From Candidatus Omnitrophota bacterium (GTDB lineage: Bacteria > Omnitrophota > Omnitrophia > Omnitrophales > Aquincolibacteriaceae), in assembly GCA_903884815.1 (NCBI GenBank), contig CAISGE010000071.1, forward strand, positions 1-62,825: 62,825 nucleotides of DNA. Reading direction: 5' to 3'. This document shows, one piece after another, positions 1 through 62,825 of the stretch (its first letter is position 1; every line of letters begins with the position of its first letter). The notes beneath the pieces are model-generated. The model searched no databases and had not been told where the DNA came from. It saw only the letters and a program-made list of their open reading frames with translations. The position numbers and the translations under genes were made by a program.

Positions 1-171
1 CAAACCACCCTGATCGCATACCCGCCAGGCAAACCCGGAACCACCTTCGCGATCCCCAACGGCGTCACCAACATCGGCAACTCGGCGTTCTGCGGCTGCA
101 CCAACCTCACCAGCGTCACCATTCCCGCCGGCCTCAGCGGCATCTCCGACTCCGTGTCTCTTGAAGGTTAG
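1..171 (+). pseudogene. BspA-type leucine-rich repeat (LRR_5) protein fragment, 5'-truncated by the window edge and ending at a junction with unrelated sequence
   Basis: Frame +1 translates QTTLIAYPPGKPGTTFAIPNGVTNIGNSAFCGCTNLTSVTIPAGLSGISDSVSLEG*. IPxxVTxIGxxAFxGCxxLTSVTIP is the BspA/TpLRR consensus. Too short for the ORF track. Confidence 0.8.
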
Positions 172-1156
172 GAACAAATTCAGAAATCCCACAAATAAAT
201 AATCCGAAAACAAACCACACCAGGACCAGGCGATCAAGCGCCGTCGCTGATTTATTTAAACGCCTGCAGAAAAAATGTACAACCCCCGCAATGCAAAGGA
301 CCGTGAGAATCATCACCAGAAAATAAACAGCCGGGACCGGCCTCGGTATGGGGGGGGAGATGATGGCAGCGCTGATATTTTTTCCGATGAAAGCATAAGC
401 CGCATAAATAAGCCCCGAGAGTAGGCAACTCCCGATGGCGAATAAAAACAGCGCGGCTCTCCGGAACCTCTCCCTCCTGATCAGGAAATAAACAAATTCA
501 AATCCCGTGGCCCAAAGCCCGAAAACAGCATTAAAAGGATGCAGCCACAATGTCAAAGCAGAAGCCAGCATGATCGCCACACGATGTTTTTTATTATCCG
601 GATCTCCTTTAAAAATCAAGGAAATCCACAGAAAAAGAGGCGCGATCCCGTCCATTGGCCGTGAGAATCGCAATAATGTAATTTTAAGGCCGACCCAGGG
701 GCAGTAAAGGAGAAGTAAAAGTAGAAGCAAGGTCCCCGGAGCGCAAACATCCAGGGGATATTTCCATAGTTTCCAGCAACAAAGCGTCAAGACGAGCCAC
801 ATCAAAAGCGGCATCAGGATTTGCCAAGCAGGAAAAAACCATGAAAGCGGGATCTTCGAATATTTGGATAAAAGCCCGACGACTTCAGCTGTGGTGAAAG
901 GAATGATGTGGCGCAGTCCTTGTTCCTCAAAGTAATAGGGATTCCCGTCACAGCGGGGTGTCATCATCCGCCCTTTGGCAATGCTCCAATAGTAAGAGGG
1001 ATCCCCGTCAAACATCACATATTTCCAGGACTTTGAAGCTTCCGCCTCCCGTCCAAAATGGATAAAAAATCCCAAGGTAAAAATAAAAGCGGCGGCCAAA
1101 GCATAAATGACCAGCGGGGAACTAAAAACGGATCTTGACTTACTAAGATTTGTCAT
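134..1156 (-). pseudogene. GT-C-like polytopic membrane protein, C-terminally truncated paralog of 2093..3862
   Basis: Aligns from MTNLSKSRSVFSSP through FVP with 2093..3862, then loses similarity (NLQETRSRRCR*) where it meets the LRR fragment. About 250 aa including the C-terminal soluble domain are missing. Start moved to ATG 1156 by the paralog alignment. Confidence 0.7.
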
Positions 1157-1610
1157 GGGTCTCACGCTTTTTATTTCACATACAAAATAGGATGAACAGA
1201 GATGATCCTTGGAATGCAAGCTTCTGCCACTTGAATAGCCTCCCACGGTAAAAAACCCGCGGCACCAGTTTCATGGTTTTTAAACGAGCAGGAGAGGATC
1301 GCAAAAAGGCTTCCGGACCCTGCGCTCCCCTGTTACCATCGAGTTCGCTGAAACTAAATACGAAACATCCTGCTACTCAAGAAAACAGAAAACGATAATA
1401 TCAGACTCCCCTAAAGCTGTCTTAACGGAGTCCGTCGAAGTTGCGTGAAAAACAAAACCAAGGAACAGGCCTGCACGACAACATTGCAAAAGAATCTCGA
1501 AATACAAAAATCGACGCCGGCCTTCCCCTCAGCTTTCGACTCACCGGGAAACTTTAAAGATTATTGATTCTAGATATGAGCGGATTATGAGAACGCTTGT
1601 AATCTCAACC

Positions 1611-2096
1611 CTAACGAGCCCGACTCTGGCCTCCCCTCACTTTCTCAGTGGAGGGTCGGGACTTCTTATACACCTCACGCCATTTCGCCTCATATTCAGA
1701 CAGTTTCTTCGAGGCCTCCTCAGATTGGCCGCCTGCGAATAAGACTCGCGCAACCATTTCGAGGAACGACAATTGCAGCCGATCCGAGCCGAACAGGGTT
1801 TTCGCATAATCCACGGTCTGATTAAACCCGCGTTCGTTGCCGACAGACACCAAATAGATCAAAACAAATCGATACCCCTCCAGATTACGGGGGGCCTCAT
1901 CCACGATCCTTTGTCCCAGCAATTTCACTTGCTCAAAGTCCCCGCGCGTAACCGCGGCGTCACCTTGGCGAATAAGGCTGTCGATGTTCTCTACGGAAAA
2001 CGCCGGGCAGACCGGGACCAGAAAAAGAATGGTGCAAAGATGGATCCAGGAAAGCGACTTGAAGAAACCCACCCGAGTGAAAAATTTCACCTTCAC
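1611..2096 (-). CDS. Small secreted TPR-like helical protein
   Basis: Hydrophobic N-terminus ending CPAFS, then helical repeats (DSLIRQGDAAVTRGDFEQ...DEAPRNLEGY). Likely GTG start at 2096 overlaps the upstream stop (GTGA), with GGAGG upstream. Confidence 0.55.
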   Translation of the reverse strand: MKVKFFTRVGFFKSLSWIHLCTILFLVPVCPAFSVENIDSLIRQGDAAVTRGDFEQVKLLGQRIVDEAPRNLEGYRFVLIYLVSVGNERGFNQTVDYAKTLFGSDRLQLSFLEMVARVLFAGGQSEEASKKLSEYEAKWREVYKKSRPSTEKVRGGQSRAR

Positions 2097-3862
2097 ATCA
2101 CCCTCCAGAGCAAACATTGTTGGTCCTGATACACCTCAAGCAAATGTCCCTGAAGCTGGCGTTTGATCGCATCATAGAACGGGCTGGGCTTCGGCATCAA
2201 AATGTAATCCAGCCTGAAAACACGGAGCCTTTGCTCGATGGAAAGTCCCTTCCCAAGCGGAGCTTGATCCAACATCCCCAGCAGCAACCCCATAACAAAA
2301 TCCCTCCGATAGCCCTGCGCGGGACTCAAAGGGATCCCTCCGTTAATATAGAAAAAAGATTTCAGGCCTGTCTCAAGGAATAAATACTGACCGAAGCGGG
2401 AATCGGCCGTCGCAGTTAAAACCACCTCGTTTTTTTGCGCATGCCGCTTCAGCCATTGATACCCACCATCAAAAGGAAAATCCCGGTTATAAGAATAAAC
2501 AGGAAATTTCCAGTACCCCACGACAGCCACAAGGAGGATGATGCTCCAAAGAACTTCCTTCCGCAGGACGAACCTCTTCACGAGGTCAAACCTTTCCAAT
2601 ATCCAGAGGAAAAAGATCAGCACGAGAAAATACTGCGAGACATAAATAAAATAAATCTCGCTATTTAATGCAAAAATATTTTTCCTGGTGATCCCCGTAA
2701 AAAGAAGGAACGCTGCCGCCACGGACATGAAAACGACGCTGAATTTAGAAAAAAGACGCACTTCTTTTAAGGCGCAAAGTTTCTCATGGATCCATCCTGC
2801 CATCGAAAAGATCATGATGACCGAAAAGTAAAGTAAGTGGCTACGGATATCCGAAATCGCAGGCATAAAAATCGGCGGCACAAACGTGCAAACACCAAAA
2901 ACAAATAATCCAAAAAAGGACCACTCCAGAACCAGGCGGTCGAGGGCGGTCACGGACCTCTTTAAACGGCTGCAAAGGAACAGCACGACCCCCGCCACGC
3001 AAAGGGCCATAAGAACTGGTATCAAAAAATAAAAACCGGGGACCGGCATAAGCTTAGGGGGGTTGAGAACAACGAATTTTAAATTTTTTCCGAAAAAAGC
3101 ATACCCCGCATAAATAAGGCCTGACAGCAAGCAACTCCCCGTCGCGAATAAAGACAGCGCGGTTCTCCGGAACCTCTCCCCCCTTATCAGGGAAAAAACA
3201 TATTCAAGGCCCGTAACCCAAAGCCCGAAAACAGCATAAAAAGGCTGCAGCCATAATGTCAAAGCTGAAGCCAGCACGATCGCGACACGGTGTTTTTGAT
3301 TGTCCGGATCCCCCCTGAAGATTAGAGAAATCCAAAGAAAAAGGGGCGCGATCCCGTCCATCGGCCGTGAGAATCGCAGCAGGATCATCTGAATGCCGGG
3401 CCAGGGGCAGTAGAGCAGAAGCAAAAGAAGGAGCAAGGTCCCCGGGGCGCAAATATCCAATGGGTATTTCCAAAATTTCCAGCAGCAAAGCGTCAGGACA
3501 AGCCACATCAAAAGCGGCGTCAGAATTTGCCACACAGGGAAAAACCAGGAAAGCGGGATCTTCGTGTATTTAGATAGAAGTCCGATGATTTCTGCAGTGG
3601 TGAAAGGAATAACATGACGCAGCCCCTGCTCCTCATAATAAAAAGGATCGCCATCGCAGCGAGGCGTCATCATCCGACCTTTGGCGATACTCCAGTAATA
3701 AAGAGGGTCCCCGTCCGGCATCACATATCGCCAGGACTTTGAGGCCTGCGCCTCCCGCCCAAAATGGATAAAAAATCCCAAGGTAAAAATAAAGGCAGCG
3801 GCCAAAGCATAAATGACCCATGGGGAACTAAAAACGGATCTCGATTTAGTAAGATTTGTCAT
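2093..3862 (-). CDS. GT-C-superfamily-like membrane glycosyltransferase (STT3/PMT-like topology)
   Basis: Many TM helices; acidic DGDPLYY in the first external loop; C-terminal soluble domain GYQWLKRHAQKNEVVLT...LDYILM typical of GT-C C-termini. Confidence 0.6.
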   Translation of the reverse strand: MTNLTKSRSVFSSPWVIYALAAAFIFTLGFFIHFGREAQASKSWRYVMPDGDPLYYWSIAKGRMMTPRCDGDPFYYEEQGLRHVIPFTTAEIIGLLSKYTKIPLSWFFPVWQILTPLLMWLVLTLCCWKFWKYPLDICAPGTLLLLLLLLYCPWPGIQMILLRFSRPMDGIAPLFLWISLIFRGDPDNQKHRVAIVLASALTLWLQPFYAVFGLWVTGLEYVFSLIRGERFRRTALSLFATGSCLLSGLIYAGYAFFGKNLKFVVLNPPKLMPVPGFYFLIPVLMALCVAGVVLFLCSRLKRSVTALDRLVLEWSFFGLFVFGVCTFVPPIFMPAISDIRSHLLYFSVIMIFSMAGWIHEKLCALKEVRLFSKFSVVFMSVAAAFLLFTGITRKNIFALNSEIYFIYVSQYFLVLIFFLWILERFDLVKRFVLRKEVLWSIILLVAVVGYWKFPVYSYNRDFPFDGGYQWLKRHAQKNEVVLTATADSRFGQYLFLETGLKSFFYINGGIPLSPAQGYRRDFVMGLLLGMLDQAPLGKGLSIEQRLRVFRLDYILMPKPSPFYDAIKRQLQGHLLEVYQDQQCLLWRVM

Positions 3863-4144
3863 GGGTTTCGCACGATTTCGATGGACACTTCCCGAGCGTT
3901 TAATCGGCACTCGAACAGTAATTCACTAAGAGTAGTTTCATAAGTATCCGTAACCCCGCAAGTTGTCAGTCATTCCGATAGACTCACCGAAAACTCTTGT
4001 CATGTCTAGATAGACCGTCGCAACTTGAAAGTCCGAGAAAATTCTCAGGGTAAAAAAGCACCCTGTCCTTAGAGCTGCCGAGGGAGACAAATGGGAATGG
4101 CTGCCAAACTTCGCTGGACCGTTTTTCGGAAGGTGTCTTACCCT

Positions 4145-5089
4145 TCATTTTCGGGAGGGGTCGTTCCGAAAAACACTCTTCACAAGATATTTCGGCCGCT
4201 GCTTCACTTCTTCAAATATTTTCCCAATGTATTGGCCCAGCACGCTGATGCCCAGCAACTGGATCGACCCGATGAATAAAACCACGATGATCGTGGTCGT
4301 GACTCCGCGCGGCGCCATGCTGGGCCACAAGAGCCTGAGCATGATCTGGAGGATCATCCCCAGGACGGCCAGAACAAACACAAGGGCTGAAAAAAAAGAC
4401 ATTAGCTCGAGCGGAATGTAGGAGAAAGAGAATATCCCTTTCGTTGCCCAATTCATGTTTTTCCAAAGATTATTCGTGGTTTTGCCGAACATGCGTTCCG
4501 GTCTGAGATAATCAACACCCGTCTGCTTAAAACCTGTCCAGGCTCGCAGCCCGCGTAGAAAACGATCCCTTTCGGGAAAGGACTTCATGACATCTACCAC
4601 TTTTCTGTCCATTAATGAAAAATCACCTGCGTTCAGGGGGATCCGCACATAAGAAAGTTTATGGAAAATAAAATAGAACGCCTTGTACGCTGCTTGCATC
4701 ATCAAAGGGGCTTCCCTCTTCGTCCGGACACCATAGACCACATCAAAGCCCTGGTTCCATTTTCCGTAAAATTGTTCGATCAACTCGGGCGGGTCCTGAA
4801 GATCCCCGTCCAGCAATACGACGGCATCCCCTGTCGCGATGTCCATCCCGCTGGTAAAGGCCATTTGTGAGCTGAAATTGCGGGAATGATTCACGGCGAT
4901 CACATGGCCGTCCTTTTGAACCAGCCCCGCCAAAAGCGTTTCCGTGTTATCCGGGCTTCCGTCATTGACAAAGATGATCTCGTAATCCACACCGATCTTG
5001 ACGAACGTTTCCGTCAACCTCCGGTACATGTGGGGAATCGCCTGTTCGTCTTTGTAGCATGCGATCACCGCAGAAATTTTCTTAACCAT
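4145..5089 (-). CDS. GT2 polyprenol-phosphate glycosyltransferase (GtrB/ArnC-like)
   Basis: FVNDGSPD, SRNFS, LDGDLQDPPE, GDFSLMDR, two C-terminal TMs and YIGKIFEEVKQRP. Confidence 0.9.
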   Translation of the reverse strand: MVKKISAVIACYKDEQAIPHMYRRLTETFVKIGVDYEIIFVNDGSPDNTETLLAGLVQKDGHVIAVNHSRNFSSQMAFTSGMDIATGDAVVLLDGDLQDPPELIEQFYGKWNQGFDVVYGVRTKREAPLMMQAAYKAFYFIFHKLSYVRIPLNAGDFSLMDRKVVDVMKSFPERDRFLRGLRAWTGFKQTGVDYLRPERMFGKTTNNLWKNMNWATKGIFSFSYIPLELMSFFSALVFVLAVLGMILQIMLRLLWPSMAPRGVTTTIIVVLFIGSIQLLGISVLGQYIGKIFEEVKQRPKYLVKSVFRNDPSRK

Positions 5090-5117
5090 GAGAGCCGCTC
5101 CTTAAGATAGTGCGAAG

Positions 5118-5621
5118 TTATTTTCTCAAATTCACGTAATAAGGCTGATCGTTCTCGATCATCTCTGCAATAAGATCCGGGATATCCTCCGGTGTTTTCG
5201 GCCACCGGGAACGGATGTTCTTGCAGATCCTCATGAGGGCCTTATCCTCCGGCGCCCAATGGGAGATCCCGTCGTGGGCATAATCATAATCCCTTCCGGC
5301 TCCAACCAGCTTCACCGGAATTTTTTCGCTGTGGATATAATTCCGTATTGTTTCAAAAGGTCGGTAGAGCAAGAAAGTGGTGATCGAGTAAACAAACGGG
5401 ATCTTCCCTTCCAAGGCCAACCCGACCCCCGCCCCCACCATCAGCTGCTCGGCAGCACCGACATTGATAAACCGTCCGGGATAATCTTTCCTGATCGGAT
5501 CCCACATTTTATAACCCAGATCCCCCGTCACCACCCATATTTTCCGGTTTTTCCGCATTTGGTCATGGAGGGTATCGGCAAAGATCCGGCGCATTCTGAT
5601 CATGGATGCAGGCTGTTTCAT
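5118..5621 (-). CDS. Transketolase-like pyrimidine-binding subunit (short form, no C-terminal domain)
   Basis: TGDLG, RFINVGAAEQLMVG, RPFETIR, GISHWAPED; ends PYYVNLRK at 167 aa. Confidence 0.85.
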   Translation of the reverse strand: MKQPASMIRMRRIFADTLHDQMRKNRKIWVVTGDLGYKMWDPIRKDYPGRFINVGAAEQLMVGAGVGLALEGKIPFVYSITTFLLYRPFETIRNYIHSEKIPVKLVGAGRDYDYAHDGISHWAPEDKALMRICKNIRSRWPKTPEDIPDLIAEMIENDQPYYVNLRK

Positions 5622-6340
5622 TTCAAAAGGTCCCTCGCCATTTCATATTCGGCCTCTGTCATCACATGATAGTGGGCATCCTGTCCCTTAAGGAACGGGA
5701 ACGACTCAGCATTGGTGTCGGCAAAAATCACAAGAGGCTGGCACCCCGAGCTCGACTTGAATGCCCGGCACAGTTTCTCGGGATCATGTCCCTCCACCTT
5801 TTTTAAACAACAACCGAACCCTCTCAACCTCTTTAAGAGTAACGACAAAGAAACAGGGTCATAGGCCCCCCAACCGTTCGCATTTACAATGATCTTTAAA
5901 TTGCTCAATTTCTGGTCGACCGCGACCCGAAGAGCTTCCCAGATACTGCCCTCCGCACACTCCCCGTCAGAGATGAGGCAATAAACATTTTTTCTTCTGT
6001 CGGCCAAAGCCATCCCCACCGCGATCGGAAGCCCCTGTCCGAGGCTTCCCGTTGAAACATCGATCCCCTTTCCAGGATCTCTGTCCGGATGTATATGAAG
6101 GCGTTCCGCATCCGCAGCCTTCAGAAGTCCGCATCTCACAAGAACCGCAAAAAGAGCAATCCCGGCATGTCCGCAGGAAAGAACAAACCGTTCCCGTTTC
6201 TTTTTAACCTTGTACACCGCAGCAAGGATATCTACGGCACTCAGGCAGGACCCCAAGTGGGAAAGATGATGCCGGTGACTGAATTCAAGGATCCAGAGCC
6301 TTAAGGCTTTTTGTTCACGATTAACTTTCATAGTGCTCAT
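5618..6340 (-). CDS. Transketolase-like N-terminal ThDP-binding subunit
   Basis: SHLGSCLS, LSCGHA, STGSLGQGL, SDGECAEGSIWEA...N ThDP motif. Start placed at the ATG 6340 (ATGA overlap). Confidence 0.9.
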   Translation of the reverse strand: MSTMKVNREQKALRLWILEFSHRHHLSHLGSCLSAVDILAAVYKVKKKRERFVLSCGHAGIALFAVLVRCGLLKAADAERLHIHPDRDPGKGIDVSTGSLGQGLPIAVGMALADRRKNVYCLISDGECAEGSIWEALRVAVDQKLSNLKIIVNANGWGAYDPVSLSLLLKRLRGFGCCLKKVEGHDPEKLCRAFKSSSGCQPLVIFADTNAESFPFLKGQDAHYHVMTEAEYEMARDLLK

Positions 6341-7245
6341 TTTTTGACTGCGACCATGCAAAGATTCCCAAGCTTGACGCGCAATCCACGACTCAAAAAA
6401 CGCCCCCACCATCCCTCCCGGCTCCCTAAAAACTTCATTTTGATCCGGTTGAAAAAAGGAAGGAGCAAAAGAACATGCCTAAGTGAAACGATATTGAAGG
6501 GCAAAAACATTTTAACAGGCAGAAAGCTGTTCTGCCTGAAGATTTTACCCATCGTAGCCTTGCTAAAAAGAGAGTAATGACCGATATCAATGATCGGACT
6601 TCTTTCCCTGAGGATCTTCGCCTGCAAGCTTTCCGCGTCGTGATTGAACGCCACAATAAAAGCTCCAGGGAGAAGCAGGTCATGACAGATCTTCAAGAAA
6701 GAATTCGGATCCGACATATGCTCAAGTACCTGAAAAAAACAGATTAGGTCAAATGTTCCAGGCTTGTAAGTCGCAGGGCCGAGCACGTCGACCGTGATCT
6801 TATCACGGATGAGAGGGTCGCTTTTAGCCGCGGCCTCCATACTAGGTTCCACGCCAGAAACATTAACATAGCCCTTGTCATAAAGCGCCTTCAGAAGAAA
6901 TCCGTTCCCGCAACCGACCTCCAGGATCCTCGCGTCCTTCGAAAGCTGCCGTAAAACAGGCTCCAGCGCCTCCAGATAGGTCGCGACCAGATTTTCCGTC
7001 TCATGAGCATAGGTGAATTTGCTTTGTTTGTAGAGCTCATTAATGAACGACTCCTCAGGGACCGGATTCGAGCGGAGCATGCCGTCTTGCTTGCAGCGCA
7101 CGATCTGGTAGTGAATGCGGTCGGGCATCTTCCGGGCAGAATAAACGTCCGCGCTCAGGTCCGCCGCCTCAAAGTTCTTGGGGTACAAGACCTCATAATC
7201 TTCCAAGGACAAACAAATGGGACAGCGGGTCTTCGTAAATCTCAT
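6337..7245 (-). CDS. Class I SAM-dependent methyltransferase with N-terminal Cys motif
   Basis: CPIC..., ILEVGCGNG, FQVLEH. Start likely MRFTKTRCPIC. Confidence 0.85.
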   Translation of the reverse strand: MRFTKTRCPICLSLEDYEVLYPKNFEAADLSADVYSARKMPDRIHYQIVRCKQDGMLRSNPVPEESFINELYKQSKFTYAHETENLVATYLEALEPVLRQLSKDARILEVGCGNGFLLKALYDKGYVNVSGVEPSMEAAAKSDPLIRDKITVDVLGPATYKPGTFDLICFFQVLEHMSDPNSFLKICHDLLLPGAFIVAFNHDAESLQAKILRERSPIIDIGHYSLFSKATMGKIFRQNSFLPVKMFLPFNIVSLRHVLLLLPFFNRIKMKFLGSREGWWGRFLSRGLRVKLGNLCMVAVKK

Positions 7246-7255
7246 AGTTTTAAAT

Positions 7256-9181
7256 TCATCCAATCTCGTTATTAGAAATGATGAGGACGAATGGGTAAGG
7301 CACTCCATTACGAGCACGAGGACGCACCATCACCTCACCATAAGTGAGCGCATCATGTCGAGGCATCGCTAGATAATACCCCTCCAACAGTTGCGTGTCT
7401 AAAAAACCCACCATATCTTTCATGAATAACATGGCGGGAATACCGCTAGGGCTTTGTGGCACATAACCGCTCTCGTGATAATAGTATGCCTCAAGGCCAC
7501 TGACAAACGTTACTTTGGGATTAAACCGGGTGAGTTCTTTAATAAGCGTTGTATTGGAGCGAAGAAGCTGCTCGACTCCGTGATCACGACCGCACATTTC
7601 ATGCGCCATGAAATTAGCGGCCTGTTCCCGGAGTCTTTCGGGCGCTTTGCCGGCATAGACAAAACTTATGGCGCCGATAAAGACCACTGCGAGTAGCGGC
7701 AAGATCCATCTCGCGGGTTTCCAGGAAAACGATCTCTCGAACTCTGAATGAACCAGATCAAACAAAAGAAAAAAGCAAAGCAGAAGAATGCTGGAAATAT
7801 TGATAATGTTGTTTACATGGCTACGGCCAAAGAAGTACAGGGAATTTCCGATCGCGAGCAGGATCAAAAAAACGACAGCCCGGAAGTGGCGCGCCGAAAG
7901 GAAGGAACGGTTTCTCCAGTGGTAGATAAAAAAAACGCTCAGCATCACCGGCACATACCAATAAAAGGACTGCCTGAGGACCGGAAGGAATCCGATGCCA
8001 TGCTGCCGGTAAAGCGATGCAGTTGATTGGCCGAAGGCAAAGAACAACTGATAAATGAGAAAAGAGGCACCTAGGAGAACGAAATTCTTCGCGTAAAGCA
8101 TGACGTAGTTCCGCGAAACCGTGCTCAAAGGATCCTTTTTCGATAACACGTCCATGCAATAGAAGAATAGAACAAGAAGCGCATAGGCCAGCGTATAGAT
8201 CACGCCAAATGCGTGATGAAAGATCAATAAGAGACCTAGCACCAATCCCGTCAGCCAGTGGGCATCTCCCTTAAAATAAACAGAAAGCAGAACAACAAAC
8301 CACCAATCAAGTCTCAAAGGGGTCACTTGAAAGCACACGATAATATCCGCAATATTCCCGTACATCCTAACAAGAACAGCACTGATCAACAAGTAAAGCG
8401 CATAGCATTTGTGAGTGAAAAAGCGGCTCCCAAAAAGGTAGAGGCCCATAAAAAAAGCATAAACTGAAATCTGGCCGACTATACTGAAAGAATAGATCGA
8501 GAATCCAAGCTTCATCCACAGGACCGCAAGGAGTGACAACAAATGATCGTACTGAAAACCGGTTTGATTGAGTGGAAACCCGTGAAGGATCCGCATAGCC
8601 GGAAAAAGAATGTAATCGTAATCTTCACCCGAATAATGAGCGGAAGCGACCATGCATGCCGGAAATAGAAACAGCCCAAGAATGATCGAAAGGACGCAGC
8701 GATTCTTGAGAAGCTGAGTCAAAAGAATCGTGATCCCCAGAACGGAAAGCATGAAATACATGGCGGGAGAATCATGAAAGAGAGACCGCGAATATTCCGC
8801 CATGGGCGGGGTAAACCCGACCGTCCGGAAAAACAAAAGACATGGCAATGCCGAAAAAATCAAAAAGCTTCGCCGCAACGAAGGAACAGAGATTGTGCTT
8901 ATGAGGCGGTAAAGCAAAAAGGTTATCGCGATAATGAGGTAGACGAGGCCATAAAGAACATAGAGCTGCATGCCATTACGCGGCTCCATAATATAGAGAC
9001 GCTTTGCGGGCGTATAATCACCCAGGGGGCATGTCGTGTTCAACGACCAGATGAACGGGGCAAAAAGATAAAAAAGCTGGTAGGCAACAGCCGTGACAAA
9101 GCCTGCCAGAACAAGCGGTGCGAAAAGTGACGCGAGAGAAGAAAAAGTAGATTTTTTCATTAAATCAAACGGTCGCAACAT
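7256..9181 (-). CDS. GT-C-like polytopic membrane protein (paralog of 9220..11160)
   Basis: Many TMs; EDYDYILFPA...FQYD loop; near-identical core to the upstream gene. Confidence 0.55.
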   Translation of the reverse strand: MLRPFDLMKKSTFSSLASLFAPLVLAGFVTAVAYQLFYLFAPFIWSLNTTCPLGDYTPAKRLYIMEPRNGMQLYVLYGLVYLIIAITFLLYRLISTISVPSLRRSFLIFSALPCLLFFRTVGFTPPMAEYSRSLFHDSPAMYFMLSVLGITILLTQLLKNRCVLSIILGLFLFPACMVASAHYSGEDYDYILFPAMRILHGFPLNQTGFQYDHLLSLLAVLWMKLGFSIYSFSIVGQISVYAFFMGLYLFGSRFFTHKCYALYLLISAVLVRMYGNIADIIVCFQVTPLRLDWWFVVLLSVYFKGDAHWLTGLVLGLLLIFHHAFGVIYTLAYALLVLFFYCMDVLSKKDPLSTVSRNYVMLYAKNFVLLGASFLIYQLFFAFGQSTASLYRQHGIGFLPVLRQSFYWYVPVMLSVFFIYHWRNRSFLSARHFRAVVFLILLAIGNSLYFFGRSHVNNIINISSILLLCFFLLFDLVHSEFERSFSWKPARWILPLLAVVFIGAISFVYAGKAPERLREQAANFMAHEMCGRDHGVEQLLRSNTTLIKELTRFNPKVTFVSGLEAYYYHESGYVPQSPSGIPAMLFMKDMVGFLDTQLLEGYYLAMPRHDALTYGEVMVRPRARNGVPYPFVLIISNNEIG

Positions 9182-9219
9182 TGACGAGCCTTCATATAAA
9201 GGAAAAGGGCAACACGAGA

Positions 9220-11160
9220 TCAGTTTATGGAGTCGCTTGACACCACGACTATTCCAGCATCGAATTTAAAATATCGACGGGGAAGTTCCCACAGAAGGTT
9301 TCCAAACGCGAAATCGTCGAAACCTTTCAACGGCATTGCGAGGTAATGCCCGTCGCTCATTGATCCCTCAAGAAAACCATTAAAATCTTTAGTGAGCACA
9401 AGCCTGCCATCGGAAGAACAGTACGGATTCCTGGGGATATACCCTCCCTCATAATAATAATAGCCATCGTTGTAGCTGACAAAAGTCACATTCGGACTTG
9501 AACGGGTCAATTTCTTAACGCTCATCACATCATGATTAAATCCCGATTCCATTTTACGATTGAAGGAAAAATGCGTTCTTGCGCTTTCGATTTGTTTCAG
9601 GACCCTCTCGGGTGCATTGCCGGCATAGACAAAGCTTATGGCACCAATAAACACGACCGCGAATAGCGGCAAGATCCATCTCGCGGGTTTCCAGGAAAAC
9701 GATCTCTCGAATTCCGAATGAACCAAATCAAACAAAAGAAATAAGCAAAGCAGCAGAATACTGGAAATATTGATAATGTTGTTTTCATGGCTACGGCCAA
9801 AGAAGTACAGGGAATTTCCGATCGCGAGCAGAATCAAAAAAACAACAGCCCGGAAGTGGCGCCCGGGAAGAAAGAAACGATTCCGCCAATGATAGATAAA
9901 AACAACGCCCAGCATCACCGGCACATACCAGTAAAAGGACTGCCTGAGCACCGGAATGAATCCGAGGCCATGCTGCCGAAACGTCTCCGCGGACGAAGGG
10001 CCATACGCAAAAAAAACACGATAAATGAGAAAAGAGGCACCTAGGAGAACGCCATTCTTCGCGTAAAGCATGACGTAGTTCCTCGAAACCGTACTCAAAG
10101 GATCCTTTTTCGATAGCACGTCCATACCAAAAAAGAATAAAACGAGGATGGCATAGGCCAGCGTATAGATCACGCCAAAAGAGTGATGAAAGATCAATAA
10201 GAAACCGAGCGCCAGCCCCGTCAGCCAGTGGGCATCCCCTTTGGAATAAACTGCCAGCAGTGCAACCAACCACCAGTCAAGTCTCAACGGGGTCACCTGA
10301 ATACAAAAGATAATATCTGCGATGTTCCCGTACATCCTGACAAGCACAGCACTAATCAACAAGTAAAGGGCATAGCATTTGTGAGTAAATAAACGGCGTC
10401 CAAAAAGGTACAAACCCATAAAGAAAGCATAAACAGAGAATTGCCCCACAAGATTAAATTGATAAAAAGAAAAGCCAAGCTTGATCCACAATACTGCCAG
10501 TAACGAGAGAAGATGGTCATACTGAAAACCGGTTTGATTGAGTGGAAAACCGTGAAAGATCCGCATGGCTGGGAAAAGAATTAAATTATAATCCACTGAA
10601 GAATAAGCGCTTGAAGCGACCATGCATATCGGGAGTAGCAAGAGCGAAAGAATGACCGCGAGGATGCGGCGTGTGTTAATGAGCAGGGACAGTATTACCG
10701 TGATCCCAAGAACCGAAAGGATGAAATACATAGCTGGAACATCATGAAGGAGAGCCTTCGAATATTCCGCCATGGGCGGCGTAAAACCGACCTCTCTGAG
10801 AAATAGAAGAGACGGCAAGGCAAACAGAAATGCCAAGCCTCGCCGAAAAAACGGATGATGTATTTTGTTTATAAAGCAATATAGCCCAAAAGTTGTCGCG
10901 ACGATCAAATGGACGAGCCCATAAAGGACATAGATCTGGATACCATTACGTGGGGTCGTTACTACGGAGCGAACCGTCGGAATATATTCTAATATCGGCA
11001 ACCGGCTATTGAATGACCAGATAAAAGGAGCAAAGTGGAAAAAAAGCTGATACGCGACGGTTGTGACAAAGCCCGCTAAGACAAGCGGGCACAAGAAGGT
11101 GAAAAAAAAAGAAACTTTTTTAGAAAGACCTGGCTGATTCAACATTTCCACAGAAGACAT
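9220..11160 (-). CDS. GT-C-like polytopic membrane protein (paralog of 7256..9181)
   Basis: Same architecture. Start moved to ATG 11160 (MSSVEML), next to the upstream stop at 11162. Confidence 0.55.
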   Translation of the reverse strand: MSSVEMLNQPGLSKKVSFFFTFLCPLVLAGFVTTVAYQLFFHFAPFIWSFNSRLPILEYIPTVRSVVTTPRNGIQIYVLYGLVHLIVATTFGLYCFINKIHHPFFRRGLAFLFALPSLLFLREVGFTPPMAEYSKALLHDVPAMYFILSVLGITVILSLLINTRRILAVILSLLLLPICMVASSAYSSVDYNLILFPAMRIFHGFPLNQTGFQYDHLLSLLAVLWIKLGFSFYQFNLVGQFSVYAFFMGLYLFGRRLFTHKCYALYLLISAVLVRMYGNIADIIFCIQVTPLRLDWWLVALLAVYSKGDAHWLTGLALGFLLIFHHSFGVIYTLAYAILVLFFFGMDVLSKKDPLSTVSRNYVMLYAKNGVLLGASFLIYRVFFAYGPSSAETFRQHGLGFIPVLRQSFYWYVPVMLGVVFIYHWRNRFFLPGRHFRAVVFLILLAIGNSLYFFGRSHENNIINISSILLLCLFLLFDLVHSEFERSFSWKPARWILPLFAVVFIGAISFVYAGNAPERVLKQIESARTHFSFNRKMESGFNHDVMSVKKLTRSSPNVTFVSYNDGYYYYEGGYIPRNPYCSSDGRLVLTKDFNGFLEGSMSDGHYLAMPLKGFDDFAFGNLLWELPRRYFKFDAGIVVVSSDSIN

Positions 11161-11161
11161 C

Positions 11162-12112
11162 TCATCGTCCGGTCCACAACACGTGATTAGCCCTAAACCA
11201 TTCCCACGTTTTAAGCAGTCCGTGTTCAAGATCCGTCTCGGGTGACCAGTCCAGCAGCTGCTTTGCTTTCGAAATATCGGCGAGCCACTGATTGGTATCC
11301 CAGATCCTTGACGGCATGCTCCCCCATTCGAATTCGGTTGTTTCTCCCGTGACCCGGACCGCCGTTTCAACAACTGCCTTGATGGACGATTGCACACCCG
11401 CCCCGATATTGAACGTCTCTCCCGGGAATTCCTTCAGTAGATCCACGCGCAGATAGGCCTGCAAAATATCGTCGATATAGATGTGATCATGGGAAGTTTC
11501 AGGCGAAACAAGTTTCATCTTTTCTTTCGAATAGAGCGCTCTCATTAAGGTCGGGATGAATCGGGAGGGTTCTTCATAGGGCCCGTAAACCGAAAAGGGG
11601 CGCATTGTCACGATCGGCCTTTTTTTAGCCTGGGCCGCATGAAAACACAGCAGGGTCTGTGCAGATTTCGTGACAGCATAGTAACTCGCCGGCTCCAGAA
11701 GATCTGTTTCCTTCATCGGCGACTTCTTAAACCCGTATTCCGAGGAGCTTCCCGTATTGACGAATAACTCGAAGTCGACATCCATCGACGCTGTGAGCAG
11801 ATGCTGGGTCCCCTGAATATTGGTCTTGATGCAAAGATCCGCATCCTGCTGGGAAGAATAGGCACCGTAGGTTGCCAAATGATAGATAACCGTCGGTTGG
11901 ATCTTTTGGATCAGACCGCGCAACTCGTTCAAGTCTGAAAGGTCGCAAATATGAACCTTTACCTTATTTAAAAGATCATCGATCCGCCAAGTTTTGGCGG
12001 TTTTCCTCAACAAAAGGTGTACTTCCGCGTTCTCAGCGATCAACTTTCTTGTCAAACAAGCACCAATAAAACCGCTGGCTCCCGTAATCAGATAAACCCG
12101 CTTGGACGTCAT
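11162..12112 (-). CDS. NAD-dependent nucleotide-sugar epimerase/reductase (extended SDR)
   Basis: ITGASGFIG, TGSSSEYG, YAVTK (YxxxK), RPFSVYGP. Confidence 0.9.
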   Translation of the reverse strand: MTSKRVYLITGASGFIGACLTRKLIAENAEVHLLLRKTAKTWRIDDLLNKVKVHICDLSDLNELRGLIQKIQPTVIYHLATYGAYSSQQDADLCIKTNIQGTQHLLTASMDVDFELFVNTGSSSEYGFKKSPMKETDLLEPASYYAVTKSAQTLLCFHAAQAKKRPIVTMRPFSVYGPYEEPSRFIPTLMRALYSKEKMKLVSPETSHDHIYIDDILQAYLRVDLLKEFPGETFNIGAGVQSSIKAVVETAVRVTGETTEFEWGSMPSRIWDTNQWLADISKAKQLLDWSPETDLEHGLLKTWEWFRANHVLWTGR

Positions 12113-12431
12113 GGAATCACCTTTAAATAGGCTTCTAAACTCGCTAGATATTTTAGCGGTTTATAAAATAAAACACTAGGAGTCGTTCGAAAAACTACTC
12201 TATTTTTTACCCGCAACGCGCACTTTTTTCCTCATCGGGCATCTTGCCACAAGAAGAATAAATCTTAGGGCATATGAATACGCCCCACATCAATCCCGTT
12301 GCTCGTTTAGGCAAACTCGCTCAAAAGAGCGCCGCTGAAACAATCCGTATCTTCTGCTACTCCGTACCCAACGGGAAAAAAATCTCAAGAATCTGACCAC
12401 TTAGAGGGGATGCCGATGGCACTGCTCCCGC

Positions 12432-13313
12432 TCATTTGTCACTCAGCAGCAATTCGCGTTTTATATCCTTTTTATGAATTCGATACCAATCATACAAAGA
12501 AGCAACGCTTGTATCAATGTCGGAAAAAGAAAAGGGGCCCATTTCCAGGAGTAGCCGGGTGTTATCACCGCTGTACTCCTTGTCCAAGCCAGAGTGCGCC
12601 ACCCGTATTTCCAAGTCCTTCCCCGAGGCCTTTAAAACCTTCTTTGCCAGAGTGACCAAGTCGTATGTCCTCCCCGCGCAAACATTATAAGATTTTTCCT
12701 CCGCGGGATTACGGATAAACCAATCCGTGATCCTGACCATGTCATCAATATAGAGATAATCAAAAAAAACATTTTTTTTGATCGTGATGGGAAGATCCCA
12801 GGCTGCCTTGCAGCAGGCATTCGAAATAAAACGTATTTCCCAATCCTCGTATTTTCCGAATACGGCAAAAGGACGCAGGTTGACAATGTTGTCCGCGCGT
12901 TCAATGTATTTGCCGATAAGGTACCGTGACAGCCCGGGTTCGTCCTCCGGGACATACGTGTCAAAATACTCCTCTTTCATTCTCGGGATCCAGTGTTCCC
13001 GTGCATATTCCTGGCCCGATCCGAGATTGATCATCTTGCCATAGGATCCGCTACAGCGGGCCAGATTAAAGAACATGCGAAGATTATTCTCCAGGATCTT
13101 CGTTGTGTCCTTTTTGGAGTTCCGGGTAGCATTCCATGTCGCAGCATGGAGGACCACATCAAAACTGTTGGCTTGAACATAGTCTCGGACATTCTCAGCA
13201 TCCAGGAGGTCCAGCTCTCTTTTCTCCGGCGCCAGGATCTCATACTTGGCGCCAAGCTGTTCTCTTAAATTGCGTCCGATGAACCCCGCACCGCCTGTAA
13301 TAAAGATCTTCAT
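12432..13313 (-). CDS. NAD-dependent nucleotide-sugar epimerase/dehydratase (extended SDR)
   Basis: ITGGAGFIG, GSGQEY, LRPFAVFG, FDYLYIDD. Confidence 0.85.
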   Translation of the reverse strand: MKIFITGGAGFIGRNLREQLGAKYEILAPEKRELDLLDAENVRDYVQANSFDVVLHAATWNATRNSKKDTTKILENNLRMFFNLARCSGSYGKMINLGSGQEYAREHWIPRMKEEYFDTYVPEDEPGLSRYLIGKYIERADNIVNLRPFAVFGKYEDWEIRFISNACCKAAWDLPITIKKNVFFDYLYIDDMVRITDWFIRNPAEEKSYNVCAGRTYDLVTLAKKVLKASGKDLEIRVAHSGLDKEYSGDNTRLLLEMGPFSFSDIDTSVASLYDWYRIHKKDIKRELLLSDK

Positions 13314-13323
13314 AGAACCCGCC

Positions 13324-15132
13324 TCACAGAGACTCCAAAGGAGGAATGATCATATTCTCATAAAATTCTTTGCGCTCTAAGAACGGCCAAAGGTCCTCCA
13401 TCGGCTTTGATACGATGGAACCGTCAGGCCGAACCTCGGAGGATAACCTCGGCGAGGTCAAGAGGCCGGGATCGGTCATGACTTCACACAGGAAGGGCCC
13501 GTCGCCCGCCAACACGTCAGCGACACGCTCTCGAAGGTTTTGCTGATCTTCAATTTTCATGTGCTTCAGGCCGTAGGCGACAGCAATGGCGCAGGTATCG
13601 GGAAGCGCCAGTCCGCTGGAAGGGTCACAGGCCACTAGACGCCCTTCAAAATGAGTTCTTTGGGTATTCCGGATCGACGCATAGCCGTTATTGTTCAGGA
13701 CAAACAACTTCAAAGGCAGCTTCAATCGGGCGAGAGTCTCCAGTTCCTGGATATTATGCTGCAATCCCCCGTCTCCGATCAGGCTGACCGTGCGTTTTCT
13801 GCCGCTCGCCAGGCAGGCTCCAATCGCAGCCGGCAACCCAAATCCCATAGCACCCAGCCCCGGGCTATTTAGGATACGCTGTCCTTTTTTGACCCTGAAC
13901 GCCTGCATCGTAATTTCGCTGCAGCCCCCGGAACTTCCCGGGACAAGAACATCCTCCTCGGAAAGCAGGTCGGATAGCACATCGACCAAGGCATAGGTGT
14001 TAACAACGCCTTTTGCCTCCCAATATTCCGGGAGTACCACGGGATATTTCTGCTTCCATTGCCTGCAGCGCTCCAGCCAGGAAGAACGCTCCACAACCTT
14101 CAAGAGACTCCGCTTCTTTAAGATCTCGAACAGAAAATCCTTCACATTTCCGCAAGCCGGAAGATCGATGTGCATTTTCAGCTTCTTGATCTCCGCGGGA
14201 TCGATTTCTACAATAATCTTTTTGGCCGCGCGGCCAAAGTTCGGGTAGTTATACCCGACTTGAAGAAGATCCAGGCGCGCACCCAGCGTGAGGATTAGGT
14301 CGCTATTCTGCTGAATGAAATTCGCTCCCCTCTGGCCAATTGAGCCCGGCCTCCCGAAAAAGAACGGATGATCTTCCGGCAAGAAATCGATGGCCTTCCA
14401 AGTGGTCAGGACAGGTATTTTGAGAGATTCCGCAAGGTCAACAAATTCCCGGAGACCGCCGGCCAACCGTATGCCGTTCCCCGCAAGGATCACCGGCCTC
14501 TCTGAGGCGTTCAATAACGCAATGGCTTGATCGACCTGAGAGGAAAGATCATGGCTGCGCTCGCGGGACGGCGCATCGACCGGCTTAAATCCCTCGAGCT
14601 TGGATTCGTCGATCATAGTCCCCTGCACATCAAGTGGAATATCGATCCAAACAGGACCCGGCCGGCCCGAATACGCCAGATGAGCAGCCCTCTCAAGATG
14701 GTATCGAACACTCAGGGGATCCAAAATAGTCACGGCGTATTTGGTGACCGGTTTCACCATCGAAATAATATCCACTTCCTGAATACCCAACTGCCTCACA
14801 CCACTCGTACCGATCATGTCAGAACGCTTGACCTGTCCCGAAAGGACCAAAAGCGGGGTGGAATCGATCCAAGCCCCGGAAACCCCCGTAATGGCATTCG
14901 TCCCGCCGGGGCCCGTCGTCACCAAGGCCACTCCGAGGCTTCCCGTATATTGGGCGTAAGCTTCCGCGGCGATTACCGCCGCCTGTTCGTGAAGACAGCA
15001 AACATAATCCAGATCAGGGCGGCTCCCAAGAGAGTCTAAAAGATGCATGCATCCCCCTCCAGGCAATAAAAAGACATTTCGGACGCGAAGCTTCGCAATA
15101 AATTCAAAAACGTAATCGGAAAGTTTGATCAT
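13324..15132 (-). CDS. ThDP-dependent acetolactate-synthase-like enzyme (YerE-like, sugar-branching candidate)
   Basis: HEQAA, TTGPGGTNA, GRPGPVWIDIP, GAMGFGLP, GDGG...NNNGY; located in a nucleotide-sugar cluster. Confidence 0.85.
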   Translation of the reverse strand: MIKLSDYVFEFIAKLRVRNVFLLPGGGCMHLLDSLGSRPDLDYVCCLHEQAAVIAAEAYAQYTGSLGVALVTTGPGGTNAITGVSGAWIDSTPLLVLSGQVKRSDMIGTSGVRQLGIQEVDIISMVKPVTKYAVTILDPLSVRYHLERAAHLAYSGRPGPVWIDIPLDVQGTMIDESKLEGFKPVDAPSRERSHDLSSQVDQAIALLNASERPVILAGNGIRLAGGLREFVDLAESLKIPVLTTWKAIDFLPEDHPFFFGRPGSIGQRGANFIQQNSDLILTLGARLDLLQVGYNYPNFGRAAKKIIVEIDPAEIKKLKMHIDLPACGNVKDFLFEILKKRSLLKVVERSSWLERCRQWKQKYPVVLPEYWEAKGVVNTYALVDVLSDLLSEEDVLVPGSSGGCSEITMQAFRVKKGQRILNSPGLGAMGFGLPAAIGACLASGRKRTVSLIGDGGLQHNIQELETLARLKLPLKLFVLNNNGYASIRNTQRTHFEGRLVACDPSSGLALPDTCAIAVAYGLKHMKIEDQQNLRERVADVLAGDGPFLCEVMTDPGLLTSPRLSSEVRPDGSIVSKPMEDLWPFLERKEFYENMIIPPLESL

Positions 15133-15194
15133 TTTTTATCTTTCTGGACTGCCTTCTTCGAGGCCGCGCCAAGGGATATTCCCTATTTAGAAAA

Positions 15195-16214
15195 CTACCA
15201 GCCCGGATCTCCCAATAGATTACAATCCTTGCAGATTTCCGGAGGATCAACCTCAGGATCCATCAGTTGTTTGCGCATGTCGACCATCAGGGGATGATTG
15301 TAGGCGTCAATCCCGGCCTCAAACAGGTTCCCGCTCGCCCCTCCTAAGAGGGTGTTCATACCACAACAAACTATCATTTGTCCTGACATGTCGCAGCCGG
15401 TCCTCTGCCATAGCTGAGGGCAGAGTTTCCGGACGCCTTCTTTTCTGACAAGCGGTGGAAAAAAACAAAAGCCTGGCAGAGCTTCCTCAGCGCGACTTCG
15501 AAATTCCCGATAAGAGGGATGCGACTCCAAAAGAATCTCATCCGGTTTCGGGTTGAAACCCATGGGCCGGTACATAAAAAACCGAAGACTGCGGCATCCC
15601 GACTCACGGATAAAACGGGCTATCTTCAGAATTTTCTCCGGCTGCTTCTCGACCTCGCTGCGAAGTAGCACATAAGTCGCATGCACGGGAAAGATGCTAT
15701 TGATCTTCGAAAGATCCCTTTCAAGGATCGATCGATTCGCCTCATAAAGAGAGACGTTGATCCTGGAGATCCCAGCGCGCTTCAGATCAAGAATGCGCTC
15801 CGCCAGAAGCAACCCATTGGTCGAAGTATTTGTCATGCGCCCTTGTTTGCTAAGATAAACAATAATACGGTCGAGATCCTTCACCAAAAGCGGTTCGCCA
15901 CCCTGCAAGTCCACAAAAAGAGCGTTCGCGAACCACGGATTTTCAAAAATACGCTGCACCTTCTCAAGCGTGGCCTCGTTCTCCCGCTGCCTCGTCTTTC
16001 CCTCATCAAGGATCTTGCCTGCATTACAGTAGCTACAATTAAGGTTGCAACGGTTCGTGAGCAACAGGCAGACAATTTGGGGGGTATAACGGCGCACGGA
16101 CAGCACTGCATTCCGCGATGAAAAGCGATACTTCAGATAATTCCAGAGCTTGGGGCCCATCGACGCAGGGCGTAACTTTTTTGCCACCTCGGCGTAATAC
16201 AAAAGTCTTTTCAT
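15195..16214 (-). CDS. Radical SAM protein with SPASM/twitch domain
   Basis: CNLNCSYC, GGEPLL, C-terminal CPQLW...CC...CKDC. Confidence 0.85.
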   Translation of the reverse strand: MKRLLYYAEVAKKLRPASMGPKLWNYLKYRFSSRNAVLSVRRYTPQIVCLLLTNRCNLNCSYCNAGKILDEGKTRQRENEATLEKVQRIFENPWFANALFVDLQGGEPLLVKDLDRIIVYLSKQGRMTNTSTNGLLLAERILDLKRAGISRINVSLYEANRSILERDLSKINSIFPVHATYVLLRSEVEKQPEKILKIARFIRESGCRSLRFFMYRPMGFNPKPDEILLESHPSYREFRSRAEEALPGFCFFPPLVRKEGVRKLCPQLWQRTGCDMSGQMIVCCGMNTLLGGASGNLFEAGIDAYNHPLMVDMRKQLMDPEVDPPEICKDCNLLGDPGW

Positions 16215-16233
16215 GCGATTCTTTCTCAAGAGA

Positions 16234-17085
16234 TTATTTTTTATGGGCAAACACTGTCACGATATCAAATAAGTTTTTTTTGATCCGTATCTTCCCGATC
16301 AGAGAGGAACCCAAAGAGGCACAAATCCGGCTAAGGACATGCCGTTTGTTTTCTGGTGAGAGCCAACCCAGGACCGTCTTTAAAAACAAGAGATGAGGGA
16401 AATATTCATACTGCTCGACCCCGAAGCCTGACGCCTCGAGCATCGCCAAAAGATTCCTTCGGTCAAAATAAACGAGATGCAGCGGCGGAAGGATCGCGTA
16501 GTACTTCGATCCGGTGATCCTCGCATAGAGGCTCGAGACATCATGCACCTTCACGATAAGAAGGCCTCCGGGTTTCAAGAGATCGTGACACTTGGCCAAG
16601 GCTTTAAGCGGATCGGGCAGATGGTCCAGGACGTCCTGCATGCTAATAACATCAAAAAAATCTTGGGGACATTCATACTCTTCAAGGGCACCTCCGGAAA
16701 TATGGCTCCCATGCTTACCCCTAGCCCTCTCGGCATAACGGGCATCCATTTCGATACCATGGCATTCCCACCCATATTCAAGCATACAATCCAGGAAATA
16801 GCCCGAAGAGCACCCCACATCCAGGATCTTACCAGTCGGGACCCTTTGGCAGATATGATCGGCAATTTTCGAATAATAATATTTCAGGTTCTCTTTGTTC
16901 GCCTCATCCGAATAAACGGAAACATCCAACTTTTGTTTTTCATAGTACGGAATCAGCTCTTCCTTCGAAAGAACCTCGCCTACGAAGGACAGACCACACT
17001 CTTTACATTGAAGGATGTGGAAGTCGCTCACCACGTACCGGATGGCTAATTTCTTGCTCTTACAAAAGATACAAACGTTGTGCAT
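16234..17085 (-). CDS. Class I SAM-dependent methyltransferase
   Basis: CIFC...CKEC, ILDVGCSSG, DVLDHLPDP. Confidence 0.88.
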   Translation of the reverse strand: MHNVCIFCKSKKLAIRYVVSDFHILQCKECGLSFVGEVLSKEELIPYYEKQKLDVSVYSDEANKENLKYYYSKIADHICQRVPTGKILDVGCSSGYFLDCMLEYGWECHGIEMDARYAERARGKHGSHISGGALEEYECPQDFFDVISMQDVLDHLPDPLKALAKCHDLLKPGGLLIVKVHDVSSLYARITGSKYYAILPPLHLVYFDRRNLLAMLEASGFGVEQYEYFPHLLFLKTVLGWLSPENKRHVLSRICASLGSSLIGKIRIKKNLFDIVTVFAHKK

Positions 17086-17114
17086 TTTAAATCCAACCGT
17101 CTCGCTTGAATTTT

Positions 17115-18044
17115 TCAGAAATTGATCCTTTCCTTCTCGATCACAAGGGGGCGCTTTAACACCTGCGTGTAGATCGAGCCCACGTACTCCCCGATCACAC
17201 CCAGGAAAAAGAGCTGGATGCCCCCCATGAAGAACATGCCAATGACAAGCGGCGCTACCCCGCCTTGAAATGTGTTCCAGAAGACCAGTTTGTAGATTAA
17301 GTAGCCGAGGCCAAAGAGAACACTGAGCAAGGACACCCCGAAGCCAATAAAACTGGATAATCGCAGGGGCAGCTTGGAATGATTCACAAAGCCGAGCATC
17401 GCCAGGTCATAGAGGGCGTAAAGATTATTCTTGGTAAAACCCCTTTTCCGAGCGGGTTGGGCATACGGAACGGTCGCTCTTTCAAACCCCACCTCACAAA
17501 TAATACCTCGCACATATGGGTAAGGATCGTTCATGCTCCTCATGATGTCAATAATAGCCTTATCGTACAGACCGAACCCCGTGAAGTTCTTGATGAGCTC
17601 CAGTTCGGACAATTTCTTGACGAGGTTATAGTAGCATTCCCGGACCCAGTACATCAGCGGGGATTCCTTGCTTTCTTTCTTGACCCCCACCACCAACTTG
17701 TAGCCTTCTTCCCATTTCCTGACGAATTCCCTGATCAGTTCCGGAGGATCCTGAAAGTCCGCCGCGATGATGATCGCCGCTTCGCCTTTTGTCTGAAGCA
17801 GACCGTAATAGGGCGACCGAATATGCCCGAAGTTCCGGCTGTTCACAATGATCTTTATGTTCTTGTCTTTCGCGGCGATCCCCTTGAGGATCATGACCGT
17901 GCTGTCTGTCGACGCGTTATCGATAAAAACGTGTTCATAGGTATAGGCCGGCAGGCTGCCCATGACCTCTTTGACTCGCACATAGATCTCTTGGATATTT
18001 TCGGCTTCATTAAAACACGGCGTCACAATACTGATCAATTTCAT
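17115..18044 (-). CDS. GT2 polyprenol-phosphate glycosyltransferase (GtrB-like)
   Basis: PCFNE, IDNASTD, RNFGH, ADFQDPPE, two C-terminal TMs, GEYVGSIY. Confidence 0.9.
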   Translation of the reverse strand: MKLISIVTPCFNEAENIQEIYVRVKEVMGSLPAYTYEHVFIDNASTDSTVMILKGIAAKDKNIKIIVNSRNFGHIRSPYYGLLQTKGEAAIIIAADFQDPPELIREFVRKWEEGYKLVVGVKKESKESPLMYWVRECYYNLVKKLSELELIKNFTGFGLYDKAIIDIMRSMNDPYPYVRGIICEVGFERATVPYAQPARKRGFTKNNLYALYDLAMLGFVNHSKLPLRLSSFIGFGVSLLSVLFGLGYLIYKLVFWNTFQGGVAPLVIGMFFMGGIQLFFLGVIGEYVGSIYTQVLKRPLVIEKERINF

Positions 18045-18107
18045 GAATGCCTCCCCGGCAGGTTATTCCGATAGAACATATTCCCCGGATGATTTTCCCA
18101 TCACGAG

Positions 18108-19271
18108 TCAGTACAGCTTAATGATCTTGTTCTTTAATTTCAAACCCTCTTTAATTTGACCCGCAATCTCATCCTGGAATGAATAAGTCGAGATCAGAAT
18201 AGGTATCTTTTCTTGGTGAATCCCCTTCGGCGACATGACGGGAATCCCGTTCAATCGCTTGCCCCAGTATCGGGGATTGGAATCGGCAATAAAAAACACC
18301 CTCGAAGGATCGAGTCCGGCCCCCAGCAATCTTTGCGTGTGTGTTCCGGCACCCCAAACAATGACTTTTTTTATACCGGTTAATTTATCACAGACACGTT
18401 TCTTCATGGCCAGGTCTTCTTGTGAACAGCGGGCCACATAGCTTCGGATCTTCCGCACACCAAAATCATCACAGCAAAGACGCGTTTTCCTTCCCCCCAT
18501 CTTTCGCGCTATCAAAAAGATATCGGGATCGATCGCCTCGCTTATTTTATTTTCATCTGCCCGGACCTTCACGATCTCGAAGAAAGCCCTTTCCAGAAGA
18601 TTCCCAAGAGATCTCCGAGTGAAGTAATTGATGTGTTCCACGCTGAATTGTTGAAAAGGCGCCGTGATATAAGCATCAAACCGGTCGGCATCAGGCACTT
18701 CGATGAAAAGCATGCCTTGCTCCCTCAACAGGCCCCCGATCTTCTCAAGCAGTGCGTGAAGGTCCACCACGTGTTCCAAGACAGCCGACAGGACCACCAG
18801 GTCAAATTTCCCATCCTCATGAAAATCAAAAATGTTACAAGGCGTCACGGGGATACCGTAAAGAGCCTTCGCGGCTTTCGCACAGGGCCGGGAAGGATCC
18901 ACGCCCGAGAGACGTTCATACCCGCTTCGCCGGAACACCGACAGAAGCCCTCCGGTGGAACAGCCAACGTCGAGAATCCTCGCTTTACGATCAAGCATGT
19001 GCGGCTTTATAAAATCGACTATTTTCTTGAAATGCCTTAAGTGGCTAGCCGGAACTTCTCCCCGCTTATCACTAAATTCATATTTGGACATTTGTGAGTA
19101 ATAACGATTAAACGCCGCCTGCGATGGGATGTTGTCCGCATACGCAAAACCGCACCTCGCGCACGAAACGACGTCGTATTTTTCCATAAGCGCGAGCGTC
19201 TTATTATGGAAATGCTGTTCATAAAAAAAGCGCCGCTTGGAACAGGCGCAAGCAGGACAATTTCGGGCCAT
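18108..19271 (-). CDS. SAM-dependent methyltransferase with C-methyltransferase-like C-terminal domain
   Basis: CPAC...CARC, LDVGCSTG, VLEH, EHINYF, C-terminal VWGAG...DSNP. Confidence 0.85.
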   Translation of the reverse strand: MARNCPACACSKRRFFYEQHFHNKTLALMEKYDVVSCARCGFAYADNIPSQAAFNRYYSQMSKYEFSDKRGEVPASHLRHFKKIVDFIKPHMLDRKARILDVGCSTGGLLSVFRRSGYERLSGVDPSRPCAKAAKALYGIPVTPCNIFDFHEDGKFDLVVLSAVLEHVVDLHALLEKIGGLLREQGMLFIEVPDADRFDAYITAPFQQFSVEHINYFTRRSLGNLLERAFFEIVKVRADENKISEAIDPDIFLIARKMGGRKTRLCCDDFGVRKIRSYVARCSQEDLAMKKRVCDKLTGIKKVIVWGAGTHTQRLLGAGLDPSRVFFIADSNPRYWGKRLNGIPVMSPKGIHQEKIPILISTYSFQDEIAGQIKEGLKLKNKIIKLY

Positions 19272-19347
19272 CCGTATTCCCCGGGGTTTAGAGCAATCGC
19301 GCGATCCTTGAGATCTCATCGAAGGCCGTCTCTTTGTAAGCATGCTC

Positions 19348-20367
19348 TCAACAGGAGTAAAACTTTTTAAGCCGTTCCGCGGCATCATTCAAAACATCTT
19401 CCGGGAACAACCTGTATTTGATAATATTGCAGCCAGCACAGATCGTCCCCATATTCCGAGTCCCCTCCAACATCGAACGCCGAAATTCCTGGAACTTCTT
19501 CCCTTTCCAGATCTCAGAAACCGATTGATCATGACAGTCTCCCATGATCCCCGGATATTCGAAAGAATAACAAGGGACGACCTTTCCGTCGGGATTGATC
19601 TGGAGTGTAAAAAAAGGCTGGGGGCAGATCTTCACATCGGTGACCGGAAGTCCAAACTGGGTCACGGGCTCCTCCTTACTCTTGAGAACCTTTTCATAGT
19701 CCACGCCCGAATGGATCGGCACGGCATGTTCCACGGCCAAAGTATCGCAAACGTCCCCAAAAAGCTCCCTGAACCGCTGTTCATCTTCTTTTCCTTCGAG
19801 GGCACAGTCGATGATCTTGATGTAGACCTGGGTGTTGCCTTTCTTGTGGAAAAAATACCGAAGGTTTCCGAGAAGGCCTTCAAAGTCGACGCTTGTTCCG
19901 CAGACACTCCGGTATTTTTCCGCAGAGGTCCCCTGCAGGGATACAACCAATCTTGAAAGCCCCGCCCCGATAAGGGCATCGGATATGGCCGGCGTCAGTA
20001 AGGAAGCGTTCGTCAGAAGCTCGATCGTTCGGGCAACATTTCTAGAATTCGCGTAGGCGACCATCTCCGCGATTCTTTTGTGCAGGAGCGGTTCTCCGAT
20101 CCCGACAAACCGAAGCACTTTGACCTGCTCCGGAAACCGCGCGATATCGTCAATGCACTTTTTATAAAGTTCGAAATCCATGATCACTTCATCAGAAATA
20201 AAGCCGTGCCTGGCTTTATCCGAGGAAAAAATACAGTAACCACACTTGAAGTTGCAGGCATAAATAGGGAATATCTGGATGACATAGGGAGTGTCCAGAG
20301 GAAGCACGTCGGCAAGCTTCGTCCGTTTTCCTCCGGGGGCTTGGCCGCTAATGTCTTTTGCTTTCAA
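19348..20367 (-). CDS. Radical SAM/SPASM protein
   Basis: CNFKCGYC, GEPLLH, CPQPF...PC...CAGC. Confidence 0.88.
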   Translation of the reverse strand: MKAKDISGQAPGGKRTKLADVLPLDTPYVIQIFPIYACNFKCGYCIFSSDKARHGFISDEVIMDFELYKKCIDDIARFPEQVKVLRFVGIGEPLLHKRIAEMVAYANSRNVARTIELLTNASLLTPAISDALIGAGLSRLVVSLQGTSAEKYRSVCGTSVDFEGLLGNLRYFFHKKGNTQVYIKIIDCALEGKEDEQRFRELFGDVCDTLAVEHAVPIHSGVDYEKVLKSKEEPVTQFGLPVTDVKICPQPFFTLQINPDGKVVPCYSFEYPGIMGDCHDQSVSEIWKGKKFQEFRRSMLEGTRNMGTICAGCNIIKYRLFPEDVLNDAAERLKKFYSC

Positions 20368-20388
20368 GGCATACTCTCTCGGTTGAAT

Positions 20389-20889
20389 CTACAAATAGCG
20401 AATGTACATCGATTGGCACTTCAAAAGATCAGCAGGACACGAGTCATGCCACTCCAAATAGCCGGCATCCCTCCGTGAGAGACCCGAATTCTTCGGGACA
20501 AAGGAACCCGGAAGAGAACAGCGGTACAAGATCGAAATAAAATGACTCCGGATCTCTCGCTCGCTGTGAATGCATTGATTGACCGCAAGCGGAACCCTCT
20601 CAAACGAAACGAAAGCCCCGATCTCCGTTTCGGAGACCTTTCTTACACGTTCCTCCAACGACTCCTTGAAGCGGACGATACCGCCCGGCACATGCCAGCC
20701 CACCCCGGAATGCTCGTCATCTCTCCAGGACAAAAGGGTGCGTCCCCCTTCATCTTTGATCAAGAGATCCACATTCACGAGCGGTGTCGTTTTGCTGATG
20801 TAATGAAACACCTCTTCGGGCAATCCCTTAGAAGGATCCGGAACCTGTTTTTCAAGAACGGCCAAAGCTTCCGCGAGATCCATAGGCAT
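20389..20889 (-). CDS. NUDIX hydrolase, GDP-mannose mannosyl hydrolase-like
   Basis: TPLVNVDLLI, WHVPGGIV.FKESLEE...ETEIG (Gmm/WcaH-type modified Nudix box). Confidence 0.75.
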   Translation of the reverse strand: MPMDLAEALAVLEKQVPDPSKGLPEEVFHYISKTTPLVNVDLLIKDEGGRTLLSWRDDEHSGVGWHVPGGIVRFKESLEERVRKVSETEIGAFVSFERVPLAVNQCIHSEREIRSHFISILYRCSLPGSFVPKNSGLSRRDAGYLEWHDSCPADLLKCQSMYIRYL

Positions 20890-20895
20890 CCTGAG

Positions 20896-22545
20896 TTAGA
20901 CGGATGGCTCCAAGCCATACCGCTTCACACATTCACTCCAAAAAGGAATCGTCTCAACGATCTCCCGGTAGCGCGCCTTGTAGGCCCGGCATTTCTCTTC
21001 CGATCCCAAAGCATTGCAACACTGCGCACCGTAATAAAAAGCGAAAGCATGATCGCTTTTCACCTTGATGACATTCTCAAACCCCTTGAGAGCGGTCTCG
21101 TAATGGCCCAAGCGGAGATCGCTATTCCCGACAAAGTTAAGCTCCAGGTTGAGCGCGTAAGCCTCGGACTGCAAATACTCCGCCGTAAAATCCTCGGTTT
21201 CAATGATCGCATTTTTAAAATCGCCATCGATATAGCTTCCCTTGAGATAATTTTTTTTGATGCAGATGTCGAGCATTTCGCTGCCCACCAAGGGTGTCGC
21301 CATACTGATCCGGAACCAGGTGGCATCCAGGGTTTTTAAAAAAGCCCGGGCATCCTCGATGTCCTGTTTGGTCTCTCCGGGAAGTCCGATAAGGATTGAA
21401 ACGTCCGAAGCGATACCTAACTCCCGGCAATCGTCGATCACTCTTTTGACAATTGAGAGATTAAGGGGTTTATGCATGATCTCTCTCAGGACCCGGTCAC
21501 TTCCCGATTCGACGGATAAGATCAAGTGATTAACGCCAATACTCTTCAGGGCTTCCAGCATTTTCCGGTCCAGCGCGTAAAGCGCTAGCGACGACGGGAA
21601 AAAAGCCGTCAATTGCAATTCCTTCATGATATCGATGATCGCATAAACCCTGTTCTTATCGGACATCAAATGGTCGTCTTGAAAAACAAGGGTCTGGACG
21701 CCGTAGGTCTCCTTAAGCCGCGTAAAATCTTCCCGGATCCGCTGAAGGCTGTGATACCGCATGATCCGTCCATGAACAGTATGCGACGCGCAAAAACAGC
21801 AATGGTGGGGACAACCCCTGGAGGTCAGGACGGGCATGCTTTTCCGGGGCTCCCCCGCAAGGGGAAATAAGGACTGGATCGGATTTAAACTATAGGCCCC
21901 AAGATCGAGCAAGCCATAATCCAGAAAAGGAATCTCATCGAGATCCTCGATAAAATCATGCCGGAAGGATCGCTTCCTTTCAGCTTTCTCACGAGTGATC
22001 CAGGAAAGGTGCGTCTCTAAAAATCTCTTCCGATCTTCAGCCTCGATCAGTCCCCGCAAGGGCTTTTCCCCTTCGCCATAACACAATGCGTCAAAAGAGT
22101 CGCTGCTCTTAAAAATCTCTTTATACATGTTGGTCGGGATACCGCCCCCGGCCAGGATAAGGGCTCCGGGGAACGTCTCGCGCGCGACACGCGCCACATC
22201 CAACATGTTGTAGTAGGAAGGCGTAAACAAGGTGGATATCCCGATGATATTCGGGGAATAGTCGGCCCATTCCTTGGAGAGAAGTATGGCTCGGAATAAT
22301 TCCGGAAAAGAACGATAGTCGAAACTTTCGAGCTTGTTGAGAACGATATTAAAATCCAGCAACCGGATCTCCACAGAGGTGTGTTTTTTTATATAGGCGC
22401 TCAGCGAGAGCACGCCGAGCGGCATATCCGTCATCACACTTCCGTATTGACCGGACTTCTTCTTATTCGTCCGTTCGTTGAAGGAGGGACTGACGAATCG
22501 ATCGAAGGTCACATAGGGAGGAACAATAAAAAGGACTTTATCCAT
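20896..22545 (-). CDS. Cobalamin-binding radical SAM protein with C-terminal TPR-like tail
   Basis: PLGVLSLSAY B12-binding domain, GEGE, TSRGCPHHCCFC, VESGS, GLPGET. Confidence 0.88.
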   Translation of the reverse strand: MDKVLFIVPPYVTFDRFVSPSFNERTNKKKSGQYGSVMTDMPLGVLSLSAYIKKHTSVEIRLLDFNIVLNKLESFDYRSFPELFRAILLSKEWADYSPNIIGISTLFTPSYYNMLDVARVARETFPGALILAGGGIPTNMYKEIFKSSDSFDALCYGEGEKPLRGLIEAEDRKRFLETHLSWITREKAERKRSFRHDFIEDLDEIPFLDYGLLDLGAYSLNPIQSLFPLAGEPRKSMPVLTSRGCPHHCCFCASHTVHGRIMRYHSLQRIREDFTRLKETYGVQTLVFQDDHLMSDKNRVYAIIDIMKELQLTAFFPSSLALYALDRKMLEALKSIGVNHLILSVESGSDRVLREIMHKPLNLSIVKRVIDDCRELGIASDVSILIGLPGETKQDIEDARAFLKTLDATWFRISMATPLVGSEMLDICIKKNYLKGSYIDGDFKNAIIETEDFTAEYLQSEAYALNLELNFVGNSDLRLGHYETALKGFENVIKVKSDHAFAFYYGAQCCNALGSEEKCRAYKARYREIVETIPFWSECVKRYGLEPSV

Positions 22546-23632
22546 GGAGCGGGTGTTCATTAAACGGCTTCCGGGTCTTATCTTCTTCCGTAAATACTTC
22601 CGCGCACGATACCGGCAGAGATTTTCCGTAGATCCGCTTCGCCACATATTTGTCGATGAAGGCCCTGTCTTCCGCGATCAAACAAGTTTCTACATGCTCG
22701 CCGAAATACTTGATGTCCAGGCCTCTCTGGAGGACATCTTTGAGCGGTTCCCTAAAGACATTGCCGATCGATGTGTGGATGTACGGACAAGGCAACACAT
22801 CGCCGTACTGCGTGACTGAGAACATCCCTTTCACCGCAATGCAACCCAGATCCATTCCGTAAGCCGGGGTCAGGTGCGTGAAGACTTTGTGTTTTTTTTC
22901 TAATTCTTTCATGAAGGCCATATCGTTCTTGTCCACCAGGACATCATAATTCCCTTCCCAAGAACCGACAGGCTTGGCGTAAGTCACGAACACCCCGATG
23001 CCTTTTTTATTAAAAAACTCGAGAAATTCGATAAACTCGCGCGACCGAAGCCTTTGCTTGGTCACCACGGTCTGGATAAAAATGGCAAGGCCCGCACCGA
23101 CCGCCGCATCCACAGCTTTCAAGGCCCTCTCATGAGAACCCGGGGCTTTCCTGAAATCGTCATGCTCCGCGGCATTCAGACTGTCGAGACTGAGTTGGAT
23201 CCTATCCACCCCGATGCTCTTCAAATGCAGCGCCTTTTTTTCGTCCAGAAACCAGCCGTTGGTGTCGCAATTGATATAGAACTTCTGCGGGTCAATGGCC
23301 GCTACGAGTCCATCAAAATCCTTGAAAACCAGGGGTTCCCCGCCGGTGATGGTGACGCGGGCGAGGCCCAACTCATCGGCTTGACGAAAAAGCTCTTTAA
23401 CATCCGCCAGCGTAAAGGACTTGGCATCTTTCCGTCCTTGGAATCCTTTGATCGAGCAGTGCTGGCAGGCGAAATTACAGACGTAATTATACTGAAACTG
23501 AATGATCGCGATACTTTCGCCGCGTTTGATCTTTTCGTCAAACTTCGCGACCTTTGCATAGACCAGAGGCTTCTCTTCCTTAAGCTTGTTCCTGTTATTA
23601 TTTTCCTCGGCTTTTAATTTTTCGGCTGTCAT
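22538..23632 (-). CDS. Radical SAM/SPASM protein
   Basis: CNFACQHC, TGGEP, GCIA...GDVLPCP...GNV...C. Confidence 0.88.
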   Translation of the reverse strand: MTAEKLKAEENNNRNKLKEEKPLVYAKVAKFDEKIKRGESIAIIQFQYNYVCNFACQHCSIKGFQGRKDAKSFTLADVKELFRQADELGLARVTITGGEPLVFKDFDGLVAAIDPQKFYINCDTNGWFLDEKKALHLKSIGVDRIQLSLDSLNAAEHDDFRKAPGSHERALKAVDAAVGAGLAIFIQTVVTKQRLRSREFIEFLEFFNKKGIGVFVTYAKPVGSWEGNYDVLVDKNDMAFMKELEKKHKVFTHLTPAYGMDLGCIAVKGMFSVTQYGDVLPCPYIHTSIGNVFREPLKDVLQRGLDIKYFGEHVETCLIAEDRAFIDKYVAKRIYGKSLPVSCAEVFTEEDKTRKPFNEHPLHG

Positions 23633-23684
23633 CGCTAAGATATCCTCTTCAAGAAATCCTGGAACGCTTCACGAAAATCTTCCC

Positions 23685-24287
23685 TCAAGAGGAAAGGTCG
23701 GTAAGCGAGTCAAGTGTTTGAGTGATGGTCGTAACATTCCGGTTCCAAGGTCTCGGAAATGCGAGCCCCCTAATACCTGCCTGCTGACATTGCGACAAGT
23801 TGGCCTCTGCATCATCGATCGAAAGATCGATCTTGCCGATCCATTTCAGAAATGCGGCCTTGTCCTGATCGTATTGAAAAACCTGCTCTCCCTCCCGAGG
23901 CGAGGGGACCACATGAAAGGTCCTGATCCACGGGCCGAAATGGCGCATCACCCAGGCTGCGCTCACATGGGCCGCTTTCATCGGCACCGCAGTGACCGCG
24001 ACATGCCGGAACAAATGACCGGAGGCAGAAAACCAGTCCCGGACTTCCTTCACGGGAGGCATTTGCATAAAATCGATAGACAACCGAAACGCGTCGAGTG
24101 ATGCCAGGTACGACTCAAGCGAGATGCCTAAAATTTCATGCGGAGGATTTTTGACGATATCTCCATACCGCAACGCGCATCCCGGGTGTTCCGGAAGCCA
24201 TTTTTCCTCGAGCCAAACACGCATCAAATCATTCAAGACATCATCCACATCCCAGGCGATCGTGAGCATGGAATCCGGCGTCATCAA
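23685..24287 (-). CDS. HAD-superfamily phosphatase (5'(3')-nucleotidase-like)
   Basis: WDVDDVLND motif I, VTA motif II, K...IDD motifs III/IV, RPWNR. Confidence 0.8.
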   Translation of the reverse strand: MMTPDSMLTIAWDVDDVLNDLMRVWLEEKWLPEHPGCALRYGDIVKNPPHEILGISLESYLASLDAFRLSIDFMQMPPVKEVRDWFSASGHLFRHVAVTAVPMKAAHVSAAWVMRHFGPWIRTFHVVPSPREGEQVFQYDQDKAAFLKWIGKIDLSIDDAEANLSQCQQAGIRGLAFPRPWNRNVTTITQTLDSLTDLSS

Positions 24288-25813
24288 TACATCGGCTTTT
24301 TAAGCCAGTCCTGCCAGAACGTGATGGGTGTTTTTCTTTCCTCGATCTTTTTGACCTTCGGATCGTCATAAAATGAATCCTGCAGCACGTGAGTCGTCGA
24401 AATCTCTTCGAAGATAGCCCCCGACTGGGAGCTGAAGCTATGCCTGCATCCCCGCTCCACCACCACCATATCTCCCGGACGATACTCCTTCTCCTCCCCA
24501 TTCAGAGTGATCGTCACATCCCCATACAGGACATTGAACGTCTCCTCTTTTTTGACGTGATAATGCAAGGGGTGTTTTTGCCCGGGCAAAAGGATGATCA
24601 TTTTTTTACAATATTCCCGGTTGATGCAATTAATGATCGTGGCGCCCCACTCCTCGAACTGGTCGATGCCATAGTGATGCGAAAATTCGAAATCCATACG
24701 GTTGGGCAGAGTCACTTTGGACACAAGAAGCACATCCCTGACTTTTCGCATGATCTCAAGGATGCGCTGCCTCAGATTATTCGCGCTTAGATTTGCGAAC
24801 AACACCGGCTGGTCTTGGGCGACATCGGCCTGAGAGGTGAATTCCGTATATTTGGAAAGATCGTTCGCGAGCAGCTGCCCGGGCTGGTTGGGAATGGCAC
24901 AGAAAACATTCGCTGCACTGATCTTTTCCCCCTTCAAAATGGCCCTCCGCGCAAAAACACCTCGCTGCAGCCCCTTGAGATCTGATCGCTCTTTCTCGGT
25001 GGGTTCACTGCTAACACCCGGTTCCCCGCACATTTGGAAGGCTTCTTCAGCAGACTCCAGCCAGCGCTGAAGCTGCTCCGGTGTCGCGGAATAGGCATTG
25101 AGTTCGTGGCGCCCCTCTTTGAGCCCCACGTGCTTCTCGAAAAGGCGCGCCCCTTTGCCGATGGCGACCCGAACCGGCATATAATGCTCCGGGGCTTCAT
25201 GCGTCGAATAGCCTATTTCCACCCCGGGGTACCTTTTCTGAAGAACGTTGATGCGATCCAATTTCAGATGATCGTCCGGTGTCGGGTATTCGCCTACGCA
25301 ATGCATCAAAGCGAATTTTTTTTCTCGATGCTCCAGGAACAGAACGACCTTATCAATGTCATCAAAGGAGACGCCTGCAGTGGAAGCAATGATCGGGTGA
25401 GAAGTCTTGACGATCCTTTCCAGAAGGGGCCAATCCGTCAAAGAACAGCTGCCGATCTTGATCATATCGAAACCGTGTTCCTCGATGAGATCGACCGACG
25501 GCTCATCGAAAGGCGTGCAGATCGCCAAAAATCCGCACCTCTTGATCTCGTCCCGAAGAGCCTTGAGCTCCTCGGGCTTTAGACGCGTTTCCGTGAAACG
25601 CTTGATATATTTAATGTCCTGCCGCCCCTTATACGCGGGGTGAACAAAGGTGTCGAGTTCCCGGTATTGGAGTTTGACGGCGAAAGTGAAAGGAAACGAC
25701 GCGCTAACCTCCTTCAGCTTTCGGATCATGTTCAAGCCATGCCCGAGATCTCCACCATGGTTATTGGCAAGCTCGAAGATAAATAACTTATTAAAATCTG
25801 TGTTTTTTTCCAT
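24284..25813 (-). CDS. NeuB-family PEP-dependent nonulosonate synthase + SAF domain + C-terminal cupin
   Basis: ELANNHGG, VKLQ, TPFDE, KIGS, MHCVGEYPT, STHE, EKHV; SAF domain; cupin HPLHYHVKKEETF...HSF...EEIST. Confidence 0.88.
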   Translation of the reverse strand: MEKNTDFNKLFIFELANNHGGDLGHGLNMIRKLKEVSASFPFTFAVKLQYRELDTFVHPAYKGRQDIKYIKRFTETRLKPEELKALRDEIKRCGFLAICTPFDEPSVDLIEEHGFDMIKIGSCSLTDWPLLERIVKTSHPIIASTAGVSFDDIDKVVLFLEHREKKFALMHCVGEYPTPDDHLKLDRINVLQKRYPGVEIGYSTHEAPEHYMPVRVAIGKGARLFEKHVGLKEGRHELNAYSATPEQLQRWLESAEEAFQMCGEPGVSSEPTEKERSDLKGLQRGVFARRAILKGEKISAANVFCAIPNQPGQLLANDLSKYTEFTSQADVAQDQPVLFANLSANNLRQRILEIMRKVRDVLLVSKVTLPNRMDFEFSHHYGIDQFEEWGATIINCINREYCKKMIILLPGQKHPLHYHVKKEETFNVLYGDVTITLNGEEKEYRPGDMVVVERGCRHSFSSQSGAIFEEISTTHVLQDSFYDDPKVKKIEERKTPITFWQDWLKKPMY

Positions 25814-25874
25814 CCAGAAGCCCCCTTATGGGATTCCCCGCAACCCCGCCAAAACCAGAGATCCACAATTAAGA

Positions 25875-25904
25875 ACTATAACGCAAATTTCCGAAAACTA
25901 TCAA
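25875..25904 (-). promoter_or_regulatory. Putative sigma70 promoter of the glycan operon
   Basis: Minus strand TTGATA-18-TATAGT in an AT-rich gap about 60 nt upstream of the neuB-like gene. Confidence 0.45.
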
Positions 25905-25957
25905 TGAAAAAATCGACTTCCCCGGAATATTCTTCTTATTCCATAATGAAGAAATAG

Positions 25958-26824
25958 CTATAAAAGCACGTCCAAAACCGCTGCCGCAAACAACGTAAAA
26001 CTAACCACGGCATTCATGAGAAAAAAGGCTTCGTTGATCTTCGCGACGCCAAAGGAGCGGACAAGCCGATGCTCGCGGACCAGACAATAGGCCACCACGA
26101 TCAACCCGAGCGCATAGATCCACCCTGCGCCATTCAGAAACCCCGCCACCCCCCAGCACAGCAAGGCAACCCCATGGAGCAATCGGGTGATCTGAATCGT
26201 CCGTGCCTCTCCAAATAGGGCGGGCACGGAATAAAGGCCCCTCTTCTGATCAAAATCTTTGTCTTGAAGGGCATAGATCATATCGAATCCCGCGACCCAG
26301 AGCATCACACCGGCGGTCAGGAAGGCCGGCGTCCATCCGAAAGATCCCCGACTTGCGATCCATGCGCCGTAAGGTGCGATCCCGAGCACAAGCCCTAGCA
26401 CGAAATGAGACAGCCAGGTAAAACGCTTGGTGAGAGGATAGATCCCGGCCAGTGCTACCGGGATCGACGAAAGCCAGAAACAAAGAGGACCGAGTTTGTA
26501 AGCACTCCATTCAAAGACAAGGAGTGAAACAGCCACGGCGAGCCAGACAAAGCCGGGGCGGATCTTTTTCAGCGGCAAAGCCCGCCCTTGTGTCCTCGGA
26601 TTCTCACCGTCAATCGTCCGGTCCAGAAGACGGTTGAGCCCCATGGCCATGGTCCGGAAGCTCACCATCGCGATCGTGATCCAGAAGAAGAGGAAAAAGC
26701 CCGGCATCTTCTTTTCCGCGAAGAAAAGACCGAGGTAGGCGAAAGGAAGCGCGAACAAGGAATGCTCGAGTTTGATATCAGACAGGAAAATCCTGATCTT
26801 GCCGAACAATGTTTTGAGCTCCAA
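25958..26824 (-). CDS. UbiA-family prenyltransferase (MqnP-like)
   Basis: IKLEHSLFALPFAY, NRLLDRTID.ENPRT..R, YPLTKRFT, GFDMIYALQD. Confidence 0.9.
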   Translation of the reverse strand: MELKTLFGKIRIFLSDIKLEHSLFALPFAYLGLFFAEKKMPGFFLFFWITIAMVSFRTMAMGLNRLLDRTIDGENPRTQGRALPLKKIRPGFVWLAVAVSLLVFEWSAYKLGPLCFWLSSIPVALAGIYPLTKRFTWLSHFVLGLVLGIAPYGAWIASRGSFGWTPAFLTAGVMLWVAGFDMIYALQDKDFDQKRGLYSVPALFGEARTIQITRLLHGVALLCWGVAGFLNGAGWIYALGLIVVAYCLVREHRLVRSFGVAKINEAFFLMNAVVSFTLFAAAVLDVLL

Positions 26825-26863
26825 AAGTTATTCCTCGCTTACCCGCCTGGGATCGTAGATTTT

Positions 26864-28417
26864 CTATTGAAGGTATTTCGGATCGAGTCCGTATTCTTTC
26901 CACCGGGATCCCACAAGACGCTTGATCGCCTCAGGCATCACAATATCCTCCGGCCAGGGTCGTTCCATCCCCTCCTCTGAGGTCTTGCGTGTCGCGTCAA
27001 TGCCGATCTTGGAACCACTAAAATCCCTCGCGGCGGCATGATCGAGCTCATCCAAAGGCCCCTCGCCAAACACAATATCGCGTTTGGGATCCAGGTTATT
27101 TAAAACGCGCCATGACACTTCTTGGAGGTCCTGGATGTTCGTGTCATGGTCGAGCACGACGATCATCTTGGAGAACATCATCTGCCCCAGGCCCCAGATG
27201 GCGTGGATGATCTTCTTTCCCTGTCCCGGATATTTCTTGTGAATGGAAACGATCAGGCAATTGTGGAACGCGCCCTCCCACGGCAGGCAAATATCCGTGA
27301 TCTCGGGGAATTGCTTCTGGATCATCGGCAGGAAGATCCGTTCAATGGCCTTCCCCATATAACAATCTTCCATCGGTGCCCGGCCAACCACCGTCGTCAC
27401 ATAGACCGGGTTCTTGCGGTGGGTCATGCAGGTGATATGGAATACCGGAAAATCCTTGGCCCGTGAATAAAACCCGGTGTGATCACCGAAGGGCCCCTCA
27501 AGTCGCATCTCCCCTTCTTCCACATACCCTTCGAGGACGATCTCAGCCTCGGCCGGCACTTCGAGATCGATTGTCTTACACTTCACGAGTTCCACCGGGT
27601 GCTTCCGCAAAAAACCCGCCAACATCAACTCGTCCATGTCTTTGGGAAGCGGGCATGCGGCCGCGAACATGGTGGCTGGGTCCGCGCCGATTACGCAGGC
27701 CACAGGCAGACGGCCCTTGCTGCCCTTGGGAAGATTGCGGAAATGCTCCGCGCCGTCCTTGTGGATCTGCCAATGCATACCGGTCGTCCGGTCATCATAA
27801 ACATGCATGCGGTAAAGCCCGAGATTACGCTGATGCGTCTGGGGATCCTTGGTAATCACTAGCGGGAACGTGATGAACTTCCCCCCGTCCTTGGGCCAGC
27901 ACTGGATGAGCGGAAGCTGATCCAGCATCTTGCCCTGGCCTCTATTTTCTTCTAAAAGAGGGTTGCCAGGACTAGCCCCATTAACCTTTGAATTTTTTGA
28001 TGGAGAATTGGGCTTGCCTTCCCCCGCGAGGATCACCACTTCCTGACACGGGGCATGCTTGACGAATTTTGGGATCACAGCGTTCAGTTCCGAAATTTTC
28101 GGAATCATCGCAAGCTTCTCCAAAAGATTCTTGGGCGGCTTGAGATCCATAAACGAATGAATACGATCGGCAACCTCGGAAAGATCCTTCACACCGAGCG
28201 CCATACACATGCGCTTCCGGGATCCAAAAAGGTTGATGACAAGCGGCATGGAAGCACCTTGGACGTTTCTAAAGAGAAGCGCCGGGCCTTCCTTTTTGAC
28301 GACCCGGTCATAGATCTCTGTGACTTCCAACACCGGATTCACCGGCGCCGCGACCTCCACCAACTCCCCGGCTTCACGAAGATCTTTCAGGAATTCGCCA
28401 AGATTTTTATAGCTCAT
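26864..28417 (-). CDS. UbiD-family prFMN decarboxylase (menaquinone MqnL-like), with an in-frame palindromic insertion
   Basis: NLGLYR, MHWQIHKDG, EGPFGDHTGFY, LDH, KIGIDATRK; a ~29-aa low-complexity insert before LDQLP. Confidence 0.92.
   Translation of the reverse strand: MSYKNLGEFLKDLREAGELVEVAAPVNPVLEVTEIYDRVVKKEGPALLFRNVQGASMPLVINLFGSRKRMCMALGVKDLSEVADRIHSFMDLKPPKNLLEKLAMIPKISELNAVIPKFVKHAPCQEVVILAGEGKPNSPSKNSKVNGASPGNPLLEENRGQGKMLDQLPLIQCWPKDGGKFITFPLVITKDPQTHQRNLGLYRMHVYDDRTTGMHWQIHKDGAEHFRNLPKGSKGRLPVACVIGADPATMFAAACPLPKDMDELMLAGFLRKHPVELVKCKTIDLEVPAEAEIVLEGYVEEGEMRLEGPFGDHTGFYSRAKDFPVFHITCMTHRKNPVYVTTVVGRAPMEDCYMGKAIERIFLPMIQKQFPEITDICLPWEGAFHNCLIVSIHKKYPGQGKKIIHAIWGLGQMMFSKMIVVLDHDTNIQDLQEVSWRVLNNLDPKRDIVFGEGPLDELDHAAARDFSGSKIGIDATRKTSEEGMERPWPEDIVMPEAIKRLVGSRWKEYGLDPKYLQ
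27930..28020. repeat. Palindromic coding repeat element, 2 x 42-bp units, inside the UbiD-family gene
   Basis: cctggc...gccagg and gccc...gggc stems; near-identical to the outer units of the 30848..31022 copy. Confidence 0.85.
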
Positions 28418-29093
28418 AGACCGTCCCCTTTTTTCCTAAAAGCAAAAGGCATTTATTGAAAGGCGCTCGAACGATTGAGGCCACGCCCCACAGCGCGATG
28501 GCCCGGTTGAGCTTCTTCAAATGGAGCATTTCATTTATCTGAAAATGCCCGGATTGCTTGAGAAGCTTAAAGGTCTTTTCCTCGACTTCCATTTCGAAAG
28601 GAAGGTCGAAGATCACTATGCCCATGACCACGCTGAAGCAGCCGAGGCCGAGGTTGACCAGGAACCGAAGCCCCGGAACAAAGCATCCCAACGCCAAAAG
28701 GATCCACCCCGACAGCACGGTAAAGCGGATCACAAACGCCATGCGCTTCTTCAGACGTACCCAAAAGGTCATGTTGGAGAGCTGGCTTTTGAGGAAGGCC
28801 AGACGCGCGGCCCGAAGGAGTGAAAGAAAGTCCCTGCCTTCATAGACCTTGGGGTCGAGAAAGAGCCCCTCCATGGAGGAAGGTTCCTCTGAGGGTTCGA
28901 TAGGGGTCACGGCTATGTGGAGAAGTCCGGCCTGATCCAGGACAAACCGGGAGACCTCACAGCCGGTCACGGCTGTGCGGTACGTGGAGGCCTTGTATTT
29001 CAGAAGCACCCACTGCCCGTAGAGCGCAAAAACCAGAGAGACCCCGACGGTCCCGATGAAGAAAAGCCAGTGAACAGGATTCACAGCTTGCAA
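28407..29093 (-). CDS. YugP/Zn_peptidase_2-like membrane protein lacking HExxH
   Basis: TGCEVSRFVLDQAGL, PKVYEGR, LPFEME align by eye to the YugP family. The AAHExGH position reads AARLAFL. Confidence 0.6.
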   Translation of the reverse strand: MQAVNPVHWLFFIGTVGVSLVFALYGQWVLLKYKASTYRTAVTGCEVSRFVLDQAGLLHIAVTPIEPSEEPSSMEGLFLDPKVYEGRDFLSLLRAARLAFLKSQLSNMTFWVRLKKRMAFVIRFTVLSGWILLALGCFVPGLRFLVNLGLGCFSVVMGIVIFDLPFEMEVEEKTFKLLKQSGHFQINEMLHLKKLNRAIALWGVASIVRAPFNKCLLLLGKKGTVYEL

Positions 29094-29179
29094 TTATAAA
29101 CGAACTGCCTGCTCGACTCTATGATTTTTATGGCAACAGGAGGTCGGTAAGCGCCATGACGCGAAGCACTTAAGAGAGA

Positions 29180-30103
29180 CTAGGACTGTGATTCCAGAAA
29201 ACGAAGCAGGCCCTGCATATCGTCCGGGAGTTCGCTCGTCAGTTGTATCCATTTCTTCGTGCGGGGCTGCTCAAATCCAAGCGTCCGGGCGTGAAGAGCC
29301 TGACGCTTGATCTGCGGAAACGGAACCCCATAAAGCACATCCCCCAACACGGGATGTCCCATAAAGGAAAAATGAACGCGGATCTGATGCGTTCGACCGG
29401 TCTGAGGACGGATCTCCACAAAAGTCGCGTTCGGAAAGCGTTTCAGGACTTTAAAAAAAGTGAGCGCGTCCTTACCCCCCGACGGGCGGATCACCACCTT
29501 CTTGCGGTTCAGAAAAGCACGGCCGACGGGTTCCTCGCAAAACCCTTCATCATGCTGGATCACCCCGCGAACAAAAGCATTATAGACGCGGTCGATCGTA
29601 TGATCCTTGAACTGACGGGCGAGGTGGGCATGCGCATAGTCGTTCTTGGCGACCACCAAAAGTCCTGAGGTGTCCTTGTCGAGACGGTGCACGATCCCGG
29701 GTCGCACCTTGTCTTCGGCATTTCCAAGGCTCTGGACATGAAAAAGCAGGGCGTTGACGAGGGTGTGGTTGGGATTGCCATGGGCCGGATGAACAACCAT
29801 CCCGGCGCGTTTGTTCACGACCAGACAGTCGTTATCCTCATAAACAATATCGATCGGGATCGACTCGGCCGGAAGATCATCCTCCCGGATATCGAGCTTT
29901 TCGACGCGGATCTTTTCGCCTTCCTTGACCCGGTAGTGAGGTGTGACATTTTTTCCGTCCAAGAGCACGGCGCCGTTCTTGATCATCTTTTGAAGATGGG
30001 CGCGAGAATGCTGGTTGGACATCTTGCCCGCGAGAAAGATATCGAGACGCTGCAGGACGTCAGCACCTTCCACCACGACTTCCGTGAAACGGTTTTTGGG
30101 CAT
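29180..30103 (-). CDS. rluD: RluA/RluD-family 23S rRNA pseudouridine synthase
   Basis: S4 domain, NKRAGMVVHP, HRLDKDTSG, TGRTHQIRVH, QALHA. Confidence 0.93.
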   Translation of the reverse strand: MPKNRFTEVVVEGADVLQRLDIFLAGKMSNQHSRAHLQKMIKNGAVLLDGKNVTPHYRVKEGEKIRVEKLDIREDDLPAESIPIDIVYEDNDCLVVNKRAGMVVHPAHGNPNHTLVNALLFHVQSLGNAEDKVRPGIVHRLDKDTSGLLVVAKNDYAHAHLARQFKDHTIDRVYNAFVRGVIQHDEGFCEEPVGRAFLNRKKVVIRPSGGKDALTFFKVLKRFPNATFVEIRPQTGRTHQIRVHFSFMGHPVLGDVLYGVPFPQIKRQALHARTLGFEQPRTKKWIQLTSELPDDMQGLLRFLESQS

Positions 30104-30106
30104 ACG

Positions 30107-30844
30107 CTAATGGACTTTTCGTTTTCGCGACTGGAACACAATAAAAGCCGCGAAGATGATCGCGGCGCTGAGCCACTGATTCCCGGTCAGTCCCTGCCAA
30201 ACCCAACTAGGCTCGCGGAGAAATTCGATCAGATAGCGGCCAAACCCATAAAGAAGAAAATAAAGCAGAGCGATCTCGCCTTCAAAGCGGACCTTTTTCC
30301 GGCGCGCGATCAGAAAAGCGAAAAGAACGAGATCATAAAGCGCCTCATAAAGCTGGGTCGGATGCACCGGGTACGGGAGTTCCGGGAACCGCACGGCCCA
30401 GGGCAGATCACACGCCTTGCCGTAGCAGCATCCGTTCAGAAAACATCCGATCCTGCCAAACGCATGGGTCAGCACGCCATAAGGAATGAGGAAATCCAGG
30501 AGCTTCCAGAAGGGCCACTGCTTTTTACGAGACATCCTCAGGAGGCCCGCAAAAGCCGAGATCGCGCCGCCATAGAAGATCAGCCCACCTTCCCACACAG
30601 CAAAGATCTTGAGGGGCTCCCTGCCATAATAGGAAAGATTCTGGAGAACATAAAAAAGCCGCGCGCCGGCGAATCCCCAGACCAGCACCGTGAAGGCCAT
30701 GTCAAACACGCCGTCACCCGTAGGAAATCCGGTTTTGAGCGCACGCTGCTTCATGAGATGAATAGCCAGAAGCACTCCGAGGGCGATCGACAGTCCGTAG
30801 GAATAGAGATGGAGCGAGCCGAAGGAAAAAAGGATGGGTCTCAT
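30107..30844 (-). CDS. lgt: Prolipoprotein diacylglyceryl transferase
   Basis: GARLFYV, WEGGL.FYGG, GRIGCFLNGCCYG, HPTQLYE, RYLIEFLR. Confidence 0.95.
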   Translation of the reverse strand: MRPILFSFGSLHLYSYGLSIALGVLLAIHLMKQRALKTGFPTGDGVFDMAFTVLVWGFAGARLFYVLQNLSYYGREPLKIFAVWEGGLIFYGGAISAFAGLLRMSRKKQWPFWKLLDFLIPYGVLTHAFGRIGCFLNGCCYGKACDLPWAVRFPELPYPVHPTQLYEALYDLVLFAFLIARRKKVRFEGEIALLYFLLYGFGRYLIEFLREPSWVWQGLTGNQWLSAAIIFAAFIVFQSRKRKVH

Positions 30845-31467
30845 TTTTTGTCCTGGCCTCTGTTTTTTTCTGAAAAAAGGTTGCCAGGACTATCCTGACT
30901 TTTCTTTTCTTTTCCTTTATGGTAGTCAGGATTGCCCCAATTTCCATGCTGTGGAAATTGATTGGCATTGGGACTAGTCCAATTAGCCTTTAAATTTTTT
31001 GATGGAGAATTGGGCTTGTCCTTGGACATCAGAACACGGATAAAGTAAAGGCTGACCCCGATCGTGATCGCGGCATCGGCAATATTAAAGACCGGCCATA
31101 CCCGGAAATCGATAAAATCGATCACAGCGGCAAAGCGCAGCCGGTCGATCCAATTCCCCACCGCCCCTCCCAGAATCAGGCTGAGCGCCCAGCGATCGAC
31201 ATTGGAAGTCCCCGGAGAAGCTTTGGCGTGAGAACGGTTCGTGATCACAAAAAGGAACACGAGGCTGATCGTGATGACCGTAAAAAGTGCCGGCGCGTAG
31301 CCGCTGAAAAGGCCGAACGCGACGCCACGATTGCGAACCAGTGTCAGGTCCAAGACATCCGGGATGACGGAGACTGAAGCTTCGGAAGAAAGGTAGTGAA
31401 GGGCTAAAAACTTAGAAAGCTGGTCCAGAAGAACAAGGGACCCTACGAGACCGTAGAAGAAGATCAC
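30841..31467 (-). CDS. lspA: Lipoprotein signal peptidase II with a C-terminal extension derived from the palindromic element
   Basis: LDQLSK, NRGVAFG, GGAVGNWIDR, VIDF, VFNIAD; about 58 extra C-terminal residues. Confidence 0.95.
   Translation of the reverse strand: MIFFYGLVGSLVLLDQLSKFLALHYLSSEASVSVIPDVLDLTLVRNRGVAFGLFSGYAPALFTVITISLVFLFVITNRSHAKASPGTSNVDRWALSLILGGAVGNWIDRLRFAAVIDFIDFRVWPVFNIADAAITIGVSLYFIRVLMSKDKPNSPSKNLKANWTSPNANQFPQHGNWGNPDYHKGKEKKSQDSPGNLFSEKNRGQDKK
30848..31022. repeat. Palindromic coding repeat element, 4 x 42-bp units, at the 3' end of lspA
   Basis: Consecutive hairpins tcctggc..gccagga / tcctgact..agtcagga / caatttcca..tggaaattg / ccaatt..aattgg, joined by GGACTAGTCC-like junctions. 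Confidence 0.85.
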
Positions 31468-31982
31468 GGACGCGGCTGGTTCTTCTCTTCTTCTTCCTGG
31501 GCCTTCATGGAAAGACGGGTGTAGGGCATGGCCAAAAGGCGTTTCTTCGGGATCTCCGTCCCGTAGATCTCGCAGATGCCATAGGTGCCTTCCTCGATCC
31601 GCTTGAGGGCTACATCAATATCATTCAGGATCTGCTGCTCATTGGAAGCCAGCCCGATATTCAGCTCCCGGTCATAATTGTCCGTCGCCATATCGGCCAC
31701 GTCCGAAAGCTCCGCGGAATTGCCCGGCTGGTTCGCGCTCAGGGAATCCCCCTCGATATGCTGGAGTTCCCCGGCGATCTTTGAGCGAAGAAGAAGCAGC
31801 ATTTTCTTATAAACATCAAGTTCCTTCTTGGGAAGCCTCTGGGCCTTGGGCACCTTAACAGCCTTGGGGGCCTTCAGCGTCTTGACGGATTTCTTGGCTT
31901 TTGCTTTTTTTACGGATTTTTTCAGGGATCTTTTGACCGGTTTTTTAACCGATTTTTTGGAGGATTTCTTCATTTTTTTCAT
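31464..31982 (-). CDS. dksA: DksA/TraR-family RNA polymerase-binding factor, one-cysteine type, with a Lys-rich N-terminus
   Basis: DVADMA coiled-coil tip; IDVALKRIEEGTYGICE..G.EIPKKRL.AMPYTRL. Confidence 0.85.
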   Translation of the reverse strand: MKKMKKSSKKSVKKPVKRSLKKSVKKAKAKKSVKTLKAPKAVKVPKAQRLPKKELDVYKKMLLLLRSKIAGELQHIEGDSLSANQPGNSAELSDVADMATDNYDRELNIGLASNEQQILNDIDVALKRIEEGTYGICEIYGTEIPKKRLLAMPYTRLSMKAQEEEEKNQPRP

Positions 31983-32063
31983 AAATTTTACCCCTGCTTT
32001 CCGTGAAATTGAAGCGCCCCACCGTCGACGGGACCACTTTCATGCTTGAATAATTGAGGCGGC

Positions 32064-32091
32064 ATTATACTGATGCTTCTGCGGAACGCAA
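32064..32091 (-). promoter_or_regulatory. Putative sigma70 promoter for dksA-lspA-lgt-rluD
   Basis: Minus strand TTGCGT-16-TATAAT followed by a GC-rich GCCGCC discriminator. Confidence 0.5.
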
Positions 32092-32120
32092 GCGATAACT
32101 CGACCCAATCCTTGGAGCCC

Positions 32121-33488
32121 TTAGGCTTCCGAGTATTCGTTTAAAACGCTCGGAATCTCCCCTTTTTTCTGCAGTTCCTTCTTGAGTGCCCTCAGAAAAG
32201 CGTCGACCACGACCGGGTCGAACTGGGTCCCGGAACAGTTGCGGACTTCCTGAATGGCCGAGTCTAGCGATCGCCCTTCCCGATAGCAACGAGATGAGAC
32301 GATGGCGTGAAAGCTGTCGACCACGGCGATAATGCGGGCCTCGATCGAAATCTCGTCACCCTTGAGCCCTCGAGGATAACCCGATCCATCAAACCGCTCA
32401 TGATGCGCCATGATGATCTCCCGAACTCTTTTAAAATCCGTGAGCGGCTCGAGGATCCGTGCGCCCTTTTCGACATGAGTCTTCATGACCTTCCATTCTT
32501 CCTGGGTCAGCTGGCCCGGCTTGCAAAGGATGTTATCAGGGATTCCGATCTTTCCAACATCATGAAGGATCAGCGCCGCGGAAAGGAGATCCTTGGTATT
32601 TCCGGAAAGGTCGATCCCCATCTCCCGGGCCGTCATCATCCCGAGTCGCTCCACTTCCGAAACATGTCCGAAGATATTGGGCTCCTTGGCGTGAACTTCT
32701 TCGGCCAAAGAACGCATGATCTCATAATAGGTCTTCTGCTCCTTACTACGCATCCGTTCAATCTCCTGAAGCCGCCGCTCGAGCTCATGATTCTGTTCAA
32801 TCAGATTCTGGTTGTGCTCCGCGGTTTTGACGGCCATCGAACAATCGTGCGCCAGCGTCTGGAAAAAAGTCACCTCCTGGGTGGTGAAGCAGCGACCGTT
32901 CACGCGCCTCCCCAACATCAGAAGGCCCACGAGCGTATCCTTGAAATAGCCGGGAACCAGCAGTTCCACCTTGAGATTCTGCATCGTTTTCTGGATCGCG
33001 AGGAGATGGTCGCCCTTGGAATTCGAGGCCATGCGGAATTCCGCGCGGGAGAGCATTTTTTTCACATCGGAGAGGAAAAGAAAGTCCTTCTGGATCGGAA
33101 GTTTTTTCTGAGATCCGGCAAACCACTGAACGACGGGGTGATTCGTGTCGAACTTCACGAGGCCCACGGGAAGACGCTTGGCCCCCTTGGAATTCACGAA
33201 CACATAACATCCCTTTTTGGGATCGAGAACAAGAAGCGAGGCGTGCGTCAGTCCGAACTGGCGGTCAATGAAACGGATGATCAGCTTGAGCAGACGGTCC
33301 GGCCTTTTGAGTCGAACCATACTCCGGGCGACATCCCGGAGCACTTCCTGATAATCAAACTTAGGGACAGTCAAAAGATCCACTTTTTTGGGCATAGCGG
33401 GCATTCCCCGGAAAACCGGGTCACTTTCTAGGGCTGCGTTCCTTTTAATTTTAAGGATTCGCAGCGCTGTACCGTCCAAACTTTTCAT
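32121..33488 (-). CDS. GAF-like + HD-GYP cyclic-dinucleotide phosphodiesterase
   Basis: LHDVGKIGIPDNILCKPG, HHERFDGSGYPRGLKG, ARIIAVVDSF, SGTQFDP. Confidence 0.9.
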   Translation of the reverse strand: MKSLDGTALRILKIKRNAALESDPVFRGMPAMPKKVDLLTVPKFDYQEVLRDVARSMVRLKRPDRLLKLIIRFIDRQFGLTHASLLVLDPKKGCYVFVNSKGAKRLPVGLVKFDTNHPVVQWFAGSQKKLPIQKDFLFLSDVKKMLSRAEFRMASNSKGDHLLAIQKTMQNLKVELLVPGYFKDTLVGLLMLGRRVNGRCFTTQEVTFFQTLAHDCSMAVKTAEHNQNLIEQNHELERRLQEIERMRSKEQKTYYEIMRSLAEEVHAKEPNIFGHVSEVERLGMMTAREMGIDLSGNTKDLLSAALILHDVGKIGIPDNILCKPGQLTQEEWKVMKTHVEKGARILEPLTDFKRVREIIMAHHERFDGSGYPRGLKGDEISIEARIIAVVDSFHAIVSSRCYREGRSLDSAIQEVRNCSGTQFDPVVVDAFLRALKKELQKKGEIPSVLNEYSEA

Positions 33489-33515
33489 TTTTTAAAAATG
33501 GTAGTTTTGACGACC

Positions 33516-33621
33516 CCAATCTCAGCTCCGCTGAGATTGATAGGTATTGGGACCGTTAACCCGTAAAATTAAAAGTTAACGGTGCTGGAACCTCACCGCG
33601 CGAGCGGCGAGAACTCCGGCA
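33516..33621 (-). promoter_or_regulatory. Structured intergenic leader with three hairpins upstream of the HD-GYP gene
   Basis: caatctcagc-tcc-gctgagattg; accgttaac-N14-gttaacggt; ctcaccgc-gcga-gcggcgag. Confidence 0.5.
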
Positions 33622-33999
33622 TTAAGATATCTTGGCGAGCGAGTCGATCTTGTCCTGGACGTCCTTCTCAAGATACTCAAGGCTGAGCGGCTTGGTGATG
33701 TAATTGTCCGCCCCGAGACGCATCGCTTCTTCGATCTTTTCCTGGGTCTCCACGGCAGTGACCATGATGACCTTCAATTTGGGATGGGTGTCCTTCATCT
33801 TCTTGAGCGTCTGAAGTCCATCCATTCCCGGCATTTGAATGTCCAGAAGAACAACATCGGGCTGAAAACGTTCCACCTGCTCCAGCGCCGCGATCCCGTT
33901 ATGCGCTGTCGCGACCTTGAAATCGCGATCTTCAAAAAAAGATTTCAAAAACTCACAGATCTCCGCCTCATCATCTACGATCAACAATTTCTTTATCAT
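33622..33999 (-). CDS. Stand-alone response regulator receiver
   Basis: LIVDDE, LLDIQMPGMDG, MVTA, YITKP. Confidence 0.95.
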   Translation of the reverse strand: MIKKLLIVDDEAEICEFLKSFFEDRDFKVATAHNGIAALEQVERFQPDVVLLDIQMPGMDGLQTLKKMKDTHPKLKVIMVTAVETQEKIEEAMRLGADNYITKPLSLEYLEKDVQDKIDSLAKIS

Positions 34000-34054
34000 C
34001 GAATAATCCTCCTGGGTGAATGCATTTCGCCATCAAGTGAACGATTCCGAAAAT

Positions 34055-35611
34055 TTATTGCCCGCCTCTTCCGCTAACCCCCTCCACCACGCGCTTCTCC
34101 GCTTCCCCACTCCTCGCCGTTTCCGGCGAGCACGGCAGTTGGAGGGTGAACAAACTGCCGATCCCTACCTGGCTTTCAACCCGGATCGAGCCACCGTAAC
34201 GGTGCGTGATCTGCTGAGTCACGAAGAGCCCCAACCCCACCGCCTCGTGCCTCGTCGTATAGAACGGGTTGAAGACCTTGTCCAGATGATCCGCCGGAAT
34301 CCCCTTGCCCGTATCCGAGCACGTGATCTCAAGGAGCCCTTCCTCACGGAGGTACTTCATTTCCACCACGATTTTTCCTTCCGAGCCCACCGCCTCTACC
34401 GCGTTCAAAAGCAGATTGAGGAAGATCTCCCGGATCTCCTGGATATTCGCATGATAACGCGGAAGCTCCGGATCCAGATTCCTCGTGATCTCGATCTTGT
34501 CAAGGGACGCCTGATACGCCAAAAGCGCGAGCGTCTCATCCAACACTTTTTCGAGAGAAACCCACTCCTGGGGCCCACGGGAGCCCTGAGAATACAGGAG
34601 AAGTTTCCTTGTAATATCGGCCGCCCTTCGCGTTTGCTTCACTATCGTATTGAGGGCCTCCTGAACGTTCGGCTCAAGCTGTTTCGGCCCCTTCTGCATG
34701 AGGAGGACCTGCGCCTTCCCGGAAATGATCGCCAGAGGATTATGGATCTCGTGCGCGATCCCCGCGGCGAGCTTCTCGATCGCGTTCAGTTTGGTCTTCT
34801 GAACCCACTGGGACTGGGAGTCCTGGAGCTCAAAATTCAGCTGCCTCAAACGTTTCACGACCAGGGCATTATGCAGGCAGGGACCGATCACGGCCGCGAA
34901 CTCCCGGAAAAAATGGAAATCGCTTTGATCAAAAACGGTGTCCGGCACGAGCGCTCCGAACGCAAGGATCCCCTCCAGCTCCCCTTTGACAAAAAGCGGG
35001 ATCACCCAGCCCGCCTGCAAAGCATCAAGGTCACAGGCCAAAGCGTTGGCCTCCTGCCAGGAGAGACTTTGGAGAACGGGTCCGCGCATCAAAATGTGCG
35101 GCCCGGTCTGATGGATCATTTTAAGAAGCGGCGTGTCGACCGCGAGCCGGATCTTTTTGGACGCCGAGATCCTCCATCCATAGGCGGAAGCGACCTCAAA
35201 ATTATTCTGTAGCGGATCCGGAACAAGCAACGCCACCGTCTTCAGATGCAGGACTTCCCCAAAGGTGTTCACCACCAGATTCGCGATCTCCTGAAGATCG
35301 AGATTGACCGCCAAGTCGCCCGCCAGGTCCATCAGTGTCATTTGCGCGTAGGTTTTTTTATGGAAGAAATACTTTTCGAGGAGCTTCTTGATCAGGCGTT
35401 CGATAGCCTTATGGGCCACCACAAAGATCAGGGTCATCACAAAGATCGGAAGCAACGGGTGGTGAACCCAGGCCGACGCCCCGGAGGCCGGGACCAGGAG
35501 CGGAAGGAAATAAGCGGCCAAAGCCCCCAGAAAGAAAAGAACGAGAGCGACAAGGCTCTTTTTGAGAAGCGTTTTCGGAGTTCTCACGTGAGAAAACGCG
35601 GTTTTTTTCAA
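34055..35611 (-). CDS. Membrane sensor histidine kinase with GAF-like domain (NtrB-type kinase core)
   Basis: Two TMs; AHEIHNPL H-box, NLLLNAVEA, DTGKGI, FNPFYTT, GLGL. Start moved to TTG 35611 to avoid overlap with ileS. Confidence 0.9.
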   Translation of the reverse strand: MKKTAFSHVRTPKTLLKKSLVALVLFFLGALAAYFLPLLVPASGASAWVHHPLLPIFVMTLIFVVAHKAIERLIKKLLEKYFFHKKTYAQMTLMDLAGDLAVNLDLQEIANLVVNTFGEVLHLKTVALLVPDPLQNNFEVASAYGWRISASKKIRLAVDTPLLKMIHQTGPHILMRGPVLQSLSWQEANALACDLDALQAGWVIPLFVKGELEGILAFGALVPDTVFDQSDFHFFREFAAVIGPCLHNALVVKRLRQLNFELQDSQSQWVQKTKLNAIEKLAAGIAHEIHNPLAIISGKAQVLLMQKGPKQLEPNVQEALNTIVKQTRRAADITRKLLLYSQGSRGPQEWVSLEKVLDETLALLAYQASLDKIEITRNLDPELPRYHANIQEIREIFLNLLLNAVEAVGSEGKIVVEMKYLREEGLLEITCSDTGKGIPADHLDKVFNPFYTTRHEAVGLGLFVTQQITHRYGGSIRVESQVGIGSLFTLQLPCSPETARSGEAEKRVVEGVSGRGGQ

Positions 35612-35630
35612 AATAGAAAGTTTCCTTTTT

Positions 35631-38465
35631 TTAAACGCCTGTCGCCTTGACGGCCTCGGTACATTTGGGACAGAGAGACGCGTGCTCGGAATTTCCGCCA
35701 AGAGAGGCTGAATAATTCCAGCAACGGACGCATTTGCCACCGTCGGCCTTGGTGACAAGAACCCTCAGTCCGAGTTTCCTCTGGAGGACGGCGGAAAGAC
35801 CTTCTGCGGTCTCCATACCCTCCAGGGCCTTCTTTTCCAGAACAACCTGGGACACGACAAAAACGCGAGCGAGTTCTTTTTCATATCTACCTAGTATTTC
35901 GGCTGATCCGGGATCTTCTGCAGTCAGGAACACCTTCGCCTCAAGCCCCGCCCCGATCGCCCCGGCCTCTCGCTTCTTTTCAAGGAAAGGCGTGACCGCG
36001 TTGCGAACTTCCCGGAGATATTCCCAATCCCGGAACTCTTCACCGGCTTGCTTGCCGTGCGAGACCGGCCAGGCACTCGCGTGAACAGTGAAAACGCCCT
36101 TTTCAAGTTCATAGGATTTCCAGACCTCGTCGGCAGTAAAGGGCAAAATCGGCGCAAGGATCTTCACCAAACGCGAGAGAATCCCGAAAAGCGCAGTCTG
36201 GGCCGAGCGGCGCAGCCAGGCATCGGGAGCCGCAGTATAAAGCGTATCCTTCAGAGCATCCAGATAGTAAGAGCTTAGATCTGCCACGCAGAAGTCGTAG
36301 ACCTCGCGGTAAATCTCATGGAATTCGAAGCGCTCATAAAGGTCGGTGACAGCCGCGACCAACCGATCGACCCGGGCCAGGGCCCAGCGATCGAGGGGGT
36401 GCAGCTTGTCATGAGGCACCGCATGCTTCGCGACATCGAAATCATAAAGGTTCGACAAAAGATAACGGAACGTATTCCGGATCTTGCGGTAGGTATCCAC
36501 CAACTGCTTCAGGATCTCATTGGACAGCCGGACATCGAACTGATAATCGCAGGAAGTGACCCAGAGGCGCAACACGTCCGCACCGAATTCTTTCATGACA
36601 TCCTGAGGCGTCACAACATTGCCCGCGGATTTCGACATCTTCTTCCCCTGCCCGTCCATCACGAACCCGTGCGTCAGAACGCTTTTAAACGGACTTTGAT
36701 CTTCCAACGCTATCGAAGTCGTCAGCGAACTCTGGAACCATCCGCGATGCTGGTCAGAACCTTCTAGATAAAGATCGGCGGGATACTTGAGCCCCGGATG
36801 GCGGCGCAACACCGCTTGGTGGCTCACGCCCGAATCAAACCAGACGTCAATAATATCGGTCTCTTTTTCGAACTCGCCCTGATGACATTTCGGGCATTTC
36901 AGCTCCGCGGGAAGAAAGGCTTCCGCGGGATGCGCGAACCAGGCGTCCGCGCCTTCTTTCTCAAAAAATTCGAGGATTTTCGCCTTGGATTCCTTGACGA
37001 AATGAACGCCGGTACAATGCTTGCAGCGGATGACCGGAATCGGAACGCCCCAATACCTCTGGCGAGACAAACACCACTCCGGCCGTGTCTCCACCATCGC
37101 ACCGATGCGCTTCTTGCCCCAATCCGGGATGAACTGAATGTTCTTGTCGATGGCCCCCTGCATGCGTTTGCGGAGATCCTTGTGATCGATCTTCATGAAC
37201 CACTGCGTCGTCGCGCGGAAAAGGATCGGTTTTTTGCAGCGCCAGCAATGCGGGTAGCTGTGCGGATGATCCTCCTCTTTAAGGAGAAGTCCCTTTTCAT
37301 TTAAAAGCGCGGTGATCTTCGGATTGGCCTTAAAGGCATGTTCTCCCTGGCAAAGGGGAAATTCTGCCGTGAATTTCCCGCGATGATCGACCGGCGAGAG
37401 GATCGGCAGTCCGTTGGCGAGATGCCCATACTTGTAGTCGTCTTCCCCGTGCCCCGGTGCGATATGAACGATCCCGGTACCGTCCTCGCTGGAAACATAA
37501 TCCGCCGTGATAACTTTCCCCTTCCGGTCCAGGAACGGATGCTGATACTCAAGTCCTTCGAGTACCTGCCCGGACTCGGATTGAATGAGGCTGAACCCCG
37601 CGAGATCGATCTTTTCTTTGAGCTTGGGCTCAAGCGCTTTCGCGAAGAGATAGACCTCAAGACCTTTCTGAAACGCCCCGTATTCGAGTTCAGGATGTAC
37701 CGCCGCGCCGACGTTGGCGGGCAGGGTCCACGGCGTGGTGGTCCACACCAGAAGAGAGACCGAACTCCCAGCCGGCAATTTGAAAACTTTTTCGGCGGCG
37801 AGCACCGGGAATTTGACAAAGATCGATTTAGAGACCTTGTCCTCATACTCCAGTTCCGCCTCCGCGAGCGCCGTATCACAATCAAAGCACCAGGGCACCG
37901 GTTTCAGCCGCTGCTCGATAAAACCATCCTCATAAAGCTTGATAAAAGACGCCGCGATCGTCGTCTGATACTCGTAGTTCATCGTCAGATAAGGCTTTTC
38001 CCATTCCCCGAATATCCCGAGCCGCTTAAAGCCTTCTCGCTGCGTCCCCACGAACCTTTCGGCGTACTTGCGCGCCTGCTGGCGAAACTCCACCCGGTCC
38101 ACCTCCTCTTTGCGTTTCCCCATCTCCTTCAGGCAGGCGTGCTCGATGGGAAGACCGTGGCAATCCCAACCCGGCACGTAAAGCGCATCGTGGCCCCGCA
38201 TAGTCTGGTATTTCACGATGAGGTCTTTGAGGACCTTGTTAAGGGCATGCCCGATATGGATGTGTCCATTCGCGTAAGGGGGCCCGTCATGGAGCACATA
38301 TTTGGGCTTCCCCGCCGACTTCGCGCGTATGGCGAGGTACACCCCGTCCGCTTCCCAGGATTTGAGCATCTCCGGCTCACGCTGAGCCAGATTCGCTTTC
38401 ATGGGAAAGCTTGTCTGCGGTAGATTGAGCGTGTCTTTATAATTTTTAGGTTCAGTCATATTCAT
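35631..38465 (-). CDS. ileS: Isoleucine--tRNA ligase
   Basis: [47 protein letters not shown]-terminal CVRCW...CPKC. Confidence 0.98.
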
Positions 38466-38473
38466 TAGTATGT

Positions 38474-38564
38474 CGTAAGGTGTACGGCGTAAGGTGTAAA
38501 AACCGAAGCTTGAACCGAAGCCTTGGATTTTTGAGCTCCGTACTCCGTACTCCGTACGCCTTAC
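38474..38564. repeat. Heptamer-repeat inverted element between punA and ileS
   Basis: cgtaagg-tgtacgg-cgtaagg-tgta ... ctccgta-ctccgta-ctccgta-cgcctta; the two arms are complementary. Confidence 0.7.
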
Positions 38565-38569
38565 TCATT

Positions 38570-39418
38570 TTAAAACTTTTCAATAGCCTTGGTGATCAAC
38601 TTATCCAGCTTGGGTCCCGCCTCGTTCGCGGTCTTAATAATCTCTTTGATGTCGCAGGGCTCCAAATGGTCCGGATCGCAAGTGTCCGTCACAATGCTTA
38701 ATCCGAGAACCTCCATCCCCATGTGCACGCCCACAATCACTTCCGGCACCGTCGACATCCCAACAAGGTCCGCGCCCCACTGGCGCATCATGCGGTATTC
38801 GGCGCGCGTCTCAAGGCAGGGGCCGGTCACTCCGATATAAACGCCGCGGTTCACGGGCACCTTGACCTCCTGCGAGGCCTGCGCCGTCAGATCGATCAGC
38901 CGTTTCGAATAGGGCTCGTACATGTCCGGGAAACGCGGCCCGAGCTTGTTCTCGTTGGGGCCCACAAGCGGGTTCACGCCCATGAAATTGATCTGGTCGG
39001 TGATCAGCACGATCTCGCCTTTTTTATAACTCAGATTCAGCCCGCCCGCCGCGTTCGAAACGATGAGCACCTTCGCGCCAAGCTGGCGGAGAACGCGCAC
39101 CCCGAACGTCACCTCGTCAAGCGAGTAACCTTCATAAAAATGGAACCGGCCTTCCATCGCCGCGATCTTCTTCCCCGAAAGTTCCCCGAGCACGAGCTGC
39201 CCCTTGTGCGACTCGACGGTCGATTCCGGAAAATGCGGCAGTTTGTCATAGGTCAGGACGGTTTCGGCCTTGATGCGCCCCGCGAGATTCCCGAGTCCGG
39301 TGCCGAGCACCAGCGCGATCTCCGGCACAAAATCCGTTTGCTTCCGGATCGCCGCGACGCAGGCGTCGATCTTTTTCAAGAGTGAACTCTGAGGTTTCTG
39401 TGTGCGCTTCATGGCCAT
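38570..39418 (-). CDS. punA: Purine nucleoside phosphorylase I
   Basis: LGTGLG, STVESHKG, GRFHFYEGY, SNAAGG, GPCLET.AE, VGMSTVPE. Confidence 0.93.
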   Translation of the reverse strand: MAMKRTQKPQSSLLKKIDACVAAIRKQTDFVPEIALVLGTGLGNLAGRIKAETVLTYDKLPHFPESTVESHKGQLVLGELSGKKIAAMEGRFHFYEGYSLDEVTFGVRVLRQLGAKVLIVSNAAGGLNLSYKKGEIVLITDQINFMGVNPLVGPNENKLGPRFPDMYEPYSKRLIDLTAQASQEVKVPVNRGVYIGVTGPCLETRAEYRMMRQWGADLVGMSTVPEVIVGVHMGMEVLGLSIVTDTCDPDHLEPCDIKEIIKTANEAGPKLDKLITKAIEKF

Positions 39419-39422
39419 AAGA

Positions 39423-39725
39423 TCATCCTCCCCCAAATTGATAAGCGAGCCTCATCAAAACCGTGACGAGGATCTTGTCAGTAATAAAAAGCATAAAAAA
39501 GGCAACCATCGGTGAAAGATCCAGCATCCCGATCGTCAGAGGCAACCGTCGCAAGGGCGCCAGGATCGGGTCCGTCACCTGGATCAGGAACTGGACGGGT
39601 CCTGAAAAAGGATCTATAGGAATCCAGGAAATAATGATCCGGGCGAAAAGAAGCCAGTAAAGAAGAGTGCAGATCCCGTGGACCAACAGCGCCAAACCCT
39701 GAAAAATGATTCCAATTGCAAACAT
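39423..39725 (-). CDS. yggT: YggT family membrane protein
   Basis: RIIISW...TDPILAPLRR...LDLSP. Confidence 0.9.
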   Translation of the reverse strand: MFAIGIIFQGLALLVHGICTLLYWLLFARIIISWIPIDPFSGPVQFLIQVTDPILAPLRRLPLTIGMLDLSPMVAFFMLFITDKILVTVLMRLAYQFGGG

Positions 39726-39825
39726 TTAGAAGCCCCCTCGATCACCTGTCATAACTACAATCAAATAGTTCCGCTTAGTTTGTGGCGCAACGGTCAACGA
39801 GCAACGAAAAGCTTTCACGTTGTGC

Positions 39826-40635
39826 TTACTTTCGCAATTCCCGACTCCGCCGCATCGCCGCCGCCAAAGCAGATTGAAAGATCTTTCCGAATTTTTTCTT
39901 ATTCAAAGTTTTAAGAGCGGCCTCCGTGGTCCCCTTTTTAGAAGTCACCATCTTGCGGAGTTCCCCGCACGACACCTCGGAATCCTTGGCCACAAGCGCG
40001 GCGCCCAAGCCCGTCTGAACCGCCAGTGTCGCGGCCACGCTGCGCGGCAGCCCCTGTTTCACACCGAAATCCTCCAGAAGCTCCATGAGATGAAAAAAAT
40101 AAGCCGGCCCGCTGCCGCTTAGGGCCGTTACAAGATCGAGCGTCTTTTCTGGCAGCATCGCAACCTCCCCACATCCTGAAAAAAGAGCGGCCGCAAAAGA
40201 AAGCCATTTCTTATTCTTCCCGCAAACAACAGTCATGGACGCTCCGGCCTTCGCGCCAAGATTGGGCATCGCCCGGACGATCACGGCGTTCCGGCCAATC
40301 GCCTTCCCGATTTTTTCCATTGTCAGTCCGGCCAGGATCGAGATCACCCCCTGCCCCGGTTTAAAGAACACCTTATATTCCTGAGCAAAGAGCAAAAAGT
40401 CCTGCGGCTTGATCGCCAGCAACACCACGTCCGTCTTTTTTATGAGGTCCGGGACCGACGCGGCGACTGCCACGTGATGCTTCTTGGAAAAACTGCGGGC
40501 CTTCGCCAAATCCTTGTCATAGACCCAGACGCGGGACGGGACCGTAAGGCGTCTGGCCAGAACCCCTTCCAGGATCGAAACGCCCATATTTCCAACACCG
40601 ATCAATCCGATCTTGCAAGACGACAACTTTTTCAT
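39826..40635 (-). CDS. proC: Pyrroline-5-carboxylate reductase
   Basis: IGVGNMG, LAIKPQ, RAMPN, TALSGSGPAY, VTSKKGTT. Confidence 0.96.
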   Translation of the reverse strand: MKKLSSCKIGLIGVGNMGVSILEGVLARRLTVPSRVWVYDKDLAKARSFSKKHHVAVAASVPDLIKKTDVVLLAIKPQDFLLFAQEYKVFFKPGQGVISILAGLTMEKIGKAIGRNAVIVRAMPNLGAKAGASMTVVCGKNKKWLSFAAALFSGCGEVAMLPEKTLDLVTALSGSGPAYFFHLMELLEDFGVKQGLPRSVAATLAVQTGLGAALVAKDSEVSCGELRKMVTSKKGTTEAALKTLNKKKFGKIFQSALAAAMRRSRELRK

Positions 40636-41324
40636 GTAGGGATCTCCCGCGGAAAAATTAAAGAGCCAATTCTAAGCATATTTGCGCCTTCTTCAATAGC
40701 TATTCTGTAATCGGAAGACATGCCCATGGAAAGGATGCCCCAGGACTGCTGAGGGAATTTCCCTTTCAGATCTTCCAGGAGTTCCCGCGTCTTACGAAAA
40801 CACTCGCGGATCCTCTTCTCATTCTCTGTCATGGGGCCGATCGCCATGAGGCCTTGGATCTTCACCCGAGGCCTGTCGGGCATTTGGCGAATAAAATCAT
40901 CCACCGCGGCGGGATCCAACCCGAATTTGCTTTCCTCTCCGGCCATATTCACCTGGACCAGGCAAGGAACTTCGCGGATCCCCTTCGCGATCGCCTGTTT
41001 CTCGAGCGCGTCCGCGAGCGCCAGACGGTCCAGCGAATGGATGAGTGAAACACGGCCGATCACGTGCTTTACTTTATTGGTTTGAAGATGCCCGATCAAA
41101 TGCCAGCGAATGTCCTGCGGAAGAAGATCCTTTTTCTCATCCCACTCCTGGACCCGGTTCTCCCCAAAATCGCGCTCGCCCGCCTGATACGCTTCAAGGA
41201 TCCGCGCAGGCTCCACCGTTTTCGTCACGATCACAAGGCGGACACTTTCGGAGCTCCGACCCGTCCCCTGCGTGATTTCCCCGATAGATTTTCTGAGGGT
41301 CTGAATACTGGCAGCGATCGTCAT
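40632..41324 (-). CDS. yggS: PLP homeostasis protein
   Basis: VTKT, FGENRVQE, WHLIGHLQTNK, LSMGMSSDY, RIGS. Confidence 0.96.
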   Translation of the reverse strand: MTIAASIQTLRKSIGEITQGTGRSSESVRLVIVTKTVEPARILEAYQAGERDFGENRVQEWDEKKDLLPQDIRWHLIGHLQTNKVKHVIGRVSLIHSLDRLALADALEKQAIAKGIREVPCLVQVNMAGEESKFGLDPAAVDDFIRQMPDRPRVKIQGLMAIGPMTENEKRIRECFRKTRELLEDLKGKFPQQSWGILSMGMSSDYRIAIEEGANMLRIGSLIFPREIPT

Positions 41325-42355
41325 AAAACTCGGGAGAGTGGAGGGACAAGAGCGGCGGGAGCCTCGGTTTTGGCGTCCTCCGCCGCCGGGCTTCCTTCAT
41401 CCGGTGCTATTTTTTTCATCAGGTCGAAGAGCTCGATCACTTTTCCGCGATCCACAAAGAATACCGTATCTTCCCCTTCCCGAAGACCATAATACGCATT
41501 GTGCTCGGGAACCTCATTTCCAAAATGGAAGTTCTCCGTCTTCACGCCTTCCCCTTCGACCCGGATCCTGTCGTGGATCATGAAGAACCCGAGCTCGGCC
41601 CGGGATTTCTTATTGCTATCCAGAAACTCTTTGACGTGAAGGTTCTGAAGCGTCGTGAGCACGGCATACATCACTCCGGCGGGCACCTTTTGTCCAAACT
41701 TCGCAACAGGCTCAAACCAGTACCAATCGGGGCCGTCTTTTCTAAATTGATAACTGTGCTCCCCCATTTCCACGGTGATTTTCCGGTATGTCTCCGGCGC
41801 GGCGCGAAAGATCCGCTTTTCCCGCAACCCGTAAACACTTTGCCGGAATACGGATTTCATCTCGGACGATAAGAGAAAATACCCGCGCTCTTCAGCCCAG
41901 CGGGCGTAGAACGCCTTTCCGACGGGAACCTTCATCCCGATGAGAAGCGTAGCCGTTTTTTTCTCAGCCAAACCCAAGGTGATCTCCATGTCAGGGCTAG
42001 CCAACCCGTACTCGGCCCATTCTTTTTCAGACCGCAGACGAGGCTGCCGGGATGCCAATCGCGCCGTCGCGGCCAGACCTTCCAGGATCCCGGATTCTGC
42101 CGGATACCGGACCGGAACCTCCAAAAACCAGGAGCCGTCCTTTTTTTGGAGTTCGATCTGAGTTTTCTGAGTATTGTCGCGAAGCGCGATACGATCGATC
42201 GTATCATTTTGTGAAAGGGTCACATTCCGGTTCACTTCGTCCGGAATAGTCTTCAGAGACTCTTTGGCTAACCGCACTTGGAAGAGATAGACGGCGGCGG
42301 CGAATACAAAAATAAGGATAAAAGCAAGCGTCCGGACTAACTTCATGACGTCCAA
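41321..42355 (-). CDS. DUF4340-like membrane-anchored protein
   Basis: N-terminal TM, two repeats with YGL..P / LIG; typical position downstream of gldA/F/G-like genes. Confidence 0.7.
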   Translation of the reverse strand: MDVMKLVRTLAFILIFVFAAAVYLFQVRLAKESLKTIPDEVNRNVTLSQNDTIDRIALRDNTQKTQIELQKKDGSWFLEVPVRYPAESGILEGLAATARLASRQPRLRSEKEWAEYGLASPDMEITLGLAEKKTATLLIGMKVPVGKAFYARWAEERGYFLLSSEMKSVFRQSVYGLREKRIFRAAPETYRKITVEMGEHSYQFRKDGPDWYWFEPVAKFGQKVPAGVMYAVLTTLQNLHVKEFLDSNKKSRAELGFFMIHDRIRVEGEGVKTENFHFGNEVPEHNAYYGLREGEDTVFFVDRGKVIELFDLMKKIAPDEGSPAAEDAKTEAPAALVPPLSRVL

Positions 42356-42407
42356 ATCTCAATAGTTTGGGCTGTCATGATTACCTTCAGATTTAAATTA
42401 ATGAGAA

Positions 42408-43760
42408 TCATGACGTTTTTGAACGGATCAGGAGATAGATTCCCCCGACGGCTAGGAAAAAAAACGGGTAAACGCCGATCAAAACAAACATCAGCTGCGC
42501 CCGGTGCGGCGTATCCAGAAGCAGCGGTTTAAACCGGAGCTCCGGGCGTTTCACATCCATAAAACGGTCATCACTCGCGAGCCAACGGATCATATTCAGA
42601 CCGAACTCCTTGTTGCCGGAGAGGCTCAGGTAACCGTTCGTCAGAAAATCCCCATCCCCGACCACGATCATCCGACCTCCTACGGCCTGTTTCCGCTCCA
42701 CCGCCACCGCGACCGAAAGAGGCCCGGCAATATCCGTTTTCATATCAAAAACAGCCGTTCCGTTCTCCATTCCGGGGAGATCGCTCTCGGCCCAACTCCC
42801 CTCACCGGTCAGGGCAAGCGGCATCACCTCAAGACCCGGGGTGACATCCGTGGAAGGCTGTACCGTCCGCACCAGCGGAAAAAAAGTGGCCTGTTTCATA
42901 CTCTTGGCGACAGGGTGCGTCACCAGATAACGGCTCACCAGCGGCATCAAGAAATCCCCGCCGACCATGCGGCTCTTCTTATCCACGATCACGTTCTGTC
43001 CGAGCGCCACACCATATTTTCTGACATACTCGATAAAGGCCTGGCCCGCGCCCGGATCCATGGGATCGATCAGTAAAAGGACACCCTTCCCGGCATTAAA
43101 AGCCTTATCAAGATCCGCGAACTCTTCCGGCGTCAGATCCCAGCGGGGCCCCCCCACGACGACCACCTGGCAAGCGTCAGGCACATGATCGCGGGTTAGC
43201 ACAATCGCGTGGATCTTGGCGTTATAGCCCTGGAGCGTGTCCCGGAATTGAAGATACCCGCCCGTGGCCTCATCCTCGAGGACAACTTCCCCGTGCCCCG
43301 TCACAAAGCAGACATCAAGGTCCTTGGGGTGAAGAAGTCGCAGGAACGCGTTCGTAAAGCCCTCTTCCGTCGGCGCGACCAAACGCTCTTCACGATCGCC
43401 GGAACGGAAGATCACCGTCTTGGAGTCCGTGACATTGAACTTGCGTGCCAATTGCGGCCGGCGATTCGGGTCATAAAAGTCATAATGAAATTCCGGGTGG
43501 TGACGGCGGCATTCCTTTAGAAAAATCTCGAGACCCTGTCGCGCGGGATCATCTTGTTGAAAAAAAAGAAGCGTGTCGATCTTCTGCCCTTTCAGGTCCC
43601 GCAATACGCCGAGGGTCGACTGTGGCAGAGAATAGATCTTATCCTGCGTCATGTCCCACCGTTCGTGGAATGGCTGGATCACGATATAGACCAGCGCGAT
43701 CGTCGCCAGAAGGATCGCCGCCTCGAACAGAATCTGGAATTTCAGAAAGAATTGGCGCAT
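42408..43760 (-). CDS. GldG-like ABC transporter auxiliary component
   Basis: RWDMT.DKIYSL, FVTGHGE, GRMIVVGDGDF..N...N..F.LN..RWL, C-terminal TM. Confidence 0.85.
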   Translation of the reverse strand: MRQFFLKFQILFEAAILLATIALVYIVIQPFHERWDMTQDKIYSLPQSTLGVLRDLKGQKIDTLLFFQQDDPARQGLEIFLKECRRHHPEFHYDFYDPNRRPQLARKFNVTDSKTVIFRSGDREERLVAPTEEGFTNAFLRLLHPKDLDVCFVTGHGEVVLEDEATGGYLQFRDTLQGYNAKIHAIVLTRDHVPDACQVVVVGGPRWDLTPEEFADLDKAFNAGKGVLLLIDPMDPGAGQAFIEYVRKYGVALGQNVIVDKKSRMVGGDFLMPLVSRYLVTHPVAKSMKQATFFPLVRTVQPSTDVTPGLEVMPLALTGEGSWAESDLPGMENGTAVFDMKTDIAGPLSVAVAVERKQAVGGRMIVVGDGDFLTNGYLSLSGNKEFGLNMIRWLASDDRFMDVKRPELRFKPLLLDTPHRAQLMFVLIGVYPFFFLAVGGIYLLIRSKTS

Positions 43761-44536
43761 CAGCTCTTCCAGTTCCGTGTTTCGATCGACCGCAGCGTGA
43801 GAAAAAGGAAATAGAAGAAAAAGAATCCGAAATACACAAGATCCTGAACATCCAGGATCCCGATCGTAAAATTTCTGTAATGGGCGAGCGGTGAAAGCTC
43901 AGTAAAAATGTGGGCCCACACCCCGCTCGAAATACCCTCCACCCAGTCAAAGATCCAGAACACCAGAAGAAGACTGAAAGTCCCGATGGCGCTCACCATG
44001 GGACTTTTGGTCAGACTCGAGATGAAAACCCCCGCCGCGAGGTAAGCGTTCCCCAAAAGCCAGAACCCAAGATACCCGAGCAGCACCGGCCCCCAATCGA
44101 TCTCACCACCGATCCAGCGGTAAATCACGATATACCCTAACAGCGGCAAAAGGAGGATCTCAAAGAACCAGACGATCCCCAACTGCTTGCCGGCCACGAT
44201 CTCAAAGTCGGACAAGGGATAGGTGAACATCAGCTCCAGGGTTTCCCCCCGTTTTTCTTCCGCAAAGGAGCGCATCGTGAGGATCGGCACCAGAAAAAGC
44301 AGCATGATGCTGATATTGATAAAAAAAGATCCGAAGATAAATTGCGTCTGATTGATCCCCGAGAAGTTCGACAGCCCGTACTGCTGCGGGTTCATGGAGA
44401 TCTTGGCGTAATTAAGCACCAGGATCACGAAAAACACCCCCGAGACCAGGAGCACCAGCACCGACATCATGACCCCCAGCCAAGAATGAAAACAGCTGCT
44501 GAATTCCTTGCGCGCGATCGCGAAAACTTTCCTCAT
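43760..44536 (-). CDS. GldF-like ABC-2 permease
   Basis: IARKE, PILTMRSFAEEKRGETLELMFT.P, six TMs. Confidence 0.9.
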   Translation of the reverse strand: MRKVFAIARKEFSSCFHSWLGVMMSVLVLLVSGVFFVILVLNYAKISMNPQQYGLSNFSGINQTQFIFGSFFINISIMLLFLVPILTMRSFAEEKRGETLELMFTYPLSDFEIVAGKQLGIVWFFEILLLPLLGYIVIYRWIGGEIDWGPVLLGYLGFWLLGNAYLAAGVFISSLTKSPMVSAIGTFSLLLVFWIFDWVEGISSGVWAHIFTELSPLAHYRNFTIGILDVQDLVYFGFFFFYFLFLTLRSIETRNWKS

Positions 44537-45516
44537 CAGAAACGCCTCCCTAGCTTCCCGTCCTTCAAAAGCCCCAGGAAAATATCTTCGAGGGACAACT
44601 GCTGGCGCTGGATCTCCACCAGCGAGATCCCCTGCTCGACAAAAAGCTTCGTGATCAGCGGTCGCAAGTCCTCCTCAGGCGAAGTTTCAAACGAGATGAA
44701 CGTCTCGCCTTTCACTTCCTCCGCGCAGTTCAAGTTCTCGACCCCCGGCATCGCGCCCAGAAGCTTGAGGGCATGATCCTGATCACGGCGGTCCTTGAGC
44801 CTGAGATGGATCGCCTCCCGATCCTTAAGACAGGACGCAAGTTCCTTCACGGTTCCGCTTGCGAGGATCTGTCCCTGATTGATCATCATGACCCGACTGC
44901 AAAGCGTGGAGACTTCCGGAAGAATATGCGTCGAGAGGATCACGGCGCGGTTCTGCCCGAGCGCGTGGACCAATTCCCGTATTTCCTTGATCTGCGTCGG
45001 ATCAAGCCCCGTCGTCGGTTCATCCAGGATGAGGACCGAAGGATCCGCCATGAGCGCCTGAGCGAGCCCGACACGCTGGCGGTATCCCTTGGAAAGACGG
45101 CCGATCAGGCGATGCCCGACCCCAAGCAATCCACAAAAGGACATTTTGCCACGGACATGGTCCGTGAGCTCATGGCCGGGAACACCTTTAAGTTTCGCCA
45201 CAAAGCGCAGGTATTCGATCACCTTCATATCCGGATAAAGGCTGACGGTTTCCGGAAGATAGCCGAGCGCGCGCTTCGCCTTGTGGGGATGCTTGGCGAT
45301 ATCGATGCCACGGATCAAAACGCGTCCGCTCGTCGGAGGAAAGAATCCCGAGATAATGCGCATGGCCGTGGTCTTGCCCGCGCCATTGGGCCCCAGGAAC
45401 CCGACGATCTCCCCGGCCTTCACTTCGAAGGAGACATCGCGAAGGGCGTGAAAGGCTCCGTACTTCTTGGAAACCTTTTCGAATTTTATAAGAACATCGG
45501 AGTGGGAATTATTCAT
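44536..45516 (-). CDS. GldA-like ABC ATPase
   Basis: GPNGAGKTT, LSKGYRQRVGLAQAL, LDEPT.GLDP. Start moved to ATG 45516 because the upstream in-frame part is a heptamer repeat. Confidence 0.93.
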   Translation of the reverse strand: MNNSHSDVLIKFEKVSKKYGAFHALRDVSFEVKAGEIVGFLGPNGAGKTTAMRIISGFFPPTSGRVLIRGIDIAKHPHKAKRALGYLPETVSLYPDMKVIEYLRFVAKLKGVPGHELTDHVRGKMSFCGLLGVGHRLIGRLSKGYRQRVGLAQALMADPSVLILDEPTTGLDPTQIKEIRELVHALGQNRAVILSTHILPEVSTLCSRVMMINQGQILASGTVKELASCLKDREAIHLRLKDRRDQDHALKLLGAMPGVENLNCAEEVKGETFISFETSPEEDLRPLITKLFVEQGISLVEIQRQQLSLEDIFLGLLKDGKLGRRF

Positions 45517-45534
45517 GAGCCTCAAAATTAAAAA

Positions 45535-45633
45535 GGTAGGTAGTAGAGGGTACGTAGTAAGTAGAAAATCCGTTCGCTCTGCTCCAGCGTTCCTGCTACC
45601 TACCACCTACGACTTACTACGTACTCAGTACTA
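45535..45633. repeat. Heptamer-repeat inverted element between tyrS and the ABC ATPase
   Basis: ggtaggt-agtagag-ggtacgt-agtaagt ... ctaccta-ccaccta-cgactta-ctacgta-ctcagta. Confidence 0.7.
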
Positions 45634-46831
45634 TTTTTGCGAATTTCCGCTTACCGCATTGCAGGACAAAAGGATCCCCGATCGTAATAGCCGCCTTCGG
45701 GTCCGTGATCTTTTCATGGCCGATCTTGACACCGCCCTGTTCCATCAGCCGGCGGGCTTCAGTTTTGCTCGCCACGAGCTTTGCTTCAACGAGAAGGCTT
45801 ACGATATCGATCGTCCTTTGGGAGATCTTCACGGTAGGGATATCCACCGGCATGCCTTTATTCTTGAAGATCTCATCGAACTCTTCCCGTGCCCGGATCC
45901 CGTCCGTCTCGGAATGAAAAAGAGAAACGATGCGTTCCGCAAGGCGCGACTTCGCTTCCCGCGGATGAAGAATGCCGCATTTCAGATCCGCGAGCACCGA
46001 CTCCACTTCTTTGAGGGAAAGTGCTGCCAGGTAGCGATAGTAACGTTCCATCATGGTATCCGGGATCGACATCACCTTGCCGAACATCTCCCTCGGGGAG
46101 TCCTTGAGAGCGATATGGTTGCCGAGGCTTTTGGACATTTTCTGAACGCCGTCCAGTCCTTCGATCAAGGGAAGCGTCATGACCACCTGCGGCGTCTGAC
46201 CGTCGGTCTTTTGAAGCTCGCGGCCCACAAGCAGATTGAATTTCTGGTCCGTCCCCCCGATCTCGATATCCGAACGGATCTCTACGGAATCATGGCCCTG
46301 AAGAAGCGGGTAAAGGAATTCCACAAGCGCGATCGGCTGTCCGGCCTTGTAACGTTTGGAGAAATCATCGCGCTCAAGAATACGCGCCACGGTGTACTGC
46401 GCCGTCAGTTTCAGAAAATCCTCAGGCCGCATCTTCCCCAACCACTCCGAGTTGTAGCGGACCTCCGTCTTTTTCTTGTCGAGGATCTGGAACACCTGTT
46501 CCTGATACGTTTTCGCGTTCGCCAGCACCTGCTCTTCGGTTTGCATCGGCCGCGTCTCGGATTTCCCGGAAGGATCGCCGATACGCGCCGTAAAGTCACC
46601 GATAATAAAGACCACGAGATGTCCTAAATCCTGAAGCTGGCGGAGTTTGCGAAGCGGGACGGTATGCCCGAGATGAAGGTCCGGAGCAGAAGGATCGGCC
46701 CCATATTTGATGCGGAGCGGACGCTTTTCCTTAAGAGAAGCTTCAAGCTTGGCGGTGAGCTCACGCTCGGAGATAAGCTCGACGAGATTTTCTTTGAAGA
46801 CTTCCAACTGCTCGAGGACAGGCTTGAACAT
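45617..46831 (-). CDS. tyrS: Tyrosine--tRNA ligase
   Basis: [35 protein letters not shown]-terminal S4 domain. Confidence 0.98.
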
Positions 46832-46874
46832 GGGTCTAAGTCTCAGTTTACAAAGGAGTTATGGACCGAGGCGT

Positions 46875-46903
46875 ATTCTATCGAGGAAACGGGAAAGTGA
46901 GAA
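46875..46903 (-). promoter_or_regulatory. Putative sigma70 promoter for tyrS
   Basis: Minus strand TTCTCA-17-TAGAAT about 45 nt upstream of the ATG. Confidence 0.45.
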
Positions 46904-46925
46904 GAGGAAATTCGTAAACAAAAAA

Positions 46926-46985
46926 AGTACGGCGGAAGGAGTACAGTGTACAGCGTTTGCAATACGCCGTACGCCTTGCGCCGTA
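46926..46985. repeat. Heptamer-repeat inverted element / possible terminator after the giant gene
   Basis: gtacggc-ggaagga-gtacagt-gtacagc ... tacgccg-tacgcct-tgcgccg-ta. On the minus strand the stem is followed by a T-run (aaaaaaa at 46920-46926). Confidence 0.6.
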
Positions 46986-46991
46986 AGAAAA

Positions 46992-49900
46992 CTATGCCGC
47001 CTTTCGGATCTCGGAGCGGGCGACAAATTCCCTGGCCAACGCCATGAGGTTCTCGACGAGGAAGAAATTCAGCCCCATCTGCCTGACGCCCGGCAAATAC
47101 TCCGTCACAAACTTCAGCAGAAGTGCCTCGCGAGCGGCATCGTCCGGAACATTTCGCAGGAGACTCGCTAAATTCTTAAGAGCGATCCCCAGCGCCGTCA
47201 CGACCATCATATCCCCCGAGCGGACGCCGGGCGCACCGAACGCAAAGTGTATCCCCGTCTCAAGACCTTCGCTTGAATTCGCCGCGAGATGCAGGGTCGC
47301 AAACCCCGCCGCGTCTTTCCCGAGACCCACAGCATACTGATTGAGAACCTGATTTTCCGTCTGGCCTCCGGCCGGTTCAATCACTTTGAGGATCTCTCCC
47401 TGTTTGATCGCCTCCAGGATCGCCGTCCGGACCTCGAATTCAGAAGGAGCCACGACACCTTCGGACATAAGACCGCGTTCAATATCCCGGATCAGTGCGT
47501 CCCTCGACCCCACCACGACAAGCGGGGCATCGCCGGACCCGGACGAAGCCTTCAACAGAGCATAGAGGGCCTTCTTTCCTTCCCTATTCATGAGATACGC
47601 CTTAACCATATCGCCGCCAATCGCGAGCGTCCCCTGCGCTTGGGAAACAGTCGTCACAGATTCTGCCACGCCGCTGGGAATCTTGAAGACACCGTTCTCG
47701 GCCGTGAGGTTACCGTCACCCGGCAGAAGCGTCCCAAGAACATCGTTCGGCTCTCCAGCCTCTTCAGCCGCATGGACCACAGGAACTCCGGCGATCTGGT
47801 TGATGACATCGGCAACGCCAGCAGTTCCCAGCGAGGCCTCGACCTGTTCCACCTTATTCATGGCGAGCAGACCAAAACAGAGCTCCTTGTAGAACACACG
47901 AAGGGATTCGATCTGCTCGGGTGTCAGGATCACACGGTCCCCTTTAAAACTCATCCGCTCCTGCGGCCAATGCGGGACACTCGGCGCATAATACCCCGCC
48001 CCGATCAATTGGGTGTGTCCGATCCGAGACGGAGGACTCTGATGAAATCTCATTTCCGCCCGGTTGGCTGTCTCTTCAGAGCGAGCCTCGCCGAGCTCCC
48101 TATAGGCCCGGACCAAGCGGGGATTTCTATGTAACAGTCCCAATACGGGTTTCAGCTTCACGTTGATCCAGGGCAAGCTACCATCGGTATGGCCCTCGGA
48201 AATAGCGATCTCCCCAAGAATGGCCGATGTCCAGCGCTGAGCGTCTCTTCTTGTCCCAACCTCAAGATTGGAGAGAATGAACACGAAGAACGGCTTAAGC
48301 GCCCGGGCGACGAGCTCGGGGCCGTTTTGAAAGTGAGAAGATCCGACGGTCGCAAAGATCCGCTCCTTCTTCCCCAAGTTATAAAGATCGATCCTCCCGA
48401 CAGCGTGAGTCCCGCCCATCGATCCGATCTTGTCCACCACCTTCCTGTTCCACCAGTCTGTCACAGCTATATCAAAATCCTGGGCCGCTTCATCCGTCAG
48501 ATTCCCGAGATCATCCAGCACGGCATTTTGCGCGGGGGCAAAAGCGCGTTTTTCCGCTCGCCCCAAATCTTCCCCTTCCGGTTCCGCCACGCTCCTTGCG
48601 AGGACTCGGTGAGCCGCATGCTGTATTTCCAAATCGAGATCCGTCTGCGCCAATAACTCATGAATCGCAGGGAGCGCCCGATCCCCAAGCTTGATCAGTT
48701 CCTCCACCGCGTCATCACGCGTAACGTCGTTTTTCAAAGCTTCGACCCAATAGCCCACGGGATGCCGCAGAATAAAGATGTTCATCACAATATTTCCAAA
48801 TATCTTGAAAGCCACAAAACCCAAGCCGATGATGCCTAGGATCAGCATTCCCAAATTCTCGGTTTTATGATAATTCCAGAAATCACTGAAGGAGGTCACC
48901 CGCAGAACCTCCAGCGTTTTCATCGCACGGGTCCTGAGTTCCCTGTCGGGGGATGTCAGATGACGTCTCGCGAATTCCGGCGCACCCGGCACCTCCGCCG
49001 CTGCAGCGATGTTGCCCTGGATCAGAAACGAATAGAACTGTGCCTCCGGATTCTCGAGTTGTCCGAGGAGATCCCCGGTGGCCTCCATGAGGATGTGACC
49101 GCCCATATTCTTGGGCCTGTGGCCGAACTCCTGCCTGAGCGCGAAATACTGTGTGATCGCGATGGGGGCCACCTCACCGGACATCCCGATTAGCGCGTCC
49201 TTGATCTTCTCCCTTAAACTCCCCCCCGAATCGTACATGTCCGTCCAAGCCGTAAAGAGCACTTGGGCCGACGCGGCGTTTTTTATCTTTCCGAGATCTT
49301 CAACGGCCTTTGTTTTCGCTTCCAGCGGCGCTTTATCGTTCGCGAGCACCACCGCCGGATCGTACGCCAAATTTGTCATCCCCGTTGTTGTTACCGCCAT
49401 CCCTCGGGACTTCCCAACCGGCCGCTCAAACTGCTGGATAAAAGTCCCTCCCGGAAGCTCGGCCGCACGCCGGGTCTCAACCGGTTTTGTAAAAGCAATT
49501 GCAGATGTCACAGACATCAGCCCGGCGAGCACTACGACAGGAAATCGGACTTCGGAACGGTCAAGGGGCTTGGAGCTAGCTTCGCGTGCGGCCGCAGCCT
49601 CCGCAATTTTTTGGGCCACCAAAGTTTCGACCTGTGCTCGCGAAAGTCCGGTTTCGGTCATGATGTATTGGATGGTCGTTTCGCTCAGGGGCAAATAAAA
49701 CCGCGCCGCCGTCCCCTCTCGCAAACGCACCTCAATCGGTCCGGGGATGATTTCCGTGCTCCGCCCTTCGGAACGTTTGGTTATAGACCCACTAAGTTCT
49801 AAAAGAAGCGCATATAGCGCGTCATCAGCCCGGAGATATTGTTCCTCGATCGCGGCCATGCGGTTTAAAGCTTCCGGAATATCGTCTTGCTTCAATGCGG

Positions 49901-52900
49901 CACGAACGGAAACAAGCTCGGGAACACGGTCACCAATCTCCCTCATGATCGTTTCGGCGTCACGCGTTTCCGCCCGGGTCATCCAGAAGGGAATTTCAGC
50001 AGCGATTTCTTGCGATGTGCTCGATTCATAATTCCTGACCTTCCGGAGCAAAGGCCTTACGAGATAATCATCCAAATACTGGACCTCGCCGTAAACCTCA
50101 GGTTTTCCTTTCAAAAATTTTTCTAAGCCAATAACCCCGGCAACCCGGACAATGGCCTTTGCAATTTTCCATTTGGTAGCAGGATCCAGGTGGACGTAAT
50201 TTGTCCCATCGCGCGGCAACACAAATAACACCTGTTGTATTTGCCGCTTCTCGGCCAATTGATTGACCAATACCCGGACCCGCGCTTCGGCGCGCCCTTG
50301 GAGTTCGCGATTTCCGATCCATTCTTCCCAACCGGCACGCACTCCTGCCAAGTGATAAGCAATCATTCGGGCTTCGCCGGTCGTGCGTATCACCTGTGGA
50401 AAAAAATGATCCCTAAAAGCCCCCCCGATCACTTCCACGGCCCCGGCAAAAATATAGACCCCAAAGGCAGGCAGGCCGATGCTAGAAACATAAAGGCAAA
50501 GAATGACCATCATGAAAAATCCCTGGGATGCCACTTCGGGATGGGCCCTGCCCATTTGGACCTGAGCGAACCACGCGCCGGCTGCGGCCGCCGCAAGAAC
50601 AAGTACCGGCTTGATAAAGGGAGCCGCCGCTACACTAAGTTTCCCCATAAAAATACCCGTCACCTTCGTCGCCATCCAGACACGCTCACCGAAGGAAGGA
50701 CTGCGAACTTCGGCACGAGGCTCGAATTTGCTGGTGACCGCCATGGTGCCCAAAACAGAGTCGTTCTCCGGAACTTTAATCATATCGAAAATACCGGCGC
50801 CCGTGGTGGGCTGGATACTCGCGACACCTTCGATGCCTGCTATCCCAATGGGCACCCATGCCGTCCTGCTCCCAAAAAGTTCGTCTTGCGTAACGCTCAG
50901 GATCTCTCCCGTTTTTTTATTATAGAAATACGCTGTAGAATTCCCGTCCGCGCCGAAGGTCAATCCCGTATAAAGCTGTTCGATGTATTGCTTAAGAGGA
51001 AGGCCCTGACTCAGGTCCTCGGAGGTGCCCGCAACATCCACGGTCTCAACGGTGGGCGCGTTCATCCCGTCGCTTGTCACAAGCCGGCGCTTTGAGGCTT
51101 CGGAAAAAACTTCCCAGTCCTGGATATTTTCAAGCAGGAAGAAGAAATGGAGACCGAAATTCAGAAAGATCGGATAAGGATTGTTATTGATGATCTTGAT
51201 CTCGGGAGTCACGCCCGAATCCCCAAGCTTATACGTAAGGATCAATTCGGCATCGCCTAAATGAAAATCTTCGGCCAGCAATTCCGGATAGTCTTTCGTC
51301 TTCAAATGGAAGGAGATCTGCGGAACCCCGTCGACGATCCGGATATCCGTGGCTTCGTCCGTCGTCCACTTCATCCGGGCAAAATAGCCGTGCAGTCCGT
51401 ATTCCTTATTCGGTCCGATCGGCCGCGTCAGCTTCGATCCGGTATCGATCTTGTAAGTCTTCCCCCGCGCTTCAAACTGAGCCGGACCGCGAGTGGTCCA
51501 GGGGCCCATCACCGCGGAGCCGCCACCGAAAGGAGCTCCCTCCGCGTCCAAAAGCTTTTCGCCCTTGCCTTTATGCCATATCCTCTGAACCCTGCTTCCA
51601 TCAGGTTGCTTCATCAAAAGCGAAATAAGATTCGCTCCGAGAGTTGTCGCCTCAGCTTCATGCCCCGCCGCGTTCGAGAGAAAATAAACAGGATGGCCGT
51701 CGATCATGACTCGATCCACACGGCTGCCGCTGTCGTCGGAAATCACCGTCTCCATCCCTTCAAAGAGGGAATCCTCTTCTCTACCAGTGAATCCCTTAGA
51801 TTTAGCGCCAAAGCGCCGAGCCACAGGCGGGATCCGACGGCCGTCGTCATCTACGACTTGCCGGATCCGGATCACGGGGATGATACTCCCCCCCGAAATT
51901 TTTGATTTAAAAGTCCCGGCCTCAAAAACCTGGAACCGGCTCGGTTTCGCGTCGCTCAAATGGCTGTTGATCATGGCCTCGATATCGGCAGGGACCGCCT
52001 GTCCAAAAAGGTTTATGCTCCTCTCGTCCGGGATCAGAGCAAGATCACGCAAGTCGTCGTCCTCCACTTCCACGGTCCGACTGAAACGCCGGATCCCGGC
52101 ATAGCCATCGATCTCGATAAGGACCTTTCTTGGCTCTAAGTCACTAAACTCTGCCCGTTGCACCGCCTGCAGAGCGATCTGGAGGGCCGCGGCATAAACG
52201 CTTTGTTTCGTCAAGTCCCGGGATTCGGAGCGAAACCTCTTCGCCAATTCCCCGGACCTCTTGGAAAAAGCCATGATATTTTTCTCCAATTGGTCTAGAT
52301 AGGCATCGAGGCCTCCCATCCTGTCTATGACGTGCCCGGCGATATTCAAGTCGCAACTCGTGGCGACAATAAAACCCCGTGTTCCCATGTCTCTAAAAAG
52401 CTTCTCGACTGCAGCAATCACCGCGGCTTCATCCTTCTCCGCCAATTCGCTTCCCGCTTCGGTATTGAGGTTTCCCATCAGGACGGGCCGCCTCGGCTCA
52501 CCGGCATGGATTGCTTCCAGATAATCATAGATTTCCGCGAGGTTCTCATAGACAGCATCGATGCTCAAAATGTCGAGGCCTTTGATTTTAGTGAACCGTT
52601 CCATGATTTGCTGATTCATGTCGCGGTCATGGCCGGGGCAGCACGGATGATAGCCGGACAAAGCGCCGAGGCCATGGAGCAACTCGGACAATCTGCCGAC
52701 AGGATCCACGCCGTACTTCTCGTAGGCGTCAAGATCGAATAATTTATTGTGAGCCAGTCCCGTTGCCGTCGGTTCCAGGTAGACAATGCCGTCCACATGC
52801 CCCTCCTTGACAAGATATTCCGACACCGCCGCGACGACATCCTCGGCGTATTTCATGACTTTCTGGAATTTGACAAAATCCTCGTCATGTTGATCTTCTT

Positions 52901-55900
52901 TTCCGTTGTACAATCCCATCGACATTTCATTGGAATCCATCAGCATCACGGCCAGAGACATCGGCGCGATCACTTTCGCGATGCGGGGTTCGCCGGGGCG
53001 TTGATCTTTCATGTCACTGAAAAATTCGGCAAGAGCTTTGATCCTGCCGTGTTCGAGCACGTCTTTGGCAGGAGCCAGATTATCCAGATCCGTAATGCCC
53101 GCTTGATCCAGGTAAAGAAGTTGGGAAGGGGCCAGGCTCAAGTCATCGTTGAATTCGGGCCGGAGATCCTTCTTGCCGTTGGCTTTCAAAATGGCTTCGT
53201 GGAGCATGTAAATGTCCATATTGCCCATCACGACTTCCATGCCGAAGTGGTCCGTGACCCAGTTGCGCATTTTGGCGTGGGCCTTCGGATCGGTGGCCAC
53301 CTGCTCAATCGTGAGTTTCTCTTTCGGATGGTGCTTGTTGTAGAGTGCCAGCGCTGCGTACCCGAAAATCGGCGAAAAAGCCCGTGTGTCCTTGAGATGG
53401 TCGAGCACCTCCCGCCGCAGAGCCAATAACTCCGCCTCATGCGAAAGCGCGGAGGTCCTTGTTTCTGACCGATGGAGACGGGAATCGGCCCATCCATGAA
53501 CCTTTCCTTCCGAGGCCTCTTCAGCCAGGACATCCTGGACCAATCGCGGGTATTGGCTCTGGATCTTAGAAACAAAATCACTGAAAGGAATCCCGGCCCG
53601 ACCCGCCTCGACCTCCATCCCCTCGATCACCTTAAGAGCCAGTTGGCTTTTCTTGGAAAAAGAATCGATCTCGGCGATTTCTTCGGTCGCTCTCCGGATC
53701 GCACTCCGGAAAAAATACGGCACGATCAGGAATGACAGGGCAAAAACAGCGCCCGCGGCGATCAGCAGACCGGAGGTCCACGCAGCCAAACCTCCGAATG
53801 TCACCGCGACCGCGCCGAGGCTCAAAACGATCGTGGTCACGACTCCCCATTTGCGTACCTTTGGCAACAAATGTTCCTGTCTGAATTTTTGTGTGCGAAA
53901 TACGTCCCGATGGGCTGCGGAGGTCTCCGCCAAATGCTCTCTCACCTCATCGAGACTAGAAACTCCGGCACGGACGACCTCGCGTGTGAGACCCCAGACC
54001 TCAGCATCATCAATGATCGCCAGGCGTTCCAACACCATGACCGCAAGTTCCGCGGCCGTTCTCGTCTCAGCCCGGCCAGAAGCAAGTGACCAATCATTGA
54101 GGTCATCGGAATACCAATCCAATCCCCGGGATTCCAAGAGAAAACGTACCGCCAGATTATCTCGCGCGGCTACTTTTAACACAAACTGCGCGGCCGCACG
54201 TAACAAGGGTTTAATGTTGCCAATCGCTTCCGCGAGCAACGCAGGAGCTGCTCCATACCCGATCTGGCTTAGCGCGGCAATGGTCAACAGCTGAAGAGAC
54301 AGATTTTCATCTTTCAACAGAAGAGGCGGATTTTCATCTTTCAACTGAAGAGGCAGATTTTCATCTTTCAACGCCTGGACCAGAAAAGGAATGGCGCTAT
54401 CGTCTCCGTAACGAAACGCTTTTAAAGCTTTCACGCGACGCGATAGGGCTCTCTTCGGCGACAGGGAATCCAATAATCCCGGTTGCATGGCCCCGATCGC
54501 TTTCATGACCCGGAAATACTGACGCAAAAAACCGCCGAAAAAGAATTTTCGGGCGGAGGGAATAGTGATGCCGCCTATGGCGAATGCAGCAAGGAGGATT
54601 GCGAACGTCAGACCTGGATTGGGAGTGACGAGCGCGGCGCCAAGCACGATCCCGGCAACGGTCCAACCGGCGAGCTTCTTGAAAAATCTCTGACGGTCAG
54701 CACGATCCACCTGCTCTTGAAACGCCCCGTGAACCAGGTCATAAACTGCGCCCTGAAACAGATGTATTGAGGCATAAGAAAACCGATCCCTGCTTTCTTT
54801 GGAAGCCTGCGCAAACGCGACCGCAAGCCCATGCCACTCTTTTTCCGCGGCACGGCGCGTTGCCTTGTCCACATCAGGAGCATCCATCACTTTGCGATAA
54901 TCCTGATAAGCAGCGACGACTAACGTCACGGCTTCCGCCGCGGAACGGTTGTCTCCTGCGCTTAAAAGTTCCGCCATACGCACGGCGGCGCTTTGCTGAT
55001 CCCGTGATTCCGAACGCCCGTACTTGTCGCGGATAGCCTTCGCAATAGTTTCATAACCTGGAGGGATTTCGCGCGTTTGGACGTGCACGCGATCGGCTTC
55101 TCGGACTTTCGCGAGGATCTCCAGCTTCGTGGCCCTCGTCCCGTTTAACCCTTCAAAAAAAGTCGATTTGCCAAGCCCCTTCTCAAGCGCTTTCAGAAAA
55201 GCGTAATAGTGTTCCTTCCGGGCTTCCGGGATCTTACTCACGACAGCCATCCAGACATCCTGGATCTTTTTAAGTTTCTTTTGATCGATCCTGTTGCCCT
55301 GCATGGCCAACCGCTGAAGGGAGCCAACAAACTTGGCCGGTGCCTGGGCCGCGACCGGAACAACTCTCCGCGCACCCGGGCGAACAGGTTGCGGCGCCGT
55401 ATTGGCAGCGGAAACTGACGGAGCCACAGCAGATACCTGGACAGGCGACGGGATTACGGGGCGAACCACCCCCAAAGTGGACTTCGGCGAGCTTGATGCC
55501 TTTTTAACTTCCGGGTCCTCATCCCCCCAGAGGTAGTACTTTAAATTATCCGTCCAATACTGATGCAGAGACTGTTCTTTGTCTGACATCCGGGAAGCGG
55601 GCGCCACAGACACTCTGGAAGCCGCCATCCGGGGAGCGAGTGCCGCCGATCCTCTGACATCTGCCATCCGGACTCCCGGTGCTCCCGCAGGCCGCGGGAC
55701 AGGATTCCTGTTCGGAACAACCGGTGTCGCAGTCTGCGCCTGAACAACCGGCGGTGCCGCCTGCGCAAAGGGAGGTCTGACAGCCTCCGCGGAAAAAGCG
55801 GCGCTTTGCGTTACGGGCGGTTGAACCGGAACCTCATGGGTAACAGCTACTTTCACCGGCTCTAGTTCGATCATGGATCTATCAACTATCGAGGCGATCT

Positions 55901-58900
55901 CCCGGTACCGACGTATCCTGAGCCGGACCTGCTGGTTGGGATCCAAACTCCACTTGTGATCCCGGGAAAGCGCCTCAAAAAATCCGGCAACCCACTCCGC
56001 GGGATCTTGGGAAAACGAAGCGCCCATCCGAGCCCAAAGGATCTTGTCTGCAGCGGGGCTCATGGCAAATGCGTTGACCTCCGGGTTCTGCCGCTGCCAC
56101 ACTTCCAGCCAGTCAGCGAGCCTTTCCATCAAATCTCCAAAACGATAAAATCCCTGGTATTCCTCGGGCGATCCCAGTTTCGTGAGCGCAGATTTATCCT
56201 GAAGCTCCACCCGCGTTTCATTGCGGCGATTTGTACCGGGGTTATCGTCATTCGGTGAAGGACGATCAAGAGCATCTGGGCCTTGTTCCCCGTGATGGAT
56301 CAATTCCTGCAGAGATTCCCACACGTGGGCGTAACTCGGATCATGCTCGATATCCTCCGGCCCGAATGCGCGCCACAGCGGGTAGAAAAGCGCCACGAAG
56401 GGCACGAGAATGAGCGTGCCAAAGAGCCCGGCAATGCCCCCCACAAGCACATCGAAAAGACCTTCCTGAGCCTGCCGGTATAGGTACCAGGAAAGAGCAA
56501 AGGTCCCTTTCACCGCGGCCTTCCATCCCTCAACAAACGGCTGGCGCGCCTCGGCGCGGGGGTTGGCAAGCGCTTCGAGGACGGCCTGCTTTGCATCCGT
56601 GAAAAAGGTGGAAAAATCGACAGGCCCCCCGTCATCGGAAGGAGCCAATCGAGCCTGCACATCCATCCAGGGAAACCGCACAGACGGCGAAAGGGAATCG
56701 AAATCCACGGCTGCCGTGATCTCTTCCGCGAGTCTCTCTGCGTCGAGCCCCGAGCCTTCGATAAGCGCAGCCGCGAACCCGTCTGCGCTAAGCTCCTGTT
56801 CTTGTTCTGCATCTTGTGTATCCATCGCCGCATCGTCCGCAGGAAGTTCCAAAATCGGAGAACCGGAAAGAGGAACATAGAACTGGAAGAAACTGCCGGT
56901 TTTGCCCCGGATGGTCAAAGAATTGAGGAAATATCCCGGGACGCGGATACCTTGGTTCCTAAGAGCCGCGATGCTCTGGGGGCGTGGCTGGACGAATTCC
57001 TTAGCCATCACGGATTTCAGAGCCGCTCCGAGGACGCCCGCGATAGGCCCCTGCAATTGATCGCCCGTCAGGATCTGCACGGCCAGCGGGCGGTCTTTGT
57101 CTGACCGGAATCGACGCATAAGCATATCTCTCAAAAATTCCCCGAAAAGCTTCTTTTTCCGCGAGCTTGAAAGAATCTCTTCCGCGCGATTGAGAAGCCC
57201 TGCGACGGTATCCCCTTCCCCTCTACCGATGGCGCTCTCGATATCGTCCTCCAGAAGAAGCAGTTCTCTGAGCACGTCTAGCTCCCCCGATTTGTAGGTG
57301 AAGGACTGAGTGTAGGGAAAAACATTCTCCAGGATCTGGCGAACTGTTTTTTCGATATCCGGACTTCCCCGCACCAGGACGGTTTCGCGGGGCAAGTCCC
57401 TGCCTTGGCCTGCCACGGTAGGTCCGGTCACTGCGGCATCCACTTCAACCTTCAGATTCTCTTGATCGGCCGAGATCTGTTGGATCGAAAGCCTGACCGC
57501 CAATTTATCACCGGACGGACTGACGCATTCGATGACCACAGATTCCGTGCGCACTTTCACCTGCTGCTGACGCACGACAGGTTTTCCAGGTCTCTTAACT
57601 TCAACTAGTTGGCCATCTTCCCCCCGGGTGTAATTGGCCGGCCGGAGATCCTGGATCTCCTGAATAGCGGGAACTTCTTTGATCTGATGGAGCACAATAT
57701 GTGGATTCCGGAGTTCCGGGGATTTCAGAATGCCTTTGGCGACGATCAACAGATTGTGATTCCGGATGCTCAGGGTCTCGAGCCAGCGCGCTACGGCGTG
57801 CCCGGCCGGGCCGAACCCGTCAGCAAAACGGTTCATAAAATCGTGGTGAGCATATACAGCGGGAGTGATCACCTTCCTGTAAAGGGGCAGTTTGGGCCGG
57901 TATCTTTTAAAGCCGTAATATAGGATCACACCCACGACGAGTGAAGCGAAACCGTAAGTTACGAGAACGATCGTCCACCGGGCGTATTGTGCCGACGGTT
58001 CCAGCCGCGCCGAGATGAACGCGTTAATCTTATACGCCGAAAAGAAAGGGGCCGCGGCAACAATAGCGATCCGTATGAGCCAATGGCCGGCCCATCTGAG
58101 GAGGACGAAAAGGTCCCTCACCAGCAGCCCGTGCGCCTTGAGCATCGTCACGAATCCGGGATTCCCTCCCCGGTCCTTCGTCCTCTTTTCCGCCCGGGTG
58201 CCAAAAAGCTTTGCGGGGTCGTCAGCGCCTTGAGTAAGATCTGATTTCCTCGCTTGGGAACGGCGTTTGAGAGAGAACGTCAGGGTTTTCGACATCCCAT
58301 CATCCTCATCCACGTAAGAATAACTGACAGCGATCGGAGCGCCATTGTCGTGAACTGCAGTCTCGTCGTGTTGAACGCCTTGTCCGAAGACCCAGATCAG
58401 TCCAGCGCCTGTATGTTTCGAGTCCATCGGGTTTGCCCATCGATCCGTGGGCATCGGAACTCGCTTGCCTGCCGGAACCTCTTCCTCGATCTTCTCTCCG
58501 CCTGGGAGCTTGATCATCAGAAGATTTTTTTTCGGATTGGCCGTCGCAAGGACCCCCGCGGTAGGACCCGAATCGCCGTATTTCAGATGGGCCAAAAGGC
58601 TGGGTTGTTTCGCCGCTTCCACAGCAAGTGGCACCTCGGAAGCCGGCTCAGAAACCTGACAGCTCACGAGCCCCAAAACTCCCGCCAGCATGATCGCCCC
58701 GAGGAAACCGCGAAGCTCGGCGCGGTTGGTTCTTTGCGTACCTGCAGGGACAAGTTCCAAGCCGCGGCGGTTGAACACACGCCCTAGCCCCCAAGTCGAC
58801 CTTTTTGCGACCTCCTCTTTGGTCATCACAAGACTACCTTTCAGTTGAGCAAGAGGCATTTCCCGGGTTGTAAAAGGGCCCCGAAGCTTGACAATATTGC

Positions 58901-61900
58901 CGCCGCCGGATATGAATCCCTCAAAGGTCCAAACGATTCCGTCGGATAATTTCACCTTATCCCCGGGTTGGGGCTGGATCGCCCTCCATGCCGTCGGTTG
59001 AGCCATAGGCTTCGCGCGGAGTTTGGGGCTGGCCGTGCTCATGGTATTCAGGTGACTCACTAGGGAATTAAAAAACTCAAAGGAGTCCGAGCCTTCATTC
59101 TGAACGATCCAGGCATCATGGAACTCACGGTAAAGACCGGCAGCAAAGGACGCGACGGCTCTGGGCTGGAACCCTCGGCTTTCCCAGAATTTCCGCGTTG
59201 CTAAGAGCGCGCTCTCGTTCCAGATCTGTTGAGGATCCGTTTGGGGGGTATATCCGGCAAGCATCGGTCTGAGGACCTTCAGCATATCTGCGGCCACTTC
59301 CCTCCGGTTCCTCATCTCCGCGCGGGTGATCGAGATTCTATCCTTACCATCAAGAGCAAGATCCACCTTATCCGGAGCGCCTGAAAAAACCGTGTCCTCA
59401 TCCAGGGTTCTTTGTCCATTAAAGGCCTTGCTGACCCTGTTGGCGAAGGGCACGATTGTTTGTTCCGAAGGCTTCCAGAAACTTCCGGGGATGGTGATCG
59501 CAACGACCTGACCGCTTGTTTTGGGGACAAAAAGAATTCCCTGAAGAACGGGTCTGCCGAGGTTGAATCCCAGCAGCCGGAAATGAGCCATCACAGCAAA
59601 TAATTCGTAGTTTATGCCGCTAACCTCTTTCCTGTTCAGAAACCAAGCCGCCCTTGTCACCTGCTCCGGAGTAGCGTTGATGCGGGTCAAACGCACTGAA
59701 GGGAAAGCCACCAAATAGGCCAGGTTCGCGGTGTCAGGCACCAGAGACGCCCACCACAAGGAACTCAAGTGATAGGAATCCTCGCCTAACGGCAGGTTGA
59801 GCCCCGCCTCGGTCGAGGTAGCATCAACGATCCTCTTCTTATGGATCCCTGCCCACCATGATCGCAGCTTGAAATTGGGATCTTTCCATGGCCCAAAAAA
59901 ACTGATGCCCGAAAAAATGACCCCCGTAAAAGCAGCCGCCACAAAAGGACTCGCGACAATCTCCAAACCCAGCGCGGCGGCTAAAACACCGGCTGCCGCG
60001 ACCACGGCGGTCATGAGCGCCAACCATGCGTCGGCCCGCGAAAAAAAAGACGCGAGAAATATCCCGAAAAAGATGACACCGGAAAGCGCGAGTGTCGCCG
60101 CGCCAACGGAAACAAGATTCAGAAAAAGCGAAGGGAAGAAAACCAGCGAGAATATACCGAGCGCCAGGGTCACTGCGGCAGAAATCGTGGTGAGCCTCTT
60201 CTCAAGGGCCTGGAAACGAAACGCTCTGTAGGCCTCTCGATAAGTCACGAACCCGGGATCATAACTGATTTGTTGAACTGTGGGAGCCTTTTGGAATGTC
60301 ACCCGTCTAACGCCTGAAGCCTTGCTGTAAATTGTAGCCCCATTGTCAGCCCACGATATAAGAAGGCCTTCCACGGAACGCCCTTCATCGGTCGTCCCAG
60401 CCACGTGGTACCAAACTCTCCGCTCCTCCTCCGCTGTCGCGGTTGGGACTGACTTGTAGTGATCCGCAGTAACCGCTGTCACCTCCACCCTCATCTCCGC
60501 ACGAGTTGTTATGTCATCGCTAACCTCGTCGAGTACCGCCGCTGGCCTTGCTGTGGGATACCGCTTCGGTACCAAGAGCGCGGCAAAAACGGTGACGACC
60601 AACGCCCCTAAGAGTGCTACATTCATGCCGAACCAAGTCGTGGAATGAAAGGGAGAGGTTACCGGATCGCCGAGTTCCAGCCGCGAGGTAAAATAGTGCC
60701 CGATCGGGAGAATAGCCCACGAGAGCATGGCCTGTTGCCAACCGGCCCCCAAAGACGCCCAATCGCGGACTCTCCATCCAAGATCCTTCCACATTGCACC
60801 AAAGGCGCGGCCCTCGGCGCGGCTCTTGAGCGTGTCGATCACGTTCTGCTTATATTGGTTGAAAAATTCCGCGGCGAATGCGGCGGGATCCAGGTCCCGG
60901 GATTTCGCCTCTTGAGCTAGCACATTCCTCCAACCCGGCATAATGTCGAAGGGCAGATCGTGAAAGGTGTCCGCTGCTTCAAGAACTTCCACGAGATAAT
61001 CCGGCCTTGCCTGCAGCGCCGTCATCAAACGACCCGCGAATCCCGCGATGTCTTCCGAGCCGATGCCTCCGTGTTTCAGTGTGTTTTGAACGCGCTCGCT
61101 TGACATGAACGGCCGGATCAATCTCGGCGTCAACGTGATCCCCTTTTCCGAACGAGTCCCGATCGGTTCGTCCATCAAATTTCCGGAACCGTCAATATTA
61201 TTAAAACACCTTCCGCTAAGCAATACCCCACCGCCTTTGTACGCGGTAAATCCGAGCGTCACGGAAGCCTGAGACTGCTCGGGATTCTGGATCACGACAT
61301 ATCTGAGAGCCGCGTGATGAGGAAGAACGGGAGAGGGCTGCTCTATCGTGATGAATTCAGGACGGATGCCCCATGACTGCTGGAGAAGGGTCTTAAGGTC
61401 CGCCGCCGCCTTGTTCAATTCCTGTGCCGGCGACCCCATCCATTCAAGGGGCGAGCTTGTGGAAGCACCCCGACCAGCACCCGTGGCTTGAGACTGGGGC
61501 AAAGAAGATACCCTCTTAACCGGTGAGAAAAATAAGCTAACCCACGTGCGAAGGGTCTTGCCCGGTTGTATCGTGACATCCATTGCTCCCGGAGGACCGG
61601 TTTGTGGTTCTAACCCGAGATAGTCCTTACCTTCCGGTGTCCAGAATGTTTGATTAAGGAAGACTTCGGGATCCGCAGCCATCAGGATCGAGTAATCAGA
61701 ACTATGAAGTATCCCGGAGGGTGTCCCGCTCGAAACCGGACGGGACTCATCCCATTGAGCGCCCTTAAGACCCTGTATGGAAAGCCACGACGGAGCCCCG
61801 GACCATTGATCACGGTTGGGCGTGTTGAAAACAAGATGCTCGCCGAAGCCGACCTTTTTCGCGATCGTTCCCGTATTCTCGATCTCATACTGGATCGCGA

Positions 61901-62825: not shown

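Follow-up and report, generated by a model that had tools for sequence, protein, structure and literature searches.

An internal lipoprotein-type signal directly after a recurrent joint suggests that giant Omnitrophota proteins are cut into separately targeted pieces

We describe a segment deep inside a giant protein of Candidatus Omnitrophota bacterium that we judge slightly better than evenly likely to be a working lipoprotein (Sec/SPII) signal, heading one cassette of a chain that is jointed by R-[A/S/T]-E-x-R motifs and cut at the joint. By its sequence, an internal signal in this position suggests that such giants are split into parts, each with a destination of its own.

RESULTS

A Candidate Lipoprotein Signal Begins at a Cassette Boundary

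The segment lies in the 62,825-nucleotide stretch of DNA analyzed here (the window), within a giant open reading frame (ORF) on the minus strand, which also holds all of the cassette features below. A copy of the motif, RAELR (58710..58724; residues 1368-1372, in the numbering of the window ORF rather than the full chain, as are all residue numbers of the cassette), forms the joint directly before the signal. It is followed by the uncharged, hydrophobic h-region GFLGAIMLAGVLGLVS (58662..58709; residues 1373-1388) and the lipobox LVSC (58659..58670; residues 1386-1389), whose Cys1389 is predicted to be lipidated. A sequence-only reading of the window had placed RAELR and the lipobox correctly. 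It had put the hydrophobic stretch at about 13 residues; the stretch is there, but it comprises 16 uncharged residues, with a 19-residue Kyte-Doolittle mean of 1.96.

Sec/SPII lipoprotein signals (PROSITE PS51257 type) consist of an h-region and a lipobox with an invariant Cys and are processed by the Lgt, LspA, and Lnt pathway. We scored them with a simplified rule, [LVI][ASTVI][GAS]C with the Cys invariant, which LVSC matches; the Tat pattern used below is likewise a simplified rule. For the h-region, we looked for uncharged hydrophobic residues over about 7-22 positions before the lipobox, a range that includes the 16-residue stretch. As read from the sequence, the segment after RAELR appears to have every Sec/SPII feature, and it starts exactly at the cassette boundary. 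In the encoded chain it is not at an N terminus, and would be so only if the chain were cut first.

One feature of the signal is unusual. There is no Lys or Arg between RAELR and the h-region, leaving the arginines of RAELR itself as the only possible positive n-region, while seven of eight motif-linked lipoprotein signals have their own K/R there, the RAELR cassette being the exception. A cut straight after the last Arg of RAELR would leave an uncharged n-region, which counts against the explanation favored below.

Downstream of the lipobox, the low-complexity tether noted earlier is confirmed as the polar Pro/Glu/Ala/Ser-rich sequence QVSEPASEVPLAVEAAKQPS (58599..58658). The predicted mature lipoprotein module (58197..58661; C1389-T1543) is an orphan, and the next motif copy, RAEKR (58182..58196), closes the cassette, which spans 176 residues with its signal. 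The earlier description of a domain of about 150 residues ending at RAEKR holds, at 155 residues; its beta-rich character gains little from a single-sequence AlphaFold model with 8 strands at a mean pLDDT of 40.5, a value that makes the model too poor for a fold search.

A phmmer search of 1.84 billion representatives with the module returned its own protein and two repeat proteins (E = 2.4e-5), both of which we rejected as homologs. P0003 consists of SpaA-type repeats, and P0004 of cupin repeats, the match covering only 64 residues before and at the start of a cupin unit (20/64 identical). The module had no match in Pfam or NCBIfam, no usable match in the ESM Atlas, and no credible match in 60 related genomes, where four matches at E 0.002-0.01 all contained in-frame stops. 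Nor did any of the 19 further genomes searched within the genus contain it.

The Signal Lies Far inside an Intact Giant ORF

The window holds the C-terminal 5,277 codons of the giant ORF (46992..62825, minus strand), an open frame whose 5′ end is cut by the end of the contig. The missing N-terminal 1,542 residues are found on contig C50 and in P0002, giving a full protein of about 6,819 residues in which Cys1389 is approximately residue 2,931. The earlier statement that the signal is more than 1,350 residues inside the ORF is therefore true as a lower bound. Between 57600 and 59400, DNA contigs from sequencing runs of three studies are letter-identical wherever they cover the region, and 58096-59114 is covered in one piece by a run whose study was not flagged as a possible source. 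Since these contigs agree, the frame is not an assembly artefact. They contain zero variants and are therefore uninformative on selection. None of the listed sequencing runs that hold the stretch is recorded as RNA.

Downstream, the giant gene is followed by housekeeping genes (TyrRS, an ABC-2 transporter, ProC, a phosphorylase, and IleRS), with no protease gene among them. The same ORF carries a second pairing of motif and signal, RSEVR followed by FPVVVLAGLMSVTSAIA (49494..49559, minus strand), which by motif and hydrophobicity looks Sec-type and contains an A-x-A sequence.

The giant protein ends in ...RKAA. An [AS]A ending is found in 15 of 17 motif-bearing giants of the genome versus 15 of 1,462 other ORFs of at least 300 residues. 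Searches for homologs of the conserved tail were blank both with the tail alone as query (which covered only proteins of 616-2,000 residues) and with the tail as a region of the whole ORF; because the C-terminal ends of the giants are nevertheless alike, we attribute these blanks to a word-index limit. An RSEIR copy 3 residues before the stop codon is probably a chance match within the conserved tail helix, at which relatives have ...QSLIAKSA or ...RALIERAA.

Export Signals Are Associated with the R[AST]ExR Motif

The motif is far more frequent in giant proteins than expected. R[AST]ExR occurs 163 times (6.9 expected) in this genome's ORFs of at least 2,000 residues, 501 times (13.6 expected) in 33 related giants of other Omnitrophota genomes, and 19 times in the window ORF, where the genome-wide rate for giants predicts about 0.3. 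Matches to URO-D, aldose epimerase, and HEAT families each fall inside one motif-to-motif segment.

In this genome's motif-bearing giants, three of seven internal lipobox matches lie 16-26 residues after a motif, a placement for which 3.4% of positions qualify. The result was replicated in the 33 giants of other genomes, where five of nine lipobox matches were motif linked (binomial P = 1.6e-4). When the two sets were pooled, a motif preceded 8 of 16 internal matches by 16-35 residues, against a mean of 1.10 under permutation, and 0 of 20,000 permutations reached 8. Tat-like signals behave similarly, with six of eight following a motif, and in the other genomes 36 hydrophobic segments begin 5-15 residues after a motif versus 9.6 expected. 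A stricter first test, in which the hydrophobic stretch had to start within 8 residues of the motif, was null (10 of 171 sites versus a 5.0% background; P = 0.60). The association between motif and export signal is strong, is not due to chance, and replicates for both lipoprotein and Tat-like signals.

The sequences following the lipobox were also characterized. The 12-residue Kyte-Doolittle mean is polar (0.04 to -1.89) in all eight motif-linked cases. Five of the eight matches that are not motif linked continue hydrophobic (0.11 to 1.22), and one of the other three, in P0009, follows a degenerate motif, RSEIG. Among five small Pro-rich homologous cassettes in four proteins (31-36% identity), G-x-x-[AG]-C-A is invariant while the h-region varies.

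Membrane Topology Argues for Prior Scission in Some Relatives

The sequence-only reading had treated a cut at or close to RAELR as the one way to make sense of the signal, and had drawn from this an independent argument for a polyprotein. We mapped membrane segments with Kyte-Doolittle windows, not a trained predictor. In this crude map of the full protein, six membrane segments precede the signal helix, and the K/R counts of their flanks are consistent with a path that alternates in and out. In an uncut chain the signal helix would therefore lie N-in/C-out, where it could be processed internally by Lgt and LspA, the cut being made by LspA. The exclusive claim is thus not supported as it was worded. 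The earlier interpretation keeps partial support from the Sec/SPII features, their position at a cassette boundary, the link between motif and signal in the pooled lipoprotein and Tat-like sets, and the invariant lipobox of the homologous cassettes.

Three relatives make a better argument than the RAELR protein. In P0009, P0012, and P0019, the chain from the N-terminal signal peptide to the internal lipoprotein signal contains no 19-residue window whose Kyte-Doolittle mean reaches 1.2; P0027 likewise has no hydrophobic segment between its N-terminal Sec signal and an internal Tat-like signal. With nothing hydrophobic between the two signals, an uncut chain of P0009, P0012, or P0019 would insert the lipoprotein helix the wrong way round. 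The predicted topology of these three proteins, and of P0027 for Tat-like signals, argues for prior scission on the cytoplasmic side.

The Genome Encodes Lipoprotein-Processing Enzymes

Within the window, minus-strand genes encode Lgt (prolipoprotein diacylglyceryl transferase; 30134..30838; PF01790, 227 bits) and LspA (signal peptidase II; 31030..31440; PF01252, 129 bits). The genome also has a second Lgt (PF01790, 123 bits) and Lnt (TIGR00546, 344 bits). The pathway looks to be in use: unfiltered, 114 N-terminal sequences of the genome match the lipoprotein pattern, one of them with the same ...LLVSC ending. We did not find TatC (PF00902) or LolA (PF03548) in the genome, which is 96.4% complete. 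Thus, the Tat-like signal on C58 is without an identified translocase here, and sorting of the lipoprotein to the outer membrane cannot be argued.

The Conserved Head May Resemble the TIKI/Erythromycin Esterase/ChaN Superfamily in Fold

The full giant protein, whose N-terminal part is found on C50 and in P0002, starts with an N-terminal Sec signal and a conserved head of about 600 residues. Its N terminus matches about 15 other ORFs of the genome (BLASTP E 5e-81 to 5e-05, the weakest over short stretches only) and 33 giants elsewhere. Four residues, His96, Glu124, Arg554, and His582, are invariant in 12 head paralogs. When a model of the head was compared with known structures using VIA-align, five of the six best matches belonged to the TIKI / TraB-PrgY / erythromycin esterase / ChaN superfamily: EreC (6xcq_A; Z 8.8, rmsd 4.4 over 168 aligned residues), 2rad (Z 8.4), 2qgm (Z 8.0), HopBA1 (5t09; Z 8.0), and ChaN (2g5g; Z 7.6), all with Z scores in the range (7.6-8.8) that VIA-align calls common. 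The head had no Foldseek match in the PDB at E ≤0.001 and no match to Pfam or NCBIfam families (for example, TraB_PrgY_gumN) at E ≤1, and a profile search of PDB sequences gave only two unrelated weak matches. Any likeness to the superfamily would be one of fold, with no sequence-profile membership.

The head is the only protease-like domain that we found. Since it begins with a Sec signal peptide, the membrane would separate it from the site of any cytoplasmic cut, and its role in one is doubtful.

DISCUSSION

In the explanation that we favor, some activity on the cytoplasmic side would cut the chain, either at the RAELR joint or immediately ahead of it. The cut would leave the cassette with a signal at its own N terminus and the RAELR arginines as the only positive n-region. 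Sec could then export the cassette, Lgt would lipidate Cys1389, LspA would remove the signal, and Lnt might add a third acyl chain. The product would be a small beta-type module, anchored by its lipid at the outer face of the cytoplasmic membrane or farther out, and the remaining cassettes of the chain may be cytoplasmic or membrane proteins.

A wider version of this explanation is that Omnitrophota have true cellular polyproteins, in which dozens of unrelated proteins share one stop-free message and are split apart on the cytoplasmic side at R-[A/S]-E-x-R, each then routed on its own (cytoplasm, membrane, Sec, or lipoprotein), with 58197-58724 encoding one such product. We put this forward tentatively, as it seems to us somewhat less than evenly probable. 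Because the only protease-like domain found is itself exported, the separating agent would be a cytoplasmic protease or even the ribosome.

Cutting need not come first. The stretch could instead anchor a polytopic giant as an internal N-in/C-out signal, on which Lgt and LspA act in place so that LspA severs the chain, much as host signal peptidase does at the internal signals of flavivirus polyproteins. The six preceding membrane segments and their K/R flanks favor such an arrangement, and the RAELR arginines, as a cytoplasmic positive flank, would fit the absence of other K/R before the h-region. We nonetheless think it unlikely, as the number of preceding segments is odd in six of nine lipoprotein-type cases (threshold 1.6), only an N-terminal signal peptide comes before the signal in P0009, P0012, and P0019, and our literature search found no documented use of an internal lipobox by Lgt or LspA. 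It also leaves the signal-peptide-like spacing after the motif unexplained. A lipobox that had fallen out of use would be expected to degenerate, but the five diverged homologous cassettes keep theirs invariant, a canonical lipobox and polar tether are kept in every motif-linked case, and the association with the motif replicates across genomes. These observations make it distinctly unlikely that the segment is a fossil, left from a lipoprotein gene that stood alone before its fusion with the giant gene, and now serves only as a transmembrane helix, with its Cys neither lipidated nor a cleavage point, even though the cassettes resemble captured genes, the module is an orphan missing from the 19 further genomes searched in the genus, and half of the lipobox matches are not motif linked and are mostly plain helices.

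It is highly improbable that, instead of chain cutting, translation starting internally or a transcript starting within the gene yields the cassette as a separate protein. In-frame GTG (residue 1350), TTG (1356), and ATG (1379) codons do occur near the signal, but the interval from the motif to the h-region contains no start codon; ATG1379 falls within the h-region itself, so that a product begun there would have only 10 residues ahead of the Cys. No clear Shine-Dalgarno sequence was seen by eye, the positions right after the motif show no enrichment of Met (671 sites), and re-initiation needs no conserved peptide joint.

Giant genes of Omnitrophota have been reported, and in its main text one study (West-Roberts et al., 2023; 10.1101/2023.11.21.568195) proposes post-translational cleavage into several products, states that the cleavage points are unknown, and considers C39 and S8 domains. 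The main text of a 2026 preprint (10.64898/2026.06.07.730766) downgrades internal signal-peptide calls as chunking artefacts. As described there, these genes and our giant ORF alike encode membrane-associated chains of several thousand residues with mixed enzymes. The pattern of an internal signal after a motif is found in neither main text; both are without the words "spacer," "junction," "Tiki," "twin-arginine," and "lipoprotein," and "motif" occurs only in the title of one listed reference. Our literature searches on the R[AS]ExR motif, on internal signal peptides, lipoboxes, and polyproteins, and on Velamenicoccus proteomics gave nothing relevant.

A signal placed one signal-peptide length after a conserved joint bears on whether Omnitrophota giants stay single chains. 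If the signal is used, these bacteria would have a polyprotein strategy with targeting of each cassette, so far typical of viruses, and pipelines that suppress internal signal-peptide calls would be discarding real information. Were the polyprotein reading true, the motif would be the cleavage map that the field, going by the main texts above, says is missing.

The RAELR cassette shares with bacterial Sec/SPII signals the h-region, lipobox, and polar tether, and the enzymes are in the genome; those signals are N-terminal, whereas this one lies about 2,930 residues into the chain, directly after a conserved joint. The actinobacterial Rieske protein has an internal Tat signal within a Sec-inserted polytopic chain. 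It is a precedent for an export signal acting inside an uncut membrane protein and so favors the signal-anchor alternative, but there the signal is one Tat-dependent helix of a protein with three helices, is not of the lipoprotein type, and is not accompanied by a recurrent joint. In flavivirus polyproteins, host signal peptidase cuts at internal signal sequences, and Euglena LHCPII is made as polyprotein precursors with conserved decapeptide linkers. The giant ORF resembles both in that a single frame would give many products, with short joints that recur along the chain and internal signals for export that would route the products. Unlike them, it is a cellular bacterial gene with R-[AS]-E-x-R joints and seemingly three export routes.

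Results

A lipoprotein-type signal directly follows a joint motif

Translation of the minus strand at the flagged place gives ...RTN-RAELR-GFLGAIMLAGVLGLVS-C-QVSEPASEVPLAVEAAKQPS..., with the motif RAELR at 58710-58724, the lipobox LVSC at 58659-58670, and the next motif, RAEKR, at 58182-58196, all where the sequence-only reading had placed them. The hydrophobic stretch after RAELR comprises 16 residues, all uncharged. Since no lysine or arginine otherwise lies ahead of the h-region, the motif arginines probably remain with the signal if the cassette is released. The same ORF contains a second Sec-type signal cassette (49494-49559, minus strand), in which RSEVR directly precedes FPVVVLAGLMSVTSAIA-F. 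The 155-residue module beginning at the lipobox cysteine matched only itself among 1.84 billion representatives and belongs to no family in Pfam or NCBIfam. Nothing credible matched it in 60 genomes related at the level of genus (19), family (17), or order (24).

The ORF is the C-terminal part of a giant gene: 5,277 codons are open (46992..62825, minus strand), running to the contig end at 62825. The window is the complete contig C71, part of a 2.87-Mb metagenome-assembled genome that is 96.4% complete and whose giants match proteins carrying the label Candidatus Omnitrophota. We found the missing first 1,542 codons on a second contig, C50, as well as in the 6,317-residue protein P0002, which comes from another assembly and is 100% identical over the query module. 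The full protein has ~6,819 residues, begins with its own Sec-type signal, and carries the lipobox cysteine at ~residue 2,931. Across 57600-59400, contigs of runs from three studies were identical wherever they covered the region, and one run whose study was not marked as a potential source covered 58096-59114 in a single piece. At the contig edge (62421-62825, minus strand), a ~45-residue unit (FNH..PSS...LDRKLESAREKL...) is repeated in tandem. Its copies are arranged differently in P0002, and this repeat is probably the cause of the assembly break between the two contigs. Housekeeping genes lie downstream of the giant gene.

The joint motif exceeds chance expectation in giant proteins

We counted R[AST]ExR by ORF length. 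The 24 ORFs of at least 2,000 aa in this genome (135,224 residues) contained 163 copies, compared to 6.9 expected from composition; 46 ORFs of 1,000-2,000 aa (61,556 residues) contained 14, and 1,409 ORFs of 300-1,000 aa, taken in all frames (633,891 residues), contained 28. Among 33 related giants collected via the shared N-terminal head (184,361 residues), we observed 501 copies versus 13.6 expected from composition, with the motif absent from three. Thus, the motif is real. At 671 sites, the flanks were linker-like (enriched in Pro, Ser, Thr, and Ala). Val, Met, Thr, and Ala were favored at position x; the following residue was preferentially Thr, Ser, or Gly.

Motif codons were also biased. 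At 172 sites in giants of this genome, window copies included, Arg1 was CGC in 56% (background 23%), Ser2 was TCC in 50% (23%) and AGY in 4% (32%), Ala2 was GCC in 52% (31%), and Arg5 was CGG in 43% (27%). This bias could stem from a common ancestry among joints or from a nucleic-acid-level signal. The last copy in the window, RSEIR (47004-47018), lies three residues from the stop, where the conserved tails of relatives have non-motif residues; it is probably a chance match rather than a joint.

The window giant ends in KAA (46995-47003, minus strand), and an ...[AS]A terminus is shared by nearly all motif-bearing giants, both in this genome and among P0005-P0035, giants from other genomes. 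In this genome, 15 of 17 motif-bearing giants end this way, compared to 15 of 1,462 other ORFs of at least 300 aa; the two exceptions are a fragment ended by a contig end and a protein ending SMA. The genome's tmRNA tag likewise ends ...PFAA. The terminus may be a family-wide C-terminal recognition or degradation signal.

Export signals cluster after the motif

A strict first test, which asked for an uncharged hydrophobic 10-mer starting at most 8 residues after the motif, was negative, scoring 10 of 171 sites against a 5.0% background (P = 0.60). Lipoboxes gave a different picture when we counted internal matches lying 10-35 aa past a motif. In the motif-bearing giants of this genome, where 3.4% of positions qualify, three of seven matches fell in this range (distances 16, 24, and 26), as did five of nine in the 33 related giants (distances 22-35; binomial P = 1.6e-4). 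Pooled, this was 8 of 16, with a permutation mean of 1.10 and none of 20,000 permutations reaching 8. A sixth lipobox in the related set, in P0009, is preceded by a degenerate RSEIG. All eight motif-linked cases continue into a polar or Pro-rich tether, while five of the eight matches lacking a motif link run on as a hydrophobic helix.

Tat-like patterns followed the motif in six of eight cases overall, including five of seven in other genomes, the latter count being reached by 2 of 20,000 permutations. By a segment-based measure, 14 hydrophobic segments in this genome begin 0-15 residues after a motif (5.1 expected) and 36 in other genomes begin 5-15 residues after one (9.6 expected). Such a segment lies within 20 residues after 70 of 673 motif sites. 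We conclude that the flagged arrangement is confirmed as real and far beyond chance. On contig C58 of this genome, a giant ORF carries a canonical-looking twin-arginine signal, SRRNFLK..., directly after RAETR (residue 6873).

Lgt (30134-30838) and LspA (31030-31440) are encoded near each other on the minus strand of the window. Contig C2 carries another, more diverged Lgt copy (61938-62612; 123 bits), and C34 carries Lnt. Neither TatC (PF00902) nor LolA was found in this 96.4%-complete genome.

Five short Pro-rich cassettes, of a type distinct from the flagged module, recur in related giants: P0009 (~1315-1429), P0012 (1051-1150), P0017 (2586-2699 and 3097-3210), and P0019 (1215-1322). Each runs from motif through lipoprotein signal and Pro-rich stretch to the next motif, spans 85-98 residues, and is 31-36% identical to the others. 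G-x-x-[AG]-C-A is kept in all five and the h-region varies. If processed, these would be very small proline-rich lipoproteins. Past this cassette, P0012 contains PAS, histidine-kinase ATPase, receiver, and starch synthase domains, and P0019 contains Glu/Leu dehydrogenase and phosphoglucomutase domains. These typically cytoplasmic domains share a chain with an exported head.

Discussion

On balance we favor, with little more than even confidence, a predicted working lipoprotein signal whose cassette would be set free from a polyprotein-like giant, either at the joint or immediately ahead of it. The main rival, which we consider unlikely, is that the signal is used internally with no prior cut and LspA acts as the scissor. 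Topology bears on both, as judged from crude Kyte-Doolittle maps (19-residue windows). In the full giant, the N-terminal signal and five segments precede the lipobox helix, and the K/R flank counts of these six helices are consistent with an alternating in/out path. The lipobox helix could therefore insert N-in/C-out in the uncut chain, and the sequence-only claim that the signal only makes sense if the chain is cut fails for this protein. Among nine lipoprotein-type cases, six have an odd number of preceding segments (threshold 1.6). The internal signals of P0009, P0012, and P0019 are separated from the N-terminal signal peptide by windows that all stay below 1.2; in P0027, whose Tat-like signal lies at residue 3,070, the top intervening window is 1.41 and includes charged residues. 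Uncut, these four chains would meet the membrane from the wrong side, which makes them the strongest case at hand for a cut made on the cytoplasmic side.

Two further explanations are less likely than use of the signal in an uncut chain. That the segment is a fossil helix is doubtful, and internal initiation of translation is very improbable.

If release at the joint does occur, the exported head cannot easily be the maker of a cytoplasmic cut. Its ~600 residues are common to ~15 other ORFs of the genome (BLASTP E 5e-81 to 5e-05, the weakest covering short stretches only). By eye, a Sec-type signal starts the focal head and the 11 paralogous heads with printed N-termini, and His96, Glu124, Arg554, and His582 are invariant across 12 paralogues. 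Foldseek and sequence profiles returned nothing for the head. A model built from the 12-paralogue alignment (pLDDT 71.6) had, as five of its top six structural matches, erythromycin esterase EreC, BcR135, BcR136, HopBA1, and ChaN (Z 7.6-8.8).

Literature searches on the joint motif sequences and on lipoprotein signals located inside polyproteins returned nothing relevant. By term search, the main texts of West-Roberts et al., 2023 (10.1101/2023.11.21.568195) and a 2026 preprint (10.64898/2026.06.07.730766) mention neither the joint motif nor lipoproteins nor Tat. Cleavage of Omnitrophota giants, at points given as unknown, is proposed in the former main text; in the latter, internal signal-peptide calls are regarded as artefacts.
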